A stretch of DNA of 33,395 nucleotides from assembly GCA_016234525.1 (NCBI GenBank), contig JACRBK010000734.1, positions 1 to 33,395 of the forward strand. Reading direction: 5' to 3'. Made by a program: the position numbers and the translations under genes. This document shows, piece by piece, positions 1 through 33,395 of this stretch (its first letter is position 1; the number at the start of each line of letters is the position of its first letter). The stretch is from Chloroflexota bacterium (GTDB taxonomy: Bacteria > Chloroflexota > Anaerolineae > Aggregatilineales > Aggregatilineaceae). The notes beneath the pieces are model-generated. The model was given only the letters and a program-made list of their open reading frames with translations. It was not told the DNA's origin and made no database searches.

Positions 1-144
1 CGCAGGATGAGGACGAACACGCCGCCGAATGGTTCGTGCGCTGTGTGCAGGTCGAACTCATGCAGGTCGAGCGGCTGGCAGCCCTGACCGGTCCACCCAG
101 CAGCCTGGAATCGGTGACCCGTTTTGCGCGCAGCCTGGGGTACA

Positions 145-378
145 ATGCGGGTGACCAAGATTTCCGCCCATGCCGCTGTTATCTCCGGCATCGTCGCCAC
201 CTTTGTCGTGTTGGGTGAGATTGACTCACTGCCATTGGCATTGGCCGGGGTAGGTGCGGTACTGGCCACTGCTTGGGCGCGGGTCGTCACCGGTCACCAT
301 ACTCTGACACAGGTCAGCCTGGGGATCATGGTCAGCATTACGTCTGTGTTGGCTGCCGCTGGCCTGACCTCTCTCTAA
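145..378 (+). CDS. small integral membrane protein with degenerate PAP2-phosphatase-like C2/C3 motifs; N-terminally short relative to that family
   Basis: The ORF track frame is open from 124, with an in-frame ATG at 145. The product is hydrophobic. 'SAH' then ~37 aa then 'ARVVTGHHTLTQ' resembles PAP2 motifs C2 (SGH) and C3 (SRxxxxxHxxxD), with S->A and D->Q substitutions. There is no room for motif C1 because in-frame stops lie at 85-87 and 115-117. Confidence 0.35.
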   Translation: MRVTKISAHAAVISGIVATFVVLGEIDSLPLALAGVGAVLATAWARVVTGHHTLTQVSLGIMVSITSVLAAAGLTSL

Positions 379-415
379 CAGTATCTTCTTGTTTGTTTTT
401 CCCTCTATCTGGCCG

Positions 416-438
416 GAGTTTGTTGTGATTCTTTCCAG
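416..438. repeat. left element boundary (attL-like): GAGTT core followed by inverted-repeat arm TGTTGTGATTCTTTCCAG
   Basis: GAGTT at 416-420 also occurs at 16926-16930. The arm at 421-438 matches the reverse complement of 16905-16925 in two blocks (TGTTGT 6/6 and TCTTTCCAG 9/9), separated by a 3- versus 6-nt spacer. Confidence 0.45.
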
Positions 439-635
439 ATATAACGCTTCTCATAATGCGTTCATACGACCACTAAGCAAAATCAGCGCAAATTGATCCA
501 AAAGACTGCACAAATTTCATTAACTTCAGACGCGACCTATGCTAGGCTGTAGTGAAAGGCCATCGAGCGAAAGGATATCACTCATGACGCCCCCTCCACT
601 AGACAACCTACAGTCCACTCCCGGAGGTTGGGACA

Positions 636-932
636 ATGGCACAGCATCTTCCAGCTCATCCCCTGCCTAAAACAGATGCTTATGTGCTGGTCGGGATGGG
701 CTGGCACGACCTGCCGGTCAGCCCGCTGACGCACCTGGTGTTATCTCACCTGGACACTGCCGGGGAAAAAGGCGCGGCACGATTGCACTCACTTTCCCAA
801 CGGATGCACCTGGTGCGTGTGCCTTACGGCAAGGACTTAACTGAGCATCATCAACAGGGCGGCGTTCTGTATTCCTGGCTGTCTTGTGAGTTACGGCTGA
901 GCTGTGACAAAACATCCGTCGAGGGGAGGTAA
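636..932 (+). CDS. hypothetical protein (98 aa)
   Basis: GGAGG at 622-626 lies 9 nt upstream of the ATG. The stop overlaps the next ATG (TAATG at 930-934). No recognisable domain. Confidence 0.4.
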   Translation: MAQHLPAHPLPKTDAYVLVGMGWHDLPVSPLTHLVLSHLDTAGEKGAARLHSLSQRMHLVRVPYGKDLTEHHQQGGVLYSWLSCELRLSCDKTSVEGR

Positions 933-1099
933 TGAGGATGATCCCGAAAGAATCTTCTCCAGATAACGTGACTTCACCACCTAATACGAAAGCCATGCTA
1001 GGGCGCGTGTGGGCTGTCGCTGAATTATTAGCCGAGGCTGCCCAACGAGAAACAAATATCAGCCGGTCTAACCAGGCATCTGAAAAAACACAGTCTTGA
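932..1099 (+). CDS. hypothetical small protein (55 aa from ATG 932, 53 aa from ATG 938)
   Basis: Hand translation gives MRMIPKESSPDNVTSPPNTKAMLGRVWAVAELLAEAAQRETNISRSNQASEKTQS, with a stop at 1097-1099. GGAGG at 925-929 is 8 nt upstream of ATG 938. The ORF is below the track's 60-aa cut-off. Confidence 0.25.
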   Translation: MRMIPKESSPDNVTSPPNTKAMLGRVWAVAELLAEAAQRETNISRSNQASEKTQS

Positions 1100-1143
1100 T
1101 ATTTTGATGTATCCTGTTTCCAGAGAGGGAGACAGCAGGAAGT

Positions 1144-2928
1144 ATGGCAAAACGCGGCAAAACATTACCCAGTCCACAATCCGGTTGGGCAGTGTACTTG
1201 AGGACCAGCGACAAAGAAGCGCAGAACCCGGCCAACTCTCAGGGCCGCCAGCGCAGTGCGATCCGGCGGGCGCTGCTGGAAACCTCAGACCTGCCCGTCA
1301 TTGGGGAATATATTGATAACCTGACCGGGCGAGTCAGTGATCGTCGCGAGGGCTATCAACGACTGCTGCACGATGCGCGATCCGGCAAGTTTTCCCATGT
1401 AGCCGTTGAGAACGCTGAGCGTTTCGGGCGGAATGATGCGGAAGCTTTATCTGCTATTGATGAACTGCACGCTTTCGCTGTAGCGGTGCGTTTTGCTGAT
1501 TATCCTGATCTCGATCCTATCGACGCGGATGACCGGATCATGGTCAGTCTGTCGTTTACGCTGGCCCGCCGCGAATCGATGAAAACCTCCCAGCGTGTGC
1601 GCGGCGGGATGATCACCAAACTGGAACGCGGGGGCTATATCGGGCTGGCTCCTGATGGTTATCGCAATATGGAACGGCGCACGCCTAGCACTGAGAAGCT
1701 GGACTATGGGCGCTATGACCGCTGGATCGAACCTGATCCGGAGCGCCGGGTGATCTGGCGTTTCGCCTGGGATCTGCTGCTCACCGACCGTTATACCCTG
1801 GAACAAATCTGCGAGGAACTACACGAGAGAGGCTACCGGCTGCGCAGTGGACGACCTCTTGTCCGCCTTGATGAAAAAGGGAACCGAACCTATGCCACCA
1901 ATACTCTCTCCAATATCTTCCACAACTGGACCTATGCGGGATGGGTGGTAAGTGAAGAAGCCAATATCCCGCCCAAGACCATTCGCGGTAACTGGGAACC
2001 GTTGATCGGCACCGACGAGTTTGAGCATGGATTGGCCATTCTCCAAGAGCGAAATAACAAACCCAACCCGCAGCACAAACATGTGTATCTTTTGACCGGA
2101 TTGCTCTACCTGCAACCCCCTAGCGAGTCTCGGCTTGTCCGGCTCACCGGTTCCACCTCCAATTCCAGTCGCGAGAACGGGGGCACCTCTTATTATTGTG
2201 TCAAAAGCAGCAATATAAACCTGCAATGCCAACCGATTGATACCCACGTCGCGGCGGCGGTGCAGGCTATTCAAGTCGATCCCGCTCTGATCCCAGCCAT
2301 TCGGAAATACTACACGGACGAAGTGGTACACCAGATGGGTCATACTACGCCCACCGAACGTCAGGGACTGGATGCCGCTCTCAAAGCCATTGATGAAGAA
2401 GAAGCGCGGGCGCTCCGGCTGTTTGTGGCGGGCAAGATTACTGAATCAGTCTGGGATGGCTTGTGGCGCGAGTGGCAGGACCGGCGGCGTACCCTCCGCG
2501 AGAATCTGGAAGCCGCCGAGCGCAGCAGCGACTACCATATTGAGAATCTGGACGCTGCATTACACATGATTTCGAGAATCGGTGTACTATATCATCAGTT
2601 AAAACGTCCGCAGCAGAAAAAACTACTGCGGGAAGTGATTGACCGAATCGTCGTAGACGCTGAGGGAATGGTTTTGAGGATTGATTTACTGCCCCCTTTT
2701 GCTTATCTGCATGACCTCGCGTGCAGAACTCAATTGAAGGCAGAGTCTGAAGCGGAACAAACAAAAACCAGCCTGGAAGCTGGTTCATGTTCGACTTCTA
2801 CCTTACGAGGTGGCCGTAATGTTAGCGAAAGTGAACGTTTTTCTCCCCGCAGCTTAACCACTCAATTCCTCGAAATTCTGTCCTATCCGCAACGCTCCAT
2901 TCTGGAGCGGCTACTGACCGAACCTTGA
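1144..2928 (+). CDS. large serine recombinase (integrase)
   Basis: The N-terminal resolvase-type catalytic domain contains 'AVYLRTSDKEAQ' (YxRxS nucleophile context) and 'HVAVENAERFGRN'. A central recombinase domain ('GGYIGLAPDGYR') follows, then a Cys-containing segment 'YYCVKSSNINLQC' and a long Glu/Arg-rich helical C-terminal region. AGGAAG SD lies before the ATG. Length 594 aa. Confidence 0.92.
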   Translation: MAKRGKTLPSPQSGWAVYLRTSDKEAQNPANSQGRQRSAIRRALLETSDLPVIGEYIDNLTGRVSDRREGYQRLLHDARSGKFSHVAVENAERFGRNDAEALSAIDELHAFAVAVRFADYPDLDPIDADDRIMVSLSFTLARRESMKTSQRVRGGMITKLERGGYIGLAPDGYRNMERRTPSTEKLDYGRYDRWIEPDPERRVIWRFAWDLLLTDRYTLEQICEELHERGYRLRSGRPLVRLDEKGNRTYATNTLSNIFHNWTYAGWVVSEEANIPPKTIRGNWEPLIGTDEFEHGLAILQERNNKPNPQHKHVYLLTGLLYLQPPSESRLVRLTGSTSNSSRENGGTSYYCVKSSNINLQCQPIDTHVAAAVQAIQVDPALIPAIRKYYTDEVVHQMGHTTPTERQGLDAALKAIDEEEARALRLFVAGKITESVWDGLWREWQDRRRTLRENLEAAERSSDYHIENLDAALHMISRIGVLYHQLKRPQQKKLLREVIDRIVVDAEGMVLRIDLLPPFAYLHDLACRTQLKAESEAEQTKTSLEAGSCSTSTLRGGRNVSESERFSPRSLTTQFLEILSYPQRSILERLLTEP

Positions 2929-3092
2929 AATCGGCTTTGCGGTGATTGGGAGAGCATGATCCTCCCCCAACCACCTGAAGGCTCGCTGACCACGCCAGCA
3001 AGACTTCTGAGGACAGTGTACCACGCTTCCGCGAAGTCCTTGCCAGCCCAGCGAAAACCGTTCGGTTGCAGAAGTTCAAAGAGGATAGGGCA

Positions 3093-3917
3093 ATGACTCG
3101 CGTATTCGTACTCACCAATCACAAAGGGGGTGTCGGGAAATCGACATCCGCCACCAATATTGCATTCGGCCTCACAGCAGTGTTACGCCGTGCCGGAGCC
3201 TCCAATTCGCGTGTGCTGCTGGTCGATACCGACAGCCAGGGACACGCTACTCTCGTCACGACGGGCCGGAATAACTACGGTGCAGACGATAGTCTGTACA
3301 CTGTGCTGATGGCCGACCGTCAAGCTGCGCCGCAAGTGCTAGCGAACTGCATCGTGCCAAGCACCTGGGACGAGAACCTGCATGTGCTGCCCGCCTCCCC
3401 CATGCTGGAAGGCGCGGAACGAGAGCTGATAGGCGTGGCCGGAGCGCCCTACCGACTGGCCGACCCGTTGAGCCGCATCGCCAATCAGTATGCTGCGGTG
3501 GTGATTGACACTCGCCCCTCATTTTCGCTGATGACCGAAATGGGGCTGCTGGCCGCGACGGATGCCATTGTGCCGGTCGAGCCGCGTTATCTGGAAACCG
3601 TTGGTCTGATGAGCGTGATCAACAAGATCAACGAGGTGCGTGAAGGCTGGCGGCATCCTAACCTGCGGATCAGCGGCATCTTGATCACCAAGCTAGATAT
3701 GCGCGTGCGCGGCCACAAACATCTGCTCGAAGAACTCCAATCCCACAGCATTCTGGGCAAGCTGATCTGCGGCGTGATTCCGGCCAATGAAGCGGTGTCT
3801 TACGCGCACCACAATCACCAGAGCATCTTCGCCTACGATCCCCAGTGCCCGGCCAGCAAAGCCTACGCGCAGCTTGTTGGCCAGCTTGTCCGGCAGATGG
3901 CAAAGGCAGGTGCGTGA
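3093..3917 (+). CDS. parA: ParA/Soj-family partition ATPase
   Basis: Deviant Walker A 'NHKGGVGKSTSATNIA' starts at residue 9 counted from ATG 3093. 'LLVDTDSQG' and 'VVIDTRP' (Walker B-like) are present. GAGGA SD lies 7 nt upstream of ATG 3093. Confidence 0.9.
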   Translation: MTRVFVLTNHKGGVGKSTSATNIAFGLTAVLRRAGASNSRVLLVDTDSQGHATLVTTGRNNYGADDSLYTVLMADRQAAPQVLANCIVPSTWDENLHVLPASPMLEGAERELIGVAGAPYRLADPLSRIANQYAAVVIDTRPSFSLMTEMGLLAATDAIVPVEPRYLETVGLMSVINKINEVREGWRHPNLRISGILITKLDMRVRGHKHLLEELQSHSILGKLICGVIPANEAVSYAHHNHQSIFAYDPQCPASKAYAQLVGQLVRQMAKAGA

Positions 3918-5107
3918 TGCCCAAACAGTCCACTCGCATCGATGATCTGCTGGCGTCCGTCACGGCTGATTTGTTGGACGGTGATCCCCAGCGTTTTCAG
4001 GACAACAGCATCAGAGTCGAACGTATTTTGCTCGAACTGGTGCGCCCTGACCCAGTCCAGCCGCGCCGTGTCCTGCCGGAGCGAATTCACTTCGCTTTTC
4101 ACCAGAACCGGCTGACGCCTACCCAGGCCTTACGCGAGCTGGTGCAGATTGTACAGGTAGCCGCCCGGCAGCGCGGAAGACCATTCAGCAGTGTGTTGGA
4201 ACTGCTGCCCCGCTCCGATGACGACAGCGAAGAAACACCGGACGTTCAGCTTTCACCGGAAGAGCAGCTTTTGCGCGACCTGATCAACTTGGCCGTGACC
4301 ATCCGGGATGATGGGCAGGTGAATCCCCTGAGTGTGGTGGACGTTTCGCAGGGCGTGACCCGCCTGTATCGCATCGAAACTGGCGAACGGCGCTATTGGG
4401 CGAACTGGCTGCTGCGCGACTTCATCCCCGGCTACGATGGAGATGGCATGATCCCCTGCATTGTGGTCCCATCGGAACGCTCTTCGGTTTTTCGTCAGGC
4501 CAAAGAGAACACCGCCCGCGCCGGACTCTCAGCTATAGCTATGGCCCGTCAGGCCGCGCTGCTGCTGCTCGCTATACACGATTACGAAATCCCTGATGGA
4601 CCAGTCAGTAATGATTTTTACCGGCAGGCACTGGAACTCGACCTGCGGGGTAAGCGTGAATACACCGACGTCGTGCTGGCAGCTATGGGCGGCGTGGGCA
4701 AGATGCGTTTTAGCCAAATCAAGTCGCTGCTAAGACTGTCAGATGAAGCGCTCGAACTGGCCGACCGCCATAACCTGGATGAACGCAAGCTGCGCCCTGT
4801 CTTACTTCTCGACCCAGGCGTACATGCAGAAATCATTCGCCAAATCATCGATTTCAAGCTCACCAGCAAACAAGTCCAGGAACTTTGCGAGGCGGATGAA
4901 ACTGATCAACAAGAGAGTGAAGAACCCAACGATATTCCCACCTCGGCGCTGAGAATAGCCAAAGTTGCGCAAGCCGCTACCGCTCCCTCACCTCATGATG
5001 TGGCTCGCGCGTTGATCAAGCGTACTGGGGATGTTGATCTGGCTCGTGTACGTCTTCGAGCCATTCAAAAACTGCTGGCAGATGCTGAGCAGTATCTCAC
5101 GGAGTAA
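3917..5107 (+). CDS. parB: ParB-like partition / DNA-binding protein
   Basis: ATG 3917 overlaps the parA stop (GTGATG). The ParB N-terminal domain signature is 'VERILLELVRPDPVQPRR' plus the arginine-patch 'ETGERRYWANWLL' (GERRxxA). The C-terminus is acidic. Confidence 0.75.
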   Translation: MPKQSTRIDDLLASVTADLLDGDPQRFQDNSIRVERILLELVRPDPVQPRRVLPERIHFAFHQNRLTPTQALRELVQIVQVAARQRGRPFSSVLELLPRSDDDSEETPDVQLSPEEQLLRDLINLAVTIRDDGQVNPLSVVDVSQGVTRLYRIETGERRYWANWLLRDFIPGYDGDGMIPCIVVPSERSSVFRQAKENTARAGLSAIAMARQAALLLLAIHDYEIPDGPVSNDFYRQALELDLRGKREYTDVVLAAMGGVGKMRFSQIKSLLRLSDEALELADRHNLDERKLRPVLLLDPGVHAEIIRQIIDFKLTSKQVQELCEADETDQQESEEPNDIPTSALRIAKVAQAATAPSPHDVARALIKRTGDVDLARVRLRAIQKLLADAEQYLTE

Positions 5108-5455
5108 AGAATCGTAAACCAGGGTTTACCTTTTGGAGAGGATGCTATGACCAAACTGGACAGGGGACCGCCGGGATAAAAAAATCCCACCAACGAAAAT
5201 GCGGGTGGGCCGGGCAGATGTGATATAGATTGAACTGGACAATCAAACTGTATCACATCCCCGACTCTCCTGCAACTGAATTTCATCGTTTTCGCCGTGT
5301 TTCTTGGCACGACCTGTACTTCGAGTTGTCTGTCGTAAGGAGCACACTGAGATGAGTGGAGTGCTTGAACTCAATCGACCTGAACATGGCAGCGGAGTTT
5401 TACCGGTTTGTCCGATCTGTTTTATCGGTAAAACCCTCTTGAGAGAGAAATCGAT

Positions 5456-5884
5456 ATGAGCAAACGAAAGAAACCAAAGCGCCAATACCAACTCATCGCC
5501 TTCAAAGCCTTCGAGGATACGGATCAGGACATTCTTGACTGGTGGGAAGGGATCGAAGAAGGACAACGTAGTGACACCATCCGGGAACTGATCCGCGAAC
5601 ACCTGACCGGCAGAAGCGGCAGGCAGCACCCACTGCGGAAAAGCGATCCGCGCCTGGATGTACTGCCGGTGACGGAGTTAGCCAAAGTCCGTGACGACAC
5701 GACCTGGATCCGCGAAGCACTGAACGATATTCCAGCCTACCTGGAACGGATCGTCCAACAGGCCGTTGTTTTGCAGCCGGTGGCCCGGTCCCCGGCAGAA
5801 GCAGCCAGTATTCAGGTCGATCCGGCATTGACCGCGCAAGACACTGCCCGTCGGGAAGCTCGTGTGAGGAGGACGTTATGGTAA
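5456..5884 (+). CDS. hypothetical protein, possible ribbon-helix-helix N-terminus
   Basis: The basic N-terminus 'MSKRKKPKRQ' is followed by a beta-strand-like 'YQLIAFKAF' and two short helices ('DQDILDWWEGI', 'RSDTIRELIREHL'). It is the first gene of a chain of overlapping ORFs. Confidence 0.5.
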   Translation: MSKRKKPKRQYQLIAFKAFEDTDQDILDWWEGIEEGQRSDTIRELIREHLTGRSGRQHPLRKSDPRLDVLPVTELAKVRDDTTWIREALNDIPAYLERIVQQAVVLQPVARSPAEAASIQVDPALTAQDTARREARVRRTLW

Positions 5885-6243
5885 GACATCGACCCGATCG
5901 TTATCCGCTGCTCTGCGTAAGACGACGTGGACTGCCCCAGCAGTCCACCAGTTCGCGCAGCGAACTGCGGACCGGGGGGAGCCAGCCTGTGGAGCGCAAG
6001 ACATCGTCTGCTCCACTGGACTGGTTTGGCGGGATGCTCCCCCCTGGTCCGAGCCAGCTAAATCGCTGGCCCGCGCCGTGCGCGCGGGAGTCCGGTGGAG
6101 CGCCGGTTGCGCTCTCACCGATGCGCGGGTGGACAGCACCCCCCGCGCCTGTCGAGCCGGTAGCCCAGCCCGACAGTGTGCGCCCCGTACCGGGGCGCAT
6201 CAAAAGCCAAATCGCGCCATACAAAAGGGAGATCACCGTATGA
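5878..6243 (+). CDS. hypothetical Pro/Arg-rich protein (121 aa), possibly disordered
   Basis: ATG 5878 overlaps the upstream stop (ATGGTAA), and the TGA at 6241-6243 overlaps the next ATG (6240). It therefore fills an otherwise 356-nt gap in a tightly coupled operon. Its composition is also what a wrong-frame ORF in GC-rich DNA would look like. Confidence 0.3.
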   Translation: MVRHRPDRYPLLCVRRRGLPQQSTSSRSELRTGGSQPVERKTSSAPLDWFGGMLPPGPSQLNRWPAPCARESGGAPVALSPMRGWTAPPAPVEPVAQPDSVRPVPGRIKSQIAPYKREITV

Positions 6244-6566
6244 GTTACCGTAAGACGATCACTGAAATTGCACGACGACTGCCGCACCGCTCGCGGCGGG
6301 AGGTGGCCGAGGTCCTGGATGTGCTGCGCGACCTGTGGCTGGCCGAACTAGTTCAGCCCTGTAAGACAGTCGCCTTGTTCGACCTGGGCACGTTGTCAAT
6401 CGAGGTCCAGGAATTGCAGACCGCCGGAGCCGTTCGCCAGACCCTGCAAGACAAGTTAGGGGATGAGTATCCCGATCTCATCCAACGTATCTATGGACGC
6501 TTCCGCCCGTCGGCTGTCTTGCGACGGATGTTGGGGGAGAGATACCAGGAGGAATTCGATGAGTAA
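6240..6566 (+). CDS. HU/IHF-like (histone-like) DNA-binding protein, divergent
   Basis: 'MSYRKTITEIARRLPHRSRREVAEVLDVLRDLWLAELVQPCKTVALFDLGTLSIEV' follows the HU/IHF N-terminal helix-turn-helix plus beta-strand pattern (K..li..iA....s...v..vld........l..g..v.l.g.Gt). The canonical arm motif (R.GRNP.TG) is absent. Confidence 0.5.
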   Translation: MSYRKTITEIARRLPHRSRREVAEVLDVLRDLWLAELVQPCKTVALFDLGTLSIEVQELQTAGAVRQTLQDKLGDEYPDLIQRIYGRFRPSAVLRRMLGERYQEEFDE

Positions 6567-6855
6567 GGCACAGTACAGCGAACGTTTCACCCTGAGTTTC
6601 ACGCTCGACCAGGTGCGGCGGTTGGATGAACTCGCCCGCGTGCGCTCGCGTGAGGGGCAGACAACCAATCGAACGGAGTTGGTGCGCGATGCCGTGAACT
6701 TCTATCTCATGCACCAGGAGGATCTGCCCGGTTCACGCAAGGCGATTGCCCGGTCGGTAGAAGGCAAAATTGCCCAGGTAGATAGTAAGGTGGATCACCT
6801 GACAGAAATCCTGGAAGACTTTATCGAACGAGTGACTAAACGGAGGGGAAGTTGA
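6559..6855 (+). CDS. ribbon-helix-helix (CopG/Arc/MetJ-type) DNA-binding protein
   Basis: 'ERFTLSFTLDQVRRLDELARVRSREGQTTNRTELVRDAVNFYL' fits a beta-strand plus two helices. ATG 6559 overlaps the upstream gene's end. Confidence 0.6.
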   Translation: MSKAQYSERFTLSFTLDQVRRLDELARVRSREGQTTNRTELVRDAVNFYLMHQEDLPGSRKAIARSVEGKIAQVDSKVDHLTEILEDFIERVTKRRGS

Positions 6856-7874
6856 TGGACCACAAACAGATGTGTGTGGCGAATCTGAAGTACAAAAAAC
6901 CGACCGAAGCGGATTCCAAAAAGGCCAAAGGACTCTTGCGCTACCTGACCTATCGCGACAGCCGGGATGGACACATCAAACAGATGTCCGGCCAGGAACG
7001 CTGGGTGGATCACGGCCTGGGCCATACGGTGGGAGAAATCGCGGAGACGTGTGATAGTTACCAAAGCGAGCATGTGCTGGCGTTCACGCTGGTGTTCAAT
7101 CCTAATCCGAACCTTCTTTCGATGGTTCCCGAAAAGCGGCGCGGGCGGTTTGTGCGCGAACTGACCGAAAACACGCTGGACCAGTTTTTCGAGGCGCGTG
7201 GTCTGGATACTGGAATTGAGTTCGCGTATGTCACCCACCACCGTGTGAGTGAAGACCCCCAAGCACCAGGCCTGCCCGATCCGCATACGCACGTGATCCT
7301 GCCGGGAACTTACTTCGATGAAGGTGAGGGCAGGCGCGTGCCGCTGTTTTTCTCGCGGAACAAGCAGGTGGATCACATTGAATTACTGCACCAGATCACC
7401 GAAAAGAACATGGCCGAGGGGATGGAGCGGTACGTTGGCCTGGATTGGGAGCGGCGCTACGATGCCCTGGAAGCAGCCCGGGAACAGCAGCGTAAGGTGG
7501 TCGAACGCGAGCCAGATGGGGAGTTTTTCGACGATAGGATCGTCTGGCCGGTGTGGGCTGGGGTACGCCGCATGACGGAAGACACCAGCGCCGCCGGGAT
7601 CTACCGTTATTTTCCGGTGGCTCCGACCAGCGGTCAGACCGAGTTTGAGCCGGACGAACTGCGGCTTGAGTTCCGCCCGCTCCTCCAGCTTCTCGACCAT
7701 GGCCTGGCCGATACCGTCGCCCAGGCGTTTGCCTACCAGATGCGCGCCTATCCCGATCCGTCTCTGACAAAGCTGGAAGACTATGCCCGGCAGTTGGTAG
7801 AGGATGCCCAGGCGGATTCGGGCACGCGACCGGGACTGGACATCCAGCGCGAAGGCCCTTCGTTCGACTTGTAG
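6855..7874 (+). CDS. relaxase/mobilisation-nuclease-like protein (MobA/VirD2-type motifs)
   Basis: The N-terminal 'AKGLLRYLTYRD' is a Tyr-containing motif I candidate. 'HVLAFTLVFNPNP' resembles the relaxase 'h.i.S..P' block. 'THHRVSED...PDPHTHVILPG' resembles the His-triad HxD...PHxH. ATG 6855 overlaps the upstream TGA. Confidence 0.5.
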   Translation: MDHKQMCVANLKYKKPTEADSKKAKGLLRYLTYRDSRDGHIKQMSGQERWVDHGLGHTVGEIAETCDSYQSEHVLAFTLVFNPNPNLLSMVPEKRRGRFVRELTENTLDQFFEARGLDTGIEFAYVTHHRVSEDPQAPGLPDPHTHVILPGTYFDEGEGRRVPLFFSRNKQVDHIELLHQITEKNMAEGMERYVGLDWERRYDALEAAREQQRKVVEREPDGEFFDDRIVWPVWAGVRRMTEDTSAAGIYRYFPVAPTSGQTEFEPDELRLEFRPLLQLLDHGLADTVAQAFAYQMRAYPDPSLTKLEDYARQLVEDAQADSGTRPGLDIQREGPSFDL

Positions 7875-7965
7875 CCGAGAAGCACACAGAGGATCGGGGC
7901 GGATGTCGTCGCCAAACGTATCGCCCAAATCCCCTGTGTGCCACACTCAAAAGGTGAAAAATAGT

Positions 7966-10926
7966 ATGACATACAATGACTCTGCTCACAAGGCAGCGGT
8001 GGCTTTATCACCTGCTGCCCGGCGAGAGGATTTCCTGGCTTCACTCTACGGCCAGGCGGATCCGGCCCTCTGGCTGGAGATACGCTGTATCCATCCCGAA
8101 ACCGAAGCCAGCCGCGTGTTATGGTCGCCGGTGGGTGACCAATCTCGGCTGGCGGCTGTCTTACGCCAGGCGGATGCCCTGAACAAAGCCGGTTTCGGAG
8201 TCTATGTCGCGCCCTGCCTGCGCCGGGAGAAAAAAGGCGATGCCCAGGCGGTTGTCTCAGTGCCTGCACTGTGGATGGACATCGACTGTGACGACGATCC
8301 CGGCCAGCGCGCTGCCGCGCTTGAGAAACTGCACACCTTCGACTTGAAACCCTCAATCCTCCTGGATAGTGGGGGAGGTTGGCACGCTTACTACCTGCTC
8401 GATGTGCCTTTCATGCTTCAAAACGACGAGGACCGGCAGCACCTCGCTCATATTCTGCGTGGGTTGTCGGCGACGCTGGGCGGCGACACAGACTACGTGA
8501 AGTCGGTAGCCTCTCTCATGCGCCTGCCGGATTCGGCCAATACCAAGCCGGAGCGCGGCGGCGTGGTAGCCGCAATAACTGAGTTCCATCCGGAGCGGCG
8601 TTATCCGCTCACCGCGTTTGAATGGCTGGCGGTGCAGCCGCAGCAGAAGCTGCTGCCAGTGCAGTTGGTGTCTGGGAACGGTCATTATGCCCCGCTGCCC
8701 CAGGTAACTCTCGACTACCTGAGTCGGGGAGCCTCCAACGGTAGCCGCAACCGGGCGCTGTTCGATGCGGCCTGCCAGTTTCGGGATGCAGGCTACAGCC
8801 AGGCGGAAGCCGAAGCCCAGCTTGTCTTACGCCACGTCGCGGACGGAGGATCAGGCGAAAATCCGGCAGCGCGGGAGCGGGAAGCACGAGCCACCATCAC
8901 CAGTGTTTACCGGCAGTCTGCCCGCGATCCGATAACGCCACCTGCCCAGAATGCACGTGAGTGGGTGAATAACCTCTTGAGCCGTTTCAGCAGCCAGGAA
9001 CAGCCGGAACGTCCCACACCGGAACGGATCGCGGAAGTAATCTCAGCCTGCGCCCACCTGGAACCGGTCGAATGGGCGGTACAGCGCACCAAACTCAAGG
9101 AGCTGTGCGGGAATGGTGTGAAAACCGGCGACCTGGAGCGCCAGTACCGGCAGGCGCGTAAGACACTGGAACGCGAGCGTTACCAGGCGCAACCGGAAAA
9201 TGAGAGTTATCTTGAGATGGATGGCCGCATGGTCCACCGGCGAGAAACGTACTACGGTCCGGCAGACAAAACCGTCGCGGCGTGGACTGCGCATGTCACC
9301 GAACGTATCTCCCAGGTCAACGATGATGGGCAGGTGGAGCATGTCACGACGCTCGTGTTAACCAAAGACACCCAGACCTTCACGCTGCAAGTACCAAGCG
9401 AAGTCTTTGGTGACGACGCGGCGCTGCGGCGGTTCATCGCTGGCCGGGGTGGGGAGATTTTCACTGTTCGTGCCGGGATGGGCAAACATCTCGCCCCGGC
9501 CATCTTGAGCCTGTCGGGTGACTATCCGACTCGGACGAACTATCGTTTCATGGGCTGGACCCAGATCGATGGGCACTGGACCTATGTTTCGCCGGGTTTC
9601 TGCGTGAATGCGGTCGGGAGAATGGAGGAGCCGCCCGATGTCGAACTGGACGCCCGGCTGCGGGATTATGGCTTGCAAGACACTACCTGGGAAAACGGGG
9701 TAAGAGCGTTTGAGGCGATGATCCCGGTGTTTCCGAAGCAGCTTGCGCCGACGTGTATTGCCTTTGCGCTGCTGCCGCTGCTGCAACGTTTTTTTCCGGC
9801 AGCCGCGCCGCGACCGGCGATCCACCTGGCCGGGACCTATGGCAGTGGCAAGTCTGAATTGGCCGCGCTGATGAGCAGCTTCTACGGGAAGTTTTCGCGT
9901 GATACCCCACCTTCTCAGTGGGGGGATACCATCAACACGGTAGAGGCGATGGGTTACCCGTTGGCCGATGCACTCTACTGGGTCGATGACTACAAGAGCA
10001 TTTATGCCGACGAACGGACTTTCACCCGCTTCCTGCAAAGTTATTCGCGCGGCATGGGGCGGGGGAGACTGACCCGCGAAGCCAAACTGCGCCAGGAACG
10101 CCCCTGTCGTGGACTGCTGCTCAGCACCGGTGAGACGGTGTTGGAAGGCGAGGCCTCGGTGCTGTCTCGCATGTTGGTGCTTGACGTGCCGCCCTGGGAA
10201 CATCGCGATCCTGGTGGTAAGCTGCTTGCTCAGGCAGATCAATTCCGGGAGCATCTCTCCGGTTTCACGGTCGAGTTTGTGGCGTGGATTGCTCGCCAGG
10301 TCGAAGAGCATGACCTGGTGGGTGACATCGCCCGGCGTTTTGCGGCCAGCGCTGAGGGTTATCGTAAGAAGCTGGCGATGTTGGGCGGTTCACAGGCCAA
10401 TACCGGGCGGATTATCCAGAACTGGGCCGTGCTGGTCACTGTCTACCAACTGCTGCGTAAGTTCCTAGAAGAAAAAGAGGCCGACGACGTGCTCCCTGGT
10501 TGGCAGGATGTGATCCTGGAAACCGCCCAGGCGGTGCGGCAGGAACGCGCCAGCGAGGTGTTTCTGAACAACCTGGCGCAGCTGCTCGCCAGCGGCGAGG
10601 TGATGTTCTCCACTGACATGAAACAGCCCGAAGAACCTCGACCGGGCGTGACAGTCGTGGGCTACCGGGATGCCCAGTACCTCTACCTGCTGCCCGAAGT
10701 CGCCTACCGCGAAGTCAACCGCGTGCAGCCGCTGCGTTTCACTGCGGCTGCGATTGGCACGCAGTTACGGGAAGAAGGGTGTTTAGTGCCGTTCAACGGT
10801 GATCGGCATCTGGCGGTCCAGATCCGAGTACGTGGCAACCGGGTGCGCGCCTGGCGTCTCAAAGCCGAAATCTTGTGTGGAGACGGTGGAGAAAGTGGAG
10901 ACACCGCCGCAGAATTGGATGTATAG
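7966..10926 (+). CDS. bifunctional primase-polymerase / P-loop helicase-like replication protein
   Basis: Prim-pol/RepB-type motifs are 'GFGVYVAPCLRR', 'ALWMDIDCDDD' (DxD) and 'LDSGGGWHAYYLL'. A PriCT-like segment 'NRALFDAACQFRDAGYSQAEAEAQL' follows. Walker A 'AGTYGSGKSELAAL' and Walker B-like 'LYWVDDY' are present. The start is uncertain: ATG 7903 (GAGGA 9 nt upstream) is an alternative, and the track start 7804 overlaps the previous gene. Confidence 0.85.
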   Translation: MTYNDSAHKAAVALSPAARREDFLASLYGQADPALWLEIRCIHPETEASRVLWSPVGDQSRLAAVLRQADALNKAGFGVYVAPCLRREKKGDAQAVVSVPALWMDIDCDDDPGQRAAALEKLHTFDLKPSILLDSGGGWHAYYLLDVPFMLQNDEDRQHLAHILRGLSATLGGDTDYVKSVASLMRLPDSANTKPERGGVVAAITEFHPERRYPLTAFEWLAVQPQQKLLPVQLVSGNGHYAPLPQVTLDYLSRGASNGSRNRALFDAACQFRDAGYSQAEAEAQLVLRHVADGGSGENPAAREREARATITSVYRQSARDPITPPAQNAREWVNNLLSRFSSQEQPERPTPERIAEVISACAHLEPVEWAVQRTKLKELCGNGVKTGDLERQYRQARKTLERERYQAQPENESYLEMDGRMVHRRETYYGPADKTVAAWTAHVTERISQVNDDGQVEHVTTLVLTKDTQTFTLQVPSEVFGDDAALRRFIAGRGGEIFTVRAGMGKHLAPAILSLSGDYPTRTNYRFMGWTQIDGHWTYVSPGFCVNAVGRMEEPPDVELDARLRDYGLQDTTWENGVRAFEAMIPVFPKQLAPTCIAFALLPLLQRFFPAAAPRPAIHLAGTYGSGKSELAALMSSFYGKFSRDTPPSQWGDTINTVEAMGYPLADALYWVDDYKSIYADERTFTRFLQSYSRGMGRGRLTREAKLRQERPCRGLLLSTGETVLEGEASVLSRMLVLDVPPWEHRDPGGKLLAQADQFREHLSGFTVEFVAWIARQVEEHDLVGDIARRFAASAEGYRKKLAMLGGSQANTGRIIQNWAVLVTVYQLLRKFLEEKEADDVLPGWQDVILETAQAVRQERASEVFLNNLAQLLASGEVMFSTDMKQPEEPRPGVTVVGYRDAQYLYLLPEVAYREVNRVQPLRFTAAAIGTQLREEGCLVPFNGDRHLAVQIRVRGNRVRAWRLKAEILCGDGGESGDTAAELDV
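10877..10902 (+). repeat. 9-bp-period triplet GTGGAGAC-G-GTGGAGAA-A-GTGGAGAC (cluster 1, inside the primase 3' end)
   Basis: Read directly from the sequence. It encodes the ...CGDGGESGDT... tail of the primase-helicase. Confidence 0.85.
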
Positions 10927-10940
10927 GATGTGATTCTGTT

Positions 10941-10966
10941 GTGGAGACAGTGGAGATAGTGGAGAC
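10941..10966 (+). repeat. 9-bp-period triplet GTGGAGAC-A-GTGGAGAT-A-GTGGAGAC (cluster 2)
   Basis: Read directly. It is preceded by TGATTCTGTT, similar to the AAATCTTGT that precedes cluster 1. Confidence 0.85.
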
Positions 10967-11221
10967 AAACGACAGATTCACTATCTGTTCACCCGAAAAA
11001 TAGATCTGGACTCAGAAATAAAGTCCTGAATTCAGAAATAAAGTCTTGGACTGAAAATGGCAATCAGTGAGCGTAATGCGAAAAACAGCGCATTCGGCTA
11101 AGGGAAAAAGCACTCGCCCAGTCCAGAACTTTATTTCTGGAAAATGCGGTAGCTGAATGGCGTGTATTTCGATGAAAAGGGGCCAGTTCAGAACTATATT
11201 TCTGGTGAACACTATCTGCCT

Positions 11222-11246
11222 GTCTCCACGGCTCCACTGTCTCCAC
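11222..11246 (-). repeat. inverted copy of the triplet (GTCTCCAC-G-GCTCCAC-T-GTCTCCAC; cluster 3)
   Basis: Its reverse complement reads GTGGAGAC-A-GTGGAGC-C-GTGGAGAC. Confidence 0.85.
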
Positions 11247-11323
11247 TTGGAAAAGTCAAAAATGACTGAAAATCAAAAATTTCAGGGGGTATACAAATCC
11301 GACTCGCAGTTCTGAATCAGATT

Positions 11324-11349
11324 GTGGAGTAAGTGGAGACAGTGGTGAC
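11324..11349 (+). repeat. 9-bp-period triplet GTGGAGTA-A-GTGGAGAC-A-GTGGTGAC (cluster 4)
   Basis: Read directly from the sequence. Confidence 0.8.
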
Positions 11350-11828
11350 AAAACACCGATTTTGCCCCGCTGTTCACTGACAATATAGTTCTGGACTAGA
11401 CAATAAAGTTCTGGACCGGAAGATGAGCGAAATACAGGTCTGCTACGTTGAAAAACAAGCTTTTCTCGCTCAGCCGTGCGAAAGTCTGGTGCTGTTCCAG
11501 GCATTGAGTCCAGAACTTTATTGTTTCGATTTTGAGGCCCTCTGTCAGCCCTTGATCGCCCAGTTTAGAACTTTATTGTCTCAAACCGGTTCAAATCTGG
11601 CGCGTTTTTCACGTAATGCACTCAGACCCAGTCTAGAACTTTATTGTTGGTGAACACCCGCATCTCCCCGTTCGTCAGCGTGATGGAGCGTTTACGAAGA
11701 CATGAGCAAGATGTAAGTGTGGCTTACGATTCCACATCGCAAATCATGATGCTGCTTGACTTGTCTGTAGGTCAGACCTGAAGGATACTCTAAGTATTAT
11801 CACCAACTGCTCTGAACCGAGAATTATC

Positions 11829-12488
11829 ATGAGAATTATCGCACTCCCTGATTTACATGAAGCCATAACTCATTTGGAGGGAATCTCCCAACAGTTAGCT
11901 TCTGTGGATCTGGTTCTCCTCGTGGGAGATCTTACCAATTCTGGCAGCGTCGTTAATGTTTCTCGTGTCATCAATGCAGTACGTCAATACAATTCGTCTA
12001 TCCTCGCTGTACCAGGAAACTGGGACAAAGTCGAGGTTGATGGTTATCTTAGTCAGATAGGCATCAATCTACATCATCGTCATATCGTGATGGATGGCAT
12101 CGCTTTCGTAGGGGTAGGTGCCGCGCTTTATTCTCCCAACCGCTCACCTAATGAAGTCAGCGAAAATGACCTCAAGGCATTTTTAGAAGAGGCGATATCC
12201 GGTTTGGATAATTCGCTCCCTAAAATACTTGTCTGTCATCAGCCTCCCATTCAATCTCTAGTCGACAAAACGTGGTCTGGTCTGCACATCGGTAGCGAAA
12301 CGATCCGTACCTTTATACATGAGACACAACCGCTCCTTTGTTTTTCGGGTCACGTACATGAAGGAGTGGGGATTGATAGTATTGGCAGGACACAAGTAAT
12401 CAATCCTGGCCCCATATGGGAAGATAGGTATGCTTATGCGGAAATAGTGGATCAGCAGATAGTGGCCTTAGAAATCCGTAGCTGTTAG
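11829..12488 (+). CDS. calcineurin-like metallophosphoesterase
   Basis: The motif series is complete: 'ALPDLHE' (DxH), 'LVGDLTN' (GD), 'PGNWD' (GNH/WD), 'VCHQPP' and 'SGHVHEG' (GHxH). The gene is visibly AT-richer than both flanks. Confidence 0.85.
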   Translation: MRIIALPDLHEAITHLEGISQQLASVDLVLLVGDLTNSGSVVNVSRVINAVRQYNSSILAVPGNWDKVEVDGYLSQIGINLHHRHIVMDGIAFVGVGAALYSPNRSPNEVSENDLKAFLEEAISGLDNSLPKILVCHQPPIQSLVDKTWSGLHIGSETIRTFIHETQPLLCFSGHVHEGVGIDSIGRTQVINPGPIWEDRYAYAEIVDQQIVALEIRSC

Positions 12489-12833
12489 ACGAAACTATCC
12501 CCATTTTATCCCCGCAACGCTGCCGCCGACGCGGCGATTGAACAACGCGGGCGGCCTTCCCCTCAAGTCACGGCAGCGGCACGCTGGCACTACTCTGCGA
12601 GCAGTACCACCGAGCCACTTGCCTCACCTGCTGCGCTCGGGAGGAGATTCACCGGATGAATGGAGAGAAAATCTGATCCAATACCTGTTGTGAGACATGC
12701 CGCAGGTGGCCTTGACGGGTCCCTTCCTCTGCGTTGTGCCGTGAGGGTACCGGCGCGTTGCCGGTATTCAACGGATGAGCCGCCCAGTGATGCAACACCA
12801 AGCGGCTCTTAGACAACTGACACGGAGGTCAGC

Positions 12834-13763
12834 ATGTCTCACAACGATTCTACCAGCAACACCACCTTCGAGCAGTATTTCGAGGACCGTTTCGCGCCGG
12901 TCGAGGCCACCCTGTCAATCTGGGGTGTGCGGGCGTTTCCCCGCAAGGGCGACCTGGCACGCGATGAAGCGCTCCAACAGGCGCGGATCGTGATGTGGAC
13001 CCAGTACAGCGGCGATCCCGAAACCTGGGCATCCAAACCACCGCAGGTCTGGGTTGCCTTCTCCAAGCAGGTCTATGAGCATTTCATCCTGCATGAGAAG
13101 GTGGTTGAGCGCCACACGGATTATGCCGAGGACCTGGTCCGCGACGACAGCGACCAGACCGGCGATGAGGCTCTCTCCGGCAAACTCCGCGCTCAGCAGC
13201 AGCGCTCCCAATATCCCCGCGAAACCCTGCTGGCCGACGACCGGATCGACCTGGAACGGGGCATCCGGCGCGGCTTTGAGAAACTGCCCGAACGCTACCA
13301 CGCTGATATGCGCCTGGTGATGGCTGACATCATGGAAGGCTACAGCCAGATCGAAATCCGCCAGCGGCACGGCTGGTCCGACAACCACACGCGAGTGCTG
13401 TTTCGCCATCTGCGCACCACCTTCTACGAGGCGCTGACCGGCCACAAGCGCCCACCGTGCGGGTACGTGGGCAGCAAAGCCCCGGCCACCGATGATGAAC
13501 TGTGCCAACTGTGTGAACTGCGCGCCCAGGGCTTGAGCTTCGTCAAGATCGGCGCACGCCTGGGCTACTCTCAGGGGTGGGTGATGCAGAATCTCCGGCA
13601 GATGCAGCATCACCGTCCGACGCTCACCGAGCGTGAGCAAGCGCGGAACGAGCGCATTGCCGAGGTGCAGGCACTGCTCGACCAGGGCATGAAACTTCGG
13701 AACATCGCCGTGGAATTGGGCACAAGCTACAACACCGTCCGGCGGCTGCTGGGCAAGTGTTGA
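12834..13763 (+). CDS. sigma-70/ECF-like regulator with two additional C-terminal HTH modules
   Basis: A region-2-like segment is 'DLARDEALQQARIVMW'. A region-4-like segment is 'LPERYHADMRLVMADIMEGYSQIEIRQRHGWSDNHTRVLFRHLRTTF'. Further HTHs are 'LRAQGLSFVKIGARLGYSQGWVMQNL' and 'GMKLRNIAVELGTSYNTVRRLL'. GGAGG SD lies before the ATG. Confidence 0.6.
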   Translation: MSHNDSTSNTTFEQYFEDRFAPVEATLSIWGVRAFPRKGDLARDEALQQARIVMWTQYSGDPETWASKPPQVWVAFSKQVYEHFILHEKVVERHTDYAEDLVRDDSDQTGDEALSGKLRAQQQRSQYPRETLLADDRIDLERGIRRGFEKLPERYHADMRLVMADIMEGYSQIEIRQRHGWSDNHTRVLFRHLRTTFYEALTGHKRPPCGYVGSKAPATDDELCQLCELRAQGLSFVKIGARLGYSQGWVMQNLRQMQHHRPTLTEREQARNERIAEVQALLDQGMKLRNIAVELGTSYNTVRRLLGKC

Positions 13764-13769
13764 TCACTG

Positions 13770-13790
13770 GGGCCGCGAGGCCCTTTTTTT
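13770..13790 (+). terminator. intrinsic terminator
   Basis: GGGCC-GCGA-GGCCC gives a 5-bp GC stem with a GNRA loop, followed by seven T residues (13784-13790). It lies 7 nt after the stop of the regulator gene. Confidence 0.65.
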
Positions 13791-13881
13791 GTTGACATCC
13801 AGAATAAGGCGGCGCGTACTGTTTCTCCCAGTGTTTCTCCGGTGCTATACTACGGGCTTATGAACCTCTATTTTTGTTGAC

Positions 13882-16779
13882 ATGAGACTTTGCCCTATGC
13901 CTGATCACACTCCTCAGCAGTTTGTCGAAAAATGGGAGCGCGCCGAACTGAAAGAGCGCGCCAGTGCTCAATCACACTTTGATGACGTGTGCCGACTGGT
14001 AGGACATCCAACCCCTACTGAAATGGACCCTTCCGGCGAGTTTTTCTGCTTCGAGGCTGGCGGAAAAACGACTTCCGGCGGCCAGGGTTACGCCGATGTC
14101 TGGTACAAGGGCCACTTCGCCATCGAGTATAAAGGCAAGGGCAAGTATGAAACACTCGACGCGGCCTACCAGCAGCTTCTCAAATACCGCGAGTATTTGG
14201 GCAATCCCCCGCTGCTAATCGTGTGCGACATCGAACATTGGGAGATTCACACCAACTTCACCGGCACGGAAAAGCGGGTTCATCGTTTCACCAACCGCGA
14301 CATTGCCACCACGACCCGTATCCAGCGGATGCTGCGCTGGTTGTTCGAGGACCCGCAGCAGTTCCACCCGGAGCGCACTGCCGAGCAAGTCACGGCGGAG
14401 GCGGCTGGTGGATTCAAGGACATTGCCAGTAACATGCGCGCCTGGGAAGCGGCCCCGGAACGGATCGCGCATTTCCTGACCAAGCTGGTGTTCTGCCTGT
14501 TTGCAGAGGATGTCGGGCTGCTGCCTGCCGGGTTGAGTGGCAAGGGGCTGTTCACCGAGATCGTTGAGCAAACCCGCACCAAACCCCGCGAATTTGTGCT
14601 GTACACCCAGCAGTTGTTCCAGGCGATGGCGCAGGGCGGCAAGGTCCAGTTCCGTGACATTCGCTGGTTTGATGGCATCCTGTTTGATGATGTGGTGGTC
14701 GAGGAACTCAGCCAGGAAGCGCTCAACGCCCTGGAACGAGCGTGCCGCGTGGATTGGTCCTCTGTTGAACCGGCTATCTTCGGGACGCTGTTCGAGCGCA
14801 GCCTGGACCCGTCCAAGCGGGCGCAGTTGGGCGCGCACTACACCAGCCGCAGCGATATTCTGCTGATCGTTGAGCCGGTGCTGATGCAGCCGCTCCGCCG
14901 TGAGTGGGACACGGTCCAGCTAGAGGCGGCCCCGGTGCGCGAAAAGTACGACGCGGCGCTGAGGGATGGCACGCGGGCGACGATCACCCGTTTTGCCAAT
15001 GAACTGCTGGCCCTGCGTGAACGGATTCTGCACAAGCTGCGTTCCGTGACCGTACTCGATCCGGCGTGCGGATCGGGCAACTTCCTGTATGTCTCGCTGC
15101 AACTGCTCAAGGATATGGAAAAAGAGGTCATCCACCATCCCCTGTGGCATGATCTGCCGCTGGCAATCCCCGAAGTCCACCCGCGCCAGTTGTACGGCGT
15201 CGAGATCAACCCCATCGCGCACGATCTCGCCTCGATTGTGGTGTGGATCGGGTACATCCAGTGGCAGCAGAACAACGGCTATCTGTCGTTCAAGGAGCCG
15301 ATCCTCGAACCGCTGACCAACATCCGGCAGATGGACGCGATCCTGGCCTTCGATGAGGACGGGAACCCGGTAGAACCGGAGTGGCCGAGCGTGGATGTGA
15401 TCGTGAGCAACCCGCCGTTTTTAGGCGACAAAAAGATGCGCGCTGAGTTGGGCGATCCATATGTAGATACATTGCGCAACCTTTACGAGGACAAGATACC
15501 CGGCCAGAGTGATCTGGTGTGCTATTGGTTCGAGCAGGCGCGGCAGATGATCGAACAGGGCGCGGTGAAGCGTGCTGGATTGCTGGCGACCAACTCGATA
15601 CGCGGCGGCGCAAACCGCAGGGTGCTTGAGCGTATCAAGGAGACAGGCGACATTTTTATGGCATGGAGCGATCGGGATTGGATTCTCGAAGGTGCTGCCG
15701 TGCATGTATCGATGATTGGGTTCGACAACGGTCAGGAATTCAACCCAATTTTGGATGGGACAGAAGTAAAACATATCAATGCCGATCTAACTGGTGCATC
15801 CAATACTGTTTCTGCAATACGACTTCGTGAAAACAGCAACTTATCTTTTATTGGAATTGCACAGCATGGCCCATTCAGTATTGATGCAGAGCAAGCACAG
15901 CAATTACTCACGGTAAAGAACGATTCGGGACTTCCCAATTCTGATGTAGTGGTTAGATGGGCTAATGGTCTGGATATTACGAGCCGCCCTCGAAACATGT
16001 GGATCGTTGACTTTGGAACTGAGCGTTCTGAAGAGGAAGCTCGCAATTACCGTGCCCCATTCCAGTATGTTCAAGAATATGTGTATCCTATCCGTTCACA
16101 GAATCGACGCGACAGTCGGCGTAAACGCTGGTGGTTACTTGGTGAAACTATGCCAAAGATGAGGCAGGCTTTGGCTGTGTTGGATCGCTATATTGGTACG
16201 CCGCGTGTCGCCAAACATAGACTGTTTCAATGGTTCGACAGGTCAATACTTCCAGACAACCAGATTGTTGTTTTCGCCCGCGACGACGATTACTTCTTCG
16301 GCGTACTGCACTCACGTTTTCACGAAAAGTGGGCGCTGCGCATGGGAACATCGCTCGAAGATCGTCCGCGCTACACACCAACCACCACCTTTGAAACCTT
16401 CCCCTTTCCCTGGTCGCCCGGTCAGGAACCCACCGATCACCCTATCTATCGCGCCATCAGCGCCGCCGCTCAGCAGTTTCACGAGGAGCGCGAGGTGTGG
16501 CTCAACCCGCCGGGTGTTTCTGGCAAGGCGCTCGATCAGCGCACCCTGACCAATCTCTACAATGCGCTGCTGGTCTTTCGCGGCGATCCGCCCGCTGAAG
16601 GCAAAAGCCATCCGAAGATCGTCCCCGCCGCTGGAGATTTCGCGCCCCGCCTGATGGACCTGCACGCCGCGTTGGATCGCGCTGTGTGTGATGCGTATGG
16701 CTGGGAGTATGCCGTATTGGACGATGAAGAAGAGATTCTGCGCCGTCTGCTGGCGCTCAATTTGGAACGGGCAGGGTAA
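13882..16779 (+). CDS. MmeI-family Type IIL/IIG restriction-modification enzyme (fused PD-ExK nuclease + N6-adenine DNA methyltransferase + TRD)
   Basis: The N-terminal 'GYADVWYKGHFAIEYKGKGK' gives D-X9-E-X-K, the spacing of the MmeI nuclease motif. SAM motif I is 'VLDPACGSGNFLY' and catalytic motif IV is 'NPPFLG'. At 965 aa the length is typical of the family. An alternative start is ATG 13897. Confidence 0.85.
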   Translation: MRLCPMPDHTPQQFVEKWERAELKERASAQSHFDDVCRLVGHPTPTEMDPSGEFFCFEAGGKTTSGGQGYADVWYKGHFAIEYKGKGKYETLDAAYQQLLKYREYLGNPPLLIVCDIEHWEIHTNFTGTEKRVHRFTNRDIATTTRIQRMLRWLFEDPQQFHPERTAEQVTAEAAGGFKDIASNMRAWEAAPERIAHFLTKLVFCLFAEDVGLLPAGLSGKGLFTEIVEQTRTKPREFVLYTQQLFQAMAQGGKVQFRDIRWFDGILFDDVVVEELSQEALNALERACRVDWSSVEPAIFGTLFERSLDPSKRAQLGAHYTSRSDILLIVEPVLMQPLRREWDTVQLEAAPVREKYDAALRDGTRATITRFANELLALRERILHKLRSVTVLDPACGSGNFLYVSLQLLKDMEKEVIHHPLWHDLPLAIPEVHPRQLYGVEINPIAHDLASIVVWIGYIQWQQNNGYLSFKEPILEPLTNIRQMDAILAFDEDGNPVEPEWPSVDVIVSNPPFLGDKKMRAELGDPYVDTLRNLYEDKIPGQSDLVCYWFEQARQMIEQGAVKRAGLLATNSIRGGANRRVLERIKETGDIFMAWSDRDWILEGAAVHVSMIGFDNGQEFNPILDGTEVKHINADLTGASNTVSAIRLRENSNLSFIGIAQHGPFSIDAEQAQQLLTVKNDSGLPNSDVVVRWANGLDITSRPRNMWIVDFGTERSEEEARNYRAPFQYVQEYVYPIRSQNRRDSRRKRWWLLGETMPKMRQALAVLDRYIGTPRVAKHRLFQWFDRSILPDNQIVVFARDDDYFFGVLHSRFHEKWALRMGTSLEDRPRYTPTTTFETFPFPWSPGQEPTDHPIYRAISAAAQQFHEEREVWLNPPGVSGKALDQRTLTNLYNALLVFRGDPPAEGKSHPKIVPAAGDFAPRLMDLHAALDRAVCDAYGWEYAVLDDEEEILRRLLALNLERAG

Positions 16780-16803
16780 GGTAAGGGAGTATTATTTATC
16801 AAC

Positions 16804-16827
16804 AAAGCCGCTAAAGTCAGCGGCTTT
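16804..16827 (+). terminator. hairpin, possible terminator of the R-M gene
   Basis: AAAGCCGCT-AAAGTC-AGCGGCTTT forms a 9-bp stem 25 nt after the stop. The only T residues are the three inside the stem, so this is weak as an intrinsic terminator. Confidence 0.3.
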
Positions 16828-16904
16828 GACTGTATGACCATCTATAACGGTATCGAGGATATAGGTACTCTTGTGAAAAATGAAATTTTCTAGGTGAATG
16901 ATGC

Positions 16905-16930
16905 CTGGAAAGACTCGATACAACAGAGTT
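16905..16930. repeat. right element boundary (attR-like): inverted-repeat arm CTGGAAAGACTCGATACAACA followed by GAGTT core
   Basis: This is the partner of 416-438 (see that feature). Confidence 0.45.
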
Positions 16931-17233
16931 GTCTAAAAATGAAATCTTCGTTAATTTAACACGATTGTCATTGCAAACCCAAATAATCCGTGATAAGCTG
17001 TGGTAAAGTTTGTAATTGGATAGATTCAGGATTAATTACCGTCAGATGCCAACAGGTCGTAAACATTCCGATTGTTGTGAAGCAGACGGTAAGTCCATTT
17101 AAGAATGGTGATTATCAATCAGGCCTCACCGGTTTCCGTTTTGCCCCTAAGTGACCTGGTCTCTGTCTGACAGCACTAGACTCTCCCAAAGTAACGCCAG
17201 TGTGCTTACCAGAAAAGTAGTGTGCGGGTCTCT

Positions 17234-18826
17234 ATGAATATCTTCATTAGTTACAGCAGGAAAAGCTTTACTGTGGTCGAGACGCTTGCTGTTGATCTCG
17301 AAGCGTTAGGCTTCACTGTTTGGTTTGACCGTGAACTGGCGGGTGGACAGGAATGGTGGGAAGAAATCCTGCACAGTATTCGGCGCTCTCATCTCTTTCT
17401 CTACGCGCTGACCCCTGAGTCAATCGAGTCGTATCCCTGTAAGCTGGAATATGACTATGCTATGGCCCTGAATAAACGAATACTGCCCGTGATGTTGGCT
17501 GACATCAATATCTCATTACTGCCCTCCTCTGTTCAAAGATTCCAGATCGTTGATTATCGATTACAAGACAAACAACAGGCTTTAGCGCTAGGTCGGGCCA
17601 TGAACAGCCTACCCAAAACACGCCCGCTGCCCAAGCCGCTGCCGACCAAACCAGAAGCGCCCGTTCCTCCTCTGACTCGCCTGAGAGATCAAATCGATTT
17701 GCCCTCCCTGGGAAAAGATGAGCAGGAGCTGATCGTGGCGAGACTCAAGGAGTTTTTGGAGAATTCGGCCACCGCAAATGATGCGCGCAACCTGCTGACA
17801 CGGCTGTGTACACGCGATGACTTGCTGGCAAAAACGGAAAAAGAGATTAATCGCCTGCTCGGCGTTAAAAAGATCGCAGAAGGAGAGACACACCGGTCAC
17901 TTTTCAAGGCGGCTCCACAGGTTTTCAGTGGGCACACAGAAGCCGTGTTTGGGGTTGCTTACGCTCCGGATGGTAAAACAATCCTTACCGCGGGAGTAGA
18001 CAAGATTGCCCTGCTGTGGGATATCGCCACCGGTCAAGTTGTGAGTCGGCTGGTCGGCCATACCAATACCATCTGGAACATTGCTTATGCCCCTGACAGT
18101 CGTGTGGCGGCAACCAGCAGCCGTGACCGAACGGTTCGGTTGTGGAATTTGACCACAGGTGAAGAAATTTGCCAGCTTATTGGTCACACAGAATCGGTCT
18201 GGGGGGTGGCTTATGCGCCCAACGGACAAACGATCATAACCGGGGGGTTTGATAAGACGGCTCGGTTGTGGGATGTAGAAACGGGCAAAGATATCCGCCA
18301 GTTCATCGGTCATTCAGCAGCCGTGTGGGGGGTGGCCTATGCACCGGATGGTCAGACCGTGATTACGGGAAGTTGGGATCGCACAATCTGCTTGTGGGAC
18401 GTAGAAACCGGTAAAGAGATCCGCCGGTTTGCCGGACACACAAGTCCCGTATTCGGTGTTATTTACTCACCCGATGGACGAACCATTCTCTCAAGTTGTC
18501 GCGATGGTTATGCCAAGTTGTGGGACGTTCAAACTGGACAGGAACTAAGTGAACTGACGGGTCATGTTGCATTCAGTATCGCCTATGCCCCTGATGGGCG
18601 TACTATTCTCACCGGCGGTGGGGATAAGATGGTCTGTTTGTGGGAATCTGCCACCGGACGAGAATTGTACCGCTTCAACAGCCATACGGATGCAGTAACC
18701 AGTGTTGCCTTTTCACCGCTATCAAATGCCATTTTGACAGGCAGTGCGGATAAGACAGTACGGTTATGGAAACTAAATTTAGACAAAAAGCTGACGGAGA
18801 ACTCCGCGATGCTTAGCACCATTTAG
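17234..18826 (+). CDS. TIR-domain / WD40-repeat protein
   Basis: The N-terminal 'IFISYSRKSF...FTVWFDRE...LFLYALTPESIESYPCKLEYDYA...RILPVML' is a TIR signature that includes the (W/Y)xCxxE glutamate. A ~100-aa linker follows. Then come seven ~42-aa WD40 repeats of the form 'GHTxxVxxVAYAPDGxTIxTGxxDKTxxLWDxxTGxE'. The track ORF starts at GTG 17222. I prefer ATG 17234. Confidence 0.9.
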   Translation: MNIFISYSRKSFTVVETLAVDLEALGFTVWFDRELAGGQEWWEEILHSIRRSHLFLYALTPESIESYPCKLEYDYAMALNKRILPVMLADINISLLPSSVQRFQIVDYRLQDKQQALALGRAMNSLPKTRPLPKPLPTKPEAPVPPLTRLRDQIDLPSLGKDEQELIVARLKEFLENSATANDARNLLTRLCTRDDLLAKTEKEINRLLGVKKIAEGETHRSLFKAAPQVFSGHTEAVFGVAYAPDGKTILTAGVDKIALLWDIATGQVVSRLVGHTNTIWNIAYAPDSRVAATSSRDRTVRLWNLTTGEEICQLIGHTESVWGVAYAPNGQTIITGGFDKTARLWDVETGKDIRQFIGHSAAVWGVAYAPDGQTVITGSWDRTICLWDVETGKEIRRFAGHTSPVFGVIYSPDGRTILSSCRDGYAKLWDVQTGQELSELTGHVAFSIAYAPDGRTILTGGGDKMVCLWESATGRELYRFNSHTDAVTSVAFSPLSNAILTGSADKTVRLWKLNLDKKLTENSAMLSTI

Positions 18827-19007
18827 AAACAAACCAGGTCAACGACCCTACACAACTTCCACACCGACCGAACTACGTTTAAGGTGTGGCGGTTGTAGCG
18901 GATCTAATTCCTCGTCAGATGATGTTGTTATGCGCTGGAAATAACATTTCTAGCGCCCAGACCCATACAATAGGTGGCGTGCCCCGTCACTATCTAGAAG
19001 GAGAGTT

Positions 19008-19460
19008 ATGCCTACGTGGATCGTTGTGGAAGATGAATCGGACATTCACGATTTTATCATGGGGATGTTTGAAATCTGGGGCATCGGTGGCATGGCTTTC
19101 TCAAATGGCATGGAAGCTATCGCCTGGCTTGATAAACTGAGTGGTCGCCAGGTCAAGGATGATCTGCCAGAGTTGGCGCTCGTCGATATTCGTTTGCCTG
19201 ACATTCCCGGGCCAGAAATCAGCGCCAAGCTGAGAGACAAATGGGGTAACAACATTACCATTGTATTGACCACTGCCTATCATTTGACGCCTGAGGAAGA
19301 AGAGCAGATCATAAATAGCGCTCAGGCGGATGCCTTGATGTATAAACCACTCCCCTTGATGGCGGACCTCCGCCGTATTCTGGACCAGATCATTACGAAG
19401 CGCAAAACATTGGCTTCGGAGTTCATCGTGGTGCCTCGTGATAAACCCAATGGTTCATAA
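19008..19460 (+). CDS. stand-alone response-regulator receiver protein
   Basis: 'WIVVEDESD', 'LALVDIRLPDIPG' (phospho-acceptor Asp), 'IVLTTAY' and 'MYKPL' are present. AGGAGA SD lies before the ATG. Confidence 0.85.
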   Translation: MPTWIVVEDESDIHDFIMGMFEIWGIGGMAFSNGMEAIAWLDKLSGRQVKDDLPELALVDIRLPDIPGPEISAKLRDKWGNNITIVLTTAYHLTPEEEEQIINSAQADALMYKPLPLMADLRRILDQIITKRKTLASEFIVVPRDKPNGS

Positions 19461-19677
19461 ATCAAAATAAATATAGCCGGTACTAACGCGTGCGTTTTGG
19501 GAAACCCCATACAGTTCAACGGCACATCCACTCGATTCGGATACCAAGAATTTCTCCTATTGTCTATTACCAGCTATCCAAGTGCAGCTGAACTCCACGC
19601 AGGAGTGGACTGGCCCCACGACCGCGACAGTGAGGACTTCGCTCTAGTAACAAGCCGAGTATGACAGAGAGCCACAC

Positions 19678-19711
19678 GGGCGGACTTCGCCAAGAGTCCG
19701 TCCGTTTTTTT
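19678..19711 (+). terminator. strong intrinsic terminator with no gene ending nearby
   Basis: GGGCGGACT-TCGCCAAG-AGTCCGTCC forms a 9-bp stem with one G-U pair, followed by G plus seven T. It lies 218 nt downstream of the receiver gene's stop. Confidence 0.6.
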
Positions 19712-19937
19712 CGTACTATGACGCTCTACTCTACGATCACATCCTGTGAAATACATCGCAACTCCGAGTAACAAACCCATGTACAATGGTGACATACCAA
19801 CCCAGGATGAAAAAGTGGGAAATAGGGGGGGAAAGCAGGGAGGAGAGCAGGTCATGACGGAACAAATTCGCCACTTGAAGTTGAGTGACAACGAGAAACA
19901 AGCCTTACGCCAGCGATACCACGGGACCAATAGGTTA

Positions 19938-21077
19938 CTACCTCTCGTGGTCGGATAGCTTGTTTGCAGCCTCAACGGTCTCTGAGAACGCAGTCGAGGA
20001 AGTAACCGGCAGGTTGAACCAGAAGGTTGTGCCGTGTTCTGGATTGTTACGCACGCCAATGGTGCCCGCTTGGAGTTCGATCATTTGCCTACAGATGGAC
20101 AACCCAAGCCCGGAGCTTTTTTCGCCGCCAGTGGGCTTGTTGCTCAATCGTGCATATTTTGTGAAAGCTTTCGCGAGATCTGCCTCACTCAACCCTGGAC
20201 CGGAGTCACATACTTCCAGAACCACCGAATTGTCCTGAATAGAAGTGCGGATGATGGCTGTCGCATCTGTCGGACAAAACTTGATCGCATTACCAACGAG
20301 ATTCTGGATGACCTGAGCCAGCCGGGTTTCGTCGCCCATCACCTCTGGTAAGTGTTCTTCCAGGGCCAACTGCACCTCGATACTTTTGGATTGCGCGTAT
20401 TCCGTGTTTTCTTCGACAACGCGGCGGGCGATCTGGTTCAAATCGGCGAGTTTCAGATCGAGTCGCAGCCGGCCATCCTGCAACGCCTGGAAATCCAGGA
20501 AGTCGGTGATGATGCGCTGCATCGTTTTGCCTTGTTTCACGATCAACCCCAGCGTCGCATAGATGTCGCCTGTCATAACTTCTCCAGGAGTTACCACCTG
20601 TTGGATGACGTAGGCTGACATCAAGATATTGCTCAGTGGATTTTTTAAGTCATGGCTTGCTATCTGGAGAAACTGATCTTTGAATTCTGTCAGCCTCTTG
20701 AGCTGCAACTGAGTCTGGACCCGAGCCAGCAAGACCGGAAAATTGATCGGCTTGGTGACATAATCGTTGGCCCCTAGTTTAAAACCGGCGATGATATCTT
20801 CACTTTCGTCACGTGCGGTCGCCATAATCACCGGCAGTTCGGCAATCGACTGTTTCTGACGGATGATCTGAAGAACTTCAAAACCGTTCAGTCCTGGCAT
20901 CATGACATCCAGTAAAACCAGATCAAATCGCTCGGCTTGAAGTACCGCCAATGTTCGGTTGCCATCTTCGGCCACTGCGACACGATAACCCTCGCGTTCC
21001 AGCCGGCGTGATAACATATCGCGGTTCATTTCGTTATCATCCGCGACGAGTAGATAACCTTGATCGTTTTGTTTCAT
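19938..21077 (-). CDS. receiver-domain-containing histidine kinase (REC-HisKA-HATPase)
   Basis: REC: 'LLVADDNEMNRDML', 'VLLDVMMPGLNGF', 'DYVTKP'. H-box: 'IASHDLKNPLSNI'. N-box: 'NLVGNAIKF'. G-boxes: 'DSGPGL' and 'GLGLSI'. Confidence 0.9.
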   Translation of the reverse strand: MKQNDQGYLLVADDNEMNRDMLSRRLEREGYRVAVAEDGNRTLAVLQAERFDLVLLDVMMPGLNGFEVLQIIRQKQSIAELPVIMATARDESEDIIAGFKLGANDYVTKPINFPVLLARVQTQLQLKRLTEFKDQFLQIASHDLKNPLSNILMSAYVIQQVVTPGEVMTGDIYATLGLIVKQGKTMQRIITDFLDFQALQDGRLRLDLKLADLNQIARRVVEENTEYAQSKSIEVQLALEEHLPEVMGDETRLAQVIQNLVGNAIKFCPTDATAIIRTSIQDNSVVLEVCDSGPGLSEADLAKAFTKYARLSNKPTGGEKSSGLGLSICRQMIELQAGTIGVRNNPEHGTTFWFNLPVTSSTAFSETVEAANKLSDHER

Positions 21078-21451
21078 GATGGGTTGTTCCTATTTAGCAC
21101 AACACCGATTTTCTCTAGAAGGCGGCCCATATCCACCGGTTTGGTATCATAATCATTACAGCCCGCTGCCAGTCCTTTTTCCCGGTCACCGGCCATCGCA
21201 TTCGCCGACAGACCGATAATAGGAATAGACCGAGTCTGAGGCATGTGCCGGATCAGACTTGTCGCTTGCCAACCATCCAGTATGGGCAGCCCCATGTCCA
21301 TCAGAATCAAATCCGGGGATGCATCTCTTGCCATCTCGACCGCACTCGCGCCATCAAGTGCCACAACGACCTGGAAACCACGGCGCTCCAAGCGCCGGAT
21401 CAGCATATCACGATTATCTTCGTTATCTTCGACCACTAGAATCTTCACCAT
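21074..21451 (-). CDS. CheY-like single-domain response regulator
   Basis: 'KILVVEDNEDNRDML', 'LILMDMGLPILDGW', 'IIGLSANA' and 'DYDTKP' are present. A 4-nt overlap with the downstream kinase gene suggests translational coupling. Confidence 0.9.
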   Translation of the reverse strand: MVKILVVEDNEDNRDMLIRRLERRGFQVVVALDGASAVEMARDASPDLILMDMGLPILDGWQATSLIRHMPQTRSIPIIGLSANAMAGDREKGLAAGCNDYDTKPVDMGRLLEKIGVVLNRNNPS

Positions 21452-21475
21452 GTCAGTTATCTCGCAATTTTCTGA

Positions 21476-23500
21476 TTAATGAGCTAGAGCGGTGACTATT
21501 GAACGAATTTCTTCCAGGAGGGTATCCCGACTGTCATGGCTTTTTTGGAACACTTTTTGTACCTGTTCCGTTAACCGCAGCCGGGCTTCGGGAGAAAGCG
21601 ACATGGCAGTTACTACTACAATCGGAATTGAGCGCCAACTCTCTGTCTTACGTAACTCGTCGATAAATTCAAATCCATTCATTTCGGGCATCATCAAGTC
21701 CAACAAGATCAAGGCCGGGCGGACCTGGGCGATTTGTGCCAGGGCCGATTGGCCACTTTCCGCTTCAATGACATTCCACCCTTCTTTGCGCAGGACAAGC
21801 GCGAGTATGCTTCGGACATCGGGATCATCTTCCACCACCAGAATCTGCGCTTCGGGTCTTTGTGCCTCATATTTTCGCAAAACACCGACCAGTTGTTCGC
21901 GATTCACAGGCTTGGTCAGATAATCAGACGCGCCCAGGGCAAACCCAATGTTTTTATCACTGACCATGGTCACCATGACCACTGGAATAGAAGACAATTC
22001 AGGATCAGCCTTCAACGCACTCAGCACGGCCCATCCATCCATACCCGGCATCATAACATCTAGTGTGATCACTTGGGGATGCAATTCCCTGGCGCGCTGA
22101 ATACCCTCTGGCCCACTGCTGGCTATTTCTACCCGGAAGCCTTCTTTGCTCAGAAAACGAACCATAAGTTCGCAGACCGCCGGATCATCATCAATCACGA
22201 GTACCGTATCTGTTCCAGGTGACACTTCAACAGGTTGGAGAGCAGCAGTACTTGGCGCCGGTTTAGCCTGGGGTGCTGTCACCGGAAGTTGGACTGTAAA
22301 GATCGAACCTTTACCATAGTCACTCTGGGCAGCAACGGCCCCGCCCATCATCTGACAAAAATGTTTACTGATCGATAACCCTAGCCCAGTACCCCCATAC
22401 TTGCGCGTGGTGGATGAGTCAGCTTGCGAGAAATCGGAAAACAGCCTCGACACCTGGTCGGGTGTCATACCGATACCGGTATCAGCTACATGGATCACAA
22501 TCCACTCTTGATCACTGTCGGATCGACGCGAGACATCCAGCTTGACGATTCCCTCTTTGGTGAATTTGGCGGCATTACTGAGCAGGTTAAAAATGACCTG
22601 TCTGACTTTGGTGAGATCGGCATACATAGTGCCCAGGTCACCCGGACAGGTGACCTCTAGCCGGTTGGCATTTTTCTCCATCAGCGGGGTCACGGTAACC
22701 GCAATGTCGTTGATCATATGCGGTACATTGATGATTTCCAGATAGAGGTCCATCTTGCCGGCCTCGATCTTAGATAAATCGAGAATGTCGTTTACAAGAG
22801 CCAATAGATGTTTGGCCGCCGTCTGAATTTTTTTCAGATCGGGAATGAAATTATCCTGCCCTAGATCGGCGCACTCTTCTTCGATAAGTTCGCTGTAGCC
22901 AATAATAGCATTGAGGGGCGTGCGCAGTTCATGGCTCATGTTCGCGAGAAAAGCGCTTTTCGTGCGACTCGCTGCTTCTGCCTCTGATTTCGCTTGTTCC
23001 AGAGCCATTTGCGCTTCTTTCAAGGCGGTTATATCACGTCCGATGCCTATAATCCCAACAATATCGCCAGTAGGGTCAGTGTAGGGAACCTTAGTTGTCA
23101 ACAACCAACCGGACTTGCCCGTCTTTTGGTCCAGACTATGCTCCTCACGATTGATCAGGGATTCTCCAAACTGAATGATCCGCTGTTCATCTTCGTAATA
23201 TGGGACTGCGATGTCACGCGGGTAAAAGTCGAAGTCGGTTTTGCCAACAAGGTCATCCGGCATAGTCCCCATCAGATGTGCCACAGCCAGGTTACTGACA
23301 ATGAAATGACCTTCACGGTCTTTGATGTAAATTAGGTCAGGGAAATTATCAATAAGAACTCGCAACAAGTTACGTTCTTTGGCCAATTCTTGTTCGGCCT
23401 GCTGATATTTGGATCTGCTGGTTTGGATTTCAGCTAATTGGGCTCGCAATTCTGCGATTTCGCTCATGAGTTGATGTCTGGTTTTGTCGTGACTGTCCAT
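21476..23500 (-). CDS. hybrid sensor histidine kinase (coiled coil-PAS-HisKA-HATPase-REC-REC)
   Basis: PAS-like: 'LLRVLIDNFPDLIYIKDREGHFI'. H-box: 'MSHELRTPLNAIIGYSE'. HATPase: 'NLLSNAAKFT', 'DTGIGM' and 'GTGLGLSI'. Two receivers: 'VLVIDDDPAV...TLDVMMPGMDGW' and 'ILVVEDDPDV...LLDLMMPEMNGF'. Confidence 0.9.
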   Translation of the reverse strand: MDSHDKTRHQLMSEIAELRAQLAEIQTSRSKYQQAEQELAKERNLLRVLIDNFPDLIYIKDREGHFIVSNLAVAHLMGTMPDDLVGKTDFDFYPRDIAVPYYEDEQRIIQFGESLINREEHSLDQKTGKSGWLLTTKVPYTDPTGDIVGIIGIGRDITALKEAQMALEQAKSEAEAASRTKSAFLANMSHELRTPLNAIIGYSELIEEECADLGQDNFIPDLKKIQTAAKHLLALVNDILDLSKIEAGKMDLYLEIINVPHMINDIAVTVTPLMEKNANRLEVTCPGDLGTMYADLTKVRQVIFNLLSNAAKFTKEGIVKLDVSRRSDSDQEWIVIHVADTGIGMTPDQVSRLFSDFSQADSSTTRKYGGTGLGLSISKHFCQMMGGAVAAQSDYGKGSIFTVQLPVTAPQAKPAPSTAALQPVEVSPGTDTVLVIDDDPAVCELMVRFLSKEGFRVEIASSGPEGIQRARELHPQVITLDVMMPGMDGWAVLSALKADPELSSIPVVMVTMVSDKNIGFALGASDYLTKPVNREQLVGVLRKYEAQRPEAQILVVEDDPDVRSILALVLRKEGWNVIEAESGQSALAQIAQVRPALILLDLMMPEMNGFEFIDELRKTESWRSIPIVVVTAMSLSPEARLRLTEQVQKVFQKSHDSRDTLLEEIRSIVTALAH

Positions 23501-24126
23501 CGTCTGGTCCTTTCTAAGCCTCTATTATTTCTGAGCTAAACTGTTGACAAATCCAGCCAAGTCATAAAGTGCCCAAAACCCTGACGGAAAAGCGGTATTC
23601 TAAAGGAAAAAACGAAACATATCGGCTGAGTCTATAGAGCACTAATCTTGATAGAGGGTGATGGCAGCGGCCAAAAGGGCGATTGGGAATAATCCACAAT
23701 TCCATCCAGGTGTGTCAACCTTAATCATCACGCTAAAATAAAGTTGTGTCAATGACTTAATGAAAAATTCGTTTTTGGCAAAGTATTTGGAGGTCCTGTT
23801 GTAAGAAAGGGGTAATAATTTGAAGGAAGGCCGTTTGAAGGTGGGTTGAAGGAACAAAGCAGTTGCTTGTGACCGGATTATCACAGTCAGGCTGTCAGGA
23901 TGCTGACTTCAACCGCTGCCTTGGTATGTGCTTTGCCCCCCATCTTGACCTTCCGTGCTATACTGAAGTTGTCCTTAAATAATATATGATATCCTCCATC
24001 AAAAATGAGGCTTTGCGCCTCAATGTGAATTATCTCCCTTATCCGATATGACGACCGCGCGTATTAATAAGAGGAGCGTGCATATGTTACAAAACACGTT
24101 TGTATGGGACTCTGCGTTATCGCTGA

Positions 24127-25017
24127 ATGAATAAACCAATGTATACCTGGATGCTGTTCGTTTATGTGTTTTTGGGATGGGGCGCTTCTGACAATGCCAT
24201 TTTTATACGCGATGCGAGCCGCCATCCGATCTGGCGAAACGTAGTACAGTGGATTGTGCGTTTTCGTACTGTCTGGCTGCTGATCGGTCTATTATTGGGG
24301 ATCGTAGGCATCCTGTATGTTAATAACGTGCTCTTTTTTTTCGTGCCTCCCCTGGTTGTTTTTACTTTGGCGCTCGCTCTGACCCTGGGACCTATTGTAG
24401 TGGAGGAGCGTACGAAATTGAGCTGGGAGCCTTTGTTAACTGTCCCCTATGATATGAGGACGATTTTGCTCGGAAAGGCCAGCGGGGCATTATGGCACAT
24501 TCGGTTTCTGACATATGTGATGAGCATCCTGTTGATGTGTGTATCGGCAGGCGTGGGAATCACCAGTCTGATGCTGATTCCAGTCGGTATAACGCGAACC
24601 AGCGGTTGGTATGAGCTTGGCCTATGTGGTGTTCTGCTTATCATGCCAGTTTTGGGCAGTCTGTTATTTATTTTGGACCGTATGCAGCATTATGCTTTGA
24701 TGGCCGTGGCAGCACTGGCATCGGGCACAGCAGCCCCTTCGATTCGCGCTGCATTGTCAACTGCGACCGCTGTAGTCCTGCTTATTTGGCTGTTTGAGAT
24801 TGCTGTTACAGAAGCGTTTTTGACTGTGGAGCAGGGGGGAACCTGGCAACTGAATTATACGAGGATTTTGTCGATTGCGACCCTGGGCCCCATTGTAAGC
24901 TATATTTCCCGGATGGACTTGAGCCATGCAGCATTATTTATAGCCGGGACACTACTACTGCGCGAGATGCTAATTTGTAGCTTGTGGCGATGGACACTGC
25001 ACAGTGCACGGCATTGA
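24127..25017 (+). CDS. multi-pass membrane protein, ABC-2-type permease-like
   Basis: About six or seven hydrophobic segments. 'VVEERTKLSWEPLLTVPYDMRTILLGK' resembles the E-(R/K)-x-x-G-T-x-E-x-L-L-x-x-P...GK loop of ABC-2 permeases. No cognate ATPase gene is adjacent. Confidence 0.55.
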   Translation: MNKPMYTWMLFVYVFLGWGASDNAIFIRDASRHPIWRNVVQWIVRFRTVWLLIGLLLGIVGILYVNNVLFFFVPPLVVFTLALALTLGPIVVEERTKLSWEPLLTVPYDMRTILLGKASGALWHIRFLTYVMSILLMCVSAGVGITSLMLIPVGITRTSGWYELGLCGVLLIMPVLGSLLFILDRMQHYALMAVAALASGTAAPSIRAALSTATAVVLLIWLFEIAVTEAFLTVEQGGTWQLNYTRILSIATLGPIVSYISRMDLSHAALFIAGTLLLREMLICSLWRWTLHSARH

Positions 25018-25342
25018 TCTGGTATTGATACAGAACAAATAATGCTTCGGGATGAGATAAAAAGATTGTCCTGGCGGATGTAAAGAAACCCAAGCCGATC
25101 TATAAGCCGCGTACTGTGCTCTCCGATGCCGGAGAGTGGTGATCATCTATCAGGAACGGTGGTTGCCCGCCGCCTTAAGTAACCTACCCGGAACCGTTAA
25201 CGGGCCGCGCCTTTTTTTGCTTGGTCTTGCTTCAAGTCGGGCTTGCCAGGCCGCCTTTGTCGCAAAAAGCGCCGGCCCGCACTTACCACGCGATTTCACC
25301 CTCGCCTTTCCATTTTCAGGAAAGGCCACAGGTCTTTTCACG

Positions 25343-25373
25343 ACACTGACCCGGTCACAAACCGGGTCAGTGT
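25343..25373. other. perfect 13-bp-stem hairpin in the convergent intergenic region
   Basis: ACACTGACCCGGT-CACAA-ACCGGGTCAGTGT. No T-tract follows on either strand. Confidence 0.6.
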
Positions 25374-25554
25374 ATAGCATCTGTGTATTCTTGCCAATCT
25401 ACACTTCAATTCAACCAGATTTCTTCGCCTACTTCCAAACGGATGTGTGAAGTAGCCAGGATACCATTATACCATTTAGCGTAGGAGAGCCATTCCTGTC
25501 ACACTAAACCGAGGGAACTGACTATGAAGCTCGCAGCGCTACCGCTGCACACGA

Positions 25555-25983
25555 TCACTCCGAGCAGCCAGATGTAGTAACCTGTCGAGGCGAATAAGCG
25601 AGTGGCTGAACGGATTCATCAACCACGGGACGGCGGTTCAGCTTGATCGCTTTGAAGACCTGCATGATGGACCGACGCTTATTGTGGTTGGCATTGGCAG
25701 CGACTTTAGCTGTTTCGACCTGATCGCTAATTCGTTCGTCCTGAGGACTCATTGGGGCAAACAGGTTAACTGCCTCTCTGTAGTCCGTAAACGAGCGTAG
25801 TATGGCTTGAGCGCGAATGCGTTCTCCTTCGGGATTTATTGGAGCAAGCATGTTAACCACCTTTCTGTATTCCGTAACTGAGCACAGTATATCAGGCAGC
25901 AAACAGGCGATCACCTGCCAAAAGATAGGATTGGGGGTTGGTTTTTGCCAACTCTGGGCAGAATGGATTGTCGGTAATTCCAC
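25555..25983 (-). CDS. hypothetical protein containing a 29-aa tandem repeat
   Basis: 'TEYRKVVNMLAPINPEGERI' and 'TDYREAVNLFAPMSPQDERI' lie 29 residues apart. No recognisable domain. The start is uncertain (internal Met 'MLAPINPEG' is possible). Confidence 0.35.
   Translation of the reverse strand: MELPTIHSAQSWQKPTPNPIFWQVIACLLPDILCSVTEYRKVVNMLAPINPEGERIRAQAILRSFTDYREAVNLFAPMSPQDERISDQVETAKVAANANHNKRRSIMQVFKAIKLNRRPVVDESVQPLAYSPRQVTTSGCSE
25739..25890. repeat. 87-bp-period tandem duplication (two copies)
   Basis: 25751-25803 against 25838-25890 gives 42 of 53 aligned positions identical by hand count. The repeat is in frame with the minus-strand ORF. Confidence 0.75.
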
Positions 25984-26301
25984 CGCAGCAGGTGGATTGC
26001 CGGACCGGTGCCTTTGTAATATTACACAATGGGTTCATGCACGCTTGACCGCTGCTGTCATGCGTTTTCGGTCGCTCGCGCAGACTCTTCACCTCGGACC
26101 ATGGACGACATATTTGCCTCTAATAAGCTGAATATGCGATAGAACGTCATTCGATACGCGGATCGCGCAAATCGCCAGAGTATTCTTCCAGGCTGTTGGA
26201 TGTTTGCTCGTTCATCGTCCCCGCTCGTCTCTTGGTGACGCCCTGTTTTAGATCCTCTCCTACTTTTGATGCGTTTGCCTTGATCAAATTAACGATCCCT
26301 C

Positions 26302-26331
26302 TTGACAAACCTTTGAAAATCCGACAATAAT
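26302..26331 (+). promoter_or_regulatory. sigma-70-type promoter candidate for the LacI-family gene
   Basis: TTGACA at 26302-26307, an 18-nt spacer, then AATAAT at 26326-26331. Confidence 0.45.
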
Positions 26332-26345
26332 GATATTAGAGAATT

Positions 26346-26359
26346 TGAGAGCGCTCCCA
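26346..26359. promoter_or_regulatory. LacI-family operator, CebR/CelR-type palindrome TGAGAGCGCTCCCA
   Basis: This is a 14-bp near-perfect palindrome, one mismatch from TGGGAGCGCTCCCA. It lies ~15 nt downstream of the candidate -10 and 35 nt upstream of the regulator start. Confidence 0.55.
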
Positions 26360-26393
26360 AATAGAAAAAGCTCAAAAAAATGTTGTTGCTGCT

Positions 26394-27443
26394 GTGAAAT
26401 CAACTACTACTTTGACCAAACGACCACAAAGCCTTGAAGACATCGCGTCAAAGGCTGCCGTCTCGCGGTCAACTGTATCCCGCATCATCAACAACGCTCC
26501 AGGGGTCAAAGAGAAAACTCGTCAGCGTGTGTTAGCGGTTATCGCTCAAGAAGGTTTTGTTCCTAATCCGGCAGCACGAGCACTGGTCACCCGACGCACA
26601 CATGCGATTGGTGTGGTGATCCCGTTAGCGCCACTCACTTTCTTTGAAGATACCTTCTATTTCCCGACGCTGCTGCAAGGTATCTCCAGAATGACCACCG
26701 AACACGATCACGCCATGATGCTGTGGCTTGTTCAAAGCGAGGAAGAGCATCAGACTTTCTACCGGCGTATTGTGACTAGTCGCCTGATGGATGGAGTCAT
26801 TATCGCCTCGGCTGCAAGTGATGAACCGCTCATTGATTACTTTCTCAACAGTGGCGTTCCCTTCGTCATGGTTGAGCGTCCGGGCAGTCATATCGATCAA
26901 ATCAGCTTCGTTTCGATTGATAACGAGACATCGGCGTGCAACGCCGTAAGTCATCTGATCACGCTAGGACGACGACGTATCGGGCACATTACCGGCAACC
27001 TGGGCATTGCTGACGGTGTAGATCGGGTCCGAGGATATGAGCGTGCACTAGCCACTGCCGGTCTTCCAGTGGATCAGGCGCTCATCGTCGAGGGTAATTT
27101 CTCGCACAGTGCCGGGTACTTGGGCACAAGACAGCTCGTGGAACAGCATGTTGATGCAATTTTTGCAGCGAACGACATTACCGCGCGTGGGGTCTTACAA
27201 GCGCTGCACGAAACCCACATCCGCGTCCCAGATGATATTGCCCTGATTGGTTTTGACGACTTACCGACCGCCAGCCAACTCAGTCCCCGGCTTACTACTG
27301 TGTGCCATCCCGTGCAGGAGAAGGGACAAATGGCGGCATCCATCCTGCTCGATTTGATCGAAGATCCTGGCAGTGGCCCCCATCAGGTGATGCTGCCCAC
27401 CCAATTAATCGTGCGCGAATCGTGCGGGGCGGTGGTACTTTAA
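26394..27443 (+). CDS. LacI/GalR-family transcriptional regulator
   Basis: The N-terminal HTH is 'LEDIASKAAVSRSTVSRIINN'. A periplasmic-binding-protein-like sugar-binding core follows ('IGVVIP', 'DGVIIAS', 'IGHITG', 'DAIFAANDITARGVLQAL', 'IALIGFDD'). GTG start. Confidence 0.9.
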   Translation: MKSTTTLTKRPQSLEDIASKAAVSRSTVSRIINNAPGVKEKTRQRVLAVIAQEGFVPNPAARALVTRRTHAIGVVIPLAPLTFFEDTFYFPTLLQGISRMTTEHDHAMMLWLVQSEEEHQTFYRRIVTSRLMDGVIIASAASDEPLIDYFLNSGVPFVMVERPGSHIDQISFVSIDNETSACNAVSHLITLGRRRIGHITGNLGIADGVDRVRGYERALATAGLPVDQALIVEGNFSHSAGYLGTRQLVEQHVDAIFAANDITARGVLQALHETHIRVPDDIALIGFDDLPTASQLSPRLTTVCHPVQEKGQMAASILLDLIEDPGSGPHQVMLPTQLIVRESCGAVVL

Positions 27444-27935
27444 TAACTCAGACATCCTCTCTCATATTTTTAACACCGATGCGCCAGGAGCATTAATGAG
27501 AATTAATGAGAAAGGAGAACCGACCGAGCATTCCCTGGTATTGCAACGTTTTGAACGCCGAGTTTCTTATATTTACAAGGAGATTCAACGACAAGAAGGA
27601 CATTGACTGATGTCTAGTTTACTTATACCCGCTCCCTTCGCCGCTCCTTTGCATCGGGAACCTCGTTATGCTATTCTTCGGGGTATAGTCTTTGAATACG
27701 CGGGAAAATCGTGACGAGCAAATCTAATCGTTCGGATCTATATACATCGCAAAGTTGCTTAATGTCAGATTATTTTATGAGTTCACACCATATTATTAAT
27801 AAGCCTCTTGTGTTTAAGGATGGAGGGAGGTGGTGGACAAAGACCTAAGACGCTTGCAAAGTTCAGTGTAAAAGGACCCACGGTCGCCGGATATCTATTG
27901 GATGTACTATTTATTTTTCCAGGAGTATACAAGCA

Positions 27936-29744
27936 ATGAAGCTTAACCGTTTTACTATTGTCGCTCTACTTCTCGTAATGTTGATAACGGGTACAACTTC
28001 ACCGTCAGTCGCCCAGGATACATTGCCACGCAATGAAACCCTGTATTTCAATGGGCAGCAGTGGGGTTCAGTTGTTGGCTGGAATCCGTACTCGAACAGC
28101 AACAACAACGCAATGGCTATCGCACAACAGGACAACGCCCGTGTCCTCATGTTTGAGACCCCCTACCTGTACAACATGCTCGACGGGCAGGTCTATCCTC
28201 TACTGGCTGACGGTCCTTATACGTGGAACGACAGCCGTACCGAACTCACCTTCTCCATCAATCCGGCTGCGCACTGGAGCGATGACACCCCGGTGACGGC
28301 GGAAGACGTAGCTTATACCTGGGCAACCCATGTCAAATACAATACCCCGACGGCGGCAGCCAATGTTGACTATATCGCAGATATTGTCGCAACTGATCCA
28401 CAAACCGTCGTCATCCAGGCGAAGCTGAATGATGCAGGCGTTACAGTCAATCCGCTGCTTGTTCAGGCTTATGTGAGCACTAACTACGTCGTCCAGAAAG
28501 CCTGGACCCAGGTACTGGAAGAGCGCGTCGGTGGTGATGCCACTGCATTACTTGCTGACCCGGCTGAAGATGTCGTTGCCTCCGGTCCCTATTACAAATT
28601 CTTTGCTGATGACTCCAAGGTTGTCCTCATTCGTGATGACAACTATTGGGGACAAGATGCAAGTATGTGGGGTAAACTGCCGGCGCCGAAATACCTTGCC
28701 CATACTATCTTCAAAGACAATGCGGCTGGTACAACCGCGCTCCAGGCCGGTGAAGTAGACATCAGCCAGCAGTTCAATTCCAATGTCCAGAGTTTTTGGC
28801 TGGAAAATGGGCTTCCTATCTCCACTTACTTGCCAGAAGCTCCCTACGGTATTGGCGCCAGCTTGCCCACCGCGTTTTTCAACTTGAATTCGTATGGTCT
28901 GGATAATGCCGTAGTGCGTCGCGCTATCGCGATTGCAGTAGACTACCCCACCATCATCGCCAACGCCATGACCAACCAATCCGCCACCTTTGATCAGGTT
29001 CCGCGCTCCCTGATGAACCCGACCGCCGGTGAGCAAGCACTCTATGACCATGATGCCGTTGCAGAGCTTCAGTGGGCTGGCAACGATATCGAAACCGCCA
29101 ATGCTATCCTCGACGAAGCTGGCATTGTTGATAGTGATGGCGACGGTTGGCGTGAATTAGATGGTCAGAAGTTGACCTATATCGCAACTTGCCCCAATGG
29201 CTGGTCTGACTGGCAGGCTGCAATTGAAGTTGTTGCTGCCGCCGGTAAAGAAATCGGCATTGACATCACAACTAATTTCCCCGAATGGTCCGTATACCAG
29301 ACCGTTGTCACCAAATCAGATGCCCCGCTGCCCGAAGGTTATGACATCTTCATGATGTGGAGCGATGGTGCTGGCCCGACGCAGCCGTGGAGCCGTATCC
29401 GCAAAATGCTCAGTTCCGAATTCAACGGTATGACGAGCAACTGGAACGGCAACTGGGGTGGTTATTCCAATCCTGCGGCTGATGAGCTGATCCAGGCTAT
29501 TCCGCAAGAAACTGACCCTGCTGCGCTGAAGGAAATGTACACGGAATTAGTCCGCATTTACCTGACCGACATTCCTTCCTTCACGTTGATGTACCGCCCG
29601 CAGTCCTTCCACACGGTGAACGAAAGCGTTTGGACCAACTTCCCCTTTGATGGTGATGGTACCAACCCGCCTGTACCACCGCTCGACTTGATGGATGGTT
29701 GGAGTGTTGCCGGTCTCTATAACCTGGTACTGGTCAACCCATAA
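27936..29744 (+). CDS. ABC transporter substrate-binding protein, family 5 (Opp/Dpp-type)
   Basis: Signal peptide '[27 protein letters not shown]'. The ~600-aa size and operon context with Opp-type permeases and ATPases support the call. AGGAG SD present. Confidence 0.88.
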
Positions 29745-29874
29745 ACAACTAACCATGCAGGTGGCAATCACCTCATCCCACTGGACCCAGTTATTGGAAC
29801 CTAAAACCAGGACTGAGCCCTCGAGGTGATTGCTACCTCATTAATATCTTCCATCAAATTTATTGAGGAGCGCT

Positions 29875-30882
29875 GTGTTGAAAGCGTATCGAAACTATTA
29901 CCTTAAGAAGATAGTCTGGTTCGTTATCACTTTGCAGTGTGCATTCATCTTGAATTTCATTCTGCCTCGTATGATGCCGGGAGACCCCGTGGCAGGCATC
30001 GTGGCCAGGATGGCCCAGGGCATGTCCAATGCTACTGGCGTTCAAGCCGTGTATGAGCAATACACGGAATTGTTTGGCACTGATAAACCTATGTTAGAGC
30101 AGTTCATCATCTACGTTCGGAATGTCTTTCATGGCGATTTTGGCTACTCGATCAGCCAGTACCCTCGAACGGTGGCGGATGTCATCAAATCATCCATCTG
30201 GTGGACGGTTGCGCTGCAATTTCCAGCGATCATTGTCGGTTGGATACTAGGGAATACCCTCGGTGCGCTATCAGCTTACCTTAGGAAGGGCTTTGACAAC
30301 GTTCTTCTGCCCATCAGCATTTTCTTTAGCAATTTACCCGCCTTCGCTATGGCGATCATTTTACTGGTGATCTTCGGCGTCAGCTTGAAATGGGCCCCCA
30401 CGTCCGGCGGCTATGGTTTCGACATGATTCCTAATAACAGTTGGGAATTTGTATGGTCGGTCATTGTTCATTATCAATTGCCGTTTTGGGCGATTGTGTT
30501 GATCACCATCGGCGGCCAGGCGATAGGGATGCGGTCAATGGCTATCTATGAGTTGAATGCGGATTACGTCAAGTACGCGCGTTTCCTGGGAGTCAAAGAC
30601 CGCAAGATTATCATGTATGTCTTCAGAAACGCGATGCTGCCTCAGATCACGGGACTGGCACAGTCTATCGGGACCATGGTGGGCGGTGCGCTGTTCGCTG
30701 AGATTATCTTCAGTTATCCGGGGCTTGGCTCTACCATTTTAACAGCCGTGAGAGGGGGCGATTACCCGCTGATTTCGGCAACGACACTGATTATTACCAT
30801 CATGTCTTTGGTCGCGTTCTTTGTCCTTGAAATCCTTTACGGGCTGATTGACCCACGCATTAAAGCTGCTCAATCCGAATAG
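29875..30882 (+). CDS. ABC transporter permease (OppB/DppB-type)
   Basis: Six hydrophobic segments. The EAA-loop region is '[28 protein letters not shown]'. GAGGAG SD at 29865-29870. Start is GTG 29875 or TTG 29878. Confidence 0.9.
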
Positions 30883-30896
30883 GCGGAGATACGACC

Positions 30897-32150
30897 ATGA
30901 AACATATAATTGGACAGGTTTTTCGATCAGGAAAATTTCTCGTCGGCTTTGTGATGTTCATGGCGATAGTATTGACAGTGGTGATTTATCCCCTGTTCAT
31001 AAAAGACGAACCATTGGATATAGTCAGCCGGGGAACGTTCCTTCCCCCAGGGATCTATGTGAACGTGTACGACAGCATCGAGTTTTCCCCCCGGTACACC
31101 CTGATCTTGGATGAGGCAGCAGCCCGACGAATTGCCAGTAAGCTGAGCCATGAGGATCGCCTGGCGATGCAGGAATGGCTTGTCGCCATGGGCGTCCCCC
31201 CCAATAAGATCGATATCGAGGATACCGCTAACCTCCTCGAACTGTGGGAAAACACCTTTGACCCCACCGCACGCATCCCCGGCATGACGAATGCCGATCG
31301 AAATTACTACATCCGTCTCAACAGCGCACTGGATGGGCTGCTCGCCACCGAAGGTGCGACTGTCGCCGCTGTAAATTCAGAAACAGGTGTGCTTGAGGAA
31401 AAGGATGTCATCGACCAAACCGACTATGTGAATGTCGGCGAAGTGCCCAATATTCGCTTGCTGCCTCTCGGAACAGATAACTTCGGTCGTGATGTGTTGA
31501 CAGAACTGGTAAAAGCCACCGGTGTATCTCTGACCATCGGGTTTGTGGCGGGGATTATTGCGACCTCTATCGGCCTGGTTTTTGGGCTGCTCTCCGGGTA
31601 CTTGGGCGGTTTTGTTGACGATTTGATCGGGTTTTTAAACAACCTGTTCACCGTCATTCCGCCTTTGATGCTGGCGATCCTGATTGCATTCAGCATCGGG
31701 CAGGACCAACGCGGAGCCTACACCGTCGCCGTAGTCATCGGGGTAACCTCCTGGCCATGGACTTCCAGGGCGGTGCGCGCGCAGGTGATTTCACTTCGCA
31801 ACCGTGATCATGTTAACCTGTCAAAACTATCTGGGCATTCTATCGCCTACATCCTTTTGACAGATATTCTGCCCTATATTGCTTCGTATGTCGTCATGGC
31901 ACTGATCCTGCAAATTTCGCAGGGCATCCTGACTGAGGCCGGGCTGTCCATCCTTGGTCTGGGACCCAGAACGACGGACGTCCCCACCCTGGGGCTGATG
32001 ATGAGTTGGGCGATGATCTACCAGGCGCCTATCATGGGCATTTGGTGGGCATACTTCCCAGTGATCGTCGTTATTGCGGTGATTTCGTTCTCGATGAACC
32101 TGATGAATACGGGCCTTGACCGGGTGTTCAATCCAGCATTGAGGGAATAA
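30897..32150 (+). CDS. ABC transporter permease (OppC/DppC-type) with an enlarged first extracytoplasmic loop
   Basis: The EAA-loop region is '[37 protein letters not shown]'. About 170 non-hydrophobic residues separate TM1 (residues ~13-35) from the next hydrophobic segment (~205). Confidence 0.9.
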
Positions 32151-32158
32151 GTGATCGT

Positions 32159-33169
32159 ATGTCAAGAGTCCTGTTAGAAGTCAATGAACTAACAACAAAT
32201 TATATCACCCGGTTTCGGGAAAACGTTTATGCCGTTGATCATGTTTCCCTGAAGGTTGAAGAAGGGAGATCATTAGGCATTGCTGGTGAATCAGGTTGCG
32301 GGAAATCTACGCTTGCACTCAGTCTGATGGGCTATTACTTTGCGCCGCTGCACTATTCCGGCGGGGAAATCATTGTCGACGGGCAAAACATTACGGGAAT
32401 GGCCCCGGATGACGTTCGCAAAACCATCTTAGGAAACGAAATTTCCTATATCCCCCAAGCAGCAATGAACGCACTTAATCCCACACAAAAGGTCATCCAC
32501 TTCATCGAGGATGTCATTCAGGCACATCATCCAGAGACCACCAAGAAAGAAATCTACGAACTTGCCAGCGAGCGTTTCGAATTGCTGGGGCTGTCACCGA
32601 AAGTGCTGCAAAAATATTCCGTTGAGCTATCTGGTGGAATGAAGCAGCGGACCGTGATCGCGACCTCGGTGATTCTGTCCCCCAAAGTGCTGATCGCCGA
32701 TGAGCCGTCCTCCGCGCTCGATGTGACCTCCCAGAAGATGGTCATCAAGATGGTGATGGATTTGATGGAAAAAGGCATCATCAAGGCGCTGATCTTTATC
32801 ACGCACGAACTCCCCCTGCTCTACCACGTCACCGACGATATCATGGTCATGTATGCCGGGCAGATTGTGGAGAAGGGTACGGTCGACGAGGTTATCTTCG
32901 ACCCAATCCACCCCTATTCCAAGGCTCTCATGGGGTCTATCATCGTACCAGAAGCAGGCCTGCGGGATGTCAAGCTGACGGCTATCCCTGGCACCCCGCC
33001 CAATCTCAAAAAACCGCCGTCTGGATGCCGGTTTGCGGATCGCTGTAAATTTGTCATGCCAGAATGCAGGGCAGTTTCGGTCAATCTACGTGATATTGGT
33101 GAGGGACGTGCCTATCGCTGCATCATACCGGAAGAAGACCTAAGAAAGGCTTACAAGAATGAAGGCTGA
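32159..33169 (+). CDS. ABC transporter ATP-binding protein (OppD/DppD-type)
   Basis: Walker A 'GESGCGKST', signature 'LSGGMKQR' and Walker B '[11 protein letters not shown]'. The C-terminal oligopeptide-transporter extension has Cys residues '[15 protein letters not shown]...YRC'. Confidence 0.92.
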
Positions 33170-33395
33170 TACAGACATACTGAGCGGCAAAGGGCTTACC
33201 AAAGTTTTCGGTTTTGGAGCCCAGAGGACTGTCGCCGTTGATCAGGTGGATTTCAGCTTCAAAAAAGCCGAAATCGTCTCGATTGTTGGTGAGTCGGGCA
33301 GCGGAAAAACCACATTAGCAAAGATGCTGCTGGGGCTGCTCAAACCCTCCGAAGGAGAGATCTACTTCGAGGGGAAACTACGCGACATTCGCACA
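33159..33395 (+). CDS. second ABC transporter ATP-binding protein (OppF/DppF-type), 5' part only (runs off the window)
   Basis: ATG 33159 overlaps the upstream gene's end. Hand translation: [19 protein letters not shown]...[31 protein letters not shown], with Walker A 'GESGSGKTT'. Confidence 0.85.

Follow-up and report, generated by a model that had tools for sequence, protein, structure and literature searches.

The window, the whole stretch of 33,395 nucleotides that was analysed, carries a gene for a primase-helicase (rep) with a field of repeats at its 3' end. Rep has 986 aa, and its reading frame could begin as early as 7804. It combines an AEP (RepB'-like) primase, PriCT_1, a SaPI-Rep/Cch-like (DUF927) ATPase-helicase and a C-terminal winged-helix-like domain. 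Pfam finds PriCT_1 on the window protein, and homologues of Rep carry PF06048 (DUF927) and PF16793 (RepB primase). A PDB sequence search matched Rep to 8tch. The AlphaFold model, in which the ATPase core is of low confidence, has as its best Foldseek matches 8tch (SaPIbov1 Rep, E 6e-10) and SCCmec Cch 5dgk (2e-8); the primases 6zp9 and 3h20 are also among the top matches. The C-terminal part is predicted to adopt a winged-helix-like fold. The gene and the features at its 3' end are as follows.

7966-10926, plus strand: rep, 986 aa (Pfam, PDB sequence search, AlphaFold, Foldseek)
10877-10903, plus strand: T1, first 9-bp triplet cluster, GTGGAGACG GTGGAGAAA GTGGAGACA, within the 3' end of rep; position kept in relatives
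10941-10967, plus strand: T2, second direct triplet cluster (TRF, motif count, alignment with relatives)
10981-10985, no strand: left target-site duplication of element A, CTATC (flank comparison)
10986-11211, plus strand: element A, 226-bp non-autonomous Tn7-like transposon (termini TGTTCACC...GGTGAACA, CTATC duplication)
11212-11216, no strand: right target-site duplication of element A, CTATC (flank comparison)
11221-11246, minus strand: T3, inverted triplet cluster, TGTCTCCAC GGCTCCAC TGTCTCCAC (TRF, motif count, alignment)
11247-11323, no strand: AT-rich spacer between the opposed T3 and T4 (composition, alignment of eight origins)
11324-11350, plus strand: T4, fourth triplet cluster, GTGGAGTAA GTGGAGACA GTGGTGACA (TRF, motif count, alignment)
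11366-11370, no strand: left target-site duplication of element B, CCCGC (flank comparison)
11371-11656, plus strand: element B, non-autonomous Tn7-like transposon of 286 bp, second subfamily (termini TGTTCACT...GGTGAACA, CCCGC duplication)
11657-11661, no strand: right target-site duplication of element B, CCCGC (flank comparison)

All three repeat families after the primase-helicase gene, among them the four clusters of (GTGGAGACN)x3, are far above chance. TRF run on the window finds direct period-9 arrays of about three copies at 10877-10903, 10941-10967 and 11324-11350, and an inverted one at 11220-11247, the true extent of which is 11221-11246 with one unit 8 nt long. The motif GTGGAGAYNGTGGAGA, with up to 2 mismatches, has 8 matches, 7 of them within 10877-11348 (shuffles 0.16). 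The ~18-bp motif AATAAAGTTCTGGACT, with up to 3 mismatches, has 10 matches, all within 10997-11645 (shuffles 0.09), five in one orientation and five in the other. Forward copies of the short motif TGTTCAC lie at 10986 and 11371, and reversed copies end at 11211 and 11656. Two further copies elsewhere in the window are unrelated. These results agree with the first-pass annotation on the location of all three repeat families, the three direct and one inverted triplet clusters, the four TGTTCAC/GTGAACA copies and the two orientations of the 18-bp repeats, of which it had counted about nine. The field has no convincing ORF, as it had also said, and no Rfam family. The AT-rich tract and its small palindromes were both seen again. 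The GC content of the spacer is ~0.40-0.42 vs ~0.6 in the flanking genes and its A-tracts are kept across the eight aligned origins, and it is a candidate unwinding region.

The 18-bp repeats and TGTTCAC fall into two blocks, 10986-11211 and 11371-11656. Each has TGTTCAC at one edge and GTGAACA at the other, with a 5-bp direct repeat on both flanks. The blocks lie inside a separate, conserved array of four triplet clusters. They are the natural units of the field, instead of the modules of triplet, TGTTCAC and iterons with mirror images into which it had been parsed. Judged by their sequence, the blocks are two non-autonomous Tn7-like transposons of two subfamilies, with the 18-bp repeats and TGTTCAC as their ends. 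The target duplications, the Tn7-type arrangement of sites and the empty sites in close relatives identify the supposed second iteron family as TnsB-type transposase-binding sites and TGTTCAC as the terminus. The split between repeats ending ...TTTCT and ...TTGTY is real; it separates two mini-transposons of different subfamilies instead of modules that duplicated and then diverged in place.

Both elements have TGT...ACA termini and perfect 5-bp duplications (CTATC/CTATC and CCCGC/CCCGC), and the duplications of related copies are GTTGT, TGAGT, ACAAG, ATTAC and TTTAA. Sites follow each other every 20 bp in one arm and are spaced at 55-68 bp in the other. The R arm of element A has three contiguous TnsB-type sites (10995-11055, 20-bp period) and its L arm has two spaced sites (11117-11137 and 11182-11202); comparison with a 294-bp copy in the related locus L001 indicates that a third was lost through an internal deletion. 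Element B has two contiguous sites in its R arm (11380-11420, two of three left) and three spaced sites in its L arm (11504-11524, 11559-11579 and 11627-11647). Aligned with Tn7R and Tn7L, both arms stay in register. A 21-nt site matrix, built from the sites of the window and L001 only and used at a threshold of at least 12 bits, returned exactly the four Tn7R and three Tn7L sites on 28.5 kb of plasmid R721 and none besides; the Tn7 ends had been verified beforehand. Element A is missing from the same place, between T2 and T3, in L001, and L090, L094 and L095 have no insertion after T4. Copies of the element B subfamily occur in L001 (duplication TGAGT), in L088 at an unrelated site (ATTAC) and in L008, where the left flank is GAAGC and the other side is cut by the contig end.

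Since elements A and B have no genes, they are natural MITE-like derivatives and must depend in trans on an autonomous TnsABCD relative of their own lineage. Autonomous elements that share these ends are present in metagenomes and sit in other members of the mobile-element family; no Tns genes were found in the window or in 80 Rep loci. An end-pattern scan found, in L086, TnsA and TnsB after an R end and, in L089, an L end after TnsB-TnsC-TnsD; their proteins are 26-43% identical to Tn7 TnsA-D. A related mobile element (L099) holds a complete TnsABCD copy. The autonomous relatives found so far encode one TnsD only and sit at the 3' end or stop codon of an 83-aa gene, a different site from the iteron arrays.

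Element A begins 13 nt plus the duplication after T2, and element B 15 nt plus the duplication after T4. Across five origins there are seven insertions. Each is located 12-16 nt beyond the last 9-mer of a triplet cluster, on its 3' side, and all have the same orientation, with the R arm proximal. They cover three element subfamilies and three 9-mer types, and six of the seven are independent because their duplications are distinct or differently placed; for the seventh, in L008, the left flank alone is known. That position and orientation recur in this way suggests targeting of the iteron arrays by the transposition machinery, although the sample is small and, having been collected in part through Rep homology, biased toward the origin neighbourhood. 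The arrays may be recognised by a TnsD/TniQ-type selector or through a Rep-iteron complex. It is possible, but unlikely, that the clustering is a result of selection, in which other insertions in a compact element were lost and the spots past T2 and T4 are tolerated. The field is the only sizeable non-coding stretch near rep, a whole gene sits in the T2-T3 gap in some lineages, and the collection of loci through Rep would favour such a pattern. However, selection does not readily account for the 12-16 nt window and one orientation in 7/7 events across three subfamilies and three 9-mer types, with a rough null of ~0.02 per event for a 400-bp target. Several hundred bp of other downstream non-coding DNA were unused, and a fixed distance and orientation from a selector-bound site is typical of Tn7-like systems.

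The triplet clusters and the AT-rich tract are kept directly after primase-helicase homologues in many Chloroflexota (Anaerolineae) mobile elements, and most of 69 related loci have the same four-cluster layout after the homologous gene. Over these 69 loci, period-9 triplet arrays number 1.72 per 560 bp after the rep stop vs 0.017 inside rep, and their density after rep is ~100x that inside genes. With elements A and B removed, the origin is 309 bp long and collinear with those of seven relatives, which measure 290-327 bp. The 9-mers differ between lineages (GTGGAGACA, CGGTGACA, GTTGAGACA, CTGTGACR, the TGTGAA type (CCTGTGAAA/GGTTGTGAA) and TGTGGGGCA), and their type co-varies with the C-terminal region of Rep, a relation partly confounded by phylogeny. 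Reps that are 86% identical overall and have different 9-mers are only 47-73% identical over the final ~150 columns of the alignment, and Reps that are 72% identical overall and share a 9-mer are 76-80% identical over columns ~900-1000. The columns most informative on the 9-mer type correspond to residues 928-969, which fall in a predicted helix (927-936) and hairpin (951-966). A second co-variation signal lies outside the C-terminal region, at residues ~420-540.

In SaPI origins, iterons lie immediately 3' of rep, are opposed around an AT-rich centre and are read by a C-terminal winged helix (PMC9371898). The 9-bp triplets and AT-rich tract are most likely the SaPI-type origin of an integrated Chloroflexota mobile element, which is also the best account of them given their layout, co-variation and structural matches and which the first-pass annotation had raised as one possibility for the whole field. 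The origin would comprise 12 iterons of 9 bp, three in each of the four clusters; T1, T2 and T4 are direct and T3 is inverted, and a spacer of ~77 bp separates the opposed T3 and T4. The upstream initiator would be the AEP primase fused to the SaPI-Rep/Cch-like helicase. Its C-terminal winged-helix-like domain may bind the 9-mers, and Rep would then self-load on both sides of the AT-rich spacer, melt it and prime synthesis.

There is a small chance that the triplet clusters are not an origin. They might instead regulate the expression of rep or the cargo, or be operator or partition sites of another conserved protein of the element, for which an RHH protein, a 340-aa protein and a 309-aa HTH protein are candidates. 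Two of these, the small RHH protein and the one of ~340 aa, match Rep in synteny conservation, and parC-type centromeres are likewise built of short direct-repeat arrays. However, the arrays at the rep 3' end with an AT-rich centre between opposed clusters follow the SaPI origin plan, and the 9-mer type follows the C-terminal region of Rep. The arrays are also common to elements with ParAB and with actin-like partition systems. The relatives with an actin-like system have no ParB and still carry them, and the earlier suggestion that the field serves ParB as a centromere is not supported.

The field as a whole is probably a composite of two unrelated systems, a SaPI-type origin and two Tn7-like mini-transposons, which targeted insertion may have placed there. 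It is very unlikely that the mini-elements were domesticated and now serve the origin, e.g. in DNA bending, pairing or copy control. Their persistence in several lineages and the place of element A between T2 and T3 would fit this, but they are variably present among close relatives, internal deletions erode their sites (two of three left in the A L arm and the B R arm) and identical subfamilies occupy non-origin sites. That both repeat families form one origin/centromere field, built by module duplication and with its 18-bp repeats bound by the primase-helicase or ParB, is scarcely credible: the geometry looks mirror-symmetric and a ParA/ParB pair is encoded 6 kb upstream, but the 18-bp repeats and TGTTCAC always occur in blocks with 5-bp flanking duplications, these blocks are missing from near-identical origins, occur at unrelated sites too and match the Tn7 end architecture site for site, the same ends flank TnsABCD genes elsewhere, and no 18-bp repeats occur in a relative that has ParAB, its ParB being 77% identical. 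TGTTCAC had also been described as one base short of a parS half-site; this was rejected, since it is the terminus of a transposon and the window has no parS-like site.

Rep is a helicase-initiator of the same fold family as SaPI Rep and SCCmec Cch (Foldseek, 8tch sequence match), although its identity to SaPI Rep is just ~13%. Like SaPI5 PriRep, it is a fusion of primase and helicase, and its C-terminal winged-helix-like domain appears to set iteron specificity as in SaPI Rep. As in SaPI origins, the iterons start at the very 3' end of rep and an AT-rich centre lies between opposed iterons. The differences are 9-mers in four triplets (12 units) instead of 6-12 penta- or hexamers, and two extra direct clusters (T1 and T2) upstream of the opposed pair. 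The host is a member of the Chloroflexota (Anaerolineae/Aggregatilineales), whereas SaPI hosts are Firmicutes, and the element has plasmid-type partition genes and a defence island and no phage-satellite functions. Like SCC elements, it uses a large serine recombinase for integration. By analogy, the origin also resembles those of iteron plasmids (pPS10, RK2, R6K, P1), with initiator-bound direct repeats beside an AT-rich unwinding region; the initiator here is a self-loading SaPI-Rep/Cch-like helicase and not a DnaB-recruiting RepA/pi-type winged-helix dimer. Phage P4 (ori/crr) is similar in that P4 alpha is also a primase-helicase-initiator fusion. The octamer TGTTCACC is also the type I iteron of P4, but the match is coincidental: the octamer here is a transposon terminus abutting the target duplication.

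The mini-elements share with Tn7 the TGT...ACA termini, the 5-bp target duplication, contiguous ~20-bp TnsB sites at the R end, three L-end sites ~55-70 bp apart and a site consensus (ACAATAAAGTTCTGGACT) close to that of Tn7 (ACAATAAAGTCTTAAACT). As in Tn7, the autonomous relatives encode TnsA, TnsB, TnsC and TnsD, the R end is the one nearer the presumed target determinant, and elements insert in tandem at a single site. Unlike Tn7, the window copies are gene-less (226 and 286 bp) and have TGTTCACC as the terminal 8 bp instead of TGTGGGCG. The insertion sites are inside another mobile element (origin iteron arrays, the stop codon of the 83-aa gene) and not downstream of glmS or a tRNA. Tn7 typically shows target immunity, yet here two related subfamilies are no more than 160 bp apart, and in L001 they abut. 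The 'res-site hunters' Tn5053/Tn402 belong to the same wider TnsB/TniA-TnsC/TniB-TniQ family, home to a functional plasmid nucleoprotein site and produce 5-bp duplications. They have no TnsA, whereas the relatives described here do, and their target is a resolvase-bound res site, whereas here it is an iteron array, with at most a possible role for a bound protein.

Comparison with related sequences makes it almost certain that two Tn7-like mini-transposons, A (10986-11211) and B (11371-11656), have inserted into the probable origin field, the repeat-rich non-coding stretch (10877-11656) directly after the primase-helicase gene rep (7966..10926, plus strand). Period-9 arrays of about three units are present, based on a reading of 10700-11900 and on repeat tools, and lie relative to the transposon termini as follows.

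10877-10903, direct, triplet cluster T1
10941-10967, direct, triplet cluster T2
10986, TGTTCAC, first terminus of A
ending at 11211, GTGAACA, second terminus of A
11221-11246, inverted, triplet cluster T3
11324-11350, direct, triplet cluster T4
11371, TGTTCAC, first terminus of B
ending at 11656, GTGAACA, second terminus of B

The ~18-bp repeat occurs in both orientations, with 10 copies (five per orientation) rather than the "about nine" of the first-pass annotation. Counted against dinucleotide-preserving shuffles, the double 9-mer gives 8 matches where 0.16 are expected and the 16-mer gives 10 where 0.09 are expected. The field is AT-rich, with GC dropping from ~0.6 to ~0.4 across it. These features had been noticed before, and the observations stand. 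The interpretation, in which both repeat families form one origin or centromere field, is half right: the origin is retained as probable, but the iteron and centromere reading of the 18-bp repeats is not. The apparent pair of mirror-image modules arises because each transposon sits beside a triplet cluster, and the TTTCT and TTGTY endings, previously explained by divergence in place, mark two transposon subfamilies, also called A and B. Short ORFs in the field (e.g. 11423-11653) were rejected as coding; the start codon of that ORF is gone in the related locus L001 and the region is transposon interior. An Rfam search of the field returned a chance-level match only, a promoter and terminator scan gave nothing of note above shuffles, and a DNA similarity search of 7804-11900 against plasmids and phages gave no match.

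The 18-bp repeats were proposed to be a second iteron family; the 5-bp duplications, Tn7-type arms and empty sites identify them as transposon ends. A, B and all related copies have TGT...ACA termini in short inverted repeats (TGTTCACC/T ... GGTGAACA). The target duplications in the window are CTATC/CTATC for A and CCCGC/CCCGC for B. Related copies have 5-bp duplications of GTTGT, TGAGT, ACAAG, ATTAC (twice) and TTTAA, and in one related copy only 4 of the 5 positions agree (TTTGG/GTTGG). TnsB-type binding sites in the R arms (arms are named as in Tn7) are contiguous with a 20-bp period, and those in the L arms are spaced 55-68 bp apart. L001, with a Rep 90% identical to that of the window, has the same repeats but organised as two abutting blocks after T4. 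Each of its blocks consists of TGTTCAC, three sites with a 20-bp period, a spacer, three sites 55-68 bp apart and GTGAACA, and the duplications are GTTGT and TGAGT. Compared with the fuller copies, the L arm of A and the R arm of B have each lost one site.

The Tn7 end architecture of TGT...ACA ends, 5-bp duplications, one packed arm and one spaced arm is the same in A and B. A 21-nt matrix built from the Chloroflexota sites only was scanned across 28.5 kb of plasmid R721, which has an annotated TnsABCDE and served as the Tn7 reference. The matrix found exactly the four Tn7R and three Tn7L sites and nothing else, and both arms align in register with Tn7R and Tn7L. The terminal TGTTCACC is also the type I iteron of phage P4. 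A P4-type origin was rejected: wherever TGTTCACC occurs in the field, it forms the outer 8-bp edge of a block that has a 5-bp duplication on its flanks.

Removing A and B with one duplication copy each leaves an origin of 309 bp, which is collinear with seven relatives of 290-327 bp. No insert separates T2 from T3 in L001, and none follows T4 in the related loci L090, L094 and L095. Across the eight aligned origins the triplets are kept. The 18-bp repeats are missing from near-identical origins.

A (226 bp) and B (286 bp) do not encode their own transposition proteins. No Tns gene was found in the window or the 80 Rep loci; because of this and their small size, A and B are considered non-autonomous. 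Copies of the same subfamily occur at different sites with different duplications, which indirectly supports the suggestion that A and B may be mobilised by a cognate TnsABC and selector. A 1.2-kb mini-element of a third subfamily (L002 4323-5521) contains two small ORFs, of 93 and ~140 aa, that match nothing in Pfam, and a 308-bp copy of this subfamily in L092 lacks them. IMG/VR contained no copy of the transposon end.

Scanning metagenomes for the end pattern turned up L086, an R end followed by TnsA and TnsB, and L089, in which TnsB-TnsC-TnsD is followed by an L end. The Tns proteins of these two loci are 26-43% identical to Tn7 TnsA-D. The scan also gave further mini copies, L088 flanked by ATTAC and L084 flanked by TTTAA. 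L099 is a complete TnsABCD copy with ends as in A and B. The Tn7 clade already includes Chloroflexi elements (PMC8649781). Besides the origin arrays, insertions occur at a second site, at the stop codon of an 83-aa gene. This conserved gene lies ~4 kb upstream of Rep in relatives with actin-like partition and is absent from the window. Autonomous TnsABCD copies (L086, L099/L100) and mini copies (L084, L092:5714-6029) are found at this gene, which has the following positions.

L092 6031-6282, minus strand, 83-aa gene
L099 2446-2697, 83-aa gene
L086 1-198, 83-aa gene
L084 2291-2545, 83-aa gene

The same Tn7-like lineage uses the 83-aa gene as an attachment site: in four loci, R ends lie 0-5 nt from its stop codon (immediately next to it in L086, 1 nt away in L099). 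Two further loci, L097 (2864-15497) and L101 (442-9448), have two tandem TnsABC(D) sets each, several with fragmented genes; these look like stacked insertions at one attachment site.

The field that received A and B is quite probably a SaPI-type origin. Most of the 80 homologous loci have period-9, three-unit arrays directly after the rep stop (TRF). With a strict score, array density is 1.72 per 560 bp after the rep stop compared to 0.017 per 560 bp within genes, and at least two arrays are present in 41 of 69 loci. The 9-mers are lineage-specific (GTGGAGACA, CGGTGACA, GTTGAGACA, CTGTGACR, the TGTGAA-type CCTGTGAAA/GGTTGTGAA, and TGTGGGGCA), and the cluster layout direct, direct, inverted, direct recurs among loci. 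T1 overlaps the last 16 rep codons and T2 begins 15 nt past the stop, likewise in most relatives. The order of inverted T3, a 77-bp AT-rich spacer and direct T4 is kept in the eight aligned origins. L021 is a plain version of ~290 bp with nothing else inside. SaPI origins have 6-12 short iterons immediately 3' of rep, split evenly into two oppositely oriented sets that flank an AT-rich centre, and the C-terminal domain of Rep reads them with a winged helix (PMC9371898). The T3, spacer and T4 of the window follow this plan. A minus-strand ORF of ~210 aa lies between T2 and T3 in some lineages (L018 8990-9660; also L011, L026 and L036). Therefore, the spacing of T2 and T3 is not constrained, and the core of the origin is probably the opposed pair T3/T4.

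A centromere whose repeats track the partition protein is not supported, since L090, with an actin-like system and no ParB, carries CGGTGACA triplet arrays like the ParAB-type L095. Use of L095 to decide between ParB and Rep as the triplet binder was dropped; that comparison alone is uninformative because ParB and Rep are equally (77%) identical to those of the window, and the ParB-less L090 is the useful case. A role of the 18-bp repeats as ParB sites is not supported either, as they are absent from L095 despite the identity of its ParB. The window has no match to parS (TGTTTCACGTGAAACA) with up to 3 mismatches, and TGTTCAC, suggested to be a parS half-site, is the transposon terminus. In the gap after the ParB-like gene, 5217-5259 is an imperfect palindrome with 17-nt arms (GATGTGATATAGATTGA N9 TCAAACTGTATCACATC), which is a more plausible candidate for a ParB/centromere or operator site than anything in the field.

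Rep has 986 aa (1040 aa from an earlier ATG) and a PriCT_1 match. The longer ORF includes 7804-7965; in the database protein and in every homologue, however, the start is ~54 codons further in, at 7966, and the start at 7804 overlaps the preceding 340-aa gene. An NCBIfam search of Rep found nothing, while many Rep homologues have DUF927 (PF06048) and RepB-primase domains. The homologues come from metagenome-assembled Anaerolineae/Aggregatilineales (Chloroflexota) genomes, often with several copies per genome, on contigs of 0.1-6 Mb; IMG/VR has no Rep relative except distant primase domains. The AlphaFold model (mean pLDDT 74) predicts an N-terminal AEP primase, PriCT, a beta-rich domain, a poorly modelled ATPase with a low-pLDDT core, and a C-terminal helix-turn-helix and hairpin at 910-966. 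The top Foldseek match is SaPIbov1 Rep (8tch, E 5.8e-10), which phmmer also retrieves (E 2.6e-4), followed by SCCmec Cch (5dgk, 2e-8); further matches are the S-2L PrimPol and RSF1010 RepB' primases. Based on PF06048 in homologues, phmmer and Foldseek, Rep contains the ATPase-helicase domain of SaPI-Rep/Cch (DUF927, MCM-like), with low pLDDT in its ATPase core.

The 9-mer type seems to co-vary with the C-terminal part of Rep, which is supportive only, as phylogeny is confounding. The L002 and L003 Reps, which are 86% identical overall and have other 9-mers, show 47-73% identity in the last ~150 alignment columns, and the L001 Rep, with the same 9-mer as the window, shows 94-96%. The L006 and L009 Reps (72% overall, same 9-mer) show 76-80% over columns ~900-1000. 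By mutual information, with the same confounding, the columns most informative on 9-mer type are residues 928-969, inside the predicted recognition helix and wing. Co-variation of the final ~16 residues is trivial, since these are encoded by T1. At 10877-10926 T1 is within the rep frame, and the iteron-encoded tail ...CGDGGESGDT... changes with 9-mer type in relatives. Residues ~420-540 (window about 9225-9585), in the predicted beta-rich domain, also track 9-mer type in a matched-pair comparison.

The surrounding genes in the window are listed below.

Upstream: large serine recombinase, ParA, ParB-like protein, ribbon-helix-helix (RHH) protein, 340-aa protein
Downstream: metallophosphoesterase, HTH protein, MmeI-like enzyme, TIR-WD40 protein, then ordinary chromosomal genes

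Relatives share a backbone of partition genes (ParAB or actin-like ATPase), small genes, RHH, the ~340-aa protein, Rep, the non-coding stretch and defence cargo; therefore, the host is an integrated, plasmid-like mobile element. In every relative examined the defence island is directly after the origin (window 11829-18826; L090 13317-21724; L092 13608-20386). The cargo includes the MmeI-like enzyme, TIR-WD40, type I restriction-modification, PIN and TIR proteins, with a conserved ~309-aa HTH protein after or within the island. L090 (4003-7500) and L091 have a group II intron reverse transcriptase (RVT_1, Intron_maturas2, HNH) between the ALP_N and MreB-like_C halves, which suggests that their actin-like partition gene is split by the intron.

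Insertion into origin arrays is likely targeted but unproven, given that the insertions were gathered through Rep and are a biased sample, and that one B copy (L088) lies elsewhere. Seven insertions are beside arrays (window A and B, L001 A' and B', the 1.2-kb L002 element, L008 and L092), spanning three element subfamilies and three 9-mer types. Measured from the final 9-mer of T4 (of T2 in the case of window A), all seven lie 12-16 nt further on, and their R arms face the array; a rough null is ~0.02 per insertion event. Six are independent because their duplications are distinct or differently placed, and L008 ends at the contig end with only a left flank. No autonomous element was found at an origin array; the readable R-end flanks (L086, L099/L100) all abut the 83-aa gene, and the autonomous relatives encode only one TnsD.

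The locus indicates that a dense "iteron field" beside a replication gene can be a palimpsest. Over half of the repeats in the field belong to parasitic mini-transposons, and reading them as origin or centromere would mislead functional tests. T1-T4 offer an origin model that is simple and can be compared across a large, unstudied family of Chloroflexota integrative elements with a SaPI-Rep/Cch-type primase-helicase initiator. At least six 9-mer types occur, matched with C-terminal domains that differ; as natural specificity variants, they could be used to map the recognition code. The locus also supplies natural MITE-like Tn7 derivatives, and the same element family houses a compact TnsABCD parent free of cargo. 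If the insertion pattern holds, it is a new kind of target choice for a system that is being engineered for programmable insertion.

The origin and the transposon parts are both known kinds. What is unusual is that the origin plan in Chloroflexota uses triplets of 9-mers, that MITE-like derivatives of Tn7 occur naturally, and that these apparently home to iteron arrays. It is conceivable, though rather unlikely, that this Tn7-like lineage is specialised on one family of Chloroflexota integrative replicons and uses the origin as its homing site. Such an "origin hunter" would send its machinery to a position 12-16 nt past the 3' side of a 9-bp iteron triplet and insert with the R end nearest the triplet. 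The cue would be the array with the initiator bound to it, or the resulting distortion, and not any fixed DNA sequence, which would explain the same offset at origins with three different 9-mers. Neither iterons nor origins are named as targets in one published survey of Tn7 target selectors, and origin homing would be a selection mode absent from that survey. An origin hunter would be comparable to the res-site hunters of the Tn5053 family.
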